Shown: positions 1 to 64,000 of the stretch, in pieces
Layout of the letters: each line of letters begins with the position of its first letter
Numbering within the stretch: position 1 is the first letter of the stretch
Assembly (NCBI GenBank): GCA_965237955.1
Contig: OZ250169.1
Location: 6,784,001 to 6,848,000, forward strand
Length of the DNA: 64,000 bases
Direction of reading: 5' to 3'
Source of the DNA: Candidatus Marinacidobacterales bacterium
GTDB taxonomy: Bacteria > Acidobacteriota > Vicinamibacteria > Marinacidobacterales > SMYC01
The notes under the pieces: model-generated
Databases searched by the model: none
What the model was told of the DNA's origin: nothing
What the model saw: only the letters and a program-made list of their open reading frames with translations
Made by a program: the position numbers and the translations under genes

Positions 1-116
1 AGCTGTACGCGTAGGCGCCGCACTTCTCCGGAACGTTACCAAATGTAGCACCACCCCGGAATCGGATGTCCTCGCCAAGCCCCTGTGTTTGTGCGCTTTA
101 ACCCTCATTCCCGCGT

Positions 117-132
117 TTGGCCCGCGACTTGC
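117..132 (+). promoter_or_regulatory. sigma54 (-24/-12) promoter
   Basis: TTGGCCCGCGACTTGC: GG(119-120)-N10-GC(131-132), about 30 nt before an ATG with SD CAGGAGGT. Confidence 0.65.
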
Positions 133-164
133 AATAATCATGGTTGAACACCAGGAGGTGAATC

Positions 165-359
165 ATGTTGAGGCAAGGACCCATGACGCCAACGGTGTAC
201 GTCGAGACCAGCGAGAGTCGCCTCAATCCGCAGGCGATCGTCAAGATCATGTGGGACGATTCGCACGTCGAGCGCCAAAGCTTCGCGACGCTCGCGGAGG
301 CGCTCGAGTTCGCGCATAGCCTCTGCGACACCGAGGACGACGGCATAGCCACCGTCTAA
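165..359 (+). CDS. small hypothetical protein (64 aa), paralogue of 538..786
   Basis: Strong SD (CAGGAGGTG), sigma54 promoter, shared motifs with the next ORF. Confidence 0.7.
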   Translation: MLRQGPMTPTVYVETSESRLNPQAIVKIMWDDSHVERQSFATLAEALEFAHSLCDTEDDGIATV

Positions 360-498
360 TCCCGAGCGTCTCAAGAGTCACCTTCGCGGGACAACCGCAT
401 TTCAAAAGTAAACGTGTCGGATGCGGCAGGTCTACGCTAGTTTGCCGGTAAATCGTTGAAACGCAGCCGCTTACGACTCCTACACCCGACTCACTCCG

Positions 499-514
499 TT
501 GGCCCAGAGTTTGC
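499..514 (+). promoter_or_regulatory. sigma54 (-24/-12) promoter
   Basis: TTGGCCCAGAGTTTGC: GG(501-502)-N10-GC(513-514). Confidence 0.65.
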
Positions 515-537
515 ATAAGTGCTTGTCTGGGAAGGGG

Positions 538-786
538 ATGGGTTCTCGGGGCGACTCGATGAAATCCGCAGACAACTCTTTAGCCACTCCAATCGATCTA
601 GAGCGCGGTGTATTCGTCGAAGCCTGCCAGGACGGATGGGATCCACAGACCGTCGTGCGTCAGCTCGTGTGGCGCGGAGACGCAGTCCATGAAGAGCTCA
701 CGGTCTTTCCGTCGTTGCGCGAGGCGCTCGCCTACGCACAGCAAGCGTTCGCGACGCAGGACGGCCCCGAGCCATCCCCCGCCTAG
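538..786 (+). CDS. small hypothetical protein, paralogue of 165..359 (start 538 or 559)
   Basis: VFVE..DPQ..W..HEE..F.SLREALAYA aligns with VYVE..NPQ..W..HVE..F.TLAEALEFA. Confidence 0.65.
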   Translation: MGSRGDSMKSADNSLATPIDLERGVFVEACQDGWDPQTVVRQLVWRGDAVHEELTVFPSLREALAYAQQAFATQDGPEPSPA

Positions 787-1972
787 CCCCATGGAACATA
801 AAAAGATAGACAACACCGGCACTTCTGTGATCTGCTAAATGCATGAAACACAAGGGCCGGCGAAAAGCCGAATTGAAGCTGTCGTCTCAAGAAAGCGAAG
901 CGCTGACGCGACTGGCGCGACGCAGCCGTAGTTCGCCGCACCAAGCCTTCCGAGCGAAGATCGTGCTGGATTGCGCGGCGGGTCTGACGGATATGGAAGT
1001 TGCTAGGAAGATGCACACCATGAGGAGCACGGTGGGCAAGTGGCGAAGACGCTTTGTAGAACAACGAATGGAAGGGTTGTACGACGAACCTCGGCCGGGA
1101 GCGGCTCGCAAAATCGGCGATGACCAGATCGAGGAAGTCGTGACCAAGACGCTGGAGACGACTCCAAAGGGGAGAACCCATTGGAGTACGCGCTCGATGG
1201 CCAAGCATCTTGGGCTGAGTCATTCGACGATTGGACGTATTTGGCGAACGTTCGGGCTTCAACCGCACCGCTCGGAATCGTTTCGTCTCTCGCAAGACCC
1301 ACAACTGGTCGAAAAAGTACGCGACGTTGTTGGCCTGTATATGAACCCACCGGATAACGCGGTCGTCCTGTGCGTCGACGAGAAATCGCAGATTCAAGCG
1401 CTCGAGCGTGCTCAACCTGTCCTGCCCATGAGCTTGGGCCAGCCCGAGCGACAAACCCACGACTACATTCGGCATGGAACGACTGACCTGTTTGCCGCAC
1501 TCGACGCCGCAACAGGTGAAGTCTTCGGAAAGTGCTACGCGCGACATCGAGCGCTAGAGTTCAAGAAGTTCCTCGCTGAGATCGAAGCAGCCGTTCCCAG
1601 CGAGTTGGACATCCACGTCGTGCTCGACAATCTCGCCACGCACAAGACACCGGCGATCAAACGCTGGCTTTCCAAGCGACCTCGGTTCCACTTTCACTTC
1701 ACACCGACACACGCCTCTTGGCTCAACTTCGCTGAGCGCTTCTTTGGCTTGCTCACCGAACACGCCTTGCGACGAGGCTCGCACACGAGCGTGCCTCAGC
1801 TCCGCCGTTGCGATACAAGACTATCTCGATGCTCACAACGAGAACCCAAAGCCGTTCAAGTGGACGAAATCCGCCGACCAAATCCTCGAAACCATCGCTC
1901 GGTTCGCCCAGCGAACGCTCGATACACATGGCAAATCGAATTTGGACAGTAATTAAAGATCCGGGGGACTAG
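783..1972 (+). mobile_element. IS630-family insertion sequence
   Basis: Bounded by CTAG at 783-786 and 1969-1972; imperfect IRs CTAGCCCCATGGAAC / CTAGTCCCCCGGATC; encodes an IS630 transposase. Confidence 0.9.
843..1956 (+). pseudogene. IS630 transposase (HTH + DDE) with frameshift near 1808
   Basis: [40 protein letters not shown] motifs; C-terminus [22 protein letters not shown] lies in another frame ending 1956. Confidence 0.9.
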
Positions 1973-1991
1973 CCCGTGGTAACCTCCCCGC

Positions 1992-2200
1992 TTGAATTGC
2001 TCGGAGGATTTCGGTCCCTTTCACAGTAAAACCTGGCTCAACTGTTCTCATCAAGGCGCGCTACCGCTGGTTGCGGCCGAGGCAGCGATGGAAGCCATCG
2101 CGTGGAAGCAGGCGCCTTACAACCTCACCTCGAAGCGATTCACTGACGTTCCGGCTCGGCTGAGATCGGCGCTTTCGAAGCTTCTCGGCGCACCTCTACG
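1992..2200 (+). pseudogene. N-terminal fragment of a class V aminotransferase / cysteine desulfurase-like protein
   Basis: FGPFHSKTWLNCSHQGALP...RLRSALSKLLGA resembles a class V N-terminus; truncated against the convergent hydA. Confidence 0.55.
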
Positions 2201-2236
2201 ACACCACCGACGACATCGACCGCGCGCTGGTCGCGC

Positions 2237-3709
2237 TCACCACACTCCGTCGAAACCGTAGCGCTTGGTGAGCTCGGCTTCGGGAGACGTTCGACCTCGA
2301 GGCTCGGCGGAGGATGGTTTCTCACGGGGGATGAACTCACCGCTTCCCTTCTCCACCTGGAGCTCACCGTTGTCGACGACGAGCCGACCCCGGCTCAGAA
2401 CTTGTACGGGCCAACCGCGGACTTTTTTGCCTTCGTACGGTGTGTAGCCCACGTTGTCGTGGAGGTTCTCCCACGCGATCGTGACCTCTTGGTTCGCATC
2501 CCAAATCACGAGATCGGCGTCGGCGCCAATGGAAATGCTGCCCTTGCGTGGGAACATTCCGTAGAGCTTCGCGGCCCGCGTCGATGTGAGCTCGACGAAG
2601 CGATGAAGGTCGATGCGGTTTTTCAAAACCCCCTCGGAGAAGAGTAGCGGCATGCGCACTTCGAGCCCCGGAACGCCGTTCGCGATTTTGTTGAACGGTG
2701 CATCTTCACCTTGCGAGAGCTTTCCGGTCTCGTCGAATCGATACGGAGCGTGATCCGACGAGAACACTTGGAACGTGCCATCCGCGAGCCCTCGCCACAT
2801 CGCTTTTTGCGACGCTTCGTCACGGGGCGGCGGGCTGCAGCAGCACATCGCTCCGGCCATGTCCGGCTGGTCGAGATCTTCTGCGGTGAGAAATAAATAT
2901 TACGGGCACGTTTCGGCGAAAACCTTGAGGCCGCCCCGTTGCGCACGCTGGATGGCGCTCATCCCTTCTTCGGCGGAGACGTGGACGTTCAAACAAGGCG
3001 CGTCGAGAAACTCCGCGAGCGAGATCGCCCGGGACGTAGCCTCGCCCTCGGCGATCCGCGGATGGCTGACCGCATGGAACTTCGGTGCCACCGCGCCGTG
3101 GTCGAGAAGGCGCTCGGTGAGCCAGCGAATGAGATCGTGGTTCTCCGCGTGGACCATCGTGAGCGCGCCTTCGCGCCGCGCCAAGGAGAAGACGTCGAGC
3201 ATCTGGTAGTCGTCGAGACGGAGCGCATCGTAGGTCATATAGACCTTGAACGACGTGTAGCCGTTTCGGATGAGCTCGGGAAGCTCGTCTTTCAGCACCG
3301 TCTCGGTCGGGTCCGAGATGATGAGATGAAAGGAGTAGTCGATGACAGCCTTTTCCTTCGCCCGCGCGTGGTAGTCGCTCAGGACTTTCGGCAGCGAGTC
3401 GCCTTTGTGCTGCGCCGCGAAAGAAAGGATGGTCGTGGTGCCGCCGTGCGCGGCGGAGACGGTCCCAGTGTAGAAATCGTCGGCGCACATGATGCCCGAC
3501 GAAGACAGTTGCTCGATGTGGGTGTGGCTATCGATCCCGCCGGGAAAAACATAGTTCCCGTCCGCGTCGATCTCGCGCTTGCCCTTTCCGAGCTTCTTGC
3601 CGATCGCTGCGATCGTGCCTCGCTCGACGCCGATATCGCAGAACACTTCCTCGGTTGCGGTGACGACGTTCCCGTCGCGAATCACTAAATCGAAGTCCAT
3701 GAAGTCCAT
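2237..3709 (-). pseudogene. hydA: dihydropyrimidinase / D-hydantoinase with in-frame TAA at 2900-2902
   Basis: PGGIDSHTH, SFKVYMTY, VHAEN, AETCP*YLFLT (CAA>TAA), SSDHAPY, GADADLVIWD; both ORFs are in the same frame. Confidence 0.9.
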
Positions 3710-3742
3710 AAGGGGGCGTATGGTAGCATCCCGGCCGAGCCT

Positions 3743-5518
3743 ATGCCGTTAGCGCCCATCGATTGGTTCATCATCGTCGCCTACTTCGTCATCGCGCTCG
3801 CCGTCGGCCTCTACTACCGCAAGCGCGCGGGTGAGAGCCTCTCCGAGTTCTTTCTGTCCGGGCGCTCGCTTCCCTGGTGGATCGCCGGGACTTCTATGGT
3901 CGCGACATCGTTCGCCGCCGACACACCGCTCGCGGTGACCGGCCTCATCGCGCGCCACGGCATCGCCGGCAACTGGTTCTGGTGGTCGTTCGCCCTCGGC
4001 GGGATGGTGACCGTGTTCGTCTACGCTCGCCTGTGGCGCCGCGCCGGGGTCATGACCGACGTCGAGCTCGTCGAGCTCCGCTACGGCGGCAAACCCGCCG
4101 CGTTTCTTCGCGGCTTTCGATCGATCTACATCGCGCTTCTGGTGAACTCGATCATCGTTGGCTGGGTTACAGCGGCAATGCTCAACGTGCTCAAATTCAC
4201 GGTGTTCTCGGGCACCGAGGCCGGATCGGGTGCGAGCGACTGGTTCATCATCCTCGTCTTGTTCGCCATCGTCGGCGTCTACAGCACGCTTTCAGGCCTC
4301 TGGGGTGTGGTCATCACCGACTTCATTCAGTTCATCGTCGCCATGGTGGGCTCGATCGTGTTCGCGGCGTACTGCGTCCGCCACGTGGGCGGCTTGGACG
4401 CCTTGCGCGAGCGCCTGACCACGGGCTATGACGGCGGTGAGCAGATTCTGCGGTTTCTCCCCGACTTCACTGCCGCCGAGCCGTGGATGCCCCTGAACAT
4501 CTTTCTAATAATGTTGTTCGTTCAGTGGTGGGCGTCGTGGTACCCGGGCTCGGAGCCCGGTGGCGGCGGCTCCACCGTGCAGCGCATGGCGTCTTGCCGA
4601 AGCGAGCGCGACTCGCTTCTGGCGACGTTATGGTTCCAGCTCGCGCACTACTGCCTGCGCCCGTGGCCGTGGCTTCTCGTCGCGTTGACGGCGCTGGCTG
4701 TCTATCCCGACCTGCGCCAGCTCGACGACCCCGGCGTTGGCTATCCCATGCTCATCCGCGACATCGCGCCCCCGGGGCTTCGTGGGGTCATGCTCGTCGT
4801 TTTCTTCGCGGCGTTCATGTCGACGCTCAGCACCCAAATCAACTGGGCGGCGTCGTATCTAGTCGGCGATTTCTACCGGCGTTTTCTGAAACCCGAAGCC
4901 GACGACCGGCACCTCGCGCGCGTTTCGAGGCTTGCGACGTTATTCGTGATGGTCGTGTGCGCGGGCGCCGCTTGGCTCATGCGCGGCATCGCCGTCGATG
5001 AGGCGTGGAAGTTTCTCGCCGCGCTCGGGGCCGGCACCGGGGCGGTCTTCATGCTCCGGTGGTTCTGGTGGCGCATCAACGCGTGGTCCGAGATCAGCGC
5101 GATGATCGCGTCACTCATCTACTTCGTCATCGTGAGCCAGTACGTCGAAGCGAACGAGCACCGCCTCGCGATCGTCGCCGCGCTGACGATCCCGACGTGG
5201 CTCTTCGTGACGTTTCTTACCCGGCCCGAGAAAGACGAGACGCTCGACACGTTCTACGACCAGATTCGTCCGGGTGGCGCGGGGTGGAAACCCGTCGCGG
5301 CAAGGAAGCCCGGGGTCGACGTTGATCAACACCTCGTCTGGTCGATCATCGCTGCGTTCCTCGCCACGGCGGTCGTCTACCTGACGATCCCGGGGGTTGG
5401 AATGATGCTCTTCGGTCAGTACGGCCGGGGTCTACTCGCGTTGAGCGGCGCGGTCGGGTGCGCGGTCGCCACGTACCAGATCGTCCACCGCATCGGCTGG
5501 GAGAAGATGACGCGGTAG
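3743..5518 (+). CDS. sodium:solute symporter (SSS) family transporter
   Basis: FFLSGRSLPWWIAGTSMVATSF, GLWGVVITDFIQF, VQRM, AAFMSTLSTQINW; many TM helices. Confidence 0.92.
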   Translation: MPLAPIDWFIIVAYFVIALAVGLYYRKRAGESLSEFFLSGRSLPWWIAGTSMVATSFAADTPLAVTGLIARHGIAGNWFWWSFALGGMVTVFVYARLWRRAGVMTDVELVELRYGGKPAAFLRGFRSIYIALLVNSIIVGWVTAAMLNVLKFTVFSGTEAGSGASDWFIILVLFAIVGVYSTLSGLWGVVITDFIQFIVAMVGSIVFAAYCVRHVGGLDALRERLTTGYDGGEQILRFLPDFTAAEPWMPLNIFLIMLFVQWWASWYPGSEPGGGGSTVQRMASCRSERDSLLATLWFQLAHYCLRPWPWLLVALTALAVYPDLRQLDDPGVGYPMLIRDIAPPGLRGVMLVVFFAAFMSTLSTQINWAASYLVGDFYRRFLKPEADDRHLARVSRLATLFVMVVCAGAAWLMRGIAVDEAWKFLAALGAGTGAVFMLRWFWWRINAWSEISAMIASLIYFVIVSQYVEANEHRLAIVAALTIPTWLFVTFLTRPEKDETLDTFYDQIRPGGAGWKPVAARKPGVDVDQHLVWSIIAAFLATAVVYLTIPGVGMMLFGQYGRGLLALSGAVGCAVATYQIVHRIGWEKMTR

Positions 5519-5520
5519 GC

Positions 5521-5625
5521 CCCTGGGAGCATCGTGGAAGCGCTGATCGGCTAGGCCGTGCCTGACTCACGTGAGTCACGCTTTCCGCAGGATTTCCACA
5601 GCCTTTTTGGCAGTTTTTCCACAGA
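5521..5625. repeat. copy A of a ~100-bp direct repeat (methyltransferase 3' end + palindrome + TTTCCRCA boxes)
   Basis: Matches 7181-7415 once the MITE is removed; palindrome TGACTCACGTGAGTCA at 5563-5578. Confidence 0.85.
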
Positions 5626-5649
5626 TTCGGCCAGGAAACGGTCGGCGGT

Positions 5650-5860
5650 ATCGAGAAGAGGCCCAGGTTCGTTCGGTAAATCAAGACTTCGTCGCCGTAG
5701 ACTATTCGGCCATCCTCCATAAGCCGCTATTCGGCACGGAAAACTATGTGACACCACCGAATCGCGCTAGCAGAATTTCGTGGAGGGAAGCCAACGTTTC
5801 GGCTTCTACCGGCCGCCTGTCATTGAAGAAGATCCGTATGTAGAGCTCATATTCTTTCAC
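5650..5860 (-). pseudogene. degraded small protein (MKEYELYIRIFFND...FGGVT*F)
   Basis: GTG start overlaps the stop of 5847..6059; internal TAG and a frameshift; 3' end approximate. Confidence 0.45.
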
Positions 5861-6059
5861 CGGACAATCCCCCTATGGGCGGGACGTCCGTCAAGCGACT
5901 CACCTCTTGAAACACAATTCCCGCATCGCGCAGTGGTTTGGCTGCGCCGCCTGAAATGATGTACGTGCTGTTCGGTAGCACGGTGCCGCGTGAATGGCGC
6001 AAGAGGATAGGAAGAGCCTTGAGCTCCTCGGGCTTCGTTAGACGTACGACGAGATCCAT
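5847..6059 (-). CDS. small hypothetical protein (70 aa)
   Basis: SD AGGAG before MDLVVRLTKPEELKALPILLRHS; coupled to the downstream degraded gene. Confidence 0.55.
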   Translation of the reverse strand: MDLVVRLTKPEELKALPILLRHSRGTVLPNSTYIISGGAAKPLRDAGIVFQEVSRLTDVPPIGGLSGERI

Positions 6060-6188
6060 GGATTCGCTCCTGGTTAGTGTATCGGGTTCTTCAATCTTGT
6101 GGCCCTGTGGGCCCGTGGACCCCGGGGTTTGTGCAGTCGGAGCACACTCTGGTAGCATCCCCGCCACGTATTCAACGGAGTACTGACG

Positions 6189-7214
6189 ATGAGTGAAAAC
6201 GGACCGAACGAACCGAATCCGCGCGAAGCGCTTCTTCAGATGGTGAACTCGTACTTGATCTCGCAGGCGCTCTACGTCGCCGCCAAGCTCGGCATTGCCG
6301 ACTTGCTCGCCGACGGCCCCAAGAGCTCCGACGAGATCGCCGCCGCCGTGGATTGCCACCCGCCGTCGGTCTATCGCGTTCTCCGAAGTGTGGCGGGTGT
6401 GGGCGTATTCGCGGAGGGCGAGGACGGTCGTTTCGAGCTCACCCCGATGGGTGACCTCCTGAGGAGCGATACCGAGGGCTCCTTGAAAGGTTGGACCATC
6501 ATCCGCGGTGAGCCCTTTCTCTGGCGGCCGTGGGGCGAGATCCTCCACAGCGTCAAGACGGGCCGTTCCGCGTTCGACCATGTCTTCGGGAAAGGGGTCT
6601 TCGACTACCTTGGCGAAAACCAGGACGTTGCCCGCATGTTCGATAACGCCATGCGCTCGATCTCTCACGGGAAGTTCGAGGCGGTGGCCGAGGCTTACGA
6701 CTTCTCCGACGTCGAAACGCTGGTGGACGTTGGTGGCGGCAACGGCGGGATGATGACGGCGATCCTCAAAGCCAATACTCACTTGAAGGGAACGATTGCG
6801 GAGCTCCCCCAAGTCGTCGATCACGCCAAGGAACGGATGGAAGAGGCCGGACTCACCGAACGCTGCGAGTGCGTTCCGGTCGACATGTTCGAGAGCGTCC
6901 CGGCAAGCGACGCTTACATCCTGGGGAACGTCATCCACGATTGGGACGACGAGCGCTAGATCACCATCTTGAGCAATTGCCGTAAAGCCATGCCGGACGG
7001 CGGCAGAGTCCTGCTCGTCGAGTTGGTGCTGACGCCCGGCAACGAGTTCCATCTCGGGAAGCTCGTCGATGTCGAGATGCTCGTCATGACCGAAGGCGGC
7101 CTCGAACGCACGGAGGCCGGGTACCAGAAGCTCTTCGAATCGGCCGGCCTGCGCCTGCACGCCGTGTACGAGACGCCAACCCCTTAGGGCATCGTGGAAG
7201 CGCGGGTGGGCTAG
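6189..7214 (+). pseudogene. O-methyltransferase family 2 (COMT-type) with in-frame TAG at 6957 and 7185
   Basis: Dimerisation HTH, LVDVGGGNG, NVIHDWDDER*, GGLERT; the frame continues to TAG 7212-7214. Confidence 0.9.
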
Positions 7215-7343
7215 TCCCCTGTATCAGAACAAACTAGATAAAGCAGAGCTTGCCGAAACCATTCTAAGTGCATGAATCTTATGAATCTTATGGGCTGGCG
7301 AAAAGCCTAACTTTGTATAGTAATCAAAGATCCGGGGGACTAG
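7211..7343. mobile_element. 133-bp MITE, internal-deletion derivative of an IS630 element
   Basis: CTAG at both ends; right end 28/31 identical to the IS630 right end; retains a diverged transposase start (CTAAGTGCATGAA...GGGCTGGCGAAAAGCC); absent from repeat copy A. Confidence 0.88.
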
Positions 7344-7349
7344 GTCCAA

Positions 7350-7415
7350 CGTGACTCACGTGAGTCACGCTTTCCACAGGATTTCCACAGCCTTTTTTGG
7401 CAGTTTTCCGCAGTT
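7350..7415. repeat. copy B of the direct repeat: 20-bp perfect palindrome + three TTTCCRCA boxes
   Basis: CGTGACTCACGTGAGTCACG (7350-7369) then CTTTCCACA, ATTTCCACA, TTTTCCGCA. Confidence 0.85.
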
Positions 7416-7469
7416 TGGCGCACACCTGTGCGCTGGAATCGTGCTAACCTCTCCCGCCCAGGATCACGG

Positions 7470-7906
7470 CTGGGAGACTCGTTTGGGTCGATCGCGACGG
7501 CAACGCCGAGCCGCTACCTGCGGATGCGCTCCCCTTCATGCGAGCCGAGCTGTCACCCGACGGGAGCTTGGTGGCGCTCGACGTCGAGTCGGCGAGAGGC
7601 GACGTTTGGATCTACGACACGGTACGGGACGTCAGGACGCGCTTGACGTTCGAGTGGCTCAACTTGCTCGTGGGATGGCATCCGGACGGCAAGCAAATCT
7701 TGTTTCGCACATCCGCGGGCACCGACAACTAGCTGAGCCAGGTGGCGGTGGACGGAAGCGGGAACGTCGAGCGGCTCGGGACAAGTAACGATCCGGTGAG
7801 GTACGGTCTCAGTTCCTGGTCGCCCGACGGCGAGTATTTAGCGTAGGTGGAGATCCATCCCTCCACCGGGTCGGATATCTGGGTCGTTTCGTCGGATCGT
7901 TCCTAG
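7470..7906 (+). pseudogene. fragment of a PD40/TolB-like beta-propeller
   Basis: LSPDGSLVA, DVWIYD..RTRLTF, WHPDGKQI, SWSPDGEYLA*; TAGs at 7730 and 7844; 5' boundary approximate. Confidence 0.75.
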
Positions 7907-8340
7907 TCCGTAGGTCGGCACAGTGTCCCATCGATCTTGGGATTGTGCGGCAGTTGCATCGTCAGCACTGGATGTTGACCGACCGGCACGTACGCCTTGA
8001 CGAACTCTAAGAACAAGTACGCCACATCGTCACCAGGATAGTAGCAGCCCTCGATCGTCGTTGGCTTGACGTCCGTCAACTGTTGGACCCGAAACGGAAC
8101 AAACGATCGACCGTCCGCATCGGTAGCGGGTTGCCATGTCAGAAGCCGCAGCTCCGGCGGCTCGACGACAACGCGGGCTCGACTGAAACTGAACAGAGGC
8201 CGAATCCCTCTTTTTTGAAGGGGCTCCAGGACGAGCTCGTCGATGCGCTCTCGGGCGTCGGGCCGAATATCCGGGGACGTGACGTTAGCGCTCAGCGAGA
8301 AGGCCAAAAACAGAACGCTCATTGCGGCTAGGCGTTTCAT
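7903..8340 (-). CDS. secreted hypothetical protein
   Basis: SD AAGGAG; signal peptide MKRLAAMSVLFLAFSLSA. Confidence 0.65.
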   Translation of the reverse strand: MKRLAAMSVLFLAFSLSANVTSPDIRPDARERIDELVLEPLQKRGIRPLFSFSRARVVVEPPELRLLTWQPATDADGRSFVPFRVQQLTDVKPTTIEGCYYPGDDVAYLFLEFVKAYVPVGQHPVLTMQLPHNPKIDGTLCRPTD

Positions 8341-8959
8341 GGTGACTCCTTTCGTGTGTGTTGCGAATCCATAGCTCCGCCAGGGCAGCGTTGCCGACAA
8401 CGCTGAGCCAGACGGACGCGATGTAGTTGGTTTCATAGGGCAACTCAAGAAGCTGGAATGCGAGGTGATAGACGCGGAACGAAATCGCGCTCGCAACTTG
8501 GGCGTAGGAGTGCACGGCTGCGGCTCGATGACGCGGCTCATCGCCGCGACGAGCCGAGCGGATGGCCTCGACCATCGTCATCCCCAAGATCACGGCGGAC
8601 AGAACAAAGCCCGACCCCGACGCCCAGCCGTACTTCGAGTAGGGGGCAAGATAAACGCCGGTTGGAACCATCATGAAGAGAATGATGGACGCGTAGCCTC
8701 TGCCGAGGACTCGGTGTAGTCTCGGCCAGCGCTCCCTAGCGCGCCGCGCCAGGAGAACGAGTCCCGCAGGCAAGCAGACGAGGCCGCAAGCGACGTGCAT
8801 TTTCAAGGTCACCAACCACAGCGCGTCGAGGCTCAACGGCATGCGCTCGAGCAAGAACGGATGGCGTATCCCCGGAAGTAGATAAGGCAGACTACTCGCG
8901 ATAAGAAGCGCACCGCCGGAAATCACCACGAGCCATGTCGCTCTCTTCATCAACTCCAT
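8285..8959 (-). CDS. DUF2306-like membrane protein
   Basis: RLHRVLGRGY, HRAAAVHSYA..ISFR; several TM helices. Confidence 0.7.
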   Translation of the reverse strand: MELMKRATWLVVISGGALLIASSLPYLLPGIRHPFLLERMPLSLDALWLVTLKMHVACGLVCLPAGLVLLARRARERWPRLHRVLGRGYASIILFMMVPTGVYLAPYSKYGWASGSGFVLSAVILGMTMVEAIRSARRGDEPRHRAAAVHSYAQVASAISFRVYHLAFQLLELPYETNYIASVWLSVVGNAALAELWIRNTHERSHHETPSRNERSVFGLLAER

Positions 8960-9067
8960 GAATTCATGGTGCCCTAGATCTGCCCGACGTAGCGTAAAAG
9001 GGGCGTAAAAGCCGTATTTGCAGCGTGCCTGTCGTCGCTCTAACATCCTTTGAGAGGAGACTCGTTG

Positions 9068-10324
9068 ATGCTAAGAAGAGCCCTGCTCGTCGTCCTTTGG
9101 TTATTCGCTGCCACCACTTCCGCTGAAGACAACGTCCGCATGATTACCGTCGAAGGCGAGGGCGCCAACTATTGGCCGGGCTGGCGCGGTCCGTCGGCTC
9201 AGGGCTATGTGAAGGGCTCGGGATACCCGGACACATGGTCGAGCACGGACAACGTTCTGTGGCGCGTGTCGATTCCGGGCGAAGGCAACTCGTCGCCGAT
9301 CGTTTGGCGCGATCGGATTTTCCTCACGACGTCGCGCACCGGCGGTCGCAAGCTGTCGCTACTGAGCTTCCGCCGGACCGACGGGAAGATGCTCTGGGAA
9401 ACGGCGATCCCGCAAGACGGCGTCGAGCGCGGGCACAACAAAAACGGTCATGCGTCGGCGACGCCGATCACCGACGGCCGGCTCGTCTATGCGTCGTTCG
9501 GCACTCACGGCCTCTACGCGTTCGACTTCGACGGCAAGATCGTATGGCACGCGCAAGTACCGAAGCTCGACAACTACCACGGCTCCGCGGGCTCCCCAGT
9601 CCTCTACCAGAACACGGTCATCTTGTATCAAGACCACCAGGGGCAATCGTTTGTGGTCGCGTTTCACAAGCAGACCGGCAACATGATCTGGAGAACCAAA
9701 CGCGATGCCCGAACCGGTTGGGGAACGCCCGTCGTCATCCGCGCGGGTCGCCGCGACGAGCTCATCGTCTCGAGCCAGCACAAAGTCACGGCGTACGATC
9801 CTGCAACGGGCACGGAGCTATGGTCCGTCACCGGGAACAAGCGCGAAGTCATCCCGACGCCGGTGGTCGGGCAGGATCTCGTCTTCGCATCCTCGGGCCG
9901 CGCGGGCCCAACGATCGCCATCCGAGCTGGCGGGCGTGGCGATGTCACCGACAGTCACGTCGTTTGGCGGAGCTCGAAGGGCGCACCGTTCGTGCCCTCC
10001 GCCATCATCGTCGACGAGCAGCTCTACACGATCAACGACATGCAGGCCGTCGTCACCAGCTTCGAGGCCACGACCGGCAAGGTTCTATTCCAAGGACGTC
10101 TCGGGAGGGCTCCGAGGGAAGGCTTTTCGGCGTCACCCGTCACCGTGGACGGAAAAGTGTTCTTCACCAACGACGAAGGCGAGACGTTCGTCCTGAAAAC
10201 GGGACCCGAGTTCGAGCTACTGCACGTGAATCGACTGGGCGCGCGAACCCTCGCCTCACCCGCGCTCGTGGATGGTCGTTGGTACTTCCGAACGCAAAAC
10301 GAGCTGATCTGTATCGGAAGCTAA
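9068..10324 (+). CDS. PQQ-binding-like (BamB-type) beta-propeller protein
   Basis: Signal peptide, WPGWRGP, GNSSPIVW, ASATPITDG, FSASPV, TLASPA. Confidence 0.9.
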   Translation: MLRRALLVVLWLFAATTSAEDNVRMITVEGEGANYWPGWRGPSAQGYVKGSGYPDTWSSTDNVLWRVSIPGEGNSSPIVWRDRIFLTTSRTGGRKLSLLSFRRTDGKMLWETAIPQDGVERGHNKNGHASATPITDGRLVYASFGTHGLYAFDFDGKIVWHAQVPKLDNYHGSAGSPVLYQNTVILYQDHQGQSFVVAFHKQTGNMIWRTKRDARTGWGTPVVIRAGRRDELIVSSQHKVTAYDPATGTELWSVTGNKREVIPTPVVGQDLVFASSGRAGPTIAIRAGGRGDVTDSHVVWRSSKGAPFVPSAIIVDEQLYTINDMQAVVTSFEATTGKVLFQGRLGRAPREGFSASPVTVDGKVFFTNDEGETFVLKTGPEFELLHVNRLGARTLASPALVDGRWYFRTQNELICIGS

Positions 10325-10489
10325 CTCGGGCTTACATCTGGATCGTACTCGCGAACAAGGACGTCCTTGCTCACGATGCGAAGAAGTCGACACGTCCCTC
10401 CCGCCGGACCAAGAACAGGCATCCCTTGACTTGATCTACGGCGCCGAGTGGGAGGAGTAATGCGGTTCCACGCGAGCCTCGATTCAATG

Positions 10490-11023
10490 TCAGCTCGACG
10501 GCTTCATCAACGCGTCTTGGAGCTCGCGTCGCTTGCCGGGGTCGGGCACCATCCACTGGAGCGCGTACTCGACGGCTTCCGCTGCGGTTCCGACTTTGAC
10601 CATCTTGCGGGCGAGGTCTTCGGGATCTTTGCCGAAGACGATGCCGTCGAAAGGAATGTACAAAATCTTCGCGCCGTCGCTCGAGAGGGGTCGGTGCGTC
10701 GACCCTTTGCTATAGAAGACGACCCGTCCGGCCGGATAAGTCTCGATGACTCCCCCGTCCATGTCGGCGTCGAAGTACTCACCCTCGACGACATAGCTGA
10801 ACTCGCCGCCGGGGTGACAGTGCGGGCCTTGCTCAAGGCAGTTCGACGGCATGGCGAGCATCGTCGGCACGATGCGAGGACCCTGGCGGAAGAAATCCTG
10901 GAAGTCCTCTCCGATGCCATCGAAGTCGATCTTGGACGGATCGAGCTCGCGTGAAAGACCCACGCCAGAGTTTACGAACTTGTCGGATCCGGTAATTTGA
11001 GAAAAGCCATCGAGAAACGTCAT
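10490..11023 (-). CDS. cupin domain protein (ChrR-like cupin)
   Basis: PHCHPGGEFSYVVEGE and GSTHRP cupin motifs; SD GGAG before ATG 11023. Confidence 0.75.
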   Translation of the reverse strand: MTFLDGFSQITGSDKFVNSGVGLSRELDPSKIDFDGIGEDFQDFFRQGPRIVPTMLAMPSNCLEQGPHCHPGGEFSYVVEGEYFDADMDGGVIETYPAGRVVFYSKGSTHRPLSSDGAKILYIPFDGIVFGKDPEDLARKMVKVGTAAEAVEYALQWMVPDPGKRRELQDALMKPSS

Positions 11024-11032
11024 GAGATCTCC

Positions 11033-11074
11033 AAAAGCAAAGAGCCCCGGCTCGCTTCCACGAGTCCGGGGCTC
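11033..11074 (-). terminator. intrinsic terminator immediately upstream of the cupin RBS
   Basis: GAGCCCCGG-ACTCG-TGGAAG-CGAG-CCGGGGCTC followed by TTTGCTTTT on the minus strand. Confidence 0.75.
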
Positions 11075-11153
11075 GGTAGCTTCGCGTCGGTGGCGTTGGG
11101 TCCCCCACAATTGTTGGGGGAAGCACCTTCGCCCTCGCGAAGAGCTATCCCAA

Positions 11154-11195
11154 CTAAGGGGACGCCACCTCCGCGGAAACTGTAGAACTACTCAC
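11154..11195 (-). CDS. putative 13-aa leader peptide MSSSTVSAEVASP
   Basis: GTG 7 nt after GGAGG within GGAAAGGAGGTGGTCTAG; TAG at 11156-11154. Confidence 0.45.
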   Translation of the reverse strand: MSSSTVSAEVASP

Positions 11196-11325
11196 TAGAC
11201 CACCTCCTTTCCGGGCGTTCCAACGAACGACGGACCCAAACCCGTCCGGCTCACGGGGCCGCCCACAACCCGGCTCGGAGCCGCCACGCGCGCCGGCATT
11301 GCGCGCGCAGTCATTCCATGTCCTA

Positions 11326-11354
11326 AAGATGTCGCAGGTTGAGTGTTTTGTCAA
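11326..11354 (-). promoter_or_regulatory. sigma70-type promoter
   Basis: TTGACA-17 nt-CATCTT on the minus strand. Confidence 0.55.
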
Positions 11355-11374
11355 TGAATTTGCGGTAAAGCCGT

Positions 11375-11515
11375 CTTACAGCGAATACGCGGTTGCCAAC
11401 GTTTCACCGCTTTCGATCTTTCGGCGGACCTCGGCTTCCTTGGCAAGAAGCTCAACCTTCGCGCGCGCGACATCGGTAACGGCCTCCTTTGGAACGACGA
11501 TGACAAGAGATCGGT
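11375..11515 (-). pseudogene. C-terminal remnant of an RraA/HMG-aldolase-like protein
   Basis: VIVVPKEAVTDV...AKEAEVRRKIESGETLATAY resembles RraA-family C-termini; boundaries approximate. Confidence 0.4.
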
Positions 11516-11730
11516 GAGTTATGCGCATTGCTTTCCTGCTCCTTCGAATGCTAGATCTACCGCTACGGGGCCCAATGGGATCGTCCTAAACACCTACGCA
11601 TCTCCTACGGGCTCGATGAAGAGAACCAGGCGTTTTTCGAGGCGCTTAACCAGCTCCTGTAGGCGGTTTGTCTTTCTCGCACGAAACTCTTATGCTCAAC
11701 GCCGGCTCCATTCCGCGCGGAGGTGTCGAG

Positions 11731-14136
11731 ATGGCCAGAGGCGACCTAACCGGAAAAGCCTACCCGCTGCCCGATATGGTGGCGAAAGTCACCGGGAAAG
11801 CCAAGTACGCTGAAGATTTTCGGCCCGAAGGACTTCTGTTCGCGAAGGTCCTGTCGTCCCCGATGCCACACGCAAGGGTTCGGCATATCGACTTGGACCG
11901 AGCCTTGGCGATGGGCGGCGTCGTTGCCGTTGTGACGGCCGACGACTTGCCCGAAAAAGATCCGCTCCAGGAGAGCGCACTCACGAACGAACCGATGTAC
12001 GTCGGTCAGCCGATTCTCGCTCTGGCGGCAATAGATGAAACGATCGCGGCTGACGCCATCGAAGCCATCCGGATCGACTTCGAGCCGCTCCCCTTCGTGC
12101 TCGATCCGCTCGAGAGCCTGCGCCCGAGGGGTCCGAACGCGCGCCTCGGCGGCAACATCATGCGCGAAGGCAAAACCCTCGACACCCTCAAATGGACGGC
12201 GGAGGACTTCGCCAACGCAGGAGACGACGAGCTACCGCTCGGAGAGCCCGAAGAAGAATGGGTGGTCGGCGACATCGACGCCGGCTTCGCTGAGGCAGAC
12301 TTGATCATCGATGAGACGCTCTTTCACCAGTCGCAGACGCACCACCCCCTCGAGACGCGAAGCTGCATGGCGTACTGGCAAAACGGCAAGCTTCACATCT
12401 TCCCATCGACGCAGAGTACGGCGCAGACCGCTGCCGGTCTCGCCAGAGAGCTCGACCTTCCGCTCTCGGACGTCGTTCTCGTGAACGCGTACACGGGCGG
12501 AGGTTTCGGGAGCAAAGCCCGCGGCTCCGTGAACATGGCGATGACCGCGCTTCTGTCGAAGAAGGCCGGTGGACGTCCGGTCCTCCACCGAGTCACCCGA
12601 CAAGAGGAAACGGCGATCGGACGCGCACGCCCCGGCTTCCAGGCCCGGGTCAAGATGGGGTTTCGCAACGATGGTCGTATGACTGCGATGGATCTCTACA
12701 TCGTCCAGGACACTGGCCCCTACGGACGGCGCACCGATATCGGCAACGCGGCCGCAGTGGCGCACATCTGCTACACGCCGCTCGCCATGAGGTTCAGGGG
12801 GCTGTCGGTTCTCACCAACACGCCAACGCGTGCCGCGCAGCGCTCACCTGGAGGTGTTCAGCTTTCGGCGATACTCGAGCCCGTCATCGACGACGCGGCC
12901 AAGAAGCTCGGGATCGATCGCCTCGCAATCCGGCGTATCAACGCCCCAACCCACGAGACGACGTACGGCGAGCACGGCGAGCACCTTACGTCCGCCTTCT
13001 CGCAAGAACTCTTCGACAAGGCCGAGGAAACCTTCGACTGGAGCAATAAGTCGCGGCTCAGCGGGCAGCGGCGGGGCTCCATCGTTACCGGTGTAGGTCT
13101 GGGCTACAGCACGTACCACGCGGGCTCGCGCGGCTATGACGGGCTCATGGTAATCCGGCCCGATGGAACACTCCGCATTCAAACAGGAGTCGGAAACCTC
13201 GGAACGGGCTCGTTCGCCGATGTCGCCCGCGTCGCCGCCGAAGAGCTTGGCGTGCCGTGGGACAAATGCGTCGTGACCTGGGGCGACACATCGAAACACT
13301 TGCCGTGGACCGTGATCCAGGCAGGAAGCAACACCACGCACACGGCGTCGCGAGCGAATCTCGCGGGAGCGCTGGATGCCAAACGAAAGATCCAGGAGAT
13401 CGCGGCCATGGATCTGGGCGGCGCTCCGGACGACTACGAGGTCGCTGGCGAGAGGGTGTACCGCAAAGGCAATCGCTCCCGCGGAGTCAGCCTGGCCCGC
13501 GCCGCCGAACGCGCGATCGAGCTCGGTGGCAAGTTCGATGGTCACGAGCTCGCCGATGATCTACACGAGATGACGGTGAACGCGGCGAACGGGCTCGCAG
13601 GACAGGGGCTCATGGGCGTCGCCAAGGACAATTTCGGAGGCGAAGGTCATCTATGGTCCTACGTGGTCGGCTTCGCCAAAGTCGAGCTCGACACCGAGAC
13701 CGCGCACGTAGACATCCTGAATTACGACGCCGTCGCCGACTGCGGGACCGTGATCAACCCGCGGGGGCTCGCGGCCCAGCTCCACGGCGGCGGTCTCCAG
13801 GGTGCCGGGCTGGCGCGGAGCCAGAGATGGGTATTCGACCCCAAGTGGGGTATCGCCCTCGCCGACAAGCTCTACAATGCCAAACCGCCGTCCATCCTCG
13901 ACATCCCGCTCGATATGAGAGCGGACTGGGTGGACCTACCGGACCCAACGACGCCGGTCGGCGCGAGGGGCATCGGTGAAGCAGCGTTCGGCGCCGGCGT
14001 TGCCGCGATCGTGTGCGCCGTTCAAGACGCCATGGGGAAGGAAGCCTTCAAGCGCACCCCGCTCATGACCGACGTTCTTCTCAACATGGTTGAAGGGCGG
14101 CCCCAAGCGTTCAAGATGCTCACCGCGCACGTCTAG
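11731..14136 (+). CDS. xanthine dehydrogenase-family molybdopterin-binding subunit
   Basis: KVTGKAKYAED, SPMPHARV, GGGFGSK, DCGTVINP, QLHGG, GARGIGE. Confidence 0.92.
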   Translation: MARGDLTGKAYPLPDMVAKVTGKAKYAEDFRPEGLLFAKVLSSPMPHARVRHIDLDRALAMGGVVAVVTADDLPEKDPLQESALTNEPMYVGQPILALAAIDETIAADAIEAIRIDFEPLPFVLDPLESLRPRGPNARLGGNIMREGKTLDTLKWTAEDFANAGDDELPLGEPEEEWVVGDIDAGFAEADLIIDETLFHQSQTHHPLETRSCMAYWQNGKLHIFPSTQSTAQTAAGLARELDLPLSDVVLVNAYTGGGFGSKARGSVNMAMTALLSKKAGGRPVLHRVTRQEETAIGRARPGFQARVKMGFRNDGRMTAMDLYIVQDTGPYGRRTDIGNAAAVAHICYTPLAMRFRGLSVLTNTPTRAAQRSPGGVQLSAILEPVIDDAAKKLGIDRLAIRRINAPTHETTYGEHGEHLTSAFSQELFDKAEETFDWSNKSRLSGQRRGSIVTGVGLGYSTYHAGSRGYDGLMVIRPDGTLRIQTGVGNLGTGSFADVARVAAEELGVPWDKCVVTWGDTSKHLPWTVIQAGSNTTHTASRANLAGALDAKRKIQEIAAMDLGGAPDDYEVAGERVYRKGNRSRGVSLARAAERAIELGGKFDGHELADDLHEMTVNAANGLAGQGLMGVAKDNFGGEGHLWSYVVGFAKVELDTETAHVDILNYDAVADCGTVINPRGLAAQLHGGGLQGAGLARSQRWVFDPKWGIALADKLYNAKPPSILDIPLDMRADWVDLPDPTTPVGARGIGEAAFGAGVAAIVCAVQDAMGKEAFKRTPLMTDVLLNMVEGRPQAFKMLTAHV

Positions 14137-14265
14137 AGGATCGGGAAGGCTACTCGCTCGAAGTGTTCGCGTAGGTCAACGAGAAGTAGATTCGCGTCTC
14201 GATCGTTCGTCTATTTGGATCGTGAACGGATTTTTTGGATCCAACTAGCGGCACACTGACAAAAA

Positions 14266-14284
14266 GTGCATAGAATTTTTGCAC
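14266..14284. promoter_or_regulatory. inverted repeat, candidate enhancer (bEBP) site
   Basis: GTGCA-TAGAATTTT-TGCAC about 110 bp upstream of the sigma54 site. Confidence 0.4.
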
Positions 14285-14387
14285 ACCAGTGTAGCTTTTT
14301 CCCCGCTCGGAACCCTTCGCACGCGGTAACGCGGGCCATATCGCCGCGCTGGGCGCGGTTCGCGGCGCGTCGGCGGCATTCTGTTAC

Positions 14388-14404
14388 TTGGCCTACTATT
14401 TGCA
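14388..14404 (+). promoter_or_regulatory. sigma54 (-24/-12) promoter
   Basis: TTGGCCTACTATTTGCA: GG(14390-91)-N10-GC(14402-03). Confidence 0.65.
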
Positions 14405-14473
14405 TAGAGGTAGCATGAGGAGACGAAGTGTAGTAGTGTCTCCTACTCTAGGTGCCGCGCAAGGAAGCAAGCA

Positions 14474-14629
14474 ATGAGTGACAACGGGGACAGGAAAGAC
14501 ATCGAGGACGACGCGCCCGATTTCGCCGAAGGTCTGTACCACGAGGCGCAAGCCGACGGCGTTCCGTACGACGAAGACCTCGAGCCTTTCACCAAAGAAC
14601 TGCCGAAGCTCGACTTCCCCAGAAGCTGA
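14474..14629 (+). CDS. 51-aa acidic small protein (not in the ORF track)
   Basis: MSDNGDRKDIEDDAPDFAEGLYHEAQADGVPYDEDLEPFTKELPKLDFPRS*; AAGGA upstream; host-like codon usage. Confidence 0.6.
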   Translation: MSDNGDRKDIEDDAPDFAEGLYHEAQADGVPYDEDLEPFTKELPKLDFPRS

Positions 14630-14751
14630 GCCAGATCCGGCCCTAACGTCCATCCCCCCAGGACTTAGCGGGTTCGCCCTCCCAACGGACTTCGTCTGCC
14701 TCCGAGCCCTCCATAAGGTACACTGGTACAACAGTACCTAGGAGTGTCCCC

Positions 14752-15015
14752 ATGGCCAAGCGAACCAAGCCCGACGTGCTCGTCGAGCGTGTCCAAACGG
14801 GTGTCCGCATCGAAAAACGCATCCTCAAAGTCCTCAAAGGACTCGCGGAGTACCACGACATCAGTCTGGGCGACCTGCTTGAAGGCATCGTCCTCCATGC
14901 CTTCGATGGCCAATTCGCGTTCCAAAGCGACAGCCTGAAGACGATCGCGGATTTGAAGAAAGTCTACGACCTGGACCTGAACGCGAGCCACAGCCACAAA
15001 CTCCGCGAAAGCTAG
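14752..15015 (+). CDS. conserved hypothetical protein (RHH-like)
   Basis: VERVQTGVRIEKRILKVLKGLAEYHDISLGDLLEGIVLHAF; SD AGGAG. Confidence 0.75.
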   Translation: MAKRTKPDVLVERVQTGVRIEKRILKVLKGLAEYHDISLGDLLEGIVLHAFDGQFAFQSDSLKTIADLKKVYDLDLNASHSHKLRES

Positions 15016-15464
15016 CCTAACGATGGCCGGTTGGGGAGCTCATTCGTGTCGTCCTCGCTCGGGGGGAAGTGTTTTGCGAGAACGTCTCCAATTTTATGGA
15101 TCCCCGCGGAAATCCCCTCGGCAAAGCCGTCGTGGTCGATGCGCTCAGCGATGACCTCCGCAATCTCGTCCCAAACGTCGGCGCTGACTTTCTGATGGAT
15201 CCCCTCGTCGGCCACGATCTCGAAGTGGCGCTTTTTCATCGCCACGAAGACGAGCACGCCGTTGCGGTTTCGGGTCTGGTCGATGCGCAGTTGGTGGAAA
15301 GTGCGAACCGCCCTGTCGCGGGGCTTTTCGAGCGGTAGCAGATTGTGAACGATGTGCACGTGTACTTCGCCCGACGTGCGGGATTCCGCCTCGTCGACCG
15401 CCGCCGCGATCGCGTTGAGCGTCTCCTCGCTCACGTCACGGCGAAGTCTCCGCGGAACCTGCAT
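15012..15464 (-). CDS. TPM (DUF477) domain protein
   Basis: EAESRTSGEVHVHI, RNGVLVFVA, IVADEGI, NELPN; third gene of a lemA-TPM-TPM operon. Confidence 0.88.
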   Translation of the reverse strand: MQVPRRLRRDVSEETLNAIAAAVDEAESRTSGEVHVHIVHNLLPLEKPRDRAVRTFHQLRIDQTRNRNGVLVFVAMKKRHFEIVADEGIHQKVSADVWDEIAEVIAERIDHDGFAEGISAGIHKIGDVLAKHFPPSEDDTNELPNRPSLG

Positions 15465-15465
15465 G

Positions 15466-16327
15466 TCACCAGCTCCCACTTGCGCCGCCGCCGCCAAAGC
15501 CGCCACCGCCGCCGCTGAAACCGCCTCCGCCGAACCCACCACCACCGAAGCCGCCCCCGCCGAACCCACCACGAAAGCTCCCACCGGACGTTGGATGGTA
15601 GGTCCATCCGCCCCCGCTGCTGCCGGGCCCACCACGGAACAAAGCCATCGAAAAAAGCCCCAACAAGGCTCCGAGCGGAATCCCTCACCACGCGAGGCCG
15701 GTAAATACCAGGCCGCAGAACGCTCCCAACAGCGCGGCGGCAAACGCTCCCATCGCGTTGCCGATAATCCCGCTCAGTAAGAACGTGACGACCAGACCGC
15801 CAAAGCCGACACCCGGTCGGGACTGCGGACGGGCCCGACGGGATTGCGCCTGAGGTGGCGCCGTCGGATACTCCTTCCGCACAGCCAATTCGAGGCCCTC
15901 CACTGCGGCATTCAAGCCCCCGTAGTAGTCCCCTCGCCGAAAGGCAGGCGTGGATCCGCTCGCGAATGATGCGTCCGGCGAGGCCGTCGGGGATCACGGG
16001 CTCGAGCCCGTAGCCCACTTCAATGCGCACCCGCCGATCCTGAACCGCCACGAGAATGACGACGCCGTTGTCGAGCTCCGACTGGCCAATCTGCCAGGAC
16101 TCGGCAAGCCGGAACGTGTAATCCTCGATGGACCCGCCCAAAAGCGTCGGGATGGTGGCGATGACGATCTGCGTCGACGTCTCGCGCTCGAGCGTTTCGA
16201 GCCGGTCGGTAAGTCGGCTTTCCTCATCGGGCGACAGCACGTTACCGGCGTCGACCACCCTCCCGGTCAGCGCGGGTAGGGCTGGCTCCTGGAGAAGTAG
16301 AGCCAGCCCAAGCGCGACAGTTCTCAT
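15466..16327 (-). pseudogene. TPM domain (YgcG-like) protein with frameshift near 15948 and in-frame TGA at 15685
   Basis: DNGVVILVAVQDRRVRIEVGYGLE; continues FRRGDYYGGLNAAV in another frame; Gly-rich tail GGGGASGSW. Confidence 0.85.
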
Positions 16328-16342
16328 CCTAGGCCGACGTGA

Positions 16343-16957
16343 CTACTGTTCTTCACGCCTGAAATCGAAATCGACTTGCGGAGCCTCTTCAGCACCTTCG
16401 GTAGCTTCGAAGTACGCTTTCTCGCCGAAGTCCGCGAGCCTCGCGATGTAGACATTCGGTATCTTCCGCCGCGTCGTGTTGTAGCCTCGAGCTGCCTCGT
16501 TGAAACGGCGGCGCTCAACGGCGATCCGATTCTCCGTGCCCGCGAGCTCGTCTTGAAGCTGCAAGAAATTCTGGTTCGCCTTGATATCGGGATAGCGCTC
16601 GATCACGACGAGCAGGCGGCTCAGGGCACTCGAGAGTCCGTCTTGCGCTTGCTGAAACCGGGCGAGCGCCGCCGGGTCGTTCAAGTCGTCGGGCGTGATC
16701 TGCACCTGGGTCGCGCGCGAGCGCGCTTCGATGACTGCGGTCAATGTCTCCCGCTCGAAGTCCGCGGCCCCTTCCACCGTCTTCACGAGATTCGGGATGA
16801 GGTCTGCCCGCCGCTGGTACGCGTTTTCGACCTGAGCCCAGCCCGTGTTCACGTTCTCGTCGAGCGAAACGAGCTCGTTGTGTACTCCCACGCCCCACAT
16901 CACCAGACCTGCCACGAGGACGATGATGGCCCCGCATCCGATCAGTCCTTTTCCCAT
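16343..16957 (-). CDS. lemA: LemA family protein
   Basis: WAQVENAYQRRADLIPNLV, ERYPDIKANQNF, GTENRIAVERRRFN. Confidence 0.95.
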   Translation of the reverse strand: MGKGLIGCGAIIVLVAGLVMWGVGVHNELVSLDENVNTGWAQVENAYQRRADLIPNLVKTVEGAADFERETLTAVIEARSRATQVQITPDDLNDPAALARFQQAQDGLSSALSRLLVVIERYPDIKANQNFLQLQDELAGTENRIAVERRRFNEAARGYNTTRRKIPNVYIARLADFGEKAYFEATEGAEEAPQVDFDFRREEQ

Positions 16958-17017
16958 TCCGACTCCCTTCGCGCGCGATCGAAACCACGGCATTATATAA
17001 CCGGCTCAAAACTTTTC

Positions 17018-18586
17018 GCCTCTCCTGCCATTTCAGTGGATCCTCTCGAGGGTGAGACCGCCACAGTTTAGGTAGACGAGACTGATGAGAGCTTCGGCAG
17101 AGTGGAGTCCAAAGCTGCGGTGGCTCAGCAGCCTGATTTTGTTGTTCATTCCTTCGAGTCGGCCGTTGCTGAGTCTCCACGTGACCCACGCGATGACGCC
17201 ATCGAAGTGGCTGCGGATCATCTTCGCCGCGCGTTTGACGGGCTCTATCCTCGAGCTCATAGCGCGCCGCAGCCATCCTCGGAGAAACTTCTTGGCCCAT
17301 GTCTCGGTTTTGTAGGTGTAGAGGTCCATGAAGTCGTCGCGCAGAAGCATGGCGCGGTAGAGGCGACGATTAGCTCGCACCTGCTCGCGGAGCACCCGTT
17401 TGTCTTTCGCGCTGCGGTTGTGTTTGGCCTTGAGAAGGGGAAACTTGGTGTTCTTGAGGTTGCGCCGGGCAGTCCCTTTGAGCTCGCGCACCAGCTCGCG
17501 CCGGGTCTTATCCACGGCCTCGTTCAGATGCTTGACGATGTGGAAGCGGTCAAAGATCACCCGTGCCTGAGGAGCCTTTTTGCCGACGACAGTTATGTAC
17601 GGCTCCCACATGTCCATGCTGACCGCTTCGAGCTCCGCGGCTCTTTGTGGTCCGAGCTTGCGGAAAAACCGCAGCAGCGTCTTGGCCTTGCGCTCCTTTC
17701 CCGCCCAGACGACCCGGCCGCTGAGATGGTCTATTACCACTGTTAAGTACTTGTGGCGTTTGCGGTAGCTGATCTCGTCCATCCCAATCACCCGCAATCC
17801 ATCGAGCTCGCGCCGCTCATCCCGCTGCTCGGCAACCACTCGCTGGATGATCCGTCGCACCGAACGCCACGTCACTCGGAAATAGTTCGCTACGGCGCTG
17901 ACGTCCGTCCTCTGTGCCAGCCACGCTACCTCTTGTTCGAAGCTTTTGGTAAAGCGGCTTCCCTTGTCGGCCCAAGGCACCTTTTCTCTGACCACTCCAC
18001 ACCGCCGACATACCACTCGTCGGATCGAGTAGCGAAGATAGGTCCGGACTCCGAACAGGTCCAAGTGCCGCCAGTAGCGATTGTAGCGATCTTTGTTCTT
18101 GCGGACCTTTCGTCCGCAAATCCCGCACAGAGGCTTCCTCCTCCGTGGTACTACATCCACCACCACTCTGGCTTTGTCCGCCTGGAAGTGGAAACCTCGG
18201 ACCCACAGGCCTTGCAATCCGATGAGCTTGTTGACTAACGTAGTAACGCGCATCGCGGGAACGCTCTTTTCTCTTTCGGAAAAAAAGATTCTAGCGTTCT
18301 CGCCGATGCGCATCTACACATGGCTTACCCTCTCAACCCACGGGCCTCACCAAATGCCACTGCCCCTCAGCGGGAGACGAGGCTGTGGGAAACGCCCCCA
18401 CGGTTCTGGTCGTTCAGACCTTGCTCACGACTGAGTTCTCTTCGAAGCCTGGAAGGGCGTTTTCCATAGCCTCCACTAATCGAGCCCCCCCTTCCTTATT
18501 CCATATGAATTAATCTTTCTTGTATATATATCAGGAGGGGCCAGCCCTCCAACACAAATCAGATCCCCCGAAACGACAGGAGAACC
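17018..18586 (-). mobile_element. ISL3-family IS, copy 1 (true right end may be ~19881)
   Basis: IRs GCCTCTCCTGCCATTTC / GGTTCTCCTGTCGTTTC; near-identical to 37777..39498. Confidence 0.9.
17033..18253 (-). CDS. ISL3 family transposase
   Basis: zf-ISL3 CxxC pairs, IGMDEISYRKRHKY, VSMDMW, FDRFHIVK, SNGRLEGMNNKIR. Confidence 0.95.
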   Translation of the reverse strand: MRVTTLVNKLIGLQGLWVRGFHFQADKARVVVDVVPRRRKPLCGICGRKVRKNKDRYNRYWRHLDLFGVRTYLRYSIRRVVCRRCGVVREKVPWADKGSRFTKSFEQEVAWLAQRTDVSAVANYFRVTWRSVRRIIQRVVAEQRDERRELDGLRVIGMDEISYRKRHKYLTVVIDHLSGRVVWAGKERKAKTLLRFFRKLGPQRAAELEAVSMDMWEPYITVVGKKAPQARVIFDRFHIVKHLNEAVDKTRRELVRELKGTARRNLKNTKFPLLKAKHNRSAKDKRVLREQVRANRRLYRAMLLRDDFMDLYTYKTETWAKKFLRGWLRRAMSSRIEPVKRAAKMIRSHFDGVIAWVTWRLSNGRLEGMNNKIRLLSHRSFGLHSAEALISLVYLNCGGLTLERIH

Positions 18587-19881
18587 AATGGGCGCTCGTG
18601 GGAAACGCGAAGCGTTTTCCAAGCGATTGTGGGTCGTTCAAACGCCGCTCCACGTTTGTGACGTGCTCTCTTCGACGGAGCCTTTCCCTTTCCACGCCCT
18701 CTCGCCCGAGCACCCGTTTGTCTTTCGCGCTGCGGTTGTGTTTGGCCTTGAGAAGGGGAAACTTGGTGTTCTTGAGGTTGCGCCGGGCAGTCCCTTTGAG
18801 CTCGCGCACCAGCTCGCGCCGGGTCTTATCTCGTTCAGATGCGGCGATGTGGAAGCCAAAGATCACCCGTGCCAGCCTTTTTCCAGTTATGTACGGCTCC
18901 CACAATGCGACCGCGAGCCCGCGGCTCTTTGTTCGAGCTTGCGGAAAAACCGCAGCAGCGTCTTGGCCTTGCGCTCCTTTCCATATGGTCTATTACCATT
19001 AAGTACTTGTGGCTTGCGGTAGCTGATCTCGTCCATCCCAATCACCCGCAATCCATCGAGCTCGCGCCGCTCATCCCGCTGCTCGGCAACCACTCGCTGG
19101 ATGATCCGTCGCACCGAACGCCACGTCACTCGGATAACGGCGCTGAAGCCACGCTACCTCTTTTCGAAGCTTTTGGTAAAGCCCGCACCTTTTCTCTGAC
19201 CACTCCACACCGCCGACATAACTCGTCGGATCGAGTAGCGAAGATAGGTCCGGACTCCGAACAGGTCCGTGCCGCCAGTAGCGATTGTAGCGATCTTTGT
19301 TCTTGCGGACCTTTCGTCCGCAAATCCCGCACAGAGGCTTCCTCCTCCGTGGTACTACTCCACCACCACTCTGGCTTTGTCCGCCTGGAAGTGGAAACCT
19401 CGGACCCACAGGCCTTGCAATCCGATGAGCTTGTTGACTAACGTAGTAACGCGCATCGCGGGAACGCTCTTTTCTCTTTCGGGATTCTAGATGCGCATCT
19501 ACACATGGCTTACCCTCTCAACCCACGGGCCTCACCAAATGCCACTGCCCCTCAGCGGGAGACGAGGCTGTGGGAAACGCCCCCACGGTTCTGGTCGTTC
19601 AGACCTTGCTCACGACTGAGTTCTCCGAAGCCTGGAAGGGCGTTTTCCATAGCCTCCACTAATCGAGCCCCCCCTTCCTTATTCCATATGAATTACGCTC
19701 GTGGGAAACGCGAAGCGTTTTCCAAGCGATTGTGGAAAACGCCGCTCCACGTTTGTACGTGCTCACAACCTTTCCCTAAACGCCTCTCTCGCCCGGAGTT
19801 TCCGGCGTTTTCCACAATCGCGGCAGCGTCCATAGGCCATGCCCTCCAACACAAATCAGATCCCCCGAAACGACAGGAGAA
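18587..19881 (-). other. deletion-riddled tandem partial ISL3 copy (probable assembly artefact)
   Basis: Repeats ~17390-18510 with many short deletions, mosaic junction at 18590-18710, second IS end at ~19880. Confidence 0.7.
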
Positions 19882-20370
19882 ATCTTTTCTTTGCTCAACG
19901 TCATCGGTGCCGGCTCCGTCGTCGAGAACGGCCGCAAGCGGTAGCGGTAGCGATACTCCTTTGCCGGCAGCGTGTATTCGGGGTGCGTACGCGCACCCCA
20001 GCTCGTATCGCCACCGACGCCCATCTGCTTGTAGTCGAGGTTGAGCGTCACGAGCTCGCGCCGCTTCACATCGGTGGTGTGGCGCTGCCGTTTCGCGTCC
20101 CCGGCATCGAAATCTTCGTTGAGAAACGGATACGCGCTCACATCGAGCATCGGAATCCCCATCGCGAGAAGACCGACACGTTCCGTTGAGAGAAACATAG
20201 TAGGGCGAGCGAAGCTCGTCGTCGGCCAGGGCGGCATCCACGGAGCCGTACGGAATATAGCTTGCGTGGGGCGACTAGCGATGACGCTCGAAGACTTCGG
20301 GGTTTTCCCAATCGGGGACGTCGGGCGTTTGCGCGAGCAGCAGAAGCAATAATGCAAGCGACGAATTCAT
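19882..20370 (-). pseudogene. lacZ: internally deleted GH2 beta-galactosidase (first ~65 and last ~100 codons only)
   Basis: PDWENPEVF..R*SPHAS..SLNGT joined near 20178 to LNLDYKQMGVGGDTSWG..HPEY. Confidence 0.85.
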
Positions 20371-20423
20371 GCCGGTGATGTTACCCTTGCCGGTCTTTAC
20401 GAGCGAATCGTCACGGAGGATTC

Positions 20424-21989
20424 TTGAATCGGCAATCCATGGTGGAGCGGCTCGGGGCCGCGCCCAAGAGTTGGGACATCATTATTATTGGCGGCGGGGC
20501 CACGGGGCTGGGCTCGGCCATCGAAGCCGCGTCCCGCGGCTATCGTACGCTCCTCGTCGAAGCGGGCGACTTCGCCCGCGGCACCTCGAGCCGCAGTACC
20601 AAGCTCGTTCACGGCGGGGTGCGCTACCTCCAGCAAGGGAACATCTCTCTCGTTCTCGAAGCGCTCAAGGAGCGCGGACTGTTGCGCGACAACGCCCCAC
20701 ATCTCGTGCACGATCTTCCGTTCGTGGTCCCGAACTACGACTGGTGGGAAGCGCCTTTCTACGGTGCCGGGCTCCGGATCTACGACGTGCTCGCGGGGAA
20801 GCTGGGGTTCGGCGTTTCGAGGAATCTCACAGTGGATGAAACGCTCGAGCGCTTGCCAACGCTCGAGACCAAGGGACTTCGAGGCGGCGTCATTTACCAC
20901 GACGGACAGTTCGACGACGCCCGTCTCGCCATCGATATGGCGCAAACCGCCGCGGCGCTCGGGGCCACCGTCGTCAACTACGTCCGCGTCACCGCCCTCA
21001 CCAAATCGAACGACGTCGTGGACGGCGTCGTGGCGCTGGACGAGGAGTCCGGTCATGAGCACGAGCTGAAGGCGAAAGTCGTCATCAACGCGACCGGGCC
21101 GTTCACCGACGCCGTGCGTCGACTCGATGAAGAGGGCGCGAAGCCGATGATCCGCCCGAGCCAAGGCGTGCACCTCGTTTTAGATCGCGCATTCCTACCC
21201 GGCGACAGTGCGATCATGGTGCCGCATACGGACGACGGCCGCGTGCTGTTCGCCATTCCTTGGCACGAGCGGGTCGTCGTTGGAACCACCGACACGCCGA
21301 TCGACGAAGTCTCTTTCGAGCCGCTCCCTCTCGATGACGAGATCGATTTTCTCCTCGAGCACACGGCACGCTACCTCACCAAAGACCCGACCGAAGACGA
21401 CATCCTCAGCGCGTTCGCGGGCATCCGACCGCTCGTAAGCATGAGCCCCGAGGACGACACCGCCGCGATCTCGCGAGACCACACGATCCATATTTCGCGA
21501 TCCGGACTGTTGACGATCGCCGGTGGGAAATGGACCACGTATCGCAAAATGGCCGAGGACACGATCGATCAGGCCGCAACCCTCGGCGCGCTCGAGGAAA
21601 AGCTCTCGATCACCAAGACGCTGCGATTGCACGGCTATCACCAAAACGCATCGCAGTTCGGCGAGTTGGCGCACTACGGCGCCGACGCACCGCTCGTCCG
21701 CGATCTCTTGCGCTTCGACACACGGTTCGACGAGCCTCTCCACGACGACTCCACGGTGAAGGTCGGCGAGGTCATTTGGGCCGCACGCCACGAGATGGCG
21801 CGCACGGTCGAGGACTTTCTCTCACGGCGCACGCGGAGCCTTCTGCTCGGGGCCGAGACCGCGATCGCCATGGCTCCGCGCGTCGCCGCGCTCATGGCGG
21901 AAGAGCTCGCGAGAGACGACAACTGGATACAGAATGAAGTGCGCGCCTTCGAAGAGTTAGCCCGAGGATATCTATGTCGACGTTCGTAG
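20424..21989 (+). CDS. glpD: FAD-dependent glycerol-3-phosphate dehydrogenase
   Basis: IIGGGATG, GTSSRSTKLVHGGVRYL, DGQFDDARL, GGKWTTYRKMAE. Confidence 0.95.
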   Translation: MNRQSMVERLGAAPKSWDIIIIGGGATGLGSAIEAASRGYRTLLVEAGDFARGTSSRSTKLVHGGVRYLQQGNISLVLEALKERGLLRDNAPHLVHDLPFVVPNYDWWEAPFYGAGLRIYDVLAGKLGFGVSRNLTVDETLERLPTLETKGLRGGVIYHDGQFDDARLAIDMAQTAAALGATVVNYVRVTALTKSNDVVDGVVALDEESGHEHELKAKVVINATGPFTDAVRRLDEEGAKPMIRPSQGVHLVLDRAFLPGDSAIMVPHTDDGRVLFAIPWHERVVVGTTDTPIDEVSFEPLPLDDEIDFLLEHTARYLTKDPTEDDILSAFAGIRPLVSMSPEDDTAAISRDHTIHISRSGLLTIAGGKWTTYRKMAEDTIDQAATLGALEEKLSITKTLRLHGYHQNASQFGELAHYGADAPLVRDLLRFDTRFDEPLHDDSTVKVGEVIWAARHEMARTVEDFLSRRTRSLLLGAETAIAMAPRVAALMAEELARDDNWIQNEVRAFEELARGYLCRRS

Positions 21990-22020
21990 CCGAGATTGTG
22001 GGAACCGCAGTTCTGATCCC
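21974..22020 (+). pseudogene. 5' stub of a glycerol facilitator (MIP/GlpF)
   Basis: MSTFVAEIVGTAVLI coupled to the glpD end; similarity stops after ~15 codons. Confidence 0.6.
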
Positions 22021-22123
22021 ATCACGGCAACGAGCACGAGGGCAGCCCACTTCCAACCTGGTCCCTCAGCGTACGGAGATCGACGGCGAGATCTCTCATG
22101 CTCTGTATCGTTCGTCGGAGTCT

Positions 22124-22903
22124 CTAACGCCGTATTGCGACCCAGATTTGATGCGTCGACTTATCATCCATCGGGTTCTCGTCGAAATCACCATACGCGG
22201 CGTCGATCTCGAATCCCGCCTCTTCGAGCAAATTGAAGCTCTGCTCAGGTGTCATCCACGAGAGGTTGATGCGACGGTAGCGCCGGTGGACGACGTTACC
22301 GCCCGCGTCGAGGTCGTCGGTCCAGACGACGATGCGTAGCATCTGATGCTCCGAGTCGCGCGTCGTCGCCTCCCAGAGCAAGATGTCACGGCCGGTCTCT
22401 TGATCGCGAAACTCCGCACGCAGGTAAGGCACGCCGGGCCCGGGAGGATAGCTCGGATCGAAGATGAAGTGGTCGAAGATGAGGCGGCCGCCTCGGCGAA
22501 GTTGGTTGTAGATGTTCGCGAGCGCTTTCTGTTTGTCGTCTTCCGTCAACAGGTGCCCGATACTGTGAAACGGTATCGTGATCAGATCCGCTGGCTCTTC
22601 GAGGACGAAGTCGCGGAAATCACCCTGCACCAGCGTCAGGCGGTTGGACACCCCTGCCTTTTTCGCTCTCGTTTCGCACAGCTCGAGAATCTTGCTGGAG
22701 GAGTCGACTCCGATGACGTCTTTGCCTTGCTTCGCCGCTTCGATACAAATCCGCCCGTTACCGACTCCGAGCTCGACCGCGGGGCCATCGGCGGCCACGA
22801 GCTGGCGCACGTAGAACCCCTGATTCTCCCTGGTGATCGGGGCACTGCCGCACCACACGTCGTAGATCTCGGCGAAGTCGTCGTAGGGGACGCGGGCGCT
22901 CAT
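22124..22903 (-). CDS. class I SAM-dependent methyltransferase
   Basis: YDDFAEIYD, VELGVGNGRI, GVDSS, QGDFRDF. Confidence 0.9.
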   Translation of the reverse strand: MSARVPYDDFAEIYDVWCGSAPITRENQGFYVRQLVAADGPAVELGVGNGRICIEAAKQGKDVIGVDSSSKILELCETRAKKAGVSNRLTLVQGDFRDFVLEEPADLITIPFHSIGHLLTEDDKQKALANIYNQLRRGGRLIFDHFIFDPSYPPGPGVPYLRAEFRDQETGRDILLWEATTRDSEHQMLRIVVWTDDLDAGGNVVHRRYRRINLSWMTPEQSFNLLEEAGFEIDAAYGDFDENPMDDKSTHQIWVAIRR

Positions 22904-23020
22904 TGCACTGGTTTTCCCTAACGTTAGAAGGCGAGCTCTGCTAAAGTTACGGGCTCCCGTCAGGCGATTTCTAACAGAGTATCAGAGGGAGCGTGTCCCC
23001 ACACCCGTTTGGGAGGTCCG

Positions 23021-25126
23021 ATGACTGGTTCGGTGGCAGTGACTCGAAACGGCCCGGTTCGCGTTCTTTCGATCGATAACCCGCCCGTCAACGGGCTCGG
23101 CGCCGCCGTGCGCCGAGCACTCACCGAAGAGCTCGCAAAAGCACTCGACGACGCGGACGTCGAGGCTATCGTGATCGCGGGCCAAGGAAAGATGTTCTGC
23201 GCTGGTGCCGACATCCGGGAGCTCGGGCAAGAGCCACCGCCCGACACGCCACAACTCCCCGACGTGATCGACGCAGTCGAAGCCGCCACCAAACCCGTCG
23301 TCGCCGCCATTCACGGCGTTGCCGCGGGCGGAGGTCTCGAGCTCGCGCTCGGCTGCCACGCGCGGGTTGCCAGCCCGGATGCTCGCGTTGGACTCCCCGA
23401 GGTCACGCTCGGCATCATTCCCGGAGCCGGCGGTACTCAGAGACTTCCCCGCCTCATCGGCGTCGAACCCGCGCTCGATCTCATCGTGTCCGGCAAGCTG
23501 ATCCCGGCGGCCAAGGCCAAAAAGCTCGGCTTCATCGACGAGCTCGTCAATATCAATGTCAGGGGAGACGTCGTCGACGCCGCCGTCGCACACGCAAAAA
23601 CGATCACGACGCTGCGAAGATCCTCCGAAGGTGAGCTCGACGCGGACGAAGCCGTCTTCGCTACCGTGAAGAAAAGCATCGCCAAGAAAGCCCGCGGCTT
23701 CGACGCGCCGTACGCCGCAATCGATGCGGTGCGCGCCGCCACCGAGCTTCCGATGCGTGAGGGATTCGAAAAAGAGCGCGAGATCTTCCTCGGTCTGTTG
23801 AACTCCGAACAAGCTCGAGCCCAGCGCCACGTTTTTTTCGCGGAGCGCGAAGTGGCCAAAGTGCCCGACGTTCCCAAGGACACCAAAACGGCGGATATCC
23901 AACGCGTCGGTATCGTGGGATGCGGCACTATGGGCGGAGGCATCGCGATGAGCTTCGCGGATGCGGGCATCCCCGTGATTGTGTTGGAAAGCGAAGAAAC
24001 GGCACTCGATCGTGGACTCGAAAGGATACGCAGTCTCTACGAGTCGAGCGTCAAGAAGGGTCGGCTCGCGAAAGAAGACAGGGACGCGCGTCTTGCTCGC
24101 CTTCAAGGAACGCTCGAAGCATCCGAGCTCAGCGACGCCGACATCGTCGTTGAGGCGGCGTTCGAGTCGATGGAAGTCAAAAAAGACGTATTCCGCCGCC
24201 TCGACGAAATCTGTAAAGATGACGCCATCCTCGCCACGAATACGTCGACACTCGACGTGAACGAGATCGCGGACGCGACCAAGCGTCCCGAGAACGTAAT
24301 AGGCACGCATTTTTTCAGCCCCGCTCACATCATGAAGCTCATGGAGAACGTGCGCGGCGAGAAGACGTCGAAGGAAACCGTCGCGACGGTGATGAAGCTA
24401 TCGAAGCGGCTCGGCAAAGTCGGCGTGCTCGTCGGTGTGTGCGACGGTTTTGTCGGCAACCGTATGCTTTACGCCTACCGGCGCCAGGCGGATTTTCTCC
24501 TCGAGGAAGGTGCACTGCCGCAACAGGTCGATAGCGCGCTCTACGAGTTCGGGCTTCCCATGGGACCGTTCGCAATGGCGGATCTCGCCGGGCTCGACAT
24601 CGGCTGGGCGATCCAAAAGCGGCAAGCGGCGACGAGGCCCAAAGACCTCCGCTACTCCCCCATCGCGGATCGCATCTGCGAGATGGATCGTTTCGGGCAA
24701 AAGACCGGCGCAGGCTGGTACCGCTACGAGCCCGGAAGCCGTACCCCGATTCCGGATCCCGAAATCGAGAAGCTCATTATCGACGTGTCCACCGAGCTCG
24801 GGTTCGAGCGGCGCACGATCGACGATGCCGAGATCGTCGAGCGCTGCATGTATTCGCTGATCAATGAAGGCGCCAAGATTCTCGAAGAAGGCATTGCGCT
24901 TCGCCCGAGCGACATCGATATCGTGTGGATCTATGGCTTCGGGTTTCCGCGCTATCGCGGTGGGCCGATGTTCTATGCCGATACCGTCGGCGTCGACACG
25001 GTCTACGAGCTCATGGCCAAGCTTTATGAACAGCAGGGTGAGTGGGTGAAGCCCGCGCCGCTTCTAGAAAAACTCGCCAAAGAAGGCAAGAGCTTCAAGG
25101 ACTACGCCGACTCGAATCGAGCATGA
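23021..25126 (+). CDS. enoyl-CoA hydratase / 3-hydroxyacyl-CoA dehydrogenase multifunctional enzyme
   Basis: FCAGADI, GGGLELAL, PGAGGTQRLPR, GCGTMGGGIA, LATNTSTL, GTHFFSPA, GFVGNR. Confidence 0.95.
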   Translation: MTGSVAVTRNGPVRVLSIDNPPVNGLGAAVRRALTEELAKALDDADVEAIVIAGQGKMFCAGADIRELGQEPPPDTPQLPDVIDAVEAATKPVVAAIHGVAAGGGLELALGCHARVASPDARVGLPEVTLGIIPGAGGTQRLPRLIGVEPALDLIVSGKLIPAAKAKKLGFIDELVNINVRGDVVDAAVAHAKTITTLRRSSEGELDADEAVFATVKKSIAKKARGFDAPYAAIDAVRAATELPMREGFEKEREIFLGLLNSEQARAQRHVFFAEREVAKVPDVPKDTKTADIQRVGIVGCGTMGGGIAMSFADAGIPVIVLESEETALDRGLERIRSLYESSVKKGRLAKEDRDARLARLQGTLEASELSDADIVVEAAFESMEVKKDVFRRLDEICKDDAILATNTSTLDVNEIADATKRPENVIGTHFFSPAHIMKLMENVRGEKTSKETVATVMKLSKRLGKVGVLVGVCDGFVGNRMLYAYRRQADFLLEEGALPQQVDSALYEFGLPMGPFAMADLAGLDIGWAIQKRQAATRPKDLRYSPIADRICEMDRFGQKTGAGWYRYEPGSRTPIPDPEIEKLIIDVSTELGFERRTIDDAEIVERCMYSLINEGAKILEEGIALRPSDIDIVWIYGFGFPRYRGGPMFYADTVGVDTVYELMAKLYEQQGEWVKPAPLLEKLAKEGKSFKDYADSNRA

Positions 25127-25329
25127 GCTCGAGCTCAGCGTCGAGCACGCGCTTGGTGCCCGGCGGACCAAACGCCGACGGAGCCGCCGTCAACGTGCTC
25201 GAAAATCCTGGTGGTGACCAATGGGGGCTAAATCTGGTGACCAATGAGCAGGCCCAGTCGTAAACCTCGCAGCAGTAGCTGGATACGCCGACACAACTCC
25301 CGACTCTGCGCTAAGCTATACACAGCCCT

Positions 25330-26160
25330 ATGACAATCGAAAACGAAACCGAAACGACGCCCGAAGCGAATCTGAAACCATGGTTGCTTCTGCTCGGAGT
25401 CATCGTGCTTCTCGCGATGATCGGTCTCGGCTTGATCGGATACCGCGTCCTGGAGCGGCTCGACGCCATCGAGACCCAAGTGTCCACACTCAGCACCCAG
25501 GCTGTCGAAGCGACCGATGCGTCGGAGCGAGCGTTGGCACGAGCCGAGAGAGCAGAACAGGCGGCCCGAGCTGCCGCCGAAGGGCGCCTGCTCGCGGAAG
25601 CAGACTCGGAGCGGGCAGAGGAAGACGCGGAGCTCGCGCGTGACGACGCACGGACGTCGCGCGCGGATGCCGAAGCTGCGCGCGCCGAGGCGGAGCGCAT
25701 CCGCAGAGAGGCCGAGGCGGAGATGAACCGTCTCGAAGACGCGTTGGGACAAATCGCGGAGACGCGTCGCACCGCGCTCGGTCTCGTCATGAACTTGGGA
25801 GAGGACTCGCTCAAGTTCGACTTCGACAAGTCGGAGCTGCGAGCCGGGAACAAAGAGCTTTTGAGCCGCATCGCCGGCATCCTGATGACGTCGTCCGACT
25901 ATACCGTCTCCGTCAACGGGCACACCGATGACGTCGGGAGCGTCGAGTACAACATCGGTCTCTCCGAACGAAGAGCGATCGCGGTACGTAATTACTTCGT
26001 TGAAGCCGGGATCGATGACAGCATTCTCACCGTCGAGGGATTCGGCAAGTCACAGCCCCTCGTGCAAGGAACGTCCGATGAAGCCCGGACGAAGAACCGG
26101 CGCGTCGAGCTCGGGATCGTGAACACCCGCATCAAGTATCCGAGCGCCGTCAGGCGATAG
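25330..26160 (+). CDS. membrane-anchored coiled-coil OmpA-like peptidoglycan-binding protein
   Basis: N-terminal TM, Ala/Glu/Arg coiled coil, FDFDKSEL, GHTDDVG..YN..LSERRA, KNRRVE. Confidence 0.9.
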   Translation: MTIENETETTPEANLKPWLLLLGVIVLLAMIGLGLIGYRVLERLDAIETQVSTLSTQAVEATDASERALARAERAEQAARAAAEGRLLAEADSERAEEDAELARDDARTSRADAEAARAEAERIRREAEAEMNRLEDALGQIAETRRTALGLVMNLGEDSLKFDFDKSELRAGNKELLSRIAGILMTSSDYTVSVNGHTDDVGSVEYNIGLSERRAIAVRNYFVEAGIDDSILTVEGFGKSQPLVQGTSDEARTKNRRVELGIVNTRIKYPSAVRR

Positions 26161-26464
26161 CCGCAGGCGCGCCCACTTTGCGCCTTTGCGACTCTGCGCC
26201 TTTGCGTTAAGAAAAAAAGCCCCGAGCGGTTTCCTGTTAGCCGACGCCGACCCCGGACTGTTCGGCGTCGCGGTGAGCTCTCGTAGCGTCGCTTGCAACG
26301 AGCGCCTGCTGAGCTCACTGAAGGTCAGGCGTCGGTCTACCAAGCTTTCCAAATGTAGCCGGGCCTTCTTCGCAAGGCGTCCGTGGATCGCGACAACGGG
26401 AACGTCTCGGGTGCGTTCGCTACGACGAAGCTCTTAGTTGCGAGAAGGTCAACCGAATCGCGAA

Positions 26465-29106
26465 CTACACGGCCTTCGAGCTCGCGGAGACACGATAGAG
26501 CTCGGCTTGGAGATGGCTCATTTGTTGATAGCGGTCGTCCGGCCTCTTCTGGAGACAGCGCAAGATGACCTTTTCGAGGTCTTCGGGAACGTCTTGCTGG
26601 ATGGCGCGCGGCTCCGGGGGATCGTCCTGAACATGCTTCATCGCAATGCTGAACGGCGAGTCCCCTTTGAACGGCAACTCGCCGGTGAACATCTCGTAGA
26701 GAACGACGCCCATGGAGTAGAGGTCGCTCCGGTAGTCGAGGTCGCCTTTGCCCTGCGCCTGTTCCGGTGACATGTAGTCCGGCGTTCCTATGACCAGCCC
26801 TGTCTCTGTCATCCCGGATTTTTCTTGTTCACGGACGATGCCGAAGTCCATGATCTTCACGTCACTTTGATGCGTGAGCATGATGTTTTGCGGCTTCACA
26901 TCGCGGTGGACGACGTTCGCCCCGTGCGCGGCCACGAGCCCGGCGGTAGCCTGTTTCGCGATGTGGAGCCCGATGCCCATAGGAAGCGCGCCTCGGCTGC
27001 GGATCAATTGTTTAAGGGTCATCCCCTGGACGAACTCCATAGTGATGAAACGGATCCCGTTCGCTTCCCCGAAGTCGAACGTGCGCACGATGTTTCGGTG
27101 CGTGATCCTCCGCGCCACACGAATCTCGGTCTTGAACCGCTCGAGGATACTCGGATCCATCGATGCGATCTCCGGACGCAACACCTTGAGCGCCACCAGC
27201 TCGTCGAGATCGCGATCGTGGGCTTGGAAGACCATTCCCATGCCTCCGCTCCCGAGAACGCGCCGGATTTCGTAGCGGGTACCGAGCTTCGAGCCAGGCT
27301 CGAGAGACGACAAGGTTACAGCGGGTTCGTCTTCGCTCCGCGCGGCCACACCGTCGACAGAGGTGGGGATGTTCCGCTTCGCTCGCGTGCGCGACTCGGA
27401 GATTTGGGTTTGGCGCGCTGTTCCCGTCGACAAGCTGAACACCGGGACCGGCACATCGAATCCGTGGAGTGCGAGGGGCGAGTGCGGCTCGGCCGCGGTG
27501 CGATCCTTGATGCTCTCGTAGGCGTCTTGCGATAACAACACTTCGCCCGGGTGCGCGTCCGACGCCAAGCGGCCCGCGACGTGGACCACGGGCCCGAGCA
27601 GCGTATAGTCGAGTCGATCGGAGCTACCGACACCGCGCCGAAAACGGCTTCGCCCGAGCTGACACCGATGCTCGGGACCAACGCGTCCTCCCTGTCCGTC
27701 TCGTCCCCCAACTCCATCAGATGTTGGATGGACACGGCGCAGCGGATCGCAGGCCACACACGATCGTCCCCCATGAAGATCGCCATCATGCGGTCACCGA
27801 TGAACTTGTCCACTTGCCCACCGTAGCGCTCGACGAGATCCGCCTGACGGCTGAGCGCTTGGTTCACTCGACTCAGGACTCTCGACGGTTCACTCATCTC
27901 GCCGCGCAAAATCGCATGTGCCTTCAGATCCGAGAACAGCACCGTGACTGGACGTTTCTCTCCGCCGACGTTCGCGGTGGCGTCGGTTCTCCGAATCATG
28001 TCGGCCGCGGATTGCGAGATGAACTTCTCCATGACCTGCTTTTCGCGGAGCTCGCCGAGAAGAGCGCGGAACGCTTTCGCGAGTGTTCCGATCTCGTCGC
28101 CAGAGGTCACTTCCACCTCGCTCTGGTAGTCCCCTTCACGGATCTTGTTCGTCACTTCCACGAGACGCTGGAGGGGTCGCGCTAGCCCACGCGCGAGCAG
28201 ATGGCTGGCAATGGCGGCGAGTGCGACGCCGAGTAGCCCCACAAGAAGGACGCTTCGCTGGAACGCCCGGAAAGGTGCAAGCTCGACATCGCGCGAGCGC
28301 AGCGCCGCGAACAACCCGATTGTCTCCTCGTCGACGGTCGAAAGCGGCGCGAACACCGCTTGATAGGTTTCGCCGGCCAGGTCGATGCGCACATCTTCGG
28401 CGTCCGCGGGCATGGACTCCGATTCGAGCCACGCCGCGAGCGCTTCGGTGCTCTCGGCAAGCGTAGAGCCAGTCTGCCGGTAGCCATCTTCCGTCCGCGA
28501 AAAGAACACGACTTCGCAGTTCGCGAACTTCTTGATACTTACCGCCAGGTCGTTCCCGATCTCGTAGCCGGAGACCACCGCGCCGATGAGCTCGGGACCC
28601 ACGAGAAGCGGTACCGAAACCGCATGGTAGAGTCGATCCGCCTCGCGCCACACGCCGCCCACCTCATAGCCTTCGAGTGCATCCGCCACGAGAGGATCCT
28701 GAGAGAGATTCACACCGGTGAGCGCCGGAAGGTCCGTTCGTGCGACGACACTCCCCCCGTAGTCGGTGATGATCATGAAGTCACTTCCGACCTGGCCGAC
28801 CATGTCGCGCGCAGAGTCGAGCGTTGTCGCTTCGTCCAACTCCGCGACCGCCTCTTTGAAGTAAGGACTGTCCACGATCACCGAGTTGATGAGGGATAGC
28901 TTCTCGACGCGATCGGCCTCGAGGTTCTCGTAGAGATCTCGAGTACCCGAGAGCGCCCTCTGGAGCGATTCCATCGCCAACGTGTTGGCGCGCTGGACCG
29001 AGAACACAAGAAGTGCTCCGCTCAGACCGACGACGAGAACGAGGCAGAGAATGAAAATCTTTGCTTCAAGGCTCAGCCGCGACCAGAAAGAATCAGTACT
29101 TGCCAC
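26465..29106 (-). pseudogene. membrane sensor: Cache-like + HAMP + class III cyclase + Ser/Thr kinase, frameshift near 27635
   Basis: Two TMs, HAMP (SGDEIGTLAKAF), VLFSD / DKFIGD, then DYTLLGP and kinase GSGGMG, HRDVKPQN, DFG, GTPDYMSPE in a second frame. Confidence 0.85.
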
Positions 29107-29758
29107 GCTTCCTCTTGTAGGGCTTTCCGAACTTGTTGAGATGGGGGCGTTTCTTGAATTTGGAAACATCGAGCGTCAGCCGCACGCCGCTCGCACCAGC
29201 CTCGGTCACGACCACGGGCTGAGCGGTTCCGCCTTGCTCGCTCCACACTTTGACGGTGTAACTACCCGGTGGCACGCCCTCGATGGTGAAGCTGCCATCG
29301 ACCTCGACCCAAGTGTAGTAAGGGTTGGGCTGCACGAAAACGAACGCGCTCATGTCCGGGTGGATATTGCAGTAGATACGAACCAGGCCCGGATTCTCGA
29401 ACACGAAATCTTGCTTCGCACCCGATTTGTACAAACCGAGGTCGAAACGGTTCCCTTTGGAGATCGAGAACACGTTGTGCATGATGTTGTCCACGTTCGG
29501 AAACGTCACGCTTTTTCCGACGGGAATAGCCTCGACGTGCGGCGTGAATGACTTGTTCTGCGAAGTGATGACAACGTTTCGCTCTAGTAGCTCGTTGGGA
29601 ATGGCCTCTTCGACGCCGTCGACGTAAACGAGCACGTCTTTGACCAGTCTTCGCTCGACACCCCGCTTCTCGAGCACCGCGACCCGCCCCGAGATCTGGG
29701 CAGACGCATCGACCGATAGGAAAATCAGAGCGAGGAAACCGAAACAAAATCTACTCAT
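29093..29758 (-). CDS. periplasmic cupredoxin-like + carboxypeptidase-regulatory-like protein
   Basis: Signal peptide, FPNVDNIMHNVFS, YCNIHPDM, GVPPGSYTVKVW. Confidence 0.85.
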   Translation of the reverse strand: MSRFCFGFLALIFLSVDASAQISGRVAVLEKRGVERRLVKDVLVYVDGVEEAIPNELLERNVVITSQNKSFTPHVEAIPVGKSVTFPNVDNIMHNVFSISKGNRFDLGLYKSGAKQDFVFENPGLVRIYCNIHPDMSAFVFVQPNPYYTWVEVDGSFTIEGVPPGSYTVKVWSEQGGTAQPVVVTEAGASGVRLTLDVSKFKKRPHLNKFGKPYKRKRGKY

Positions 29759-29875
29759 GGCGTTCGTTCGAGCGAGGAATCGCATAGTAGCACAGATATT
29801 GCTTGACGCCAGTTTACGCCTTCCGTACGATGAAGACGATTCCTTTCCGCGCGAACAACCCAAGGAGACCAATTC

Positions 29876-31195
29876 ATGCGCCTTTTGCACTACTTCGTCA
29901 TCGTGTGGGTTGCAGCTCTATCCACTCTGGCGCGGGCTCAGGACGAGCCGTTCGAAGAGCCCGAGGAGATCGAGTTTCGAATCTCGGGCGAGGTCAAGGC
30001 GCACTACCGCTGGTCGCAGGAAGACGACTTCCCCCTCACTTTTTTTCCACCCGAGTTCACGCCGGTGGGACGGGATAGCGTCGAGCTCCGCACGGTTTCG
30101 CCGGGATCTTCGCTCGAGGTCAGTAAGGCCACGATTTTCTTAGAGGCTGATTTCCCTCGATCCATCTTCGGACGCGTGAAGATCGACTTCATCGATCTCT
30201 ATGACCGTAACCCGACGTCAGGCGATCGGAACGTCGACGTGGACGAAGCCTATCTCCGTTTCGGGATGAAGTACGAATCTCTGGAAGCCTTCGCCGGAAG
30301 CCATGTCTACGCGCTGTTCGGAAAAGCGCCCAAGTTCGAGCGCCAGCTATTCCGGCGCTTTTCGAGCTACGGTCTCGTATCGACGGCGTTCAACCGTTTC
30401 AACGATATCCAACTCCAGTTCGGCGGCAGCATCGGCACCAATTTCTATTTTCGAGCGCAGGTCAGCAACGGCAACCCAATATTCATGCGCGATCCGAACG
30501 CGCTCGCTGGTGACAACGGCGTCGTGCCACCACCCAACCCCGATATCACATTCAACTCCGGCTTTCCCATTTTTTACCATGCCGAGGTGGAGGAAGTCGC
30601 CTTCGACGGCAACATGGAGGGCGGTTTCGGAGCAGGCATCCGCTTCCTCTCCGAAGACCAAGAGACCGGCGTCGATATTCTCGGCTTCTACTACCAAACG
30701 ACACTATCGGAAGCGGCACCACTCAATGGAACTTTCTACGAAGGCGACCTCGATATCCTCAACGGTTTCGGCGTTAGCCTCGAGCTCGACGGCGACAAGA
30801 GACGAGAGTGGGGATTCAACGTCGACCTGGCGGTGCGCGACCTCGGCCTTTTTCTTCAATATGTCGACGAGGAATCGGCTTCGTTGCCGCGCACCGGCTT
30901 CGAATTGGAAATCGGCTACAGCATCGTCACCGGCGATCCTGGAGATCCCGGCGCACTGTTCACGGTCATCGAGCCGGTGCTCCGCTACAGCTATCTCGAC
31001 AACGATTTCAGGGCGCCGCCGGGATTCGTCGCCCCGAGCGTCGCGTGGGACTGGACGAAGATCGATGTGGGAGTGCGCCTCGCGATCATGCAGAACATCG
31101 ATCTAACGATGGAATACGCGTTCCACGACATCACCGCCAAGCAACAAATCGACCACAACGAGTTCCTATCGACGCTGCACTGGCCGTTTCCATAG
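29876..31195 (+). CDS. putative outer-membrane beta-barrel protein
   Basis: Signal peptide, amphipathic strands, aromatic C-terminus. Confidence 0.7.
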   Translation: MRLLHYFVIVWVAALSTLARAQDEPFEEPEEIEFRISGEVKAHYRWSQEDDFPLTFFPPEFTPVGRDSVELRTVSPGSSLEVSKATIFLEADFPRSIFGRVKIDFIDLYDRNPTSGDRNVDVDEAYLRFGMKYESLEAFAGSHVYALFGKAPKFERQLFRRFSSYGLVSTAFNRFNDIQLQFGGSIGTNFYFRAQVSNGNPIFMRDPNALAGDNGVVPPPNPDITFNSGFPIFYHAEVEEVAFDGNMEGGFGAGIRFLSEDQETGVDILGFYYQTTLSEAAPLNGTFYEGDLDILNGFGVSLELDGDKRREWGFNVDLAVRDLGLFLQYVDEESASLPRTGFELEIGYSIVTGDPGDPGALFTVIEPVLRYSYLDNDFRAPPGFVAPSVAWDWTKIDVGVRLAIMQNIDLTMEYAFHDITAKQQIDHNEFLSTLHWPFP

Positions 31196-31270
31196 CGCCC
31201 GCGCTCCGACGAGCAAGTTGCCCCCTGCCCCTGCCCTTGCCCCTCCGGGCAGACGCAGGGGGGCTGTTCG

Positions 31271-31813
31271 TCAGCGCTCGTGCTCGAAGTAGCCTCGGGT
31301 CAGGCTCGTACCCAGTATCTCTATCCTGTCCTCCGGCAGTTTCGCGAGGACACCGTACACTCTCACCGCAGGAAGCGTGGGGCGGCGTGATACGTCGACT
31401 TGAACGACGTAGATCTCGAGCTTCTTGAACTTATACACGACCCTCCCTTCGGCGTCGACGCCGGTGAGCTCCAAGTCGGCTCTCTCGGCCGCAGCACCTT
31501 CCAATACGCGCCCGTTCTGCGTCAGTACGATATCGGCTTCGCGCGCCACCCGGACGCTTGCTCGGAGATCGCCGAGATGATCTACGACGAACGCGCTACC
31601 TTCGTTCGGCGCGAGCCCGAGTCCATCCGCGGCGACGCGGTTCCGCGCTTGCTCGAAGCCGGCGTGCGCAATGAACTCTTCCGAGATGGTGTCGCGGTAA
31701 TCCAAGGACTGGCGCTGCCACTTGAGAGCCAGCGTTGCCAGTAGGAGTGTCGGCGGAAGGAGAACCGCGATCGCGACGAGGACGACAACGAGCGCGGCGC
31801 CGTGCGAATTCAA
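31271..31813 (-). CDS. PilX/GspK-like minor pilin
   Basis: HG|AALVVVL prepilin-like N-terminus lacking Glu5; overlaps the upstream pilin stop. Confidence 0.6.
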   Translation of the reverse strand: MNSHGAALVVVLVAIAVLLPPTLLLATLALKWQRQSLDYRDTISEEFIAHAGFEQARNRVAADGLGLAPNEGSAFVVDHLGDLRASVRVAREADIVLTQNGRVLEGAAAERADLELTGVDAEGRVVYKFKKLEIYVVQVDVSRRPTLPAVRVYGVLAKLPEDRIEILGTSLTRGYFEHER

Positions 31814-34437
31814 TACCCGACTTTTTTCCAAGCGTGCATCCTTACTTCAGGGGCGAGGCCCGAGCCGCGTTCGACGACGCCGGCGGCCAGCCCGACTGCG
31901 TAGCGCCCGGACGGACGCGGGAGATCGAACTTCAGCACGAGATTGGCTTCCTTGGCTCCCATGTAGAGAGAGCCCAAGGCGTCGAACGCCACGAAGTCGA
32001 GCTCGTCGGTCCTGAGCACGTTCATCCTGACGGGAAGCTCGCTCGGATGGAACGGGATCTCCGTCGTGGCAACGTCGCCTTCCTCCAACTTCCTCTGCCA
32101 GGCTTCGAGCGAGAAAAGCATTCGCGGCTCCTCGGGTGGCATTCCAACCGAGCTCGTCGCGGTCTCGATCCAGGCACGGCTGAGCTCGACCACCACGAAG
32201 TCGCCGATCGTCGAACGAACGAGCGCGAACAAATGGCCGTCGATCGGATCCCGAGTCAACGAAATCCCCACCCCGGGCAGTGCTCCAACGAGCTCCGGCT
32301 CCACCGGCGACAACGTCTCGTCGAACGCCATTTTCCAAAGCGAGCCACGGCCGGCTCGGTCCAACAAGAAGTAGAGATACCCATCCGTGCCTTCGATGAT
32401 CGTGCCGGGCGTTCCGGCCAACCGGAAGACGTGCTCCGGCCGCCCCGGCTGACCCTGAGGATCGAATTGGTAACGATAGATAGCGCCTTTTTCACGACTG
32501 GTGACGTAGAGAGCGTCGTCGACGGCGAACGCCATGCCACCCGCCTGCGCAATCGCTTCCGTGCCTACGAAAACCGTGACTTCCGAGTCCTTCGAGATAC
32601 CGCCGCCCGTGTCGGGTGCGACACGCGAGAGGTGGCCGATGCGAAGGCCCCACGCAGCGACGAACAACGAGCCCGCGAGAGGCCCCCTCTCGGGCCCGAA
32701 CGTCAACGTCACCGGCGCCCTCACGTCCTCGAACAACGCGATGTCGTCCACGCGTGCCTCGTTGAATCGGTTTTCCATCAGGAAGGTGTACGCGTACGCG
32801 GGATCCCGGTGGGGGTTCGCGCCGGCCGCGAGGATCACTCCCCAATCAGCGCCCGCGCGCGACGCGACGCCGGCCGGATAGTCGATGGGATGAAAATATC
32901 GAGACAGTCGCAGGCCCGCGTACCGGCTTTCAAAGTCGACAGTGCCGGAACTCGGCGTCAACGCGACGGCGGTTACAAACGACAGCGGCGCGAGCGCATC
33001 TGCTCCCGGGAGAAACCGCACGCGAACGCGTACGGTCTTCAGCTCGTCGCCGTCTTCGACTTTTCCCGACGCGATGGGTTCTCCACGCTCGTCCAAATAC
33101 TCGAATGCGAGCGAGACGACGTCGCGCGAGAGCACGCGAGCTCCCACGCCGACGACGTCTTTCACGAGCTCCATCACACCGTCGCCTTCCGCTTCCCGCA
33201 GGAAGTAACGCACTTCGCGCAGACCAAACACCCTCCCTCCCGTGTCTCGAGAGAACCGATAGCGAAACGATCCATCTGCCGATTCCAGCGAGCGCAGCGC
33301 CATCGTGGTCTCGGACGCGCGCACGACTTCGGCCACCTCGTGCCGCCCACGCGCATCCGTCAAGAGCGCGATATCGCCTTTGTCGAACGAGTCGGCGCCG
33401 GCGAGGGCGACGTCCTCTCCCGGCTGCTGGAGCTCGGAAAGAAACACTCCGGCCGTAATGTTCGGATTTGACCGCACGGTGAGCGACGACGGCCCCACGC
33501 GCTCGCCTGGGACTCTCGGCAAAACGCTCGCAATACCAACGCCTAAACCGTGCCCCGCCAACGACAGCTCGTACGCGATGTCGTCGAGCGCGAGCGTCGC
33601 GCTGGCAGAGGTGGTCGCAAGCTCGGTCTGAGCTTCGTACACGCGCCGGACATGCTGCATCGTCTGAGCCACGAGTGCCATGACCACGAGGGTGATAGAG
33701 AGAGCAAGAAGCACCTCGAGCAGCGCGAACCCGGACTTCAACCTCTCCCCCTTCCCGCCTTCGCGAGTAGCTTTCGCCTCCAGGGAGAGGTCGGCTCGCG
33801 CACGCGAGCCGGGTGAGTGGGAGCGACTAAACGCTCCAGTTCTCAAAAACCCAACACAAAGCGTGAACGTGTCAGAAGCCATCATGATGAACGTGTGCGT
33901 GTGATGCACGAGCACCCAGTCGCGCATTCCTTCGAGTTTCGTGTTCTCGACGCGCACGACGCCGTCGTTGGGCTCGTTGAAGCCGACGCGGTGCCCTCTG
34001 TCGCCCGCAACCACCCCAAACTCGACAGTGGGGACGGGAAGCTGCTGATAGAAGCTTCCATCCCCGAGCTTTTGACCGCTATCACCGGTCATCCACTTGT
34101 ACACGCGCGAGTGTCGCATCGAGCTCGCGAGCGCAGCGGGTCCGTTCGGCGGCGAGAGCATGACCACCCGCTTCAATCCGGAACGGTAGCCCGTACGAAA
34201 ACCGTTCCGCACGATGATGTTGCCGAGCGAATGCCCAATGAGGTGGTAAGCGGGAGCCTTCACCTCGTTGTCGATGAGAGCCTTGAGCCGTTGGGTGAGC
34301 TCGTCGAGCGATTCTCTCCGCGGAGAGTAGCCGAAGAGATGGGTCTCGTAGCCGCTCCGCCGGAGCCGCAAGGCGAGAAGCGCCATCGAAATCCACGAGC
34401 GGCCCATGCCGTGTAGCAAAACGACAGCCTCCGCCAT
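31810..34437 (-). CDS. alpha/beta hydrolase read in frame into a large PilW-like prepilin with C-terminal beta-rich/propeller domain (internal TTG 33741)
   Basis: LLHGMG, GHSLG, NDGVV, HTF; then SD GGAGAGG + LKSG|FALLEVLLAL. Confidence 0.75.
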   Translation of the reverse strand: MAEAVVLLHGMGRSWISMALLALRLRRSGYETHLFGYSPRRESLDELTQRLKALIDNEVKAPAYHLIGHSLGNIIVRNGFRTGYRSGLKRVVMLSPPNGPAALASSMRHSRVYKWMTGDSGQKLGDGSFYQQLPVPTVEFGVVAGDRGHRVGFNEPNDGVVRVENTKLEGMRDWVLVHHTHTFIMMASDTFTLCVGFLRTGAFSRSHSPGSRARADLSLEAKATREGGKGERLKSGFALLEVLLALSITLVVMALVAQTMQHVRRVYEAQTELATTSASATLALDDIAYELSLAGHGLGVGIASVLPRVPGERVGPSSLTVRSNPNITAGVFLSELQQPGEDVALAGADSFDKGDIALLTDARGRHEVAEVVRASETTMALRSLESADGSFRYRFSRDTGGRVFGLREVRYFLREAEGDGVMELVKDVVGVGARVLSRDVVSLAFEYLDERGEPIASGKVEDGDELKTVRVRVRFLPGADALAPLSFVTAVALTPSSGTVDFESRYAGLRLSRYFHPIDYPAGVASRAGADWGVILAAGANPHRDPAYAYTFLMENRFNEARVDDIALFEDVRAPVTLTFGPERGPLAGSLFVAAWGLRIGHLSRVAPDTGGGISKDSEVTVFVGTEAIAQAGGMAFAVDDALYVTSREKGAIYRYQFDPQGQPGRPEHVFRLAGTPGTIIEGTDGYLYFLLDRAGRGSLWKMAFDETLSPVEPELVGALPGVGISLTRDPIDGHLFALVRSTIGDFVVVELSRAWIETATSSVGMPPEEPRMLFSLEAWQRKLEEGDVATTEIPFHPSELPVRMNVLRTDELDFVAFDALGSLYMGAKEANLVLKFDLPRPSGRYAVGLAAGVVERGSGLAPEVRMHAWKKVGY

Positions 34438-34440
34438 GTA

Positions 34441-34989
34441 TCAGGCGAGCTCGGCGCCCGCGACGCGCTCGTAGACTTCGCGGTCCGATTCCGAGAAGCA
34501 GCAGAACACCACGCGCTCGGGCGTGACATTAGCTCGATGGGCTCGATGGGCTCGAAGCCACGCGCGGACGGCCGATTGGGCGACAACCGCGGCTTTGTCG
34601 ATCGGATAACCGTAAATGCCGGTCGAGATGCACGGGAACGCGATCGAGCCGAGCTCGGCGTTGGAGGCGAGATCGAGCGCGCTCCGGTAGCAGCTCGAAA
34701 GAAGCTCGGGCTCCCCTTCGCCGCCGCCGCTCCAGACCGGCCCGACCGCGTGGATCACGTACCTTGCCGGAAGTCGAAAGCCTTCGGTCATCTTCGCCTC
34801 GCCCGTCCGAGCGCCACCGAGACCGCGGCACACCTCCAAGAGCTCGGGTCCAGCGGCCCGATGAATGGCGCCGTCGACGCCGCCACCGCCCAAAAGGCTC
34901 GAGTTCGCCGCGTTGACGATGGCGTCCACGTCCAGGCTGGTGATGTCGTCGCACACGACCTCGACCCGGCCGTCCAGATAGATCGGCAA
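34441..34989 (-). CDS. macro domain protein (O-acetyl-ADP-ribose deacetylase type)
   Basis: [45 protein letters not shown]; start approximate. Confidence 0.93.
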
Positions 34990-37791
34990 GAAACGAAACC
35001 TCCCGGAAGCACCATGATAGCTCCCATTTGCTATTCTAAAGGTAGATCCACAAAACAAACCGAGGTTCCAGGCGTGGGCTCGACGCCCGCGAACCGAGCG
35101 ATTCTGCATGTCTGACCGCTACGTTCTGATCGTCAATGAAAACGACGCCTTCTGCGATCGCCTTTCGCAACTCCTTCCATCTCATGGAGTTCGCATGGTG
35201 ATCGCGAACGACAACGACAGCGAGACGCTCTCGTTACTGGCTCGGCATCGACCGAAGCTCGTCTTCATCTCCGTGGAGCTACCGGACAAAAAAGGCTTCT
35301 CGCTGTTCACCAAGGTCAAGAAGGCCCAGCGCAACGTGCCGGTCGTGCTCACGACCTCGACGGTCTCGAAAGCCGACATGAAGCTCCACGAGAAGCTCCG
35401 CATCCACGCGTCGGCTTACATCGACAAGCGCGAACTGACTGACGAACTACTCGCCGAGATTCTCGAGGCGCGGGGGTTCTCGAACACCGCACCCGAAGAG
35501 GGAGAGGCTGCGCCTGAAGCCGAGGCCGCTGAGCTCGTCCGCGGCGAACCACTCGACACCGCGCCGAGCGACGAGAAACCTGAACATCGTGAGGCGGATA
35601 TCGACCCGAGGCTCACACAGTTTCTCGATCCCGAAACCGCGGCGACCTTCGACGAGATTGACGAAGAAGCATCCGAGTTCACGCGAGTGCCGAAGACGAA
35701 GGCCGGAGACGTGTCGCCCGAACGCCTCGCCGAGCTCGAAGACCTCGCCGCGCGACTCGAGGACGAGCTCGAGCAAGCGCGCAGCGACGCGCGGAGTTCT
35801 CCGTTCACGAGCGAGTTCGTCACGTTGCGCGAAGCAGCGAACCGCAAAGAGGAAGAAATTGTAGCGCTCAAAGAGACGATCAGCCGTCGTGACGGCTACG
35901 TGTTGGTCGTCAAGCGCGAGCTCGCCGAGCTCGCCAAAAAGCTCGTGGATGCACAAAAAGACCACGAACAAAGCGCGGAGGAAGCGACCGAGCTCGAAGA
36001 GCGCCTGGACAGCACACAGAAAAAACTGGAGCACATTGCCGCCGAGCTCGAGGAGCAACAGCGGCTCCACGAGCGCGAAATCGAAGCTCTCAAGGAGGCT
36101 CTGTCGGAGGAGCAAGTCCGCGTGACGGTCACCCGTCACGAGCTCGAAGGCCAGATCACGGAGCTACGCGCGGAGCGGACCAAGTTGGTTCAGGAAGGCG
36201 AGGAGTCACACCAGAAAGCGCTCAAGGAGCTCGAGACGATCCTTCGGGAGGAAAGGGCGACCGCAATCGCCGACCTCAAGGAGAAATACACAGAAAAGCT
36301 GAAAGAGGTCGACGAAAGTCGCGGTCGAACGCTTACAGAAGCTCGCGCCGAGCACGAAAAGGAGATCGCGGCGCTGCACGAAATGCATATCGCAGCTCTC
36401 GAGCGCGCCGCGGCTGAAGCTTCCGAAGCGACGGGCGACGCGGCGGCCAAGAGTGCCGAAGGCCTCGAGCAGTCGAACGCGCAGCGGGTCGCGGAGCTCG
36501 CGCAGGCGGAGCAAAAACGTTCTGCGGATCTCGAAGCCGCCGAAAAGCGACACCGTGCCAAGCTAGAATCGCTACTCCAAAAAAACGGCGCCGAGCGCGA
36601 AGAGCTCGAGAAGAAAGCGGACGCCGCAGTCAACGCCAATGAGAGCATGCTGGACGAGGTCAACGCGAAAGTCCAGGACGTCCTCAAGAGCTGGGAGAAG
36701 GAGCGCCAAAGCCACCACCAGACCCGTGAGCGCTACGAGACGGACCTCGCGGGCCTTCAGGCCGAACACACCAAACACTTGGAGCAGACCGAGCAGGATC
36801 AGTTCTCGGTGCTCGCGGGGCTGTCCCGGAAGTTCCGCGACGAACGGACCAAGGCGCTCGAGGCCGAGCGCGCCCGAGGAGAGTTGAAGCTCGAGGAGCT
36901 CAACCACGAGCACGCTGGCGCGCTCGCATCGCGCAACAAACTGCACCAGGAAAAGACAGAGAGCCTGAGGACGGCCCACGAGAGTGCGCTCGCCGAGAAG
37001 GGCCTGGAAATCGAGCAAAAAATCGCGGACGCGATCGAGCGCGCCACGAGCTCGCTCACGAAGGAACACGAGGAAGCCCGGCAGAGCCACGCGAATCAGC
37101 TGGCTTCACTCAGGCAGAGCAAGGAGCAAGACATCGGTTCACTCCAGGCGAGCCACATGGAAGCGCTGGCCAAAAAGGATCAGGAAGCGCAACAGGCTCT
37201 GCGAGAAGGCGTCGAGCAGGTGAAAGCCGACACCGGCGACCAGATCGAGCAACTTCAAGAGGAACATGCCCAAGCGCTTGCGGCCCTCCGCAAGGACTAC
37301 GAGGAGGAGCTCGGGACCCTGGAAGAGCTGCATCGAAGCGCCGTGTCCCATCACGAAAGTGCTGCGCGCACGACTCTGAGGAGCGTCGAGGACGAACGGG
37401 ACGAGGCGCGGGTGGTGCTCGACGGGGTCCGCGCCGAGATGGCGGAGATGGCGGCCAAACACCGCTCAACCGTGTCTGTGCTCGAAGAACAACAAAAGGC
37501 CGAGCTCAAAGATCTCAAGGACGAGGCAAAAGCCAAGGTTTCGCAGCTCGAGGACGAGAAGCAATTCCTCGCATCCTCCGTCGAGAAGCTGAAACGTCAG
37601 TCAACCGGAGAGCTCGAGCGAGCCACCGATGCGCTCGCGCACGAAAAACAGCTCCACCAGGCCAACCGGAACCGCTACGAACGGCGGGTGACGGAGCTCA
37701 AGAGCCGGCACGCTGAAGGCCTCAAGCGCGTCGAGAACGACTGGATGCAAAAGCTCGAGCACCTCGAGAAAAATATGCCTCTCCTGCCATT

Positions 37792-39012
37792 TCAGTGGAT
37801 CCTCTCGAGGGTGAGACCGCCACAGTTTAGGTAGACGAGACTGATGAGAGCTTCGGCAGAGTGGAGTCCAAAGCTGCGGTGGCTCAGCAGCCGGATTTTG
37901 TTGTTCATTCCTTCGAGTCGGCCGTTGCTGAGTCTCCACGTGACCCACGCGATGACGCCATCGAAGTGGCTGCGGATCATCTTCGCCGCGCGTTTGACGG
38001 GCTCTATCCTCGAGCTCATAGCGCGCCGCAGCCATCCTCGGAGAAACTTCTTGGCCCATGTCTCGGTTTTGTAGGTGTAGAGGTCCATGAAGTCGTCGCG
38101 CAGAAGCATGGCGCGGTAGAGGCGACGATTAGCTCGCACCTGCTCGCGGAGCACCCGTTTGTCTTTCGCGCTGCGGTTGTGTTTGGCCTTGAGAAGGGGA
38201 AACTTGGTGTTCTTGAGGTTGCGCCGGGCAGTCCCTTTGAGCTCGCGCACCAGCTCGCGCCGGGTCTTATCCACGGCCTCGTTCAGATGCTTGACGATGT
38301 GGAAGCGGTCAAAGATCACCCGTGCCTGAGGAGCCTTTTTGCCGACGACAGTTATGTACGGCTCCCACATGTCCATGCTGACCGCTTCGAGCTCCGCGGC
38401 TCTTTGTGGTCCGAGCTTGCGGAAAAACCGCAGCAGCGTCTTGGCCTTGCGCTCCTTTCCCGCCCAGACGACCCGGCCGCTGAGATGGTCTATTACCACT
38501 GTTAAGTACTTGTGGCGTTTGCGGTAGCTGATCTCGTCCATCCCAATCACCCGCAATCCATCGAGCTCGCGCCGCTCATCCCGCTGCTCGGCAACCACTC
38601 GCTGGATGATCCGTCGCACCGAACGCCACGTCACTCGGAAATAGTTCGCTACGGCGCTGACGTCCGTCCTCTGTGCCAGCCACGCTACCTCTTGTTCGAA
38701 GCTTTTGGTAAAGCGGCTTCCCTTGTCGGCCCAAGGCACCTTTTCTCTGACCACTCCACACCGCCGACATAGCACTCGTCGGATCGAGTAGCGAAGATAG
38801 GTCCGGACTCCGAACAGGTCCAAGTGCCGCCAGTAGCGATTGTAGCGATCTTTGTTCTTGCGGACCTTTCGTCCGCAAATCCCGCACAGAGGCTTCCTCC
38901 TCCGTGGTACTACATCCACCACCACTCTGGCTTTGTCCGCCTGGAAGTGGAAACCTCGGACCCACAGGCCTTGCAATCCGATGAGCTTGTTGACTAACGT
39001 AGTAACGCGCAT
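37792..39012 (-). CDS. ISL3 family transposase
   Basis: One amino-acid difference from copy 1 (RRVV vs RRVL). Confidence 0.95.
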   Translation of the reverse strand: MRVTTLVNKLIGLQGLWVRGFHFQADKARVVVDVVPRRRKPLCGICGRKVRKNKDRYNRYWRHLDLFGVRTYLRYSIRRVLCRRCGVVREKVPWADKGSRFTKSFEQEVAWLAQRTDVSAVANYFRVTWRSVRRIIQRVVAEQRDERRELDGLRVIGMDEISYRKRHKYLTVVIDHLSGRVVWAGKERKAKTLLRFFRKLGPQRAAELEAVSMDMWEPYITVVGKKAPQARVIFDRFHIVKHLNEAVDKTRRELVRELKGTARRNLKNTKFPLLKAKHNRSAKDKRVLREQVRANRRLYRAMLLRDDFMDLYTYKTETWAKKFLRGWLRRAMSSRIEPVKRAAKMIRSHFDGVIAWVTWRLSNGRLEGMNNKIRLLSHRSFGLHSAEALISLVYLNCGGLTLERIH

Positions 39013-39300
39013 CGCGGGAACGCTCTTTTCTCTTTCGGAAAAAAAGATTCTAGCGTTCTCGCCGATGCGCATCTACACATGGCTTACCCTCTCAACCCAC
39101 GGGCCTCACCAAATGCCACTGCCCCTCAGCGGGAGACGAGGCTGTGGGAAACGCCCCCACGTTTGTTCTGGTCGTTCAGACCTTGCTCACGACTGAGTTC
39201 TCTTCGAAGCCTGGAAGGGCGTTTTCCATAGCCTCCACTAATCGAGCCCCCCCTTCCTTATTCCATATGAATTAATCTTTCTTGTATATATATCAGGAGG

Positions 39301-39453
39301 GGCCTGTGGGCGCTCGTGGGAAACGCGAAGCGTTTTCCAAGCGATTGTGGAAAACGCCGCTCCACGTTTGTACGTGCTCACAACCTTTCCCTAAACGCCT
39401 CTCTCGCCCGGAGTTTTCGGCGTTTTCCACAATCGCGGCAGCGTCCATAGGCC
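39301..39453. repeat. nested palindromic module inside the ISL3 non-coding end
   Basis: Outer GGCCTGTGGGCGCT / AGCGTCCATAGGCC; perfect 19-bp IR 39341-39359 / 39418-39436. Confidence 0.85.
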
Positions 39454-40109
39454 ATGCCCTCCAACACAAATCAGATCCCCCGAAACGACAGGAGAACCAA
39501 GAATATTAACGGGCGGAGCGAAAAGGCCGCGTCGACGGCGAAGCGCGACGGGAAGGCCAATCTCGAGAAAGTCCTCCTGCAGCACGAAGAAGCTAACGCT
39601 TCGCTTCGCAAAGAGTTCGAGATGGAACTGGCCACCTCGAAGCAACAAGTCCACCGTGCCAGCGGGTTCGAGGAGTCCTATCAGGAAGTTGCCCGCGAGC
39701 TCACGACGGTGCAAGGCCAGCTGGAGTCACTGACTCGGGACTTGGCTGACGCTCACGGGGAGCTCGCCGAGCGCGACAAGCTCGTCGCGAAGCACAAGAA
39801 GAAGGTCGCCGACAACAAAGAGACGATCGACTCACTGAAAACCGTGATCAACGACTTCTCCCGCTCTGTCGATGGCTACCTGCAAGATCGGGACGATCAG
39901 GATCAGACGATCTCGTCGCTCAAGAAAGTCATCGCGGACATGTATCGGAGCATTGATGGGGAAGAGCAGAATTGATCAGCATTCAGCCAGTCAGCATTCA
40001 GTATTCAGGATCTACGACAGAAGCGACGTTGCTAAAGGGCACGACGGAGATTTGAGCGCCCAGCGCCAACGGAGGCCAGCGGAACTGAATGCTGTATGCT
40101 GGGATGCTG

Positions 40110-40279
40110 CTACGACTGAATCTTTCTCAGCTTCTCCAAAATCTCATCGGCGATCTCCATCTCTTCTTGCGCCGAGAGCAGGTAACCGGGCAGAGTAGAC
40201 CGGTACTTTTGGCAGGCTTTCAATAAGAGCTCGACTTCCGCCGCCTGTAGATCTACCCGGCAGCCGTTGGCGGGAACAT
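40110..40279 (-). pseudogene. small helical protein, probable 1-nt frameshift just after the ATG
   Basis: SD GGAGGGG + ATG 40279 out of frame with VDLQAAEVELLLKACQKYRSTLPGYLLS... Confidence 0.4.
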
Positions 40280-40335
40280 TGTCCCCTCCATCGTCTTGCC
40301 GGGTAGATCCATTTCCTATCGGCTGCGCCGTACCC

Positions 40336-41157
40336 TTAGTTGTCTTTGTCAGAATCCGACTCGTCCGAGGTTTTCGGAGCCGGAGCGGCCGGCCGCGCAT
40401 CGAGCTTTGACTTGGCTTTCGGGCTCGGAACCGCCTTCGGGCGATCTTGAGCGAGTTGAGAGCTGCGCCGGGGGGAGATCTCTCTGCGGTCCTCGACGGT
40501 GACGAGAAGCACTGGCGGAATCACGTCCTCCATGCGCTTGCGATCATCGAAGAACGCGTTCCGGATGCTGGACGTGTGGATCGCGACTTCTTCCATCTCA
40601 GCGTTCTCGTCGTCTTCGAGAGCCGCAATCTTGTCGAGCACCTCGAGAATCGCGCGGTTCAGCGGATCGTCCTGCCCCTTCTCCTTGTCCAAGTGCTTGC
40701 CAATCGCATTGGAGTCCGCAATCGACAGTGGGTAGATGCGGTAGCCATCACGAGGCGAGCTGTAAACGGACTGGAGCACACCGAGGATCACCGAAAGGTT
40801 CTTCGCGTAGATGCCGCCTTTGTGCCAGCGCGTCATCATCGCGAGGATACGGCCGACGATGTACTTGTTCGGCTGCACACCCGAGAGGAGCAAGAACGGG
40901 TCCCGCTCACCGATGAGCGAGTCGATGACCCAATGGTTCTCGATCTCGAGCATCCGCAAAAACACTGGATAGTTTTCCGGGGTGATGCCGACACTGCTCA
41001 GAAACTGCGCGTAGGTTACCGCAGCTTCGACAGCTTCGGTGGTGCGGCAGCCGAACACACCTTGCAGCAGCAGGTTCTCGATCTCGCCGACACGTTCTTC
41101 GTTGGGCAAGCCTGTAATCTCGGCCTGGATTTTTACTGCTTCCATTACCTGAGCCAT
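40336..41157 (-). CDS. hypothetical protein, paralogue of 41177..41869
   Basis: SD GAGAGGT; shares LEIENHWV.D.LIGE.DPFLLLS, YSSPRDGY, GKHL.KEKGQ.DP.NR. Confidence 0.85.
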   Translation of the reverse strand: MAQVMEAVKIQAEITGLPNEERVGEIENLLLQGVFGCRTTEAVEAAVTYAQFLSSVGITPENYPVFLRMLEIENHWVIDSLIGERDPFLLLSGVQPNKYIVGRILAMMTRWHKGGIYAKNLSVILGVLQSVYSSPRDGYRIYPLSIADSNAIGKHLDKEKGQDDPLNRAILEVLDKIAALEDDENAEMEEVAIHTSSIRNAFFDDRKRMEDVIPPVLLVTVEDRREISPRRSSQLAQDRPKAVPSPKAKSKLDARPAAPAPKTSDESDSDKDN

Positions 41158-41176
41158 TGTTTTCTACCTCTCTCTT

Positions 41177-41869
41177 CTAATCTGCGAACAGCTGCTGCGG
41201 TGCGACTTCTTCTTGCCGGTAGTCGCCGCGAACCAAGAGCACCTGCGGGATGCAATCCTCGAGGGCTTTGGTGTTGTCGAAGAAGTTGCTTCTGATCTTG
41301 AGGGCCTGGCGAGCCACTTGTTCCATGGACTCGTACCAGCGCAGTCCCTCGAGAGTACCGATGCGATCCAGGATGTCGAGGATGCAGCGGTTCCGCGGGT
41401 CGTTTTGACCTTTTTCTTTCTCGAGGTGTTTGCCGAGATTGTCGATGTCGGCAACGCTCAAGTGATAGATCTTGTAGCCGTCTCGTGGCGAGCTGTAGGT
41501 GTTCTGCAGCACGCCGAGCACGATGGCGAGCGTCTTGGGATAGATACCACCGGCGCGCCAACGCGTGAGCAGTTGAAAGCACTTCGAGCTCAAGTACTCG
41601 TTCGGTGGAATCGTCGACAGCAGGAGGAAAGGATCGGTCTCACCGATGAGCGCATCGAGCACCCAGTGGTTCTCGATTTCTAGCATTTTCAGGAACAACG
41701 GATAGTTATCCGCGTCCAGACCCGACATCCTGAGAAATCGGGAGAAGGCGATGGAGGCTTGGGCTCCTTCCGGTGTCCGGGCCGACATCACTTGCTGGAG
41801 GATCTTGTTCTCTACGTCGAGAACAGATTCTCGCGTCCAAAGTTTGGCTACTTGTTCCGCTTTCGGCAT
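41177..41869 (-). CDS. hypothetical protein, paralogue of 40336..41157
   Basis: Same conserved blocks; SD AAGGA. Confidence 0.85.
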   Translation of the reverse strand: MPKAEQVAKLWTRESVLDVENKILQQVMSARTPEGAQASIAFSRFLRMSGLDADNYPLFLKMLEIENHWVLDALIGETDPFLLLSTIPPNEYLSSKCFQLLTRWRAGGIYPKTLAIVLGVLQNTYSSPRDGYKIYHLSVADIDNLGKHLEKEKGQNDPRNRCILDILDRIGTLEGLRWYESMEQVARQALKIRSNFFDNTKALEDCIPQVLLVRGDYRQEEVAPQQLFAD

Positions 41870-41896
41870 GTCCAGTTCATCCTTGGTTGGCCTAGT

Positions 41897-43588
41897 TAGT
41901 ACCCGTCCTGAAGCCTGTAAGGGATTGAGAAAAAAGGAGAAATCGCAAATTTAGGGCTAGTCTTCTGAGGGGGTGTCGATTAGGACCGTGTCGTTGAAAA
42001 CATCCGATTCTAAATGACTTAACTCCAAAGGAGACCAGCCCTAAATGCGAAAAACGATCAACCCACAGCCAAATCTACGTGAGCCCTGGCTGGAGCTGGA
42101 GCACGCACGCGAACTCGAAACGATCTCGTCGCTGCTCGATGCCCATCCTAAGCTCAATGAGCTGGTACTGCAAGACCTGAAGTCGGTCACCCCATCGGCA
42201 GGGAGCGATGTTGGTCGTGGGGGAATGAGCGCGGAGCAGGTTCTCCGGGCGTTGTTGGTCAAGCAGCTGAATCAGTTCAGCTATCGGGAGCTGGCGTTTC
42301 ACTTGGCAGACTCTCGAAGCTATCGGACGTTTTGCCAGCTCGGCATCATAGAGCCGACCCCGTCGAAGTCGACCCTAGCAGCAAACATCAAAGCCGTGAA
42401 GTTCGAAACGCTGGAGCAGATCAACCGAGAGCTGGTGAGCGTTGCCGAGGATGCTGGGATCGAAAAGGGAAGAAAAGTACGAGTGGACTGCACGGTAGTG
42501 GAATCAAACATTCATCCGCCTACAGACTCCGAGCTTCTTTATGACTGTGTTCGGGTTCTCACTCGCCTGATGTGCGGAGCTCGCGAACTGCTGGGTACAG
42601 TAGTGGTCTTCGGCAATCGAACGCGTCGAGCGAAGAGACGTCGACTGGGAGTTCTGAACGCGAAGGATAAGCAACAAAGGCGTCGCGTCTATCGAGATCT
42701 ACTGAAGGTGACGGAAGAAACCTATCGCTCCGCTCAACGCGTTGCAGAACAGTTGGAAGAGTCGGGCTTGACCGAGCCTGTGAAGCGAGCGAGTACGGAG
42801 AGGATCGCCGCGGATTTTGAGCACTTTCTCGTCCTCACCAAGAAAGTCATCAACCAAACCCAACGCCGAGTGATCGACGAAGAGCGTGTGCCTGCAGAGG
42901 AAAAGGTCGTTTCTGTCTTCGAAGAACACACCGACATTATTCGCAAAGACCGGCGCGAGACCCTCTACGGTCACAAGGTGTGTCTGACTGGTGGTTCGTC
43001 CTCGATGATTTTGGATTGCGTGATCTTGGATGGGAATCCGGCCGATTCAACTCTCGCGGAAACCATGATCGACCGTCTAGTCGAACTCTACGAGCGGGCC
43101 CCGCGCCAGGTCGCCTACGATGGCGCGTTTTCTTCAAAGGCAAACTTGGAAGCCATCAAAGGCAAGGGAGTTGAAGATGTTGCCTTTACCAAGGCTCAAG
43201 GTTTCGCCGTGACCGATATGGTCAAGAGTTCCTGGGTCTATCAACGCCTGCGGCGATTTCGCTGCGGGATCGAAGGCGTCATTTCGTTCTTGAAACGAGT
43301 CTTTGGTCTCGACCGATGCACATGGCGCTCATTGCCTTCTTTTAAATCGTACGTATGGGGTTCCATCATCACCTGCAATCTACTGGTGATGGCGAGACAT
43401 CTATTAAGATAATAACTATTACTCTTCCGCTCCCATAGCCTTGGATTCCTGACGATTCGCCTCTCGTTTCGTCCAAGATTTTCATTCGCTCTCAACCCTA
43501 CGAAGTTCCCTACCGAAACCGTATAATACCCACATCTTCGGTAGGCCTGTCGCACACCACAAGTTATGGTGTTTCTGGACAGGAACTA
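41897..43588 (+). mobile_element. ISNCY/ISDol1-like (IS5-related) insertion sequence
   Basis: IRs TAGTACCCGTCCTGAA / TAGTTCCTGTCCAGAA; CTAGTTAGT at both junctions (41892-41900, 43586-43594); exact ends +/- few nt. Confidence 0.85.
42045..43412 (+). CDS. DDE transposase (ISDol1/IS5-like)
   Basis: VRVDCTVVESNIHPPTDS, YGHKV, GNPADS, AYDGAF, FRCGIEGVISFLKR. Confidence 0.92.
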   Translation: MRKTINPQPNLREPWLELEHARELETISSLLDAHPKLNELVLQDLKSVTPSAGSDVGRGGMSAEQVLRALLVKQLNQFSYRELAFHLADSRSYRTFCQLGIIEPTPSKSTLAANIKAVKFETLEQINRELVSVAEDAGIEKGRKVRVDCTVVESNIHPPTDSELLYDCVRVLTRLMCGARELLGTVVVFGNRTRRAKRRRLGVLNAKDKQQRRRVYRDLLKVTEETYRSAQRVAEQLEESGLTEPVKRASTERIAADFEHFLVLTKKVINQTQRRVIDEERVPAEEKVVSVFEEHTDIIRKDRRETLYGHKVCLTGGSSSMILDCVILDGNPADSTLAETMIDRLVELYERAPRQVAYDGAFSSKANLEAIKGKGVEDVAFTKAQGFAVTDMVKSSWVYQRLRRFRCGIEGVISFLKRVFGLDRCTWRSLPSFKSYVWGSIITCNLLVMARHLLR

Positions 43589-43710
43589 GTTAGTGGCTGC
43601 GACTTTGACGCCGGAATCCGATCCGAGACAGCGCCGGCAAGAAACAGGGCCACCACGAAAGGAAACTGGCGCAACCCCTAAAATTGTGTTGATGTTTAGT
43701 GAGTGTAATC

Positions 43711-43739
43711 ATCGTACGGACAATTTTCAAAATTGTCAA
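43711..43739 (-). promoter_or_regulatory. near-consensus sigma70 promoter overlapped by an operator-like palindrome
   Basis: TTGACA-17 nt-TACGAT; GACAATTTT-C-AAAATTGTC at 43719-43737. Confidence 0.75.
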
Positions 43740-43910
43740 GAGTCTAGATATTGGAAAAACCGCGGCGGCGATGCGGACGAATGACCGCCGCGGCGGCCGC
43801 CATCAGCCGTCAGCCATCGGCCCGATTCCCGGCATGGTTTTACGAGACGACGTTGTCGCGGGGAGAGCGGTGTCGTTCGTTGGCGGCGATCTCGAAGAGT
43901 GGAGCGACGG

Positions 43911-44714
43911 TTATGCTTCGCGCGCCGCGGTTGCGCCAGCCTCGCTCTCAGACTCGTCCGGATCGGTTTCGACCTCGGCCAAAACTACGCGATCCTTCCC
44001 GCTCTGCTTTGCCTGATAGAGCGCCTGATCCGCCGCCGTGTACAGCCGGTCGGGCTGTAGCTCCCGGACGCACCTCGTGTCCGCAATGCCAATCGAAAGC
44101 GTCAGCGGCGGTAGCTGGGTCGAAACCCAACTGGCTTCCACGATCAACGTCTTGCGAATACGCTCGGCAAGCGTGAGCGCTTCGCTTTCGGTGATGTTGG
44201 GCGCGAGCACGATGAACTCGTCACCACCGATGCGCGCGGCGAGGTCGGTGCTGCGACAAGTGTGTCGCAACGTGCGGGCGACGGCGCGCAGAGCGTTGTC
44301 CCCCGATTCGTGCCCACCGGCGTCGTTCACGCGCTTCAGACCATCGAGGTCGAGCAGCATCAACGCCAGTGGCTGATTGTAGCGGTCGACGCGCGCGAGC
44401 TCTTCTCGGAGCCGCTGATCGAAGTGGCGGCGATTCGCGAGGCCCGTCAACGGGTCGGTCAGCGACGCCCGCTGTAGCAGATCCTCGTTGGAGCCGATGA
44501 TGATGCCGAGTCCGATGAACACGATCGCCGTGGACGCCGCGATGTAGCCATAGGTCAACGCACGCGCCGACAGCTCGCTCGCCATCCACTCCCAATTGCC
44601 GAACTCCGCGTGCGCGAGCGAGCGCATCAACAAGAGCCCGCCAGGCGCACCTATCGCAAGAAAGAACCCCAACACGGGATACAGCCGACGCCTAGGGATG
44701 CTCGCAAATGACAT
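43911..44714 (-). CDS. membrane-bound diguanylate cyclase
   Basis: Two TMs, TDPLTGLANRR, DLDGLKRVND..GH..GD, RSTD I-site, GGDEF. Confidence 0.93.
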   Translation of the reverse strand: MSFASIPRRRLYPVLGFFLAIGAPGGLLLMRSLAHAEFGNWEWMASELSARALTYGYIAASTAIVFIGLGIIIGSNEDLLQRASLTDPLTGLANRRHFDQRLREELARVDRYNQPLALMLLDLDGLKRVNDAGGHESGDNALRAVARTLRHTCRSTDLAARIGGDEFIVLAPNITESEALTLAERIRKTLIVEASWVSTQLPPLTLSIGIADTRCVRELQPDRLYTAADQALYQAKQSGKDRVVLAEVETDPDESESEAGATAAREA

Positions 44715-44814
44715 TCCCAACCAACGCGGCAAGTCTTATGCGGTTTTCGACGAAAAGCAAACGGCCCACCGTTGTAGTAGAATTTTGGGTTTCGACCCTA
44801 CAGGGTGTTTGTTG

Positions 44815-47193
44815 ATGATTATTCTGAAATTCGGGGGCACATCGCTCGAAAGCCCGCAGCGGATCGCGACCGTGGTCGATATCGTTCGCGGCAAGCACGA
44901 AGCCGGCGAAATCGCGGTCGTGGTGTCGGCGATGGCGGGCGTCACCGATGCGCTGGGCGAGGCTTGTCGGCTCGCGGCCCGCGGACTCTACGTCTACCGG
45001 GAGACGATGGAAGGCCTCGCCGAGCGACACCGAGAGGCCATCGCGAAGCTCGCCAAACAGAGCGAGCGCTCCGCCCTGGAAGAGCGGGTCGAACGGCGTC
45101 TCGAGGAGCTCTCCGACCTCCTCCACGGTGTGTCGCTCGTTCGCGAGTGCTCGCCCCGAATTCTCGACCAGGTCTCGAGCTACGGCGAGCGGCTTTCCGC
45201 TGACCTGATGGCCGCCGCCCTTCGCAAGGCCGGAACCGACACCGAGTACGCCGACGCCCGAAACTTCATCGTCACCGACAAGACTTTCGGCTCCGCGCGG
45301 GTCGACACCGAGGCTACCGAGCCCAAGATCCGGGACTACTTCGGAACACACAAATCTCTTCAGGTCGTTACTGGCTTTCTCGGCGCGACCGAGGACGGCG
45401 AGACGACCACGCTGGGGCGCGGAGGCTCCGACTACACGGCGGCGCTTCTTGGCTCCGCACTCGAGGCCGAGCGCATCGAGATCTGGACCGACGTCAACGG
45501 AGTGATGAGCGCCGATCCGAGGCTCGTCAAGTCCGCGTTTTCGCTCCCCGAGCTGAGCTACCAAGAGCTCATGGAGCTTTCCCATTTCGGCGCCAAAGTC
45601 GTCTACCCGCCGACGATCCATCCGGCGCGCGCCAGCCAAATCCCCATCATCATCAAGAACACGTTCGAGCCGAGCTTCGTTGGCACCCGCATCGCGGAAG
45701 AAGCAGCGCCGAGCGAGCGTCCGGTGCGCGGCATCTCCTCGATGAACAACATCGCCTTATTGCGCCTCGAGGGCGATGGCATGTTGGGCGTGCCGGGAAC
45801 GGCGCGCCGCTTGTTCGAAGCGCTCGCGCGCGGACAGATCAACATCATCCTTATTACCCAAGCTTCGAGCGAGCACTCGATCTGCTTCGCGGTCGCGCCC
45901 GAAGACGTCGGAGAAGCGCGACAACGTGTCTCGGAAGAGTTCACCCTCGAGCGCAGCGCCGGTCTCATCGACGAGCTCGTGGTCGAGCGCGAGCTTTCAA
46001 TCGTCGCCGCCGTCGGCGAAGAGATGTGCGAGCGACCCGGGATCGCCGGACGGCTCTTCAGCGTTCTCGGCTCGGCCAGGATCAACGTGCGTGCGATCGC
46101 CCAGGGCTCTTCCGAGCTCAACATCTCGCTCGTCGTTGCCCGCGCCGATGAAAAAGCCGCGCTCAACGCGATCCATAACGCCCTTCTCGGTGAATCGTTG
46201 CGCTCAGCACACGTCGTCGTAGCTGGTCTCGGGGGTGTGGGCAGCGAGCTGTTGTTGCAACTCGCGAGCCAGGCGGACGCGCTCCGGGCTTCGCATGGGC
46301 TCGAGTTGCGTCTCGCTGGCGTCGCCACGAGCCGCGCGATGAAGTTCGACCGGCTGGGCCTCGATCCGACGCGCGGTCGAAACCTCGTCGCCGACGGACG
46401 GACGGCCGACCTCGACGCGCTGGCAACGTTCATCGAGTCACTACCGAGTCCGCGCGTGTTCGTGGACGCGACCGCGAGCGAGAACGTCCCGAAAATCTAC
46501 CAGCGTCTTCTAGCGCATGACGTCGCCGTCGTCACCGCCAACAAGATTCCTCTGGCGGGACCGATGGCCGAGTTCCAGAAGCTGGTGCAAAACGGACGGC
46601 TCTATTACGAGACCACCGCCGGCGCAGGTCTCCCCGTCTTGCGCACGGTAAAAAACCTGGTCGCTACCGGCGACACGATCGAGAGCATCGAAGGCGTCTT
46701 CTCCGGAACGCTGAGCTACCTCTTCTACCAGCTGCGAGAAGGAGTGAGCTTCGAAGCCGCTCTCGAGGATGCTCGCGAGAAAGGCTACACCGAGCCCGAT
46801 CCGAGCGAAGATCTGAGCGGCGCTGACGTTGCGCGCAAGCTCCTCATCCTCGCGCGGACGGCGGGCCACTCCATCGAGCCCGACGACGTCGCCGTCGAGT
46901 CTCTGGTCGGGCTCACCGAGACCATCCAGAAGCGGCAGGAACAAGCGAGTGCCGACGGCCAGACGCTCTGCTACCTTGCTCGCTTCGACGGCAAGACCGC
47001 CCGGGTCGGGCTCGAAGCCGTGCCGGCGGGACACCCCGCGGCCACCGTCGAGGGCAACGACAATCTTTTCGCCATCACGACGTCGCGGTACCAGAGCTCG
47101 CCTCTCATCATGCGCGGCAGTGGCGCCGGCCCCGCCGTCACGGCCGCGGGCGTTTTTGTCGATATACTGCAAGCATGCGTGGAAACGCGATGA
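44815..47193 (+). CDS. thrA: bifunctional aspartate kinase / homoserine dehydrogenase
   Basis: LKFGGTS, TTLGRGGSDY, two ACT domains, GLGGVG, TANK, YETTAGAGLP, GAGPAVTA. Confidence 0.96.
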   Translation: MIILKFGGTSLESPQRIATVVDIVRGKHEAGEIAVVVSAMAGVTDALGEACRLAARGLYVYRETMEGLAERHREAIAKLAKQSERSALEERVERRLEELSDLLHGVSLVRECSPRILDQVSSYGERLSADLMAAALRKAGTDTEYADARNFIVTDKTFGSARVDTEATEPKIRDYFGTHKSLQVVTGFLGATEDGETTTLGRGGSDYTAALLGSALEAERIEIWTDVNGVMSADPRLVKSAFSLPELSYQELMELSHFGAKVVYPPTIHPARASQIPIIIKNTFEPSFVGTRIAEEAAPSERPVRGISSMNNIALLRLEGDGMLGVPGTARRLFEALARGQINIILITQASSEHSICFAVAPEDVGEARQRVSEEFTLERSAGLIDELVVERELSIVAAVGEEMCERPGIAGRLFSVLGSARINVRAIAQGSSELNISLVVARADEKAALNAIHNALLGESLRSAHVVVAGLGGVGSELLLQLASQADALRASHGLELRLAGVATSRAMKFDRLGLDPTRGRNLVADGRTADLDALATFIESLPSPRVFVDATASENVPKIYQRLLAHDVAVVTANKIPLAGPMAEFQKLVQNGRLYYETTAGAGLPVLRTVKNLVATGDTIESIEGVFSGTLSYLFYQLREGVSFEAALEDAREKGYTEPDPSEDLSGADVARKLLILARTAGHSIEPDDVAVESLVGLTETIQKRQEQASADGQTLCYLARFDGKTARVGLEAVPAGHPAATVEGNDNLFAITTSRYQSSPLIMRGSGAGPAVTAAGVFVDILQACVETR

Positions 47194-48218
47194 CAAAGAC
47201 ACCCGTAGCCGTCCTCGGTGCCACCGGAACGGTCGGACAACGTTTTCTGACGCTTCTCGAAGACCACCCGTGGTTCGAGCTCACGGCTCTGACCGCGTCC
47301 GAACGCTCACAAGGAAAGCTCTACCGAGACGCGGCGCGCTGGGTTCAGGCAACTCCCCTGCCCGAGCGGTTCGCCACCATGGAGATCCTACCGACGGCGC
47401 CGCCTCTCGATTGCCCGCTCGTTTTCTCCGCTCTCGACGCGAGTGTCGCCGGCGAGGCCGAGACCGCATTCGCCCAAGCCGGACATCTCGTCGTCTCGAA
47501 CGCGAAATCGCACCGTTTGGACCCGGACGTCCCACTCGTGATTCCGGAAGTCAACGCCGCACACCTCGATCTCGCGCGGAGCTCGCCCCATGCTCCCGGC
47601 GCCATCGTCGTAAACCCCAACTGCTCCACCATCGGCCTCGTCCTTGCGCTCAAACCGCTCGCGGACCAGTTCGGTATCAAGAAGGTGTCGGTGGTGACGA
47701 TGCAAGCCATCTCGGGAGCGGGGCTTCCTGGTGTCGCCAGCTACGAGATCGCGGACAACGTCGTGCCCTACATCCCGGGTGAAGAAGACAAGATGCAGGC
47801 CGAGACGCGAAAAATTCTAGGAGACGACGACTTGATCCTGAGTGCTCAATGCAACCGGGTGCCGGTAGTGGACGGCCACTTGCAGTGTGTTTCGGTCGAG
47901 CTCGACCGGAAAGCCGACGAGACGGCGGTTCGGGACGCTTGGGAGCGCTTCGAAGCCGAGCCGCAGAAACTGGAATTGCCGAGCGCGCCGAAACGGCCCA
48001 TACATTATTTAGAGGGAAGCGCCGCACCACAGCCACGCTTGCATCGTGATCTCGAAAAAGGCATGGCGGCCAGCGTCGGACGACTGCGACCTTGCCCGCT
48101 GTTCGACTACAAGTTCGTCACGTTGTCGCACAACACGCTGAGGGGCGCCGCGGGCGGTGCGCTTCTTCTCGCCGAGCTCGCCGTGGCTCGAGGCCTTCTC
48201 GAGACCGCTCATACATGA
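47190..48218 (+). CDS. asd: aspartate-semialdehyde dehydrogenase
   Basis: LGATGTVGQ, NPNCST, QAISGAG, HNTLRGAAG. Confidence 0.96.
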   Translation: MTKTPVAVLGATGTVGQRFLTLLEDHPWFELTALTASERSQGKLYRDAARWVQATPLPERFATMEILPTAPPLDCPLVFSALDASVAGEAETAFAQAGHLVVSNAKSHRLDPDVPLVIPEVNAAHLDLARSSPHAPGAIVVNPNCSTIGLVLALKPLADQFGIKKVSVVTMQAISGAGLPGVASYEIADNVVPYIPGEEDKMQAETRKILGDDDLILSAQCNRVPVVDGHLQCVSVELDRKADETAVRDAWERFEAEPQKLELPSAPKRPIHYLEGSAAPQPRLHRDLEKGMAASVGRLRPCPLFDYKFVTLSHNTLRGAAGGALLLAELAVARGLLETAHT

Positions 48219-49156
48219 GCGCGAAGGCATTCGCTCCGGCCACCGTGGCCAATGTCGCGTGCGGCTTCGACGTGTTGGGGCTAGCCCTCGAAAAACCCGG
48301 CGACACCGTCACCGCCGAGCGCGCCGACGAGCCCGGAGTTTCTCTTACGTCCATTGATGGTGAGGACAGGCGGCTGTCTCTCGATCCCGAGACGAACACG
48401 GCAACGGTAGCCGCCAGCCATCTTCTCGACCAGAAGGACGTCGACCCGTCCGTCGGCGTTCGCATCGCGCTCACGAAGGGACTGCCGCTGGCGAGCGGCA
48501 TGGGGAGTAGCGCCGCTTCCGCCGTCGCCGCGGTCGTCGCCGTCGACCATCTGCTGGAGCTCGGAGCGAGCCGCGCCGAGCTTGTCGAGAGCGCGCTCGA
48601 GGGCGAGCGCGTGGCCGCCGGGGCAGGTCATGCGGACAACGCAGCAGCGTGTCTCTACGGAGGCTTCGTTCTCGTACGATCGCCCAACGAACTGGACGAA
48701 CTGGATGTTATTCAGTTGCCGGTGCCCGAAGGTCTTTCGGTCGCTGTCGTGCGGCCGCACCGCGAAGTCTCCACGAAAGATTCACGTGTTCTCTTGGGCG
48801 ACGTCGTAAAGCTGAAGAGTGCTGTCGCGCAGTGGGCAAATCTAGGCGCTCTCGTTGCCGGCCTCTACACCGAAGATTGGGAGCTCATCGCGCGGGCCCT
48901 TGTCGACCACGTGGCCGAGCCGGTGCGATCGAAGAACATCCCCGCGTTTGATGACGTCAAGCGCACCGCTCTCGACGAAGGAGCTCTTGGATGTAGCCTC
49001 TCCGGTTCGGGGCCTTCCATGTTCGCGCTTTGCCGCGACCTCGACACGGCGCATCGGGTCGCGCGCCGGATGCGGTCGACGTTCCAGGACCGGGCGAGCC
49101 TCGAAGCGGATGAGCACGTGTCGCCGGTAAGTGGGCAAGGAGCCCACATCATCTGA
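48215..49156 (+). CDS. thrB: homoserine kinase
   Basis: PATVANVACGFD, PLASGMGSSAAS, HADN, LSGSGPS. Confidence 0.96.
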   Translation: MSAKAFAPATVANVACGFDVLGLALEKPGDTVTAERADEPGVSLTSIDGEDRRLSLDPETNTATVAASHLLDQKDVDPSVGVRIALTKGLPLASGMGSSAASAVAAVVAVDHLLELGASRAELVESALEGERVAAGAGHADNAAACLYGGFVLVRSPNELDELDVIQLPVPEGLSVAVVRPHREVSTKDSRVLLGDVVKLKSAVAQWANLGALVAGLYTEDWELIARALVDHVAEPVRSKNIPAFDDVKRTALDEGALGCSLSGSGPSMFALCRDLDTAHRVARRMRSTFQDRASLEADEHVSPVSGQGAHII

Positions 49157-50415
49157 TGCGCTTCGTGAGCACTGCCGGGAAGGCGCCTCCGGCATCGCTC
49201 CAAGAAGCCCTTTTTGCCGGTCCGGCTCCCGACGGCGGGCTCTATGTTCCCGAAGCGCTTCCCGCGATCACGCCGCCCGAGGGCGGTAGCCTCAGCGACA
49301 CCGCTTTCGCCATCGCCCGAAGCTTGCTCGCAGGCGATATCGCCGACGAAGTGCTCGAGCCCATCGTACGCGAGAGCCTCGACTTCGACATTCCTCTCGT
49401 TGCGCTCGACGACGGCATCCATAGCCTCGAGCTCTTCCACGGACCCACGCACGCGTTCAAAGACGTCGGCGCGCGTTTCATGGCGCGCCTCATACTGCAG
49501 TTTCTCGACTCAGAGGCCACGGTCCTGGTGGCGACGTCCGGCGATACCGGAAGCGCGGTGGCGCATGCTTTTTTGGGGCTCGACGGCATCCGCGTCGTGG
49601 TGCTCTTTCCGCGCGGCAAGGTTAGTACGCTTCAGCAACGATTGTTCTCGACGCTCGGGGAGAACGTGTCCTCGATCTCGATCGAGGGCACCTTCGATGA
49701 TTGTCAGAGACTCGTGAAGCAGGCATTCGCCGATCGTGATTTGCAACGACTCGTCTCGGCCAACTCGATCAACGTCGGACGCCTGCTGCCACAAACATTT
49801 TACTATTTCCACCTGTTCGCGCAACTCGATGCGTCAGCGGGCGAGAGTCTCGACGTGTGCACGCCGAGCGGAAATTTCGGAAATCTTACGGCCGGACTCA
49901 TGGCGAAACGGATGGGGCTTCCCATCTCGCAGTTCATCGCCGCCACTAACGTCAACGACATCGTGCCCGAATACCTGAAGACGGGCGCGTTCGAGCCCCG
50001 GCCGTCCACCGAGACGCTCTCGAACGCGATGGACGTCGGCAACCCGAGCAACTTCGCGCGTATGCTCTGGCTCTATGACGGCAACGTCGACGCGATGCGA
50101 CGCGATGTCGTCGGGCGCCCCTACACCGACGAGCAAACCCGCGAAACCATCCGATCCGTCCACGCGCGCCTCGGCTATGTTCTCGATCCTCACTCGGCGA
50201 TTGGTTACATGGGTGCACGGGAGTCCAAAGCGGCGACACGCGTGTTTCTCGCCACCGCGCATCCGGCCAAATTTCGAGAAACCGTCGAGCCGGTGATAAA
50301 GAATACGGTGCCGCTACCGCCCACGATTCGAGACAGCGCCACCCGCCCCGAGTACGTGAGCGAAATGGCGGCGGACTACGAAGCTTTGAAAACATTTCTC
50401 AAGTCGGCCAAGTAG
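49156..50415 (+). CDS. thrC: threonine synthase
   Basis: ELFHGPTHAFKD, ATSGDTG, SANSIN, PSGNFGN, TAHPAKF. Confidence 0.96.
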   Translation: MRFVSTAGKAPPASLQEALFAGPAPDGGLYVPEALPAITPPEGGSLSDTAFAIARSLLAGDIADEVLEPIVRESLDFDIPLVALDDGIHSLELFHGPTHAFKDVGARFMARLILQFLDSEATVLVATSGDTGSAVAHAFLGLDGIRVVVLFPRGKVSTLQQRLFSTLGENVSSISIEGTFDDCQRLVKQAFADRDLQRLVSANSINVGRLLPQTFYYFHLFAQLDASAGESLDVCTPSGNFGNLTAGLMAKRMGLPISQFIAATNVNDIVPEYLKTGAFEPRPSTETLSNAMDVGNPSNFARMLWLYDGNVDAMRRDVVGRPYTDEQTRETIRSVHARLGYVLDPHSAIGYMGARESKAATRVFLATAHPAKFRETVEPVIKNTVPLPPTIRDSATRPEYVSEMAADYEALKTFLKSAK

Positions 50416-50424
50416 AGTTGATCA

Positions 50425-50619
50425 GGAGTCAACGTTGCGGTTTTCTCGCCTCGAGCGTTCGCGCGGCGCGAGCCTGAGCACTTGGAGACCTGGCTTTGCG
50501 TAGCCACGAAAGAGCGGGTCGAGTTCTCGCGAAAGGACTACCTCCGGGAGAGGGAGTCGATGCTATTCGAGCGGTCCGCGTTCGAAGTCAAGGGCCGGCT
50601 GCCCGTACCGCCGGTTTGA
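50425..50619 (+). pseudogene. displaced C-terminal part of the RES toxin
   Basis: GVNVAVFSPRAFARREPEHLETWLCVATKERVEFSRKDY...GRLPVPPV*; no start codon. Confidence 0.8.
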
Positions 50620-50888
50620 ATTTCTAGCAAAGCACGACGCCGTTAATGCTTCTCCTGGATACGGTACAGCTTGCTCGCGGTGCGGATGAAAAGACTATCG
50701 TGGGCGACAGCAGCGTTTGCCTGCGTGTGCTCGTCGAGGCTGTTTCAACGCCAAAACACGAAGGATTCTACGGCCGTTGCAACGGGTTTCGCAACGACTC
50801 GAGCGTTCGGGCGGGAAGTTGTGCATGTATGTCACAATACAGTCTATAATGAGGATATGACTAGCTATATTTATGTGGAGGCGGATGC

Positions 50889-51119
50889 TTGAAGACCGTA
50901 CAGATGACCCTCGATGATGACCTCGTCAGTCAGGTCGACAAAATCGTGGAGCGCCTCGGGACGACCCGATCCGCGTTTACCCGGGAAGCTTTGCGGCGTG
51001 CGCTCGAGGAAATCCGAATAGAAGCACTGGAGGAGCAGCATCGACGGGGCTACGAACAGCACCCAGTCAGTCCAGGCGAGTTCGACGATTGGGAGACGGA
51101 ACAGGTATGGCCCGAATGA
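50889..51119 (+). CDS. RHH/CopG antitoxin
   Basis: MKTVQMTLDDDLVSQVD..TRSAFTREALR; overlaps the toxin start (ATGA). Confidence 0.88.
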   Translation: MKTVQMTLDDDLVSQVDKIVERLGTTRSAFTREALRRALEEIRIEALEEQHRRGYEQHPVSPGEFDDWETEQVWPE

Positions 51120-51427
51120 GACGCGGCGAGGTGCGCTGGTACAAGTTCCAGCGACCAGACAAAAATCGCCCGGTCGTCATCCTGACACGCTCATCTGCCC
51201 TCGAATTTCTAAGGGAGGTTACCGTGGCGCCCATCACCTCGAGGGTCCGAGACATCCCATCCGAGGTAGTGCTCTTGTCGGAGGATGGCATGGATCGCGA
51301 CTGCGCAATTAATCTGGATCACGTTCAGACGGTCTCGAGAGGGAAGATCGGCGCGTTGATCACGACTCTTTCGAACGGGCGCATGCAACAGGTGCGAGAC
51401 GCCATTCACTTCTCGCTGGATCTGTGA
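51116..51427 (+). CDS. mazF: PemK/MazF family toxin
   Basis: MRRGEVRW..PDKNRPVVILTR..VTVAPITS..INLDHVQTV. Confidence 0.9.
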   Translation: MRRGEVRWYKFQRPDKNRPVVILTRSSALEFLREVTVAPITSRVRDIPSEVVLLSEDGMDRDCAINLDHVQTVSRGKIGALITTLSNGRMQQVRDAIHFSLDL

Positions 51428-51456
51428 GGCGCAACTGTCGAACCGGCTCTCTGACG

Positions 51457-51570
51457 TTAGTCCGGCAACCCGAGGAGTCCACGCACGGATATGTCCTCGT
51501 CGAGCTTCGGCCAGTGAATGCCGTATCCCTTGCCGATGAATCGCCACGTACGGCAGTCCTCATCGGTGGC
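51457..51570 (-). pseudogene. C-terminal remnant of a DUF2442-like protein
   Basis: WRFIGKGYGIHWPKLDEDISVRGLL. Confidence 0.7.
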
Positions 51571-51625
51571 GAGCTTCGCTCGCCGACCTCTCCCCCTACG
51601 GGGGAGAGGTTCATTCTGGGAGGTC

Positions 51626-53041
51626 TCAGCTGTCCAATAGCTCGATCAGATCGTAGCCGTCGCCCATGTCGGGGCGGAAGGTTCGGGTGCCGAGCTTTTC
51701 GGTCAGTGTGTCGGCGAACGCGTTTGCGGACTTGGGCTCGCCGTGGACGACGAATACCGTGTCGGGCTGTTCTTTGCTGCCGCCGGCGGTGCGTACCCAT
51801 TTGAGAAGTTCGGTTCGATCGGCGTGTGCGGATAGGCCGCTGATGGGAATGAACTGCGCTTTGATGGGAACATTCTCCCCGTGAACGCGCACCGTGCGTT
51901 TTCCCTCCATCATCGCTCGGCCGCGCGTTCCGGGAGCTTGATACCCGGAAAGCATGATGAGGGTTCTTTTGTGCGGTAAAAGGCGTTTCAGATGATGGAG
52001 CACCCGTCCGGCGGTGAGCATGCCGCTTGCGGAGATGATGATCCGGGGTCCGGGGAGTTTGTTGAGTTTCTTCGATTCGTCGACGGAGCGGTGGAACTGG
52101 ACGTTGTTTGGGAACAAGCGGCTTCGGCCGTCGTCGTTCAGGGAATCATCGAGGCTCAAGTCCTCGATATGGCGGGAGTAGATGCGGGTCGCATCCACCG
52201 CCATCGGGCTATCGATGTGGATTGGCACGTCGGGAAGACGCCCGGCTTTGATGAGCTGCCGCAGGCACAGCGTGACGAGCTGCGAGCGGCCGACCGCGAA
52301 CGACGGGATGAGCACCGTTCCCTTGCGATCGATGCAATCGATGAGCGCCTCGCCAATCTGCTCTTCGATGGAGCCGCTCTTGTGCTCGCGATCGCCATAG
52401 GTCGATTCCATGATCAAGAAATGACAATCGGGGAGCGGGTCGGGGTCTGAGTGCAGGGGCATGTTGTAGCGCCCGACGTCGCCGCTGAAGACGAGCCGGA
52501 TGGTGCGCTCTCCCGTTTCGAGATGAACCTCGACCATCGATGCGCCGAGGATGTGGCCCACGTTCAGAAACCGCGCGCGCACGCCTTGTGCTGGCTCGAG
52601 CCACTTGCCGTAGTCCACCGGCTCCATGAAGCCGAGAGCGCCTCGGGCGTCGTCGGACGTGTATAGCGGGAGCGCGGGTTTGTGTTTGCTGAATCCTTCC
52701 TTGTTGGCGTAGTGGGCATCCTCTTCCTGGATCTTCGCCGAGTCCATCAACAGGAGCTGGGCGAGATCGAACGTTGCGCGCGTGCAATAGATCGGGCCGC
52801 GAAAGCCATCCTTCACGAGCCGGGGAAGGTAGCCGGCATGGTCGATGTGCGCATGTGTCAGGAACAAGAAATCGACATGCTCGGGATCGAATCGCGGTTT
52901 CTTCCAGTTCAAATTTCTCAGTTTCTTGAGCCCCTGGAACAGCCCCGCGTCGATCAAAAACCGCGCGGAGCCGGTTTCGACCAGGTGTCTCGAACCAGTG
53001 ACGGTGCCGGCACCGCCGTGGAATGACAGCCGTGGGTTCAT
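51626..53041 (-). CDS. MBL-fold beta-CASP nuclease (YSH1-like RNA-processing family)
   Basis: FHGGAGTVTGS, THAHIDH, GHILG, FSGD, ESTYG, SGM..GR, LSAHAD, VHGE; currently also in frame with the upstream RES N-part. Confidence 0.93.
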   Translation of the reverse strand: MNPRLSFHGGAGTVTGSRHLVETGSARFLIDAGLFQGLKKLRNLNWKKPRFDPEHVDFLFLTHAHIDHAGYLPRLVKDGFRGPIYCTRATFDLAQLLLMDSAKIQEEDAHYANKEGFSKHKPALPLYTSDDARGALGFMEPVDYGKWLEPAQGVRARFLNVGHILGASMVEVHLETGERTIRLVFSGDVGRYNMPLHSDPDPLPDCHFLIMESTYGDREHKSGSIEEQIGEALIDCIDRKGTVLIPSFAVGRSQLVTLCLRQLIKAGRLPDVPIHIDSPMAVDATRIYSRHIEDLSLDDSLNDDGRSRLFPNNVQFHRSVDESKKLNKLPGPRIIISASGMLTAGRVLHHLKRLLPHKRTLIMLSGYQAPGTRGRAMMEGKRTVRVHGENVPIKAQFIPISGLSAHADRTELLKWVRTAGGSKEQPDTVFVVHGEPKSANAFADTLTEKLGTRTFRPDMGDGYDLIELLDS

Positions 53042-53044
53042 CGC

Positions 53045-53620
53045 ATCAACTCGATCCCGGGCCGAGGGATAGCGCACAGCCTCGACGCCATCGGCTCTCA
53101 TGTCCCGACCGAGTTTTTGTGCGCTCTCATAGCGGCTGGGTGAGGCAATCCGTGAACGATACGTACGAAACGGCTCCGACATCAGATCCACGCCCCGCGC
53201 CGTTCGGATCGCTGTCTGAAACGAAGTGAGCTCGACGAGAAGCGGCGAGAGATCGGCCGTGGTACCTTCGAGGAATAGGAGGCGGTAGTAGGCTACTTCC
53301 GCGAAGCACGTCGGAAGTGTTTGCGAGCCGTACCAGATGCCGCGCTCGGTCTTGACGCCAAAGCGTGAACCGTGGCGGAGCGGGGGATATCGAAACGGCG
53401 TGAACAAGAGGTAGTGGAGCCCTTCGAGCCCTTCGAGGTCGGGCGTTACTGCGGGCTTCGAGTCCTCGAGGAGCTCCTCGAGAAGCACCTGCTCGGCGTC
53501 GGAATCGGTAAGCTTGCGGGTGGAGATCCGATGCTGCGCCTCGACGGCTCGAAACGCGCGCGCCGCAAGGCGCTTGCGATTAGAGGCGCCCCCGCATCGC
53601 GTCCAGATACTCTACGACAT
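53045..53620 (-). pseudogene. RES-domain toxin, N-terminal part (TAG at codon 3, broken at the inversion junction)
   Basis: MS*SIWTRC, RAVEAQH, TPFRYPPLRHGSRFG, AEVAYYR, RYPSARD. Confidence 0.88.
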
Positions 53621-53835
53621 GCACCAGTCCTTGAATCGAGCGCATGAGCTCCGACGGCTTGCCGCCGAGATGGTGATTCTCGGCGTGCAACCACTCCCGG
53701 TTTTTCGCCTCGTCGCCCCCGGTCAACGGGTCGAGGCTCCGGTACAGACGCACGAGAAGAAGTGACAACTCGCCCTCTTTGCCGTCGACGTCGACCTCAC
53801 GCGCACCCCGAGCGAGCCGCGACAGACTCTGTTCC
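53580..53835 (-). pseudogene. Xre/MbcA/ParS-type antitoxin, 5'-truncated
   Basis: KEGELSLLLVRLYRSLD..WLHAENHHLGGKP..GLVHVVEYLDAMRG; in-frame TAA upstream, most of the HTH missing. Confidence 0.8.
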
Positions 53836-54077
53836 GGTTACTGCCCGTATTCCGCGACGGAGAGACCGGGCACGCGCCGATAGTGGCGCTGGTTTCGCGT
53901 CACCACCGGGATGCCATAAGCAAGACTCCTCTCTTCGATTCGCAAACGACGTCGCAACTAGATTAGAATAGGCTCGCTCGAGGCACCATAACGTATCAAT
54001 CTCACGATGTGAGCATGCTCTCGCGTGCCCCTCGAGCACACACCCGGTGCCTGTCGGCATAGAGGAGGGTAAAGGCA

Positions 54078-54897
54078 ATGGGTGGAAGAAGACGATTCAC
54101 GCTGCCAGTTCCGGTGGTCGCGCTCTGCATCCTCACTCTCACAGCGAGCCACTTGGAAGCCGACTCGGCCAAAATCTGGGCTGGGCACGCAAAGGAGTTC
54201 GAGGAGCTCCTCGAGAACGCCGAAGTCCTTTCGATCAAAGAGATCGGAAGCGGCGCCAACAACCCGAAGCGAGTGACGCTCCGGCAGGGAGAGCGCACGC
54301 TACGCGGCTTGTGGAAACCGATACAACGCGGTCCCAAAGAGTGGGCGTGGGAGAGCTACGAAACCGAAGTCGCCGCCTACAAAATCGATCGCATGCTCGG
54401 CCTCGACATGGTGCCGCCGACAGTCGTGAAAGAAATCGACGGGCAAAAAGGATCACTACAGCTCTGGGTCGACGGCTGCCGCCTCTACGAGGACGTCGAA
54501 GGTGACGATCACGAGACCGTCTCCTGGGAGCAACAGATCTCGCGCATGCGTGTCTTCGACACAGTCATCGGCAACTGGGATCGCGGCCAGCGGAACTACA
54601 TGGTCGACGACGAGTGGAACGTCGTTTTTGATCGATCACTCCCAGGCTTTTTCGAGCTCGCACTACCTCGACGAGCAACTGGACAAACTGCCGCCCCGAT
54701 TCGATCGAGAGCAAATCGAAAGCATGAAGCATTGGGATGTGGAGTACTTGAGCTTCCGGTTCGGACGACTGCTGCTCAAACCTCAAGTCAACGCCATCAT
54801 CATCCGGCGCGACGCGTTGGTCCGATACGTGGACAATCTCGTCGAGAACCGTGGTGACAAAAACGTCTGGTTCGCGGACGACACTGAAAAGGAGTGA
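54078..54897 (+). pseudogene. secreted kinase-like (PI3/4K/HipA-like fold) protein with frameshift at the T-run 54625-54629
   Basis: YETEVAAYKIDRMLGLDMVPPTV, NWDR..N; continues LIDHSQAF in another frame. Confidence 0.75.
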
Positions 54898-54901
54898 CCC
54901 C

Positions 54902-55060
54902 ATGAGCTCACTGGACCGACGTAGCTTCCTCAACGACAAGTAAGGCATCGTCATCACCTTCCGCGAAGAGAGCGGCTCGGTGGTGCGCGTATCCCACTCG
55001 CTATTCAACAACCGGAGCGATATCCAGCACCTACTGAAAGTGCTCGGGACGATAGCCTAA
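54902..55060 (+). pseudogene. head-tail remnant of a Tat-exported class V aminotransferase-like gene
   Basis: MSSLDRRSFL (Tat motif) joined to VRVSHSLFNNRSDIQHLL; internal TAA at 54941. Confidence 0.55.
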
Positions 55061-55064
55061 AGCC

Positions 55065-55487
55065 TTACGACGCGTTCCGGCTCTGGGCAGCGATTCGACT
55101 CACGATACGCTCGACTATTTGTCCGCGGTAGTGCGCGACGTCCCGCGGCTGGGCCCCTTGGGGCACTTTATACTGACTCGATATCGTGAATTTCTTTTCT
55201 TCCGGCTCCGATTGCATGAAGATTTTGACGAGCGTCGGGTAGGGTGTCTCACCGGCACCGGCCCACTCCCATGTGAGCGTGCCCACGAGGTCGGGTTGGT
55301 CAGCTTGGTGAAGCGTTGCGCCCGCCGATAGAAGCGCTTTTTCCAAATCCGCCTTCACGTCTTCAGCATGCTCACCTTCGATCTGAATGTCGCCAAGGGT
55401 CACTCCCTCGAGTTGCGATGATGAGCCACAGTTGATGGTTAGCGCCGCCAAGAGCAGAACGCTAAGGGACAGAAATACTCGACTCAT
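55065..55487 (-). CDS. putative lipoprotein
   Basis: Hydrophobic signal ending LTIN-C; SD AAGGA. Confidence 0.65.
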   Translation of the reverse strand: MSRVFLSLSVLLLAALTINCGSSSQLEGVTLGDIQIEGEHAEDVKADLEKALLSAGATLHQADQPDLVGTLTWEWAGAGETPYPTLVKIFMQSEPEEKKFTISSQYKVPQGAQPRDVAHYRGQIVERIVSRIAAQSRNAS

Positions 55488-55774
55488 GATTTCCTTCTTT
55501 CCAAAAAGGCCCGGTCGTGCCCCAACCCCAGCCGAGCCAATTGCGGTCCCGAGGTTACTACCGCCATTGCTGAGACTCAACCACCAGATTCCACCCCTAG
55601 TGGCTGATACAGCCCGACCAACAACATATTGGGGCCAACACTGTGGGACCGGTCTACTCGCAAAAATAGTTTGGGAAACTCACATTCTGGCTATAGTCTG
55701 AGGCTCATAAGGGTACGTCCGCGGGGGCGGGTGCGCTGAATCACTAATCGGCCAATGGCCGAAGGAGAGGTGTC

Positions 55775-56416
55775 ATGGCAATTCGTTTGGGAGATACGGC
55801 TCCCGATTTCAAAGCCGATACGACAGAGGGTCCCATTCAGTTTCACGACTGGATCGGGGATGGTTGGGGCGTGTTGTTCTCGCACCCCAAGGACTTCACG
55901 CCCGTCTGCACCACCGAGCTCGGTGAAGTAGCGAAGCTCAAGAGCGAGTTCGACAAGAGGCACGTCAAAGTCGTGGGGCTCAGCGTGGACAAAGTCGGCG
56001 ATCACAAGAAGTGGTCCGAAGACATCAAAGAGACCCAGGGAGTGGCCGTCAACTTCCCCCTCATCGACGACGCCAGTCGGAAGGTGTCGGATCTCTACGA
56101 CATGATCCATCCGCAAGCCGACGACACGATGACGGTGCGATCGGTTTTCGTAGTAGGTCCGGACAAGAAAGTAAAGCTCACCATTACCTACCCGGCGAGC
56201 ACTGGACGCAACTTCGACGAGATCCTGCGCGTGATCGACTCGCTACAGCTGACTGCGAACTATCAGGTGGCGACACCCGTGAACTGGAAGGACGGCGATG
56301 ACGTCATCATCGTACCCGCGGTGAGCAACGAAGAGGCGAAAAAGAAATTTCCAAAGGGTTTCAAAGAAGTGAAACCGTACTTGCGCGTGACCCCGCAACC
56401 GAATCGCGACGCGTAA
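55775..56416 (+). CDS. 1-Cys peroxiredoxin (Prx6)
   Basis: FSHPKDFTPVCTTE, YPASTGRNFDEILR, ATPVNW. Confidence 0.96.
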   Translation: MAIRLGDTAPDFKADTTEGPIQFHDWIGDGWGVLFSHPKDFTPVCTTELGEVAKLKSEFDKRHVKVVGLSVDKVGDHKKWSEDIKETQGVAVNFPLIDDASRKVSDLYDMIHPQADDTMTVRSVFVVGPDKKVKLTITYPASTGRNFDEILRVIDSLQLTANYQVATPVNWKDGDDVIIVPAVSNEEAKKKFPKGFKEVKPYLRVTPQPNRDA

Positions 56417-56639
56417 GCGCGCGCTGACGGTTTCTTTGGCAATCCCCCGGCGTCAGGCCGGGGGATCCAAACCTCGAGGGCGATCCCGCCTTCTCGGTGC
56501 TGGGAGACCGCGAGAGCCAGCGGCGACAAGTCGGAAGAAAAGGCGCAGACGGAATCTACAAATTCGACATCGTGATGCACGCGAGAACGGGTTCGTAGCG
56601 CTGAGTCCGGCCGAGCGCGACGCTGGAGAATCCCAACAC

Positions 56640-56780
56640 CGCGCTTACCCCCTCGTTGAGCGAGGCGAGCTTGACGACGCCATCTGCTCCTATCGCAAAG
56701 CCATCAACCTCGATCCCTGGCCGGCCCCTCACCGCGCGGGAGAGCGCTTCGAAAGGCGGGCAAGGAACAGCCAAGAATAG
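56640..56780 (+). pseudogene. TPR fragment
   Basis: GELDDAICSYRKAINLDP; no credible start. Confidence 0.35.
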
Positions 56781-56889
56781 CTAACGCGGATCGCTTACAC
56801 CAACAGACTTCAGCGGGACTAAACTACATGAATATGGAGTCGCCGAGAGGACTTTCTGAGCCTTCCCACCCGACGGATCTTCAGGCTCA

Positions 56890-57903
56890 TCAAGGGCTAG
56901 TGTTCCCGCTCGAGTAGTAGCCTTGGCGGGTGCGGACGATGAGGTCGTCTCTGTTTTTCACGCGCACTTCGAGGGGGCGCCAGTTGGCGACGTCGGTCTC
57001 GACTCCGGACTCAGGCTCGAGTTTCTCCCGGGGGATGTACGCCATGCGGTAGTGGCGGTGAAGGTCCTCCTGCACATCCGCGAACGCATCCTTCACCGCT
57101 TCGATATCTTCGGGAAAGTAGGCGCGTCCGCCGGTCGCTTCGGCAAGCGTGGTGAGAAACGGTCGGTTCACGCTGTAGGTACCATCGGGTCCCCAACCGG
57201 TGAACCCAACGGCGTAGATCGTCACCTCGCTCAGCTTCGCCGCTTCGACCGCGTCCTCCTTCGTCGACTCGCTCCCCTGCTGTGCAGGGCCCGAATCGTC
57301 ACCGTCGGTAAAAACCAGAAGTGATTTGCGGCCTTCGACGACGCCAACCTCCTCGAGAGCGGTGATGATGGCATCGTAGAGCGGGGTCTTGCCCGCGGCT
57401 CGCATGGAGCTCAAGATCGCATAGTGCTCGCTGAGGTCGTAGGTAAAGCCCGGCCCGAAGCGCACTCCGTTACCGAAAAGGCCGATCCGTGCGGTGTCCC
57501 CCTCGCTCAGGTTTTGCGCGAACAGGTAACCTGCCGTTTGAATCGCACCCAGGTTCGATCGGATGCTCGATGACGAGTCGAGCAGCAGCATCGTCGTTAC
57601 TGGCGTGAACTCCGCGTTGAAGAACTGAATATCCTGGGGCTCGCCACCATCGAGGATGACGAAATCGCTCTCGGCGAGCCCGGGAATGAAGCGGCCCCGT
57701 TTGTCGACGACGACGACGTCGAGCGTCACCGACTCCACCCGGACCGCGAACTGGACGCGGCCTCCTCGCGTCTGCGCAGGCTGTCCAGCCTCTTGAGCTT
57801 GCCGAGCCTCTTCAGTTTGCCCGCCGGCGGCTCCGGCCAACGTCAGGACGGCACACCCGACAGCACCGATGTGAGCTACCTTATCCATGCTTCCCGAGCT
57901 CAT
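56890..57903 (-). CDS. VWA domain protein (acidobacterial VWFA type)
   Basis: LDVVVVDKRGRFIPGL, MIDAS DSSSS, TPLYDA, FTDGDD, LAEATGG, RTRQGY. Confidence 0.92.
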   Translation of the reverse strand: MSSGSMDKVAHIGAVGCAVLTLAGAAGGQTEEARQAQEAGQPAQTRGGRVQFAVRVESVTLDVVVVDKRGRFIPGLAESDFVILDGGEPQDIQFFNAEFTPVTTMLLLDSSSSIRSNLGAIQTAGYLFAQNLSEGDTARIGLFGNGVRFGPGFTYDLSEHYAILSSMRAAGKTPLYDAIITALEEVGVVEGRKSLLVFTDGDDSGPAQQGSESTKEDAVEAAKLSEVTIYAVGFTGWGPDGTYSVNRPFLTTLAEATGGRAYFPEDIEAVKDAFADVQEDLHRHYRMAYIPREKLEPESGVETDVANWRPLEVRVKNRDDLIVRTRQGYYSSGNTSP

Positions 57904-58097
57904 AGTAGCACGCAGCTTCTACTTGGCTCCTGGCTCGTACGCGCGCAGGTCTTCGTGGAGAAGCGTCCCCCAATGCCAATGCGGTGAAAACCGCAGATAG
58001 CCATCCGGAACGTTGCACGCGACCGCACGATCGCCGAGCGCTTTCTGGAGCGCCATCACGTCCCCAACCGCGCCTGGTAATCTGTCATCGTCCGATT

Positions 58098-58916
58098 CTA
58101 TACATTCAGCGTCACCTCGCGCAGAAGCCGCATCGGGCCGAGTCGCTTCAGCTGCGACAGCTCATCTTCCGAGCGCACGAGAAGCGCACCGGCGAAGCCA
58201 AGTGCGTTGACGGAAATCGAGTTCCACGACTCGCGTGCTCGCGGCACCACGAGCATCCAATCGCGGGTAGCGAGCAGATTGTACGCACGCGGATTCCCGA
58301 GAGAAGCCAAAAGCCTCGAGTACCTCTCATGAATTTTCGGCGCGGCGTCGCCGGTGCCGAGGCAGTCGTCGATACGACAAACCGCGTGCGCGAACGGAAG
58401 GCCTCGCGAATCATCATCGAGCACCGCCTCGATCGGCGTTCGCTCCGAACCGTCGCCGAGCGGCACCGGCACCACTTGGAGATGTTTGTGCCGCTGGCTC
58501 GCCCCCGCGTTGGGACCGGCGTTATAGAACACGAGCGCGTCGGCCTCGGTGAGACAGCGCCACGCGACATCGAAGTCTTCGCGAGTGAGAAGCGACTCCT
58601 GTTCTTCGAACGCGCGCGTCACGAGAAGCACGTGCTGATCGACGACGCTGAATTTATTCAGGACCGCAAAGTGCGTCTCAGAAACGTCGGCGACGAAGAG
58701 GTCCTTTTCCGGCTCGGCGAACGCGTCGAATCCGTCCGGTTTCCGGATGCTGTCGAGACGCTTGCGCTCCAGGTTTTCGACGACACGAGTGAGAAAGCGG
58801 ACGCCGCCGTCTTCGATCACACGGCTCGTCGTCGAGATCGGCTGGAGCGATCCAGAGGAGAGCGCAGCAGCGGTAGTCTCGGCGACCGCGCGCCAGAACG
58901 CGCTATCGGATCGCAC
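58098..58916 (-). CDS. ATP adenylyltransferase / Ap4A phosphorylase-like (HIT/GalT branch)
   Basis: LNKFSVVDQH, FYNAGPNAGASQRHKHLQ (HxHxQ), SVNALGFAG. Confidence 0.88.
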   Translation of the reverse strand: MRSDSAFWRAVAETTAAALSSGSLQPISTTSRVIEDGGVRFLTRVVENLERKRLDSIRKPDGFDAFAEPEKDLFVADVSETHFAVLNKFSVVDQHVLLVTRAFEEQESLLTREDFDVAWRCLTEADALVFYNAGPNAGASQRHKHLQVVPVPLGDGSERTPIEAVLDDDSRGLPFAHAVCRIDDCLGTGDAAPKIHERYSRLLASLGNPRAYNLLATRDWMLVVPRARESWNSISVNALGFAGALLVRSEDELSQLKRLGPMRLLREVTLNV

Positions 58917-60675
58917 GATGCTGATAGAGCACGCCGTCGGAAAATCCCTGCCCGCGGTAGTAGTTCCGGGTGCCGACAGAGGAGATTACCGCCATCTTGG
59001 AAAAACCCTTTTCACGCGCAAGCTCGGCCGCATGGTCGATGAGACGGCGCCCGAGCCCGGAATGTTGAGCTTTCCGCTCGTCGCGCTCGCCGATCGTCAC
59101 AGCCGCACCGTAGACGTGGACTTCGCGGATCAGCGCGCTGGCTTCGAGCTCGGCGATATAGGCAGGCTCTTCGGGAAGACACAGGCGCAGGAAGCCGGCG
59201 AGACGATCTGAGTCGGTAACGAACTGCAAGAAGGCTTCGTCACCGACCGAAGTGCGGTAGCGCTCGACGACGAGGCGAAGAGTCTCGGGCGAAGCGGTAT
59301 CGCCGCGAATTTCGCGGGCGCGAATATCGCGGGAGCCGATGCCACGCTTCGCCATCTCCGACTCTGCGATCGCACGAAAATTCGTCACCCGGCTTCCGGC
59401 GAGGATATCATCACCGGGGATGTCGCGAATGACCCGCGAAAGGCGGCAGTAGACGGGCGTTTCGGTCATGCAATCGATCAGGATCTTCAAGAGCTCGTCT
59501 TCGGAGTACGGCCGATAGCGCCCGGCTTCGTAATGGGTCATCAACTCGGCGCTCTCGATAAGGCTGCATGGGTACAGCTTGAGCTCGTCCGGACGGAAGT
59601 CTTGATCCGAGAACAGGCGCGCAAAGTCGACCACGTCCTCGGCCGGAGTCGAGCCGTAGAGGTTCACCATCCAATGCGCCTGGACCTTGAAGCCCGCCTG
59701 ACGCAGCAACTTGGTCGCTCGGCGGGACGCTGCGACGTCGTGACCGCGCTGGTTGAGCTCCAGCACTTCGTCGGAAAGACTTTGGTAGCCGATCTGGATC
59801 TTGGTGGCGCCGAGGCGTCGGAGCCGTGTGACTTCTTCTTCGGTGATGTAGTCGGGACGGGTCTCTAGCGAGAGCCCCACGCACCGCGCTCCCGCGGTCT
59901 CGTTCTCGCGCTGTACCACGGCGAGCTCGTCCCAGGTCGCGGACTCCGCCGCTTCTACCGCACCCGACGCGTCGGCTCGCTCGGTGAAATCTGACACGAT
60001 GCGGTTGTACGGGTTGCCACCCTTACGACCGTCGACCTCTTCACCGATCGCTTCGAAATCGATCCGTAAACATGAACTCGAACGCGAGCTGGGAGGCGCA
60101 TCGCGCACACCGGCACCGAAATCGTTCAACGCAACGAACGTACGCTTCAGGAACCAAATTTGATACGGCTCGGTGTAGAACGACCACGTGCCTCCGAGAA
60201 CAATGAGCTCTATTTTGTCCACGGGATGCCCGATGCGGTAGAGCGCGCTCAACCGTGCAAGCGTCTGCTCGTACGGATCGAACTGATGCATACCGGCGCG
60301 TTGGGCCCCCGGTTCCCGCGACAAGTAGCTCTTCGGCATCTTCACGTCGTTCGGGCAGAAGATGCACTTTCCCGGGCACGGGAACGGCTTGGTGAGAATG
60401 GTCACCGGCGTGACGCCGCTGAGCGAGCGCACCGGCTTCATGCGGAGCTTTTCGATGATCGCCTCGCGCTCGGAAGGCCAGTCGTAGAGCTTTGCGAGAT
60501 AGCGGTAGCCCGCGATGAGCTCGCTCCGCGAGAAGATGGACGAGCCGTTTTTGGGATGGCGGCGTAGGATGCGGTCGAGCGAGCGTACCTTTATTTCAGG
60601 AAGGGATTCCACCTCGTCGAGAATGGCGAGCAGGTCGCGCTCGTGGTCCTCGGGTGCAAACTCGTAGTTGCGCAT
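58903..60675 (-). CDS. elp3: Elp3-like tRNA U34 carboxymethyltransferase (radical SAM + GNAT)
   Basis: KPVRSLSGVTPV, CPGKCIFCP, MPKSY..EP, ETRPD, LKLYP, RVIRDIP, IREVHVYG, QHSGLG, ISSVGTRNYY. Confidence 0.93.
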   Translation of the reverse strand: MRNYEFAPEDHERDLLAILDEVESLPEIKVRSLDRILRRHPKNGSSIFSRSELIAGYRYLAKLYDWPSEREAIIEKLRMKPVRSLSGVTPVTILTKPFPCPGKCIFCPNDVKMPKSYLSREPGAQRAGMHQFDPYEQTLARLSALYRIGHPVDKIELIVLGGTWSFYTEPYQIWFLKRTFVALNDFGAGVRDAPPSSRSSSCLRIDFEAIGEEVDGRKGGNPYNRIVSDFTERADASGAVEAAESATWDELAVVQRENETAGARCVGLSLETRPDYITEEEVTRLRRLGATKIQIGYQSLSDEVLELNQRGHDVAASRRATKLLRQAGFKVQAHWMVNLYGSTPAEDVVDFARLFSDQDFRPDELKLYPCSLIESAELMTHYEAGRYRPYSEDELLKILIDCMTETPVYCRLSRVIRDIPGDDILAGSRVTNFRAIAESEMAKRGIGSRDIRAREIRGDTASPETLRLVVERYRTSVGDEAFLQFVTDSDRLAGFLRLCLPEEPAYIAELEASALIREVHVYGAAVTIGERDERKAQHSGLGRRLIDHAAELAREKGFSKMAVISSVGTRNYYRGQGFSDGVLYQHRAIR

Positions 60676-60706
60676 CGTTCGTGAGAAGAATAGCGTAAAC
60701 GCGACC

Positions 60707-61495
60707 TTGAACGAAGTCACGATCCGAAGCCTCAACGGCATCAACCGACGCTTTTACGACGAGCGCGCCGACGAGTTCAATCAAACGCGCGAGCGAGCGT
60801 GGCGCGGCTGGAACGATCTCTTCGACCGCTACGGCTCCCGGGTTCCGCGCTCACCCAGGGTCCTCGACGTCGGCTGCGGCAACGGCCGCTTCGCACGGTT
60901 CTTGCGTCAACGGCTTGCCGAGCCGTTCACCTACTTCGGCATCGACGCCAGCAAGCTTGGGCTGGAGCATGCCGAAAAACGACTCGTCGACATTCCCAAC
61001 GTACATCTGGTCGAGCACGATTTCATCGTCGAGCCAGAACCGCTTCCGTCTTCGCTGGCTTCCGACGAGTTCGATCTCATCGTGCTGTTCGGGGTCGTCC
61101 ATCATATTCCGGGACGGGAACATCGCGCCCGCCTTCTGACACGCCTCGCTCGGCATCTAGCTCCGGGCGGCATGTTCGCCTACACCGTGTGGCGCTTCGA
61201 TCGCTTCGAGCGTTTCACCCGCAAGCTCGTGCCGTGGGACGATTTCCCTGTGGAAGGGAGCGAGCTCGAGCCCGGGGATCACATCATGACGTGGGGTGAT
61301 GCCGGACCGGCTTACCGGTACTGCCACGCGATGACCGATGAAGAGGCCGAGACCCTCGAGCGCACCTTACCGCTCGAGGCGTTGGCAAGCTTTTCCGGGG
61401 ACGACGACTTGAACCGATATTACGTTCTAATGAAAAAAACGCCACTCGACGCTCGCAAGCCCACACAGGGTGAACGTGGTTCCCGACTCGAGTAG
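60707..61495 (+). CDS. class I SAM methyltransferase, Trm9/ALKBH8-like
   Basis: FYDERADEFNQTRERAW, VLDVGCGNGR, GVVHHIP, YTVW, W...RYCH. Confidence 0.8.
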   Translation: MNEVTIRSLNGINRRFYDERADEFNQTRERAWRGWNDLFDRYGSRVPRSPRVLDVGCGNGRFARFLRQRLAEPFTYFGIDASKLGLEHAEKRLVDIPNVHLVEHDFIVEPEPLPSSLASDEFDLIVLFGVVHHIPGREHRARLLTRLARHLAPGGMFAYTVWRFDRFERFTRKLVPWDDFPVEGSELEPGDHIMTWGDAGPAYRYCHAMTDEEAETLERTLPLEALASFSGDDDLNRYYVLMKKTPLDARKPTQGERGSRLE

Positions 61496-62300
61496 CTGGG
61501 CACGCTCCTCCCCTGAGTGACCCCACACACCGTTCTTGCTGGCAGTATCGATCGCATAGAGACTTCCCGCCATCTCGACGATCAAAACGTGGACCCTCGA
61601 GATGTGAGGGTTCGTAAGCAGGACATCGCCATCGCATCGGTCCGAGCGTCCGAGAAGGATTCCGGAGCGCATCGCCCGTCTGCCGACTGGCATCGTCCCA
61701 ACGCCTTCTTCAGACGCGATCACGAGCTCACCGAGCGGTTCCTCATCGTCGGATAGGAGACTCTCTTCGAGCGTGGCCGGATGCGGAAGCGCCATCGTGC
61801 CGGCGTCTCGGCGGCTAAGCTATGCCCATATCGCCTCCGGCTCATCAGGCCAGCCGCGATCGCCTCGTGAGCCGGGAGCGAACAACAGAGAGTACCGGCC
61901 GCATCGAATGAAAAACGGCCCATCGGCTTCGCACGCGCGCAGTTGGCTACCGCGCTCGTCAGTGAAACCGGACGGCGTCCGTAAATCGACGACGCGAAAC
62001 GAGAACGGCTTCTTGGGGGACGACGGCGGCACGATCACGGCGAGATGCCGGAGGGACAAAGAGGGATCATCGCCGAGAAAAATCTCCGCCTTTTCGTGCC
62101 GCCCCACGATCGCGGTGTTGACTCGATTCTCGTGAGCGCGCAGGTAGCCCTTGGCCTGGACGCCGTGCTCGTCGAGAGCGACGACCGCGAGCCCAGGCTG
62201 CTTCCGGTCGTGCAATCAGTCTCGGATCGGGTCGTAGTACTCGAAAAACAGCTCGCCGGCCGCATGGCGCGGCGGCGGCGGTACGAATGCCGGCAGACAT
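61427..62300 (-). pseudogene. FHA-domain protein with stop/frameshifts
   Basis: IVGRH..DPSLSLRH and LLGRSDRCD..ISRVH..DTASKNG in different frames; 5' end approximate. Confidence 0.7.
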
Positions 62301-62477
62301 AGCGTGTCATCATTCGACACGCGGTCGAACGAGCGTTTCAACCAAAAAACGCGCGAGGCTTCGTCCACGGGCGTTTCTCCCCCACTTTGCTAAATTGACG
62401 GAACGCTATAGTTATGGACGGAATCGCCTCCCGGTTTCTGTGACCGCGAGCACGAAAAAGACCGCATGCTACACTTA

Positions 62478-62706
62478 GGGCCGGCGACAAAATAAGTTCC
62501 CGTTTTCAAGACGGTCGGATGGTGTAGTTCCATTTGGGTAGAGTCTGGTCCTTTGTAACGGAAAGCGCCTGCATCCGCTCGTCAGTGATTTTGACGCCCT
62601 TCGGATAACGACGCCGGATAAGGTGTGCGCGTACTCGCAAACCGGAAGAGGTGGTGGTCGTGCGGATGTATTTGAGGATGGTTTCGTAGCTGTCGAGATG
62701 CCTGCC
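62478..62706 (-). mobile_element. 3' end of an ISAzo13-family element, interrupted by IS21
   Basis: SYETILKYIRTTTTSSGLRVRA...YPKGVKI...WNYTIRP* followed by a short terminal sequence. Confidence 0.8.
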
Positions 62707-62711
62707 TGCGT

Positions 62712-62866
62712 ATTCCGGGGCATCGTGAACGCAGATTCCAGCCGAAGGTGAACATCCATTCCAAAGCATCGTGAACACGGATTCCGGGGATCGTGAACAT
62801 CGATTCCGGGGAAGGTGAACACGGATTCCAGGCAACGTGAACGCCGGTTCCGGCATCGCGAACGCT
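62712..62866 (+). repeat. IS21 subterminal transposase-binding repeats (7 x ~22 bp)
   Basis: ATTCC-N4/5-AWSGTGAAC-N4 tandem units. Confidence 0.88.
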
Positions 62867-62926
62867 CATCGATAGCACGTTTCAAGGCAACTCTAGGTCG
62901 TACCCGGAAGGAGGACGATCTAGGAA

Positions 62927-64000
62927 ATGGCAGCTAAGAGGTTATCGATGAGAAAAATACGAGAGGTTCTAAGGTTAAAGTACGAGCTGGGTTTTACTCA
63001 CCGCATGATCGCAAAGGCACTTCGCGTGGCGGTTGGAACGGTGAGTGAGTACCTGGCCAAGGCGAAGAAGGGTGGTCTGAGCTGGCCGCTCCCGGAGGAG
63101 CTGAGCGACGGGGAGCTGGAGGCAGGGCTGTTTCCGCCGCCGGGCTCGTCTGGCGCACGGCTGGGTCTGGACTATGCCCACATCCACGAGGAGCTGAGGC
63201 GTCACCGAGAGCTGACGTTGCTGCAGCTGTGGGTGGAGTACGCGGAGAATAAGCCGGGAGCGTACGGCTACAGCCGTTATTGCGAGCTGTACGGTCAGTG
63301 GAAGAAGAAGCTGAACCCGACGATGCGTCAACGGCATCGAGCAGGCGAGAAGACATTCGTCGATTTTTCGGGGAAGAAGCCTCACATCGTCGATCCGAAA
63401 ACGGGAGAGCTCGTCGAAATGGAGCTGTTCGTCGGGACGTTGGGCGCGAGCAGTTACACCTACGTCGAAGCGACACTGAACCAGTCGCTGGAATCGTGGG
63501 CGAAGGCCCATAAGGGGATGTCGGATTACTTCGGTGGCAGTACGGAGATCTGGGTTCCGGACAACTTGAAGAGCGGCGTGGATTTGGTGGACCGTTACGA
63601 GCCAGGGATCAACCGGACGTACGAAGAGATGGCGACGCATTACGGTGCGGTTGTGGTCCCGGCTCGGGTGTTCAAGCCGAAAGACAAAGCGAAGGTGGAG
63701 TCGGCAGTGCAGGTGGCGCAGCGCTGGATCCTGGCGGTGCTTCGTCATCGCACGTTCTTCAGCCTGGCGGAACTGAACGAAGCCATCTGGGAGAAGTTAG
63801 AGGTCCTGAATGCGCGTCCGATGCAGAAGCTCGGTGTGAGTCGGCGGGAGTTGTACGAAAGGCTAGACCGGCCCGTACTGAAACCGCTACCGCAGGAGAG
63901 CTACGAGTTATCGACGTGGAAGCGGTGCAGAGTGAACATCGACTACCACGTGGAGGTGGAGAACAACTTGTACAGCGTTCCCTATCAGCTCATTCACGAG
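62927..64000 (+). CDS. istA: IS21 transposase IstA (partial)
   Basis: MAAKRLSMRKIREVLRL, HRAGEKTFVDFSG, VPDNLKSGV, KPKDKAKVESAV, VNIDYHVEV. Confidence 0.95.
   Translation, partial: MAAKRLSMRKIREVLRLKYELGFTHRMIAKALRVAVGTVSEYLAKAKKGGLSWPLPEELSDGELEAGLFPPPGSSGARLGLDYAHIHEELRRHRELTLLQLWVEYAENKPGAYGYSRYCELYGQWKKKLNPTMRQRHRAGEKTFVDFSGKKPHIVDPKTGELVEMELFVGTLGASSYTYVEATLNQSLESWAKAHKGMSDYFGGSTEIWVPDNLKSGVDLVDRYEPGINRTYEEMATHYGAVVVPARVFKPKDKAKVESAVQVAQRWILAVLRHRTFFSLAELNEAIWEKLEVLNARPMQKLGVSRRELYERLDRPVLKPLPQESYELSTWKRCRVNIDYHVEVENNLYSVPYQLIHE

Follow-up and report, generated by a model that had tools for sequence, protein, structure and literature searches.

The DNA directly upstream of a cupin gene on the minus strand of the 64,000-nt stretch analysed here (the window, within which all coordinates are given) raises the question of whether it is a leader controlling that gene or an RNA gene in its own right and, if the latter, what such an RNA might do with a Shine-Dalgarno (SD) sequence that matches the end of 16S rRNA far beyond the usual length. 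A first-pass annotation, made from the letters alone, had read a structured, stand-alone transcript of ~290 nt with a promoter, an anti-16S tract, a small open reading frame (sORF) and a terminator; we find all four elements where it had placed them, and its length agrees with the ~287 nt that we obtain (Table 1).

Table 1. Features of the RNA gene and its downstream neighbour, in window coordinates
Feature	Position	Strand	Remarks
-35 box TTGACA	11354-11349	-	read from sequence
Putative -10 box CATCTT	11331-11326	-	weak, 3/6 of consensus; 17-nt spacer from -35
Whole RNA, ~287 nt	11319..11033	-	conserved block and RNA-run contigs; 5' end inferred
Two 5' hairpins	11309..11271	-	sequence variable; fold and alignment
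5' three-way junction domain	11264..11213	-	RNAalifold, 64 rows
P1 helix	11264-11262/11215-11213	-	two-sided changes in 2/3 pairs
P2a helix	11261-11259/11249-11247	-	two-sided changes in 0/3 pairs
P2b helix	11246-11241/11234-11229	-	two-sided changes in 6/6 pairs
Loop UUGGGU	11239..11234	-	P2b loop; predicted pseudoknot 5' strand
Extended SD	11212..11195	-	18-nt complement of 16S 3' end; includes first base of start codon
sORF GTG...TAG, MSSSTVSAEVASP	11195..11154	-	13 codons + TAG; codons 2-3 are AGT AGT
Long stem	11181..11078	-	AGTTT/AAGCT, CGC/GCG, internal loop, GGTGGCG/CGCCACC; 5' arm is codons 5-11
SD-like motif GGAGGUG	11172..11166	-	within sORF; repeats SD core
Apical multibranch domain	11162..11102	-	stop codon in hairpin loop; takes ~90-nt insertions
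Bulge ACCCAA	11101..11096	-	predicted pseudoknot 3' strand; 140 nt downstream of loop
Intrinsic terminator	11074..11033	-	hairpin 11074-11042, then UUUGCUUUU, U-tract to 11033
Cupin gene (Cupin_2)	11023..10490	-	neighbour outside the element; ATG at 11023

One strong copy of the RNA (blastn, E < 1e-19) is present in 22 of 60 related genomes, and the element is single-copy in its own genome. The hits fall in 17 of 18 genomes of the same family, 5 of 8 of the sister family, 0 of 28 of a third family and 0 of 6 from other orders; the conserved block spans the RNA only, and where the same RNA turns up in named records, their titles read Candidatus Marinacidobacterales or Vicinamibacteria. A wider pattern, composed of the extended SD, the start codon and a downstream motif, gave at least 120 matches in GTDB genomes and at least 120 in metagenomes, and among the matches listed are Vicinamibacteria, Thermoanaerobaculia, Multivoradales, Eisenbacteria, Krumholzibacteria, Latescibacterota, Planctomycetota and many Bradyrhizobium. 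These loci are related by descent, and counts across them overstate independence. A Vicinamibacteria-specific pattern had 0 matches in another 400 genomes from the assigned phylum, and in family f3 the general pattern matched 0/28 genomes and the bare extended SD 1/28; this reflects either a patchy distribution or overly narrow patterns.

The Bradyrhizobium matches are rreB, for their sORF equals a cloning oligonucleotide in the supplement of the paper describing rreB in Bradyrhizobiaceae and rreR in Rhodobacterales (Hahn et al., RNA Biol 14:1353, PMC5711450). In the literature searched, which left most subscription journals outside, only rreB and CC2171 were found for this family, and the names rreB/rreR are used by the original paper only. 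According to the accessible parts of that paper, rreB is a 165-nt RNA with a 17-nt SD and a GTG start that co-sediments with the 30S subunit and is weakly translated; changing its start to a stop makes it longer-lived, and in this form it still binds ribosomes. The same parts describe a stable 60-nt product, a synthetic RreB peptide that is unstructured and an overexpression that has no growth effect, and they report rre analogues in Alphaproteobacteria only and rreB as having no known function (PMC5711450). The first-pass annotation had not recognised the RNA, which holds in so far as no Rfam family reaches its cut-off at the locus, and does not hold in so far as RNAs of this kind had been published as rreB/rreR.

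Is the element a gene of its own? The sequence TTGAC occurs within 200 nt 5' of the SD in 120 of 153 loci, against 23 of 153 in a reverse-strand control, and its distance to the SD clusters at 40–49 nt (36 loci) and 130–149 nt (72 loci). A simple promoter and terminator scanner flagged neither the weak -10 box nor the terminator, and the two assignments rest on conservation instead; in the terminator, two-sided changes are seen in 12 of 12 pairs. We infer a transcription start near 11319. The 322-nt stretch folds at z = -4.17, with none of 100 shuffles equally stable. Upstream of the promoter lies a small unannotated ORF (11360-11520, minus strand) with its own SD (AAAGGAGG near 11490), followed by a gene for a xanthine dehydrogenase-family molybdopterin subunit that is divergent from the RNA (11668-14136, plus strand) and, further on, by an ISL3 transposase gene (17033-18313, minus strand).

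Contigs from public sequencing runs point the same way. Twenty-four runs shared words with the window, 14 of them recorded as RNA, and eight of the 24 were examined, namely seven RNA runs and X21, which is probably DNA. All seven RNA runs, from six studies, yielded contigs within 11052-11304, none of which bridges to a neighbour; in X2, a 253-nt contig matches with zero differences. By comparison, X21 is continuous across 10924-11380. Separate low-depth contigs in the flanking genes were present in three runs, and in X9 the depth is 64 compared with ~3 in the flanks, depth being a poor measure. The runs were picked by words shared with the window, and some contigs stem from relatives; contigs give neither strand nor ends, and uncovered flanks prove nothing. 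In X9 and X21, contigs also join 10453 to 11600 via 19 other letters (10436-10453 / 11600-11631), which is a paralogous or alternative locus without the whole RNA-plus-cupin block.

One of two readings proposed in the first pass was a translation-coupled attenuator, in which a ribosome on the sORF would control read-through into the cupin gene. Here, the cupin SD directly follows the U-tract, so that cupin expression probably needs read-through, and SD-like sequences do precede stops in attenuator leaders. Cupin is the downstream gene in 8 of 21 distinct relatives, but in 6 of the 21 the downstream gene is a convergent, Pfam-named one (M48 or M50 peptidase, MscS, DinB or TypA), in 2 it is another same-strand gene and in 5 it is unnamed. 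Moreover, the terminator formed in three of three constrained folds in which ribosome footprints were blocked (two ribosome positions tried), and no contig from the seven RNA runs bridges to the cupin gene. With its own promoter and terminator, changing neighbours and a conserved block limited to the RNA, the element is thus a free-standing gene rather than a cupin leader, and we consider the attenuator very improbable. The claim of a structured stand-alone transcript, by contrast, is borne out by the fold, the contigs and the conserved block, and the element is very probably a genuine RNA of rre-like type that stands alone and has an sORF under selection.

The tract that was predicted to pair with a typical 16S rRNA does so with the genome's own. 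The 16S gene ends in CUGGAUCACCUCCUUUCU, the only 16S tail in the genome, and pairs with the tract over 18 nt including three G-U pairs; a run of at least 16 nt is reached via wobble only, and pure Watson-Crick pairing extends for 11 nt at most. Of the genome's 5,803 SD-like windows, none outdoes the tract in this pairing except the rRNA antisense and one other site. Another near-perfect anti-16S tract is located at G000:C1:6911149-6911160, without a start codon at SD spacing. The 16S tail is identical in the six related genomes in which it was found (10 checked), and among 23 relatives 43 of the 50 departures of the tract from a perfect complement keep a G-U pair. In E. coli numbering, the last two pairs of the duplex would presumably enter helix 45. 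Since the last pair uses the first base of the start codon, the full duplex and the initiator tRNA should be unable to coexist. In a single-sequence fold, part of the SD pairs with the 5' leader. Extended SD duplexes toward the start codon are known from cryo-EM, with only two extra pairs in the accessible part of that work (PMC13009471).

We also considered the extended SD as a unique marker of this family and rejected it, because it also precedes many ordinary phage genes: most of the 96 distinct matches on viral contigs stand before ordinary genes. Some of these phage genes (viral loci L032-L151) are very short and Lys-rich (e.g. L052, L092, L150). Genes resembling rreB and CC2171 occur on viral contigs too, and three of them adjoin tRNA-Gly.

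In 23 of 23 close relatives the reading frame of the sORF is intact, with insertions of 3 nt only, and the stop, be it TAG, TGA or TAA, always occupies the same alignment column. The same regularity is seen in a set of 159 distinct, non-rreB loci, for which the stop was absent from the search pattern: start codons are GTG (100), TTG (58) and ATG (1), the sORF has 11–17 codons in 158 loci, and the first in-frame stop behind the motif GYNGAGGTGGC follows after 7 nt (114 loci), 6 nt (41 loci) or 10 nt (3 loci). A stop at one of these distances is thus found in 158 of 159 loci compared with 14.2 expected from shuffles, and there is one premature stop compared with 53.4 expected. The premature stop, after six codons, is in L335, possibly a decayed copy or an assembly error; in one locus the stop is lost at a contig end. 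These counts indicate selection on both the open frame and the position of the stop. Translated, the motif gives AEVA in 117 loci and SGGG in 41; one motif in two frames with one stop position ties the stop to the RNA motif and not to the peptide. Hence a point that is new here, namely that the peptide would be secondary to the RNA motif and the stop placement, and that the 13-codon frame is likely translated for the passage of the ribosome rather than for its product. The peptide itself, compared with the hydrophobic toxins of type I toxin-antitoxin systems, is 13 aa long and mostly polar.

The codons following the start are unusual. In codons 2–6 there are 142 in-frame AGT triplets compared with 18 expected, and 6 and 25 in the other two frames, in a genome where AGT makes up 7% of Ser codons. 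AGT occurs in 81 of 123 distinct 15-mers and in all six subgroups (31–100%). As controls, AGT was counted in 80 of the genome's 1,819 SD-led gene starts and, among phage genes that have an extended SD, in 9 of 57, while codons 2–6 of rreB contain it in 0 of 24 cases. This strong in-frame enrichment of a rare codon is likewise new here; it could be accounted for by slow decoding, by serine sensing or by out-of-frame stops.

Within the sORF, the motif GGAGGUG is invariant in the 23 blastn relatives (its first G is kept in 90% or more); the pattern with which scans contributed 136 further loci already contained it. From the end of GGAGG to the last sense codon there are 8 nt in 114 loci and 7 nt in 41, compared with 7 nt between the SD and the start, a value that the search pattern fixes. 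We propose, as a further new point, that GGAGGUG may be a second SD spaced for the terminating ribosome. According to the accessible part of one study, an SD 5' of a stop codon makes mRNA release 50-fold slower and raises stop-codon occupancy (PMC5737721); the spacing here is 2–3 nt longer than that of the SD tested there. GGAGGUG is also paired in the stem, and its conservation could be structural only.

The long stem described in the first pass, with the sORF as its 5' arm, is present, although its bottom helix was put in the wrong register: GTAGTT/AGCTAC is full in 3 of 23 relatives, compared with 22 of 23 for AGTTT/AAGCT at +15. The stem starts at +15 in 21 of 23 relatives and at +18 in 2 of 23. 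Of the finer details, the tandem GA/GA varies among relatives in its 3' half, and of the three apical hairpins the middle one does so. For covariation we used alignment A2, comprising 64 of 85 long-form loci after removal of near-duplicates, long inserts and cut or misparsed rows; alignment A3 has 38 rows. In the 64 rows, 94.3% of cells of the named structure are paired and 27 of 45 pairs show two-sided changes, values that none of 500 shuffles reach; slid controls give 36–57%. The apical domain is variable in length and sequence among relatives, and many long forms have a conserved GTGGCGC hairpin in it. In L016, L018, L020, L022, L242 and L291 it carries extra hairpins of 60–110 nt, the remainder being undisturbed.

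The two domains of the RNA may be brought together by a pseudoknot between the P2b loop and the 3' bulge. At least 4 bp can form in 64 of 64 rows, and none of 5,000 partner shuffles does as well. Loop and bulge change together: a GGGG shift comes with CCCC in five rows, and CGGGC with GCCCA in another five. A tree from the remaining columns requires three changes for the variants, and one common origin for the GGGG/CCCC form is rejected (p-AU 0.03); three co-change events are few. In the unadjusted MAFFT columns, two-sided change is found in 0 of 4 pseudoknot pairs because the loop shifts its register, and the support comes from re-registered loops. If formed, the pseudoknot is predicted to join both domains round a 31-nt linker in which the SD and codons 1–5 lie. 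The fourth new point here is this covarying long-range pseudoknot, which would close a ring round the SD and start track.

Not all relatives have this 5' loop. In the short forms (L161, L197, L222, L226, L227, L236 etc.) the promoter is ~45 nt before the SD and the 5' domain is absent, and the CCCAA bulge, which may have another partner, is kept. In these forms a conserved AAUCCCAA bulge has no evident partner and a sequence that is tRNA-like in look, a reading not supported by ARAGORN, which finds nothing there. A third form with a different 5' domain is represented by planctomycete-type loci (L159, L185, L247 etc.), of which 13 of the 14 with upstream sequence have GGGG/GGGU 5' of the SD and a C-rich 3' bulge; these probably have the same pseudoknot with another ORF frame.

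A plausible explanation for these elements taken together, to which we give a probability of roughly 55%, would be that the RNA is a ribosome-docking mini-mRNA that has anchors at the start and at the stop and whose own slow translation opens it and turns it over. We infer this mechanism from the sequence elements, their conservation and covariation, the open frame and the RNA-run contigs. The 5' loop would pair with the 3' bulge and close the ring, leaving an unpaired track of 31 nt (11212-11182), about one initiation footprint. A free 30S subunit would dock on this track via the 16S tail, and translation from the GUG would likely be weak. The ribosome would then pass the rare AGU codons, unzip the stem from +15 and break the pseudoknot, thereby exposing the internal GGAGGUG that the stem had hidden. 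At the stop, GGAGGUG could re-pair with the 16S tail at an initiation-like spacing and delay release, after which the opened RNA might be degraded or processed, as the rreB precedent suggests. The net effect would be that ribosome holding and the level of the RNA report translation capacity, and possibly the supply of Ser-tRNA(GCU). A bolder extension is that ring-shaped RNAs of several phyla clamp the 30S neck and anchor the ribosome twice, with AGU codons as a timer, so as to sense the level of serine-tRNA or free ribosomes and to keep or let go of ribosomes in response; this we regard as tentative and, taken whole, rather doubtful.

Other readings share parts of this evidence. Translation could release or remodel a trans-acting RNA, with its apical and 3' part targeting other RNAs or a protein, as might be expected from the stable product of rreB, from a CCCAA bulge kept in short forms that have no cis partner for it, from the GTGGCGC hairpin and from the depth in X9, poor a measure as depth is. 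However, neither the length nor the sequence of the apical domain is constant, a processed form did not turn up, and we consider this reading unlikely. Still less likely is an essentially untranslated trap or store for 30S subunits with an incidental sORF. It is related to the other first-pass proposal, a ribosome-trapping sRNA, in which the long anti-16S tract and the sORF were rightly noted, but as a pure trap this is too narrow, because selection acts on the open frame and on where the stop lies. The 18-nt duplex reaching into the start codon, the weak starts and a predicted ring geometry that would hold the subunit all suit a trap, as does the ribosome binding reported for rreB with a stop for a start (PMC5711450, accessible parts). 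The strong conservation of frame and stop, an AGT enrichment specific to the reading frame and the lack of a growth effect of rreB overexpression in the same source do not.

A slightly lower probability again goes to the 13-residue peptide as the functional product, with an RNA structure that merely limits its synthesis, which is how Hahn et al. interpret rreB in the parts of their paper available (PMC5711450). Consistent with such a product, long forms retain the C-terminal (A/V)EVA(S/T)(P/S), and the N-terminus is enriched in Ser, Asp, His and Cys. Yet the 41 SGGG loci use another frame over the same motif, lengths range from 11 to 17 with a freely variable N-terminal half, the conserved codons are free of synonymous variation in the paired stem, and the reported RreB peptide is unstructured. 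The mini-mRNA opened by its own translation remains our preferred reading. The function of rre RNAs has been a standing question since 2016, and this family takes the design far beyond Alphaproteobacteria, while its natural variation, with two frames and one stop position, argues that translation matters and the peptide does not. The candidate pseudoknot, second SD and AGU codons are precise targets for mutation that make the rre question testable. If the ring and the double anchoring are true, the RNA would lend itself naturally to work on the longest possible SD duplex and on SD-delayed recycling.

Among known RNAs, the nearest Rfam entry is CC2171 (RF01867), a Caulobacter sRNA that was Northern-validated in Methylorubrum according to the accessible part of a preprint (bioRxiv 2022.01.24.477521). 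The locus is the best CC2171 match of the genome, at 27.6 bits against a cut-off of 75, and shares with it the GAAAGGAGGUGAUCCAGUG 5' motif, a long stem and a terminator, but the region between SD and terminator aligns poorly and CC2171 has no 5' domain. The actinobacterial sRNA Ms_IGR-5 (RF02471, cut-off 45 bits) has no match at the locus; one extended-SD phage locus matches it weakly, at 19.5 bits. Like the ribosome-mediated attenuators of the trpL type (rnTrpL; PMC6614838), the element has an sORF overlapping a stem, possible sensing codons and an SD-like sequence before the stop, but unlike them it has no conserved downstream operon, and no antiterminator was found in the three constrained folds.

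tmRNA has a short frame with an open 5' part, a stop codon in a hairpin loop and pseudoknots that form a ring. The element resembles it in the short frame, the open 5' part, the position of the stop and the predicted ring; in contrast to tmRNA, it is equipped with an SD and a start codon and lacks a tRNA-like domain, which ARAGORN did not detect at the element in any of 16 loci (the three tRNAs that it found are neighbours of rreB-type loci), and the tmRNA of this genome lies elsewhere.

The closest parallel is with rreB and rreR. A covariance model of ORF and stem (R1, without SD and terminator) scored 53–57 bits on three of four held-out long forms and 15.6 on the fourth, responded weakly to short and planctomycete forms (5 of 10 at the expected place, best E 0.067) and hit 0 of 15 rreB-type and 0 of 6 CC2171-type loci at the expected place. 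Homology with rreB beyond the SD was thus not detected, and it is by analogy that the element would work like rreB. It differs from the 165-nt rreB in its length of ~287 nt, a 110-nt 5' domain and the predicted long-range pseudoknot, in the G-U pairs of the tract, a stronger internal SD and the AGU codons, and in its presence outside Alphaproteobacteria without a tRNA neighbour; the end of its ORF, GCG GAG GTG GC, is similar to the GCT GAG GTC GC or GCT GGG ATC GC of rreB/rreR. Of the features that define the rre kind, the element has its own promoter and terminator, an anti-16S tract running up to the start and a GTG-started, clade-conserved sORF of 13 codons, where the definition has ~14–18. 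Like rreB and rreR as described in the accessible parts of PMC5711450, it is a stand-alone transcript with a terminator, a 16S complementarity that extends into the GTG's first base, and an sORF of 13–14 codons, the 3' half of which forms the 5' arm of a stem.

Follow-up and report, generated by a model that had tools for sequence, protein, structure and literature searches.

The window (the whole stretch of DNA analysed, 64 kb in length) carries an inversion of 2.6 kb, seen in a single strain lineage, that splits a RES toxin gene and removes an RNase-family gene from the thr operon (Table 1). Before the event, thrA-asd-thrB-thrC-nuclease faced antitoxin-RES-mazEF, and the mazEF-like genes lie inside the segment, as the first-pass annotation had said. 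That annotation also placed the missing C-terminal part of RES, without a start, on the plus strand after thrC, and made this reading depend on the peptide aligning to RES C-termini. The peptide (50425–50619) has no Pfam match by itself but, aligned with an intact homologue, shows 84 % identity to its C-terminus. At the other end of the segment the N-terminal part of RES does run in frame into the nuclease, giving a 620-codon open frame that gene callers record as a protein; behind its RES domain (residues 22–145, profile positions 6–126 of 157) come MBL, beta-CASP and RMMBL domains.

Table 1. Features of the inverted segment and its flanks, in window coordinates
Feature	Position	Strand	Remarks
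thrC, threonine synthase	49156..50415	+	Intact; stop overlaps the start of the left repeat by one base
Left 8-bp repeat	50415..50422	+	Spacer that originally separated thrC and the nuclease; the duplicated 5 bp are 50418-50422
RES C-terminal piece	50423..50619	+	65 codons, start-less, detached; includes the NatT N193 equivalent
mazE-like RHH antitoxin	50889..51119	+	Intact; strong SD-like signal, -10.1 kcal/mol
mazF/PemK-like toxin	51116..51427	+	ORF intact
DUF2442 gene remnant	51463..51579	-	Profile 35-67 of 72
TTHA0252-like MBL/beta-CASP nuclease	51626..53041	-	471 aa, with an ATG of its own (53041); motifs intact; no second copy in the genome
Right 8-bp repeat	53045..53052	-	53050-53052 (3 bp) common to both ancestral sites; 53045-53049 is the 5-bp duplicate
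RES (NatT-type) N-terminal part	53050..53620	-	Codons 1-190; native ATG at 53620; GTG at 53488 is codon 45
Stop at RES codon 3	53612..53614	-	Un-inverted strains have Ser here; the change is silent in the antitoxin frame, which overlaps
Xre/MbcA-type antitoxin remnant	53580..53829	-	Start, first ~50 codons and likely promoter missing beyond 53829
Fused ORF, 620 aa	53488-51626	-	GTG start; RES part, then nuclease

Seven of the 24 listed public runs were examined, as contigs, in which rare alleles are lost, and both orientations were recovered. Window-type junctions were spanned with no other letters in X4 (both junctions) and in X1 and X2 (right junction), from two studies, and un-inverted junctions were present in X6 and X9 (single contigs over the RES join), X14 and X3, from four studies. 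These sister strains, 1–3 % diverged, have the un-inverted layout, with RES whole and the nuclease after thrC. Of 13 loci from the same family, 12 have thrC ahead of the nuclease. RES is uninterrupted in 40 of the 49 loci compared (the remaining nine end ≤ 39 bases from the match), and the nuclease is found at none of the 49. The inversion itself is real: public runs bridge its junctions and relatives carry the un-inverted layout, in support of the reciprocal, RES-splitting event first proposed. Reads and relatives also confirm that the nuclease was ancestrally the fifth gene of the operon, behind thrA-asd-thrB-thrC. Two RNA runs contained only 0.06 of the words.

Both junctions carry a perfect 8-mer in inverted orientation, as had been reported. 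Such a repeat is uninformative alone, since 50 random 5-kb samples of this genome average 392 perfect 8-mer inverted pairs; it counts here because the breakpoints on which it sits are borne out by reads and relatives. A repeat search over 5 kb returned 460 inverted pairs, with no longer junction repeat among the 25 matches listed, and there was no similarity between the two junctions beyond the 8-mer. The un-inverted RES junction contains just three of the eight repeat bases and keeps the reading frame; it joins 53050 to 50423 with no shared letters, in a frame of 255 codons. The length of the junction is identical in the sisters and in eight outgroup loci, and because the outgroups match the sisters this short form is ancestral. 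The inversion therefore shows a net gain of 5 bp against sisters and outgroups, and as the un-inverted site has three of the eight bases and is in frame, these 5 bp were gained in the event. Junction homology amounts to 3 bp at one side and 0 bp at the other, and a sequence that was ancestrally single is now duplicated, in inverted orientation, at both breakpoints; both features are those of staggered-break or template-switch inversions. The 8-bp repeat is thus the scar of the event and not a recombination site, and the suggested recombination between two pre-existing 8-bp repeats is not supported, the ancestral RES site sharing only 3 bp and the other junction having no homology. Flipping the segment back does leave RES out of frame, by 5 nt too many rather than, as in the first-pass annotation, one too few.

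Beyond the inversion, the locus carries two lesions that the first-pass annotation did not mention: a stop at RES codon 3, and loss of the 5′ half of the antitoxin gene together with its likely promoter. Within that stop, position 53613 reads T in the window and in X1 but G in X9 and X14, whereas X3 is split evenly between the two; none of the eight outgroups that cover the site has T. Similarity of the antitoxin to the seven closest loci reaching that far ends at 53829, a position spanned unchanged by X4 and X2, and the missing 5′ part was not found anywhere in the genome. From the X6 contig piece, which ends at 53829, we infer that X6 carries the whole antitoxin. An Xre-like HTH model matches a relative's antitoxin and does not match the remnant, which is thus no intact cognate antitoxin. 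All three lesions are on the same haplotype. On the window branch, RES codons 4–190 show, besides the stop, four silent and no missense changes (six missense on the sister branch). As the neutral chance of at least four silent among five changes is ∼0.02, this stretch of RES is, or was until recently, under constraint, which speaks against a long-dead toxin. A relative's intact homologue can be aligned end to end (E 1e-52) with the toxin of NatR-NatT from Pseudomonas aeruginosa (PDB 8QNL, 8QNQ), described in PMC11535050 as a toxin-antitoxin pair, and keeps the Flap as well as R23, R82, Y93, S184 and N193. The antitoxin overlaps the toxin start in both systems; the pair in the window differs in being broken three times, and its toxin is a putative NAD/NADP phosphorylase.

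Three readings of the inversion other than a one-time event have to be weighed. That it is an assembly artefact or a chimeric long read is scarcely credible: the assembly (G000) is a single contig with 6.2 % contamination, and one run showing the inverted junctions (likely X1) may be its source, but the junctions are spanned with no other letters in samples S1, S3 and S2 from two studies, the inverted allele travels with its own SNP haplotype, and X4 and X2 contradict the misassembly that had been named as a refuting outcome. A reversible switch, flipped by a site-specific recombinase acting in trans at the 8-bp repeats, was the other earlier proposal, and we regard it as highly improbable. 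X3 does hold both orientations in one sample, and recombinase matches are numerous (18 tyrosine, 42 serine), though all lie outside the 64-kb window, as had been noted. Yet conservative recombinases add no bases, so that a net gain of 5 bp is impossible by this route; the un-inverted RES site has only three of the eight bases, and the junctions show no similarity past the 8-mer. Since X3 carries two SNP haplotypes (∼5× and 4–5×), two strains account for its two orientations, and orientation tracks haplotype in every phased record (X3 record 19 begins at a branch point and is hence outside the phased set). No flipped-back allele was seen among the phased contigs listed from the seven runs, which would still be compatible with a low rate, and toxin integrity would not be toggled in any case because flipping back frameshifts RES. 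Two thrC-nuclease joints in X1 (at 53048 and 53049) were considered as flip-backs and rejected; their spacers differ, as do 3–4 letters in ∼50 bases, which marks them as belonging to other taxa. Homology-driven recombination between pre-existing 8-bp inverted repeats, with the sisters losing 5 bp from RES separately, would fit the perfect 8-mer at both junctions. It is largely refuted, and very unlikely, as the eight outgroup loci share the sisters' junction length and a prior 5-bp insertion would be an extra step that left no trace.

A further question is whether the fused ORF is used, through upstream transcription and a start at codon 45 or 147, with an N-terminal piece derived from RES kept and its toxicity removed by the lesions on either side. 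Several observations are in keeping with this: all 620 codons are open, the RES part has the silent-only changes described above, the strain reaches ∼15× in X1 and occurs in three samples, and the equivalents of R82, S184 and R186 are kept. One join in three would, however, be in frame by chance. The native RES start lies outside the ORF, the likely promoter is deleted, and the GTG has no Shine-Dalgarno signal (its SD energy is −0.5, where the ATG of the nuclease reaches −4.6). Codon 147, an in-frame ATG, has a strong SD-like energy of −9.5, and a start there could extend the nuclease by 47 residues. When the alignment is mapped by hand, the active-site set R23, R82, Y93, S184 and N193 proves incomplete, the R23 equivalent lying ahead of the GTG, the N193 equivalent in the detached piece, and part of the Flap being absent. 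None of six long RES-containing proteins (lengths 341–1085 searched) includes the nuclease, no fusion occurs in the 14 further members listed for its 32-member cluster, and the nuclease has two private missense changes (K115E and N360T) at positions invariant in 10 homologues. We therefore consider a used fusion unlikely. A chimera at birth, in which the codon-3 stop and the lost antitoxin start disarmed the toxin after the inversion and the lineage makes and keeps a nuclease bearing an N-terminal module from RES, uncoupled from threonine synthesis, is slightly more doubtful again. Of the chimeric gene first described, the in-frame ORF stands, whereas a working gene is doubtful given the lost promoter and antitoxin start, the codon-3 stop and the two missing active-site equivalents; most likely the toxin-antitoxin locus is decaying and the join arose as a by-product that is not used. 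In open-access text we found no published report of a RES/beta-CASP fusion in a toxin-antitoxin context, and nothing relevant on decaying toxin-antitoxin loci with inversions.

We hold it probable that the window records a recent, one-time end-joining inversion, confined to one lineage and likely fixed there, in a decaying NatR/NatT-type locus, which detached the nuclease and left a fusion that is likely unused. One break fell in the thrC-nuclease spacer, leaving 5 bp duplicated in inverted orientation, and the other after RES codon 190 with no loss, one junction closing on the 3 shared bp. A 5-nt staggered cut, filled in and ligated by Ku/LigD, seems the somewhat favoured route; a long-range template switch of type 3-1-2-4 is a less likely but serious candidate, and an abortive transposase cut would be rather surprising. 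The genome encodes Ku adjoining a LigD ligase domain, and the sequence fits end-joining and replication slip alike. The RES toxin would not be made, mazEF would be unharmed, and the nuclease, with its own start signal but outside thr-operon transcription, would likely be under-expressed. GC skew at the locus was noisy.

Inversions of Drosophila, in the account of Ranz et al. (2007; PMC1885836), likewise show unique ancestral sequence duplicated in inverted orientation at breakpoints under a staggered-break model, so that the repeat is the product and not the cause; the case here is bacterial, spans 2.6 kb and has a 5-bp duplication where theirs are gene-sized. Template switches of type 3-1-2-4 are described, in Löytynoja & Goldman (2017; PMC5453318), for spans of tens of bases, against a 2.6-kb spacer here. 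Invertons, as presented by Chanin et al. (bioRxiv 10.1101/2023.03.11.532203), are similarly bounded by inverted repeats and alter coding sequence, but their repeats are present whichever way the segment lies, and flipping goes on inside a clonal population. In the window lineage only the derived allele has the repeat, the exchange did not conserve length, and orientation goes with strain, no strain having both among the listed phased contigs. The locus is a base-resolved bacterial case with ancestral and derived alleles both in wild populations, and it calls for caution on two counts: a short inverted repeat at the ends of an inversion can be the scar of the event, which matters for repeat-based inverton callers, and the 620-aa fusion has been entered as a protein.

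The best solved relative of the nuclease is the beta-CASP ribonuclease TTHA0252 (PDB 2DKF; E 6e-74), and this is the only TTHA0252-like copy in the genome. In its 471 aa the MBL, beta-CASP and RMMBL domains are all present, and the metal-binding motifs, HxHxDH and those after it, are kept as in TTHA0252; it differs in normally lying behind thrC, within one family, and its ribonuclease activity is a prediction. Assignment to Type VII Cas14 or aCPSF1 was rejected, the scores falling below the family cut-offs (378 versus 800 and 278 versus 580 bits). A promoter and terminator scan of 50300–54300 gave one and three sites, the same as in shuffles. The inverted strain is likely a natural knock-down of a nuclease whose position after thrC is conserved in the family.

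In order to place the rearrangement on the sequence we searched for each element of the first-pass annotation, which had described a 2.6-kb inversion at 8-bp inverted repeats that fuses a truncated RES toxin to a beta-CASP nuclease, and both 8-mers, the fused ORF and the detached RES C-part were recovered at the positions it had assigned. The detached peptide aligned to an intact RES C-terminus, as that annotation had supposed, whilst a Pfam search with it was without match; the RES domain of the fused ORF covers profile positions 6–126 of 157 (Pfam). The window itself sits within an 8.13-Mb single-contig genome.

Features at and around the inverted segment (window positions)
Feature	Position	Strand	Remark
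ISNCY-family transposase	42045–43412		Directly upstream of diguanylate-cyclase-like gene and thr operon
thrC	49156–50415		
8-mer, left copy	50415–50422		Inverse of right copy; sequence search
Start-less RES C-terminal peptide	50425–50619		84 % identity to C-terminus of a relative's intact RES
DUF2442 remnant	51463–51579		Profile search
TTHA0252-like beta-CASP nuclease	51626–53041		
Minus-strand ORF (620 aa)	53488–51626	−	Truncated RES, then MBL, beta-CASP and RMMBL domains
8-mer, reversed right copy	53045–53052		Sequence search

The inversion is real, recent and strain-level, and is resolved to the base. Part of the stretch is contained in 20 of 24 listed public sequencing runs, seven of which were compared as contigs only, a form in which rare alleles are lost. 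Contigs of run X4 span both window junctions and those of X1 and X2 the right junction, in each case with no differing letter. These contigs represent three samples and two studies, and one of them may have supplied the genome itself. Both un-inverted joints, with the nuclease after thrC and RES whole, are present in X6 and X9, and as loose ends in X14 and X3, together spanning four studies. These un-inverted strains diverge by 1.2–2.8 % from the window (X9, 17 letters per 651). X3 holds both orientations, yet also two SNP haplotypes at similar depth, and in X2, from the same sample, the inverted junction is phased with the window's letters. Joints between thrC and nuclease within X1 were assigned to other taxa, as their spacers differ.

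A search for nuclease homologues returned 20 loci; 13 belong to further genomes within the same family (L002–L013 and L020) and six to a neighbouring family, and thrC lies directly upstream in 12 of the former and none of the latter. Among 49 loci with RES relatives, the N- and C-parts are contiguous and in frame in 40, the other nine ending ≤ 39 bases from the match, and the nuclease occurs within none. The adjacency and the contiguous RES, both anticipated by the first-pass annotation, show the window layout to be the derived state. In relative G015 (locus L009, G015:C1:7158320–7163162) the nuclease gene falls into two matches ∼3.4 kb apart, indicating an independent disruption there.

In un-inverted strains RES passes from 53050 directly to 50423 in a 255-codon frame, with a junction length equal to that of eight outgroup loci, whereas flipping the window at the 8-mers gives a frameshifted gene 5 nt longer, not one nucleotide short of frame as first proposed. 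The ancestral sites therefore had only three bases in common, and the remaining five of the 8-mer are thrC–nuclease spacer duplicated by the event, so that recombination at pre-existing 8-bp repeats is not supported; microhomology amounts to 3 bp at one junction and none at the other. The 8-mer repeat on its own is not rare, since 5-kb stretches drawn at random from the genome (n = 50) contain on average 392 perfect inverted 8-mer pairs. A net 5-bp gain does not arise from conservative exchange by serine or tyrosine recombinases. A profile search found 42 serine and 18 tyrosine recombinase matches genome-wide, none inside the 64-kb window, in agreement with the earlier reading. Both orientations do exist across the seven runs, but orientation tracks SNP haplotype in every phased contig record listed, rather than toggling; with the 5-bp gain, this leaves the proposed switch flipped in trans without support, and the inversion is very unlikely to be a switch. 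The breakpoint pattern matches inverted duplications from staggered breaks (PMC1885836) and template switches of type 3-1-2-4 (PMC5453318), and does not match invertons (10.1101/2023.03.11.532203). We favour end-joining of breaks as the route that would have made the inversion, given that neither side of the RES break lost a base and that Ku and LigD genes adjoin in the genome.

The fused ORF is probably not a working new gene. A relative's intact RES aligns end to end with Pseudomonas aeruginosa NatT, for which one study (PMC11535050) places R23, R82, Y93, S184 and N193 in the active site and reports rapid degradation without the antitoxin. Mapped by hand, the R23 equivalent precedes the GTG opening the 620-aa ORF, and that of N193 falls in the detached C-piece. 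No SD signal precedes this GTG (−0.5 kcal/mol), whilst the nuclease's own ATG scores −4.6 in the window and −4.5 with the ancestral layout restored, its upstream bases having been retained through the duplication; an in-frame ATG at codon 147 (−9.5) could add 47 residues to the nuclease. None of six RES-containing proteins of 341–1085 aa carries the nuclease, a literature search of open-access text found no RES–beta-CASP nuclease fusion, and the 620-aa protein is on record for two contigs, the longest being this genome; its cluster has 32 members, and the other 14 listed are unfused. That the 620-aa product is in use is thus given very little credence, although selection on the RES part is compatible with it: polarised with outgroups, the window's branch carries four silent changes and a stop with no missense change (chance of at least four silent of five under neutrality, ∼0.02), which points to constraint until recently. 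Such constraint fits recent lesions, but also a used fusion.

The start of RES homologues, M-S-S-S-I-W, lies within the final part of the antitoxin gene. Codon 3 of the window's copy has become a stop, which is silent in the antitoxin frame. At the base concerned, X9, X14 and one half of X3 carry G, whereas X1 and the remaining half of X3 carry T; T occurs in none of eight covering outgroups. The antitoxin is truncated, its 84–94 % similarity to the seven closest loci reaching this far ending at 53829, beyond which these encode a complete Xre-like N-terminus and also have a promoter-like stretch; the missing 5′ part was not found anywhere in the genome, and X4 and X2 contigs span 53829 unchanged. 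The inverted strain likely produces no RES toxin, and mazEF likely retains its own signals, now on the thr strand. The nuclease, the genome's only TTHA0252-like member, has intact motifs and is probably under-expressed, as it now lies behind the antitoxin–RES operon, from which the likely promoter is missing; 10 homologues do not vary at the sites of its two private missense changes, a slight hint of relaxed selection. On the un-inverted haplotype (X9, X14 and X3; 53050–53700), six derived RES missense changes, including P79A and R157W, arose on the sister branch (polarised with outgroups) and two more lie in the antitoxin, so this RES copy may be drifting or decaying too.

The region 50620–54080 is a patchwork of gene remnants, with several indels in X6; those at ∼53836–53960 and ∼50646–50726, without Pfam match, are presumably PIN/VapC-like and PQQ-propeller-like tails, respectively. 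The gene upstream of the locus (54063–54931) has a second copy, 92 % identical, at 4172335–4173244 of the same contig (G000:C1), and a ∼50-bp repeat near 54890–54990 recurs at six other places in the genome. Some 30 of the serine-recombinase matches have near-equal scores, and many lie in frames of 560–697 aa, suggesting a recently expanded mobile element.

Follow-up and report, generated by a model that had tools for sequence, protein, structure and literature searches.

A divergent elp3–methyltransferase gene pair as a candidate bacterial route to mcm5U at the tRNA wobble position

In most bacteria, the reading of A- and G-ending split-box codons is the task of mnm5U and cmnm5U at the wobble position of the tRNA; the locus that is described here raises the question of how this position is modified in a bacterium where the enzymes of that route are not found. 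The window, i.e. the whole stretch of 64,000 nucleotides that was analysed (contig OZ250169.1 of a Candidatus Marinacidobacterales bacterium), contains two genes that point away from each other: elp3, located at 58903..60675 on the minus strand, encodes a stand-alone radical-SAM/KAT protein of 590 aa, a predicted tRNA U34 carboxymethyltransferase, while the gene located at 60707..61495 on the plus strand encodes, from a TTG start, a class I SAM methyltransferase of 262 aa that is Trm9/ALKBH8-like and is predicted to be a cm5U34 carboxyl O-methyltransferase. The divergence described in an earlier note on this DNA is confirmed in the sequence: CAT at 60673-60675 is the elp3 ATG on the minus strand, the plus-strand TTG occupies 60707-60709, and 31 bp (60676..60706) are located between the two start codons. 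The same note had proposed a two-gene, eukaryote-type wobble-modification module, and this core inference is supported by the sequence and the gene context, with mcm5U as the predicted product.

Neither MnmE nor MnmG, the status of which the earlier note wished to see checked, gave a match over the cut-off in a profile search of this 98%-complete genome; the best matches, far below the cut-off, are a 443-aa GTPase with two G-domains, which we read as Der-like, and a 444-aa protein, which we read as TrmFO-like. MnmA and the U34 tRNAs are present, while CmoB, MnmL and SelU have no match over the cut-off in the genome. The assignment of the methyltransferase as a CmoM-type, mcmo5U-forming enzyme was rejected, since CmoB, which would supply cmo5U, is not found in the genome (best match to TIGR00452 at 38 bits, cut-off 275).

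The product of elp3, a single-copy gene in this genome, scores 484.5 bits against TIGR01211 (curated cut-off 350) and matches the Pfam families Radical_SAM, Radical_SAM_C and GNAT, i.e. a radical-SAM domain that is followed by a KAT domain. This architecture is shared with the Elp3 proteins of Dehalococcoides mccartyi (5l7j) and Methanocaldococcus infernus (6iaz), which are matched at E-values of 1e-96 to 1e-99 (1e-99 for 6iaz); the protein described here differs from them in its length of 590 aa, in being extended at the N-terminus and in an insertion around residues 186-250. The motifs CxxxCxxC, KSY and ETRPD are intact; the three cysteines of the [4Fe-4S]-binding CxxxCxxC motif (C100, C104 and C107, codons within 60355..60378 on the minus strand, from the translation) are present in all 47 Elp3 proteins that are paired with the methyltransferase. 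By analogy, Elp3 is predicted to form cm5U34 on tRNA.

The translation of the second gene contains the Trm9/ALKBH8-type motifs in the order that had been noticed from the letters: Y17..A21..F24..T27R28...W32, DVGCGNG (54-60), VVHH (130-133), YTVW (159-162), W196 and RYCH (204-207). Its profile comparisons point the same way, in both directions: the diverse family profile A2 finds Yarrowia lipolytica Trm9 (5cm2, E 4.3e-15) as its top match in the PDB, the only one of its top five matches that aligns through the C-terminal lid, and the ALKBH8 profile ranks the methyltransferase first of the 75,253 ORFs of the genome (62.5 vs 50.9 bits), so that the methyltransferase family and Trm9/ALKBH8 are reciprocal best profile matches. 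The narrower profile A1 placed Trm9 21st in the PDB, and only A2 placed it first; the profile-profile scores discriminate poorly, with unrelated methyltransferases at 98-132 and single ALKBH8 domains at 124-131, and the hhalign probability is unspecific, 98-99% being reached by unrelated methyltransferases.

The residues of the active site were compared as well. R28, D80, H133, W162, W196, R204 and N236 correspond to yeast Trm9 R29, D72, H116, W145, W168, R241 and N271, the match of N236 with N271 resting on the end-to-end hhalign profile alignment of the family with Trm9 over 219 columns. Seven of the eight residues that are critical in yeast Trm9 (those critical for zymocin action, PMC4678810 Table 2) are thus kept, each of them in 73-80 of 80 relatives, while 19 other methyltransferases of the genome, taken as a control, keep at most two of the eight. 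The exception is the position of yeast Tyr243, which is C206 here and a cysteine in 72 of the 80 relatives; about 10% of the activity remains in the yeast Y243A variant (PMC4678810). Judged by the reciprocal profile search and the active-site residues, the methyltransferase appears to be Trm9-like, in agreement with what had been expected.

The structure model of the methyltransferase (pLDDT 93.6) has a class I fold with a helix at 3-26, strands at 191-196 and 202-207 and a helix at 211-220; the N-terminal helix and the two-stranded lid between β5 and helix E are located as in Trm9/ALKBH8 (the Trm9 lid is described in PMC4678810 section 17). Searches with the model return assorted generic class I methyltransferases as neighbours: 5cm2, the chain of which is truncated to 184 residues, is ranked 27th by Foldseek (TMt 0.70) and is not among the best 50 VIA-align matches, the best of which tie at Z 19-20; all matches in the ESM Atlas were bacterial methyltransferase clusters without names. 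The comparison with Trm9 by phylogeny, also proposed in the earlier note, proved neutral: a quick tree with distant outgroups groups the methyltransferase neither with Trm9/ALKBH8 nor apart from them, its base is unresolved, and the long-branch outgroups fall at scattered places, so that we read neither a donor nor a root from it.

The expected co-occurrence of the two genes is observed across several phyla. Of 80 loci of the methyltransferase family, 52 have elp3 no more than 6 kb away, 51 of them in the divergent orientation, so that the layout is not due to chance. In the sample of the same phylum, Elp3 and the methyltransferase occur in the same 9 of 251 genomes, none of which is among the 212 with MnmG; in a Chloroflexota sample of 141 genomes, all 30 genomes with Elp3 carry a Trm9-like gene (17 from this clade and 13 from a second clade), and none of the 30 is among the 66 with MnmG; and among 50 hand-picked genomes with the methyltransferase, Elp3 is found in 47 and MnmG in none. 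Across the genome sets searched, MnmG was found in no genome with Elp3 or the methyltransferase; these tallies refer to MnmG alone, MnmE having been searched in the genome of the window. Both genes are missing together from one family (0/28), and 30/251, 29/55 and 45/141 genomes lack Elp3, the methyltransferase and MnmG alike, so that the pair is not required. In 12 of the 13 genomes with the second Trm9-like clade, its gene and that of a Dehalococcoides-type Elp3 lie head-to-head; there are thus two deeply diverged methyltransferase clades, each head-to-head with its own Elp3 type. Over 47 pairs, the distances of the two proteins are correlated (Mantel rho 0.61, 0/2000 permutations), as shared ancestry alone would yield, and no Elp3–methyltransferase fusion was seen among 100 longer matches, which is weak evidence.

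These observations, i.e. the identity of both proteins, the conservation of the catalytic residues, the linkage across phyla and the absence from MnmG genomes, are the basis of the pathway that we consider probable by a good margin: Elp3 would form cm5U34, the methyltransferase would convert it to mcm5U, and MnmA would add sulfur. mcm5U is likely to be made here because the genome, without MnmE/MnmG, carries relatives of the Elp3 and Trm9 of yeast, animals and some archaea. By analogy with yeast and Haloferax, Elp3 would add the carboxymethyl group to U34 using acetyl-CoA and a SAM-derived radical, and the methyltransferase would transfer the SAM methyl group to the carboxyl of cm5U by SN2; R28 and H133 may orient the carboxylate, W162 may stack on the base, and N236 may read the pyrimidine. 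MnmA would add s2 on tRNA-Lys(UUU), tRNA-Glu(UUC) and tRNA-Gln(UUG), giving mcm5s2U, and the modified U34 would read the A- and G-ending split-box codons.

It is rather unlikely, and still the most serious of the alternatives, that the pair acts on U34 with a product other than mcm5U, either because the methyl ester is transient, e.g. on the way to ncm5U, or because the replacement of tyrosine by cysteine near the active site alters the reaction. The prevalence of this cysteine among the relatives speaks for it, as does the route to ncm5U, which is given as unknown even in yeast (PMC6367351; PMC6144793); against it, the second clade retains the tyrosine in 13 of 13 sequences, and the 80 neighbourhoods contain no third gene that is shared across phyla, the next commonest protein families being seen in 10 loci at most and SpoU in one. 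A point against the main reading is that cm5U was not detected in Haloferax after deletion of Trm9 (PMC6144793), so that cm5U can take other routes. About half as probable is a coupled pair in which the methyltransferase acts on another RNA, on Elp3 itself or on a small carboxylate tied to Elp3 turnover: several carboxyl methyltransferases share the dyad of Arg and His/Tyr (PMC4678810 section 19), and the top structural neighbours are of assorted kinds, but the equivalents of H115, W145, W168 and N271, the proposed readers of the base and the neighbouring nucleotide, are also kept, and the absence of the pair from genomes with MnmG suggests that both systems act on one and the same nucleotide. 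Least credible of all is a small-molecule methyltransferase, unrelated and no more than a neighbour of elp3, as might be suggested by its matches to generic Pfam families, by the lack of any NCBIfam family above the cut-off and by a single-sequence PDB search that returned small-molecule methyltransferases, with Trm9 absent from the best 60 matches, but is contradicted by the reciprocal match to Trm9/ALKBH8, the critical-residue set that the 19 controls lack, the two clades with their own Elp3 types and the joint absence of both genes from one family.

Several known systems resemble the proposed Elp3–methyltransferase pathway. With yeast Trm9-Trm112 and animal ALKBH8-TRMT112, the methyltransferase shares the class I fold, the N-terminal helix, the two-stranded lid after β5, seven of the eight critical residues and the reciprocal profile match; it differs in being bacterial, about 24-30% identical, with Cys for Y243, without an AlkB or RRM domain, and encoded next to elp3. 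Haloferax volcanii likewise combines a stand-alone Elp3 with a subsequent Trm9, in an archaeon rather than a bacterium, and there mcm5U was shown by LC-MS/MS and Trm112 is needed (PMC6144793); the clustered elp3/trm9 genes reported in Sulfolobus solfataricus are an archaeal precedent for the gene clustering. The MnmE-MnmG route (with MnmC or MnmL/MnmM) to cmnm5U/mnm5U34 concerns the same nucleotide, the same carbon and the same predicted decoding role, also with MnmA for 2-thiolation, whereas its enzymes and chemistry are unrelated, and MnmG is in no searched genome with the pair.

Whether the methyltransferase needs Trm112 was touched on in the earlier note as possible independence, and the evidence is divided. 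V59 and F78 of the Trm112-binding patch of Y. lipolytica Trm9 correspond to the polar R51 and T75; the bacterial families have polar residues at both positions, where ALKBH8 mostly has hydrophobic ones, and the positions of V102 and F116 are partly hydrophobic. PF03966 has no match in any of the seven genomes <2 Mb, but an 84-aa Trm112/YcaR-like gene, unlinked to the pair, is present in this genome. The enzyme is therefore classed as Trm9-like and not as a Trm9-Trm112 holoenzyme, and if the pathway is real, we lean, on sequence grounds, towards its working without Trm112.

According to reviews, mcm5U belongs to eukaryotes and archaea, and bacterial genomes have yielded no homologues of the methyltransferases that partner with Trm112 (PMC7694415 section 7.7; PMC5372719 section 3); our literature search found no report of a bacterial Elp3-Trm9 pair, although such homologues may already be listed in a genome survey that is placed in a supplement or in a subscription journal. 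The wider proposal, for which we see even chances, is that of a second widespread bacterial C5 route at the wobble uridine: a two-gene cassette of Elp3 and a Trm112-free Trm9, yielding mcm5U and, with MnmA, mcm5s2U, existing in at least two old clades, moving between phyla head-to-head, settling only where MnmE/MnmG are gone, and supplying the step after cm5U formation that is missing for the crystallised Dehalococcoides Elp3. For the latter, the accessible part of the source names no downstream methyltransferase, and a Trm9-like gene is located head-to-head with a close orthologue of the D. mccartyi protein. The pair predicts what bacterial Elp3 makes in vivo, and cultured hosts are available (Lancefieldella rimae ATCC 49626; carriers of the Dehalococcoides-type Elp3). 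If true, the proposal would account for the way in which the wobble uridine is modified in some of the bacteria that lack MnmE/MnmG (Patescibacteria, Anaerolineae, some Acidobacteriota and Myxococcota); it would also provide, in a single-chain Trm9, a simpler system for studying the chemistry of ALKBH8, and would bear on the origin of the eukaryotic mcm5U pathway.

The 31-bp spacer had also been read as holding overlapping, probably leaderless promoters. Two overlapping -10-like hexamers with a shared TA (TAGCGT on the plus and TATTCT on the minus strand, 60687..60696) form a weak candidate bidirectional promoter; they end 10 and 11 nt ahead of the starts, implying leaders of about 4-5 nt, a sigma-70 scan of the spacer passed no site, and the pattern is not kept in close relatives, being in none of the 10 readable spacers. 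The leaderless reading fits some relatives, in that TANNNT ends 6 nt ahead of the start codon at 12 of the 80 loci; here, both promoters appear to have short leaders at best. The entire 2.8-kb stretch is covered, with 19 differences, by a single contig from a public run, which is not independent support because that run may stem from the source sample. The two start codons agree with the N-termini of the relatives: the orthologues of the methyltransferase start at the same column with ATG or GTG, and those of elp3 start with MKYEF, compared with MRNYEF here.

Two divergent genes of the window, elp3 (60675 to 58903, minus strand) and a class I methyltransferase gene (60707 to 61495, plus strand), lie 31 bp apart, as the earlier note had read from the window sequence, and the methyltransferase motifs stand in the order which that note gave; both start codons match the N-termini of relatives. 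The pair itself is well supported by sequence and genomics, and we consider it quite probable that its products form one pathway: Elp3 would form cm5U34, the methyltransferase would esterify it to mcm5U34 through the SN2 route proposed for Trm9, and MnmA, which is present in the genome, would thiolate three tRNAs. The genome is a single contig of 8.13 Mb (GC 60%, completeness 97.96%, contamination 6.2%) with U34 tRNAs for Lys, Glu, Gln, Arg(UCU), Gly and Leu(UAA); its closest relatives by the methyltransferase gene, among the matches listed, are Acidobacteriota, Ca. Marinacidobacterales among them. Its single elp3 encodes a protein that scores 484.5 bits against TIGR01211 (cut-off 350) and matches the structures of archaeal, Dehalococcoides and eukaryotic Elp3 (1e-75 to 1e-99); all 47 paired Elp3 proteins keep the cysteines of CxxxCxxC and the KSY motif, and nearly all keep ETRPD.

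The hhalign comparison of A2, a diverse 80-row profile of the methyltransferase family, with ALKBH8 spans 219 columns (E 3e-27), but unrelated methyltransferases also score high, and the identity argument therefore rests on residues. According to PMC4678810, yeast Trm9 loses function when any one of eight residues is mutated to alanine; seven of them are kept in the window protein (R28, D80, H133, W162, W196, R204 and N236), each conserved in 73-80 of 80 relatives, while 19 other methyltransferases of the genome keep at most two of the eight, a low count that in part reflects their failure to align across the lid. The eighth, yeast Y243, corresponds to C206, a cysteine in 72/80 relatives. An end product other than mcm5U is the likeliest rival, yet it is improbable; for bacteria, PMC7694415 lists only cmnm5U, mnm5U and nm5U of this group. 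A non-tRNA substrate is very unlikely. Pfam finds nothing more specific than generic class I families, every NCBIfam model stays below its cut-off, the family is a large one with 1,764 representatives at E <= 1e-30, and single-sequence and narrow-profile searches do not set Trm9 apart; A2, in turn, finds the Yarrowia lipolytica Trm9 structure 5cm2 first in the PDB (E 4.3e-15, 58.8 bits; runner-up 49.4; positions 26-227), and among longer proteins it finds seven bacterial fusions followed for the most part by ALKBH8. Reciprocally, an eight-domain ALKBH8 profile, searched against 75,253 six-frame ORFs of the genome, ranks the window ORF first (62.5 vs 50.9 bits). Fold searches and the tree are uninformative; these two profile matches speak in favour of a Trm9-like enzyme. 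Both the N-terminal helix and the lid of two strands are seen in the predicted structure (pLDDT 93.6), and some JGI records already label family members TRM9 automatically.

The co-occurrence with elp3 that the earlier note had predicted is borne out. Neither MnmE nor MnmG exceeds the cut-off in the genome, whereas they do so in 9/14 control genomes, and no CmoB, MnmL or SelU has been found there. In an even sample of the phylum (251 genomes, >=90% complete), the methyltransferase and Elp3 occur in the identical 9 genomes (6 genera), MnmG in 212 others, and none of the three in 30; this pattern stands without the unpublished MnmG-positive row G073. Within the order (55 genomes), MnmG occurs in none, both pair genes in 23, neither in 29, and one pair gene only in 3 fragmented assemblies; family f84 (G309-G336) lacks MnmG, Elp3 and the methyltransferase in 28/28 genomes. 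In a sample of 141 Chloroflexota, 30 have Elp3, 66 MnmG, none both and 45 neither of these nor the methyltransferase, and all 17 with a strong A2 match have Elp3. Fifty genomes hand-picked from the 80 loci described below (elp3 is close to the methyltransferase gene in 27 and not in the other 23; completeness values not stated) include 47 with Elp3 and none with MnmG. No genome in the searched sets has both the pair and MnmG; MnmG loss also occurs without the pair and does not require it. We give no P value, because related genomes are not independent. Of the proposed two-gene wobble module, two intact enzymes of the expected families, their linkage and their co-distribution in MnmG-less genomes are observed, while the chemistry stays a prediction.

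In the best 80 of at least 473 loci, whose record titles name Acidobacteriota, Myxococcota, Chloroflexota, Patescibacteria, Spirochaetota, Verrucomicrobiota and Atopobiaceae, elp3 lies within 6 kb of the methyltransferase gene in 52 (51 divergent, 1 co-oriented), directly head-to-head (<=250 bp) in about 37 and 0.3-2.5 kb away in the others; no third gene recurs across phyla in these neighbourhoods. Among the 28 loci without elp3 nearby, the available upstream sequence is <1.1 kb in 8 and the full 6 kb in 20. That the methyltransferase is a bystander gene is hardly credible. The strongest sign of functional coupling is the existence of two diverged Trm9-like clades, each with its own Elp3 type. 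Thirteen Chloroflexota genomes with Elp3 and without a strong A2 match (1.4-2.4 Mb) have a short Elp3 of ~460 aa, one example of which aligns without gaps to the crystallised D. mccartyi protein 5l7j (977 bits), and a methyltransferase of roughly 220 aa, head-to-head in 12/13 and on a different contig in the thirteenth. This clade shares about 25% identity with that of the window and keeps all eight critical positions in 12-13/13, including the Tyr that is C206 in the window; its profile places 5cm2 first by a narrow lead (78.1 vs 73.9 bits), a single sequence only 8th. Its loci are L158, L160-L170 (G362, G442, G406, G375, G387, G415, G476, G468, G492, G451, G484, G424) and L145.

The methyltransferase likely works without Trm112. 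Of the positions that give Trm9 its hydrophobic interface, two carry polar residues in each of the bacterial clades, and a further two stay partly hydrophobic in the clade of the window protein. A stand-alone Trm112/YcaR-like gene (84 aa, helical insert, one full CP motif only; C1:3381725-3381979 (-), L005) lies 3.46 Mb from the pair, and similar forms occur in 16 other carrier genomes; PF03966, a short model that may miss members, matches 40/58 carriers, many weakly, and 0/7 of those below 2 Mb. Another class I methyltransferase of the genome (C1 near 2298000-2299030 (-), L004:577-1629), encoded downstream of a membrane protein gene, carries a fused Trm112-like zinc knuckle. PMC6144793 reports that Haloferax mcm5U requires Trm9 and Trm112, and PMC5372719 that elp3 and trm9 cluster in Sulfolobus and that no bacterial genes significantly similar to Trm112-partner methyltransferases are detectable; bacterial Elp3 is regarded as stand-alone in PMC13315578 and PMC6367351, and PMC8879553 contributes nothing further. 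Literature searches, their hits judged mostly by listing and abstract, brought up no account of Trm9 or mcm5U in bacteria.

Overlapping, probably leaderless promoters had been suggested earlier. Measured against shuffling, TANNNT ends 4-11 nt before the methyltransferase start in 25/80 loci (9.8 expected) and exactly 6 nt before it in 12, and some relatives therefore look leaderless. In the window spacer, TAGCGT (plus) and TATTCT (minus) overlap on a common TA, with their ends 10 and 11 nt ahead of the two start codons, a weak candidate bidirectional promoter; none of 10 readable spacers from relatives contains this overlapping pattern, which has only four fixed bases. Exact hexamer overlap characterises one class of bidirectional promoter. 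With the geometry seen here, transcription of the two genes would begin at sites separated by 23 bp, a distance that PMC12825309 reports as common for bidirectional promoters.

An Ap4A phosphorylase/ATP adenylyltransferase gene (58098-58916 (-)) overlaps the elp3 stop by 14 nt and is probably co-transcribed with elp3; it adjoins elp3 in just 1/80 other loci. The FHA-domain gene (61427-62215 (-)) is two ORFs here vs one in the relative L009; past it, motifs suggest the remnant of a transposase-like gene (near 62500-62860) and then, from 62927, a transposase of the IS21 type. In G302 (C15 near 360800-363070; assembly 73% complete), both genes look broken, elp3 by one internal stop and the methyltransferase gene by a frameshift; errors in the sequence and decay of the pair are both possible causes. 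Atopobiaceae (Lancefieldella, Atopobium; L072, L075, L078, L079, L087) have the head-to-head pair, and their methyltransferase joins Patescibacteria sequences in a quick tree, which may reflect a transfer. In a set of fusions (P0269-P0274; P0268; L034:5977-7698), Trm9-like domains are joined to a WecB/TagA glycosyltransferase, to a SpoU methylase, or to a presumably TrmB-like partner (from motifs); those with the glycosyltransferase, for which one source names Ca. Peregrinibacteria, form a third, more distant group.
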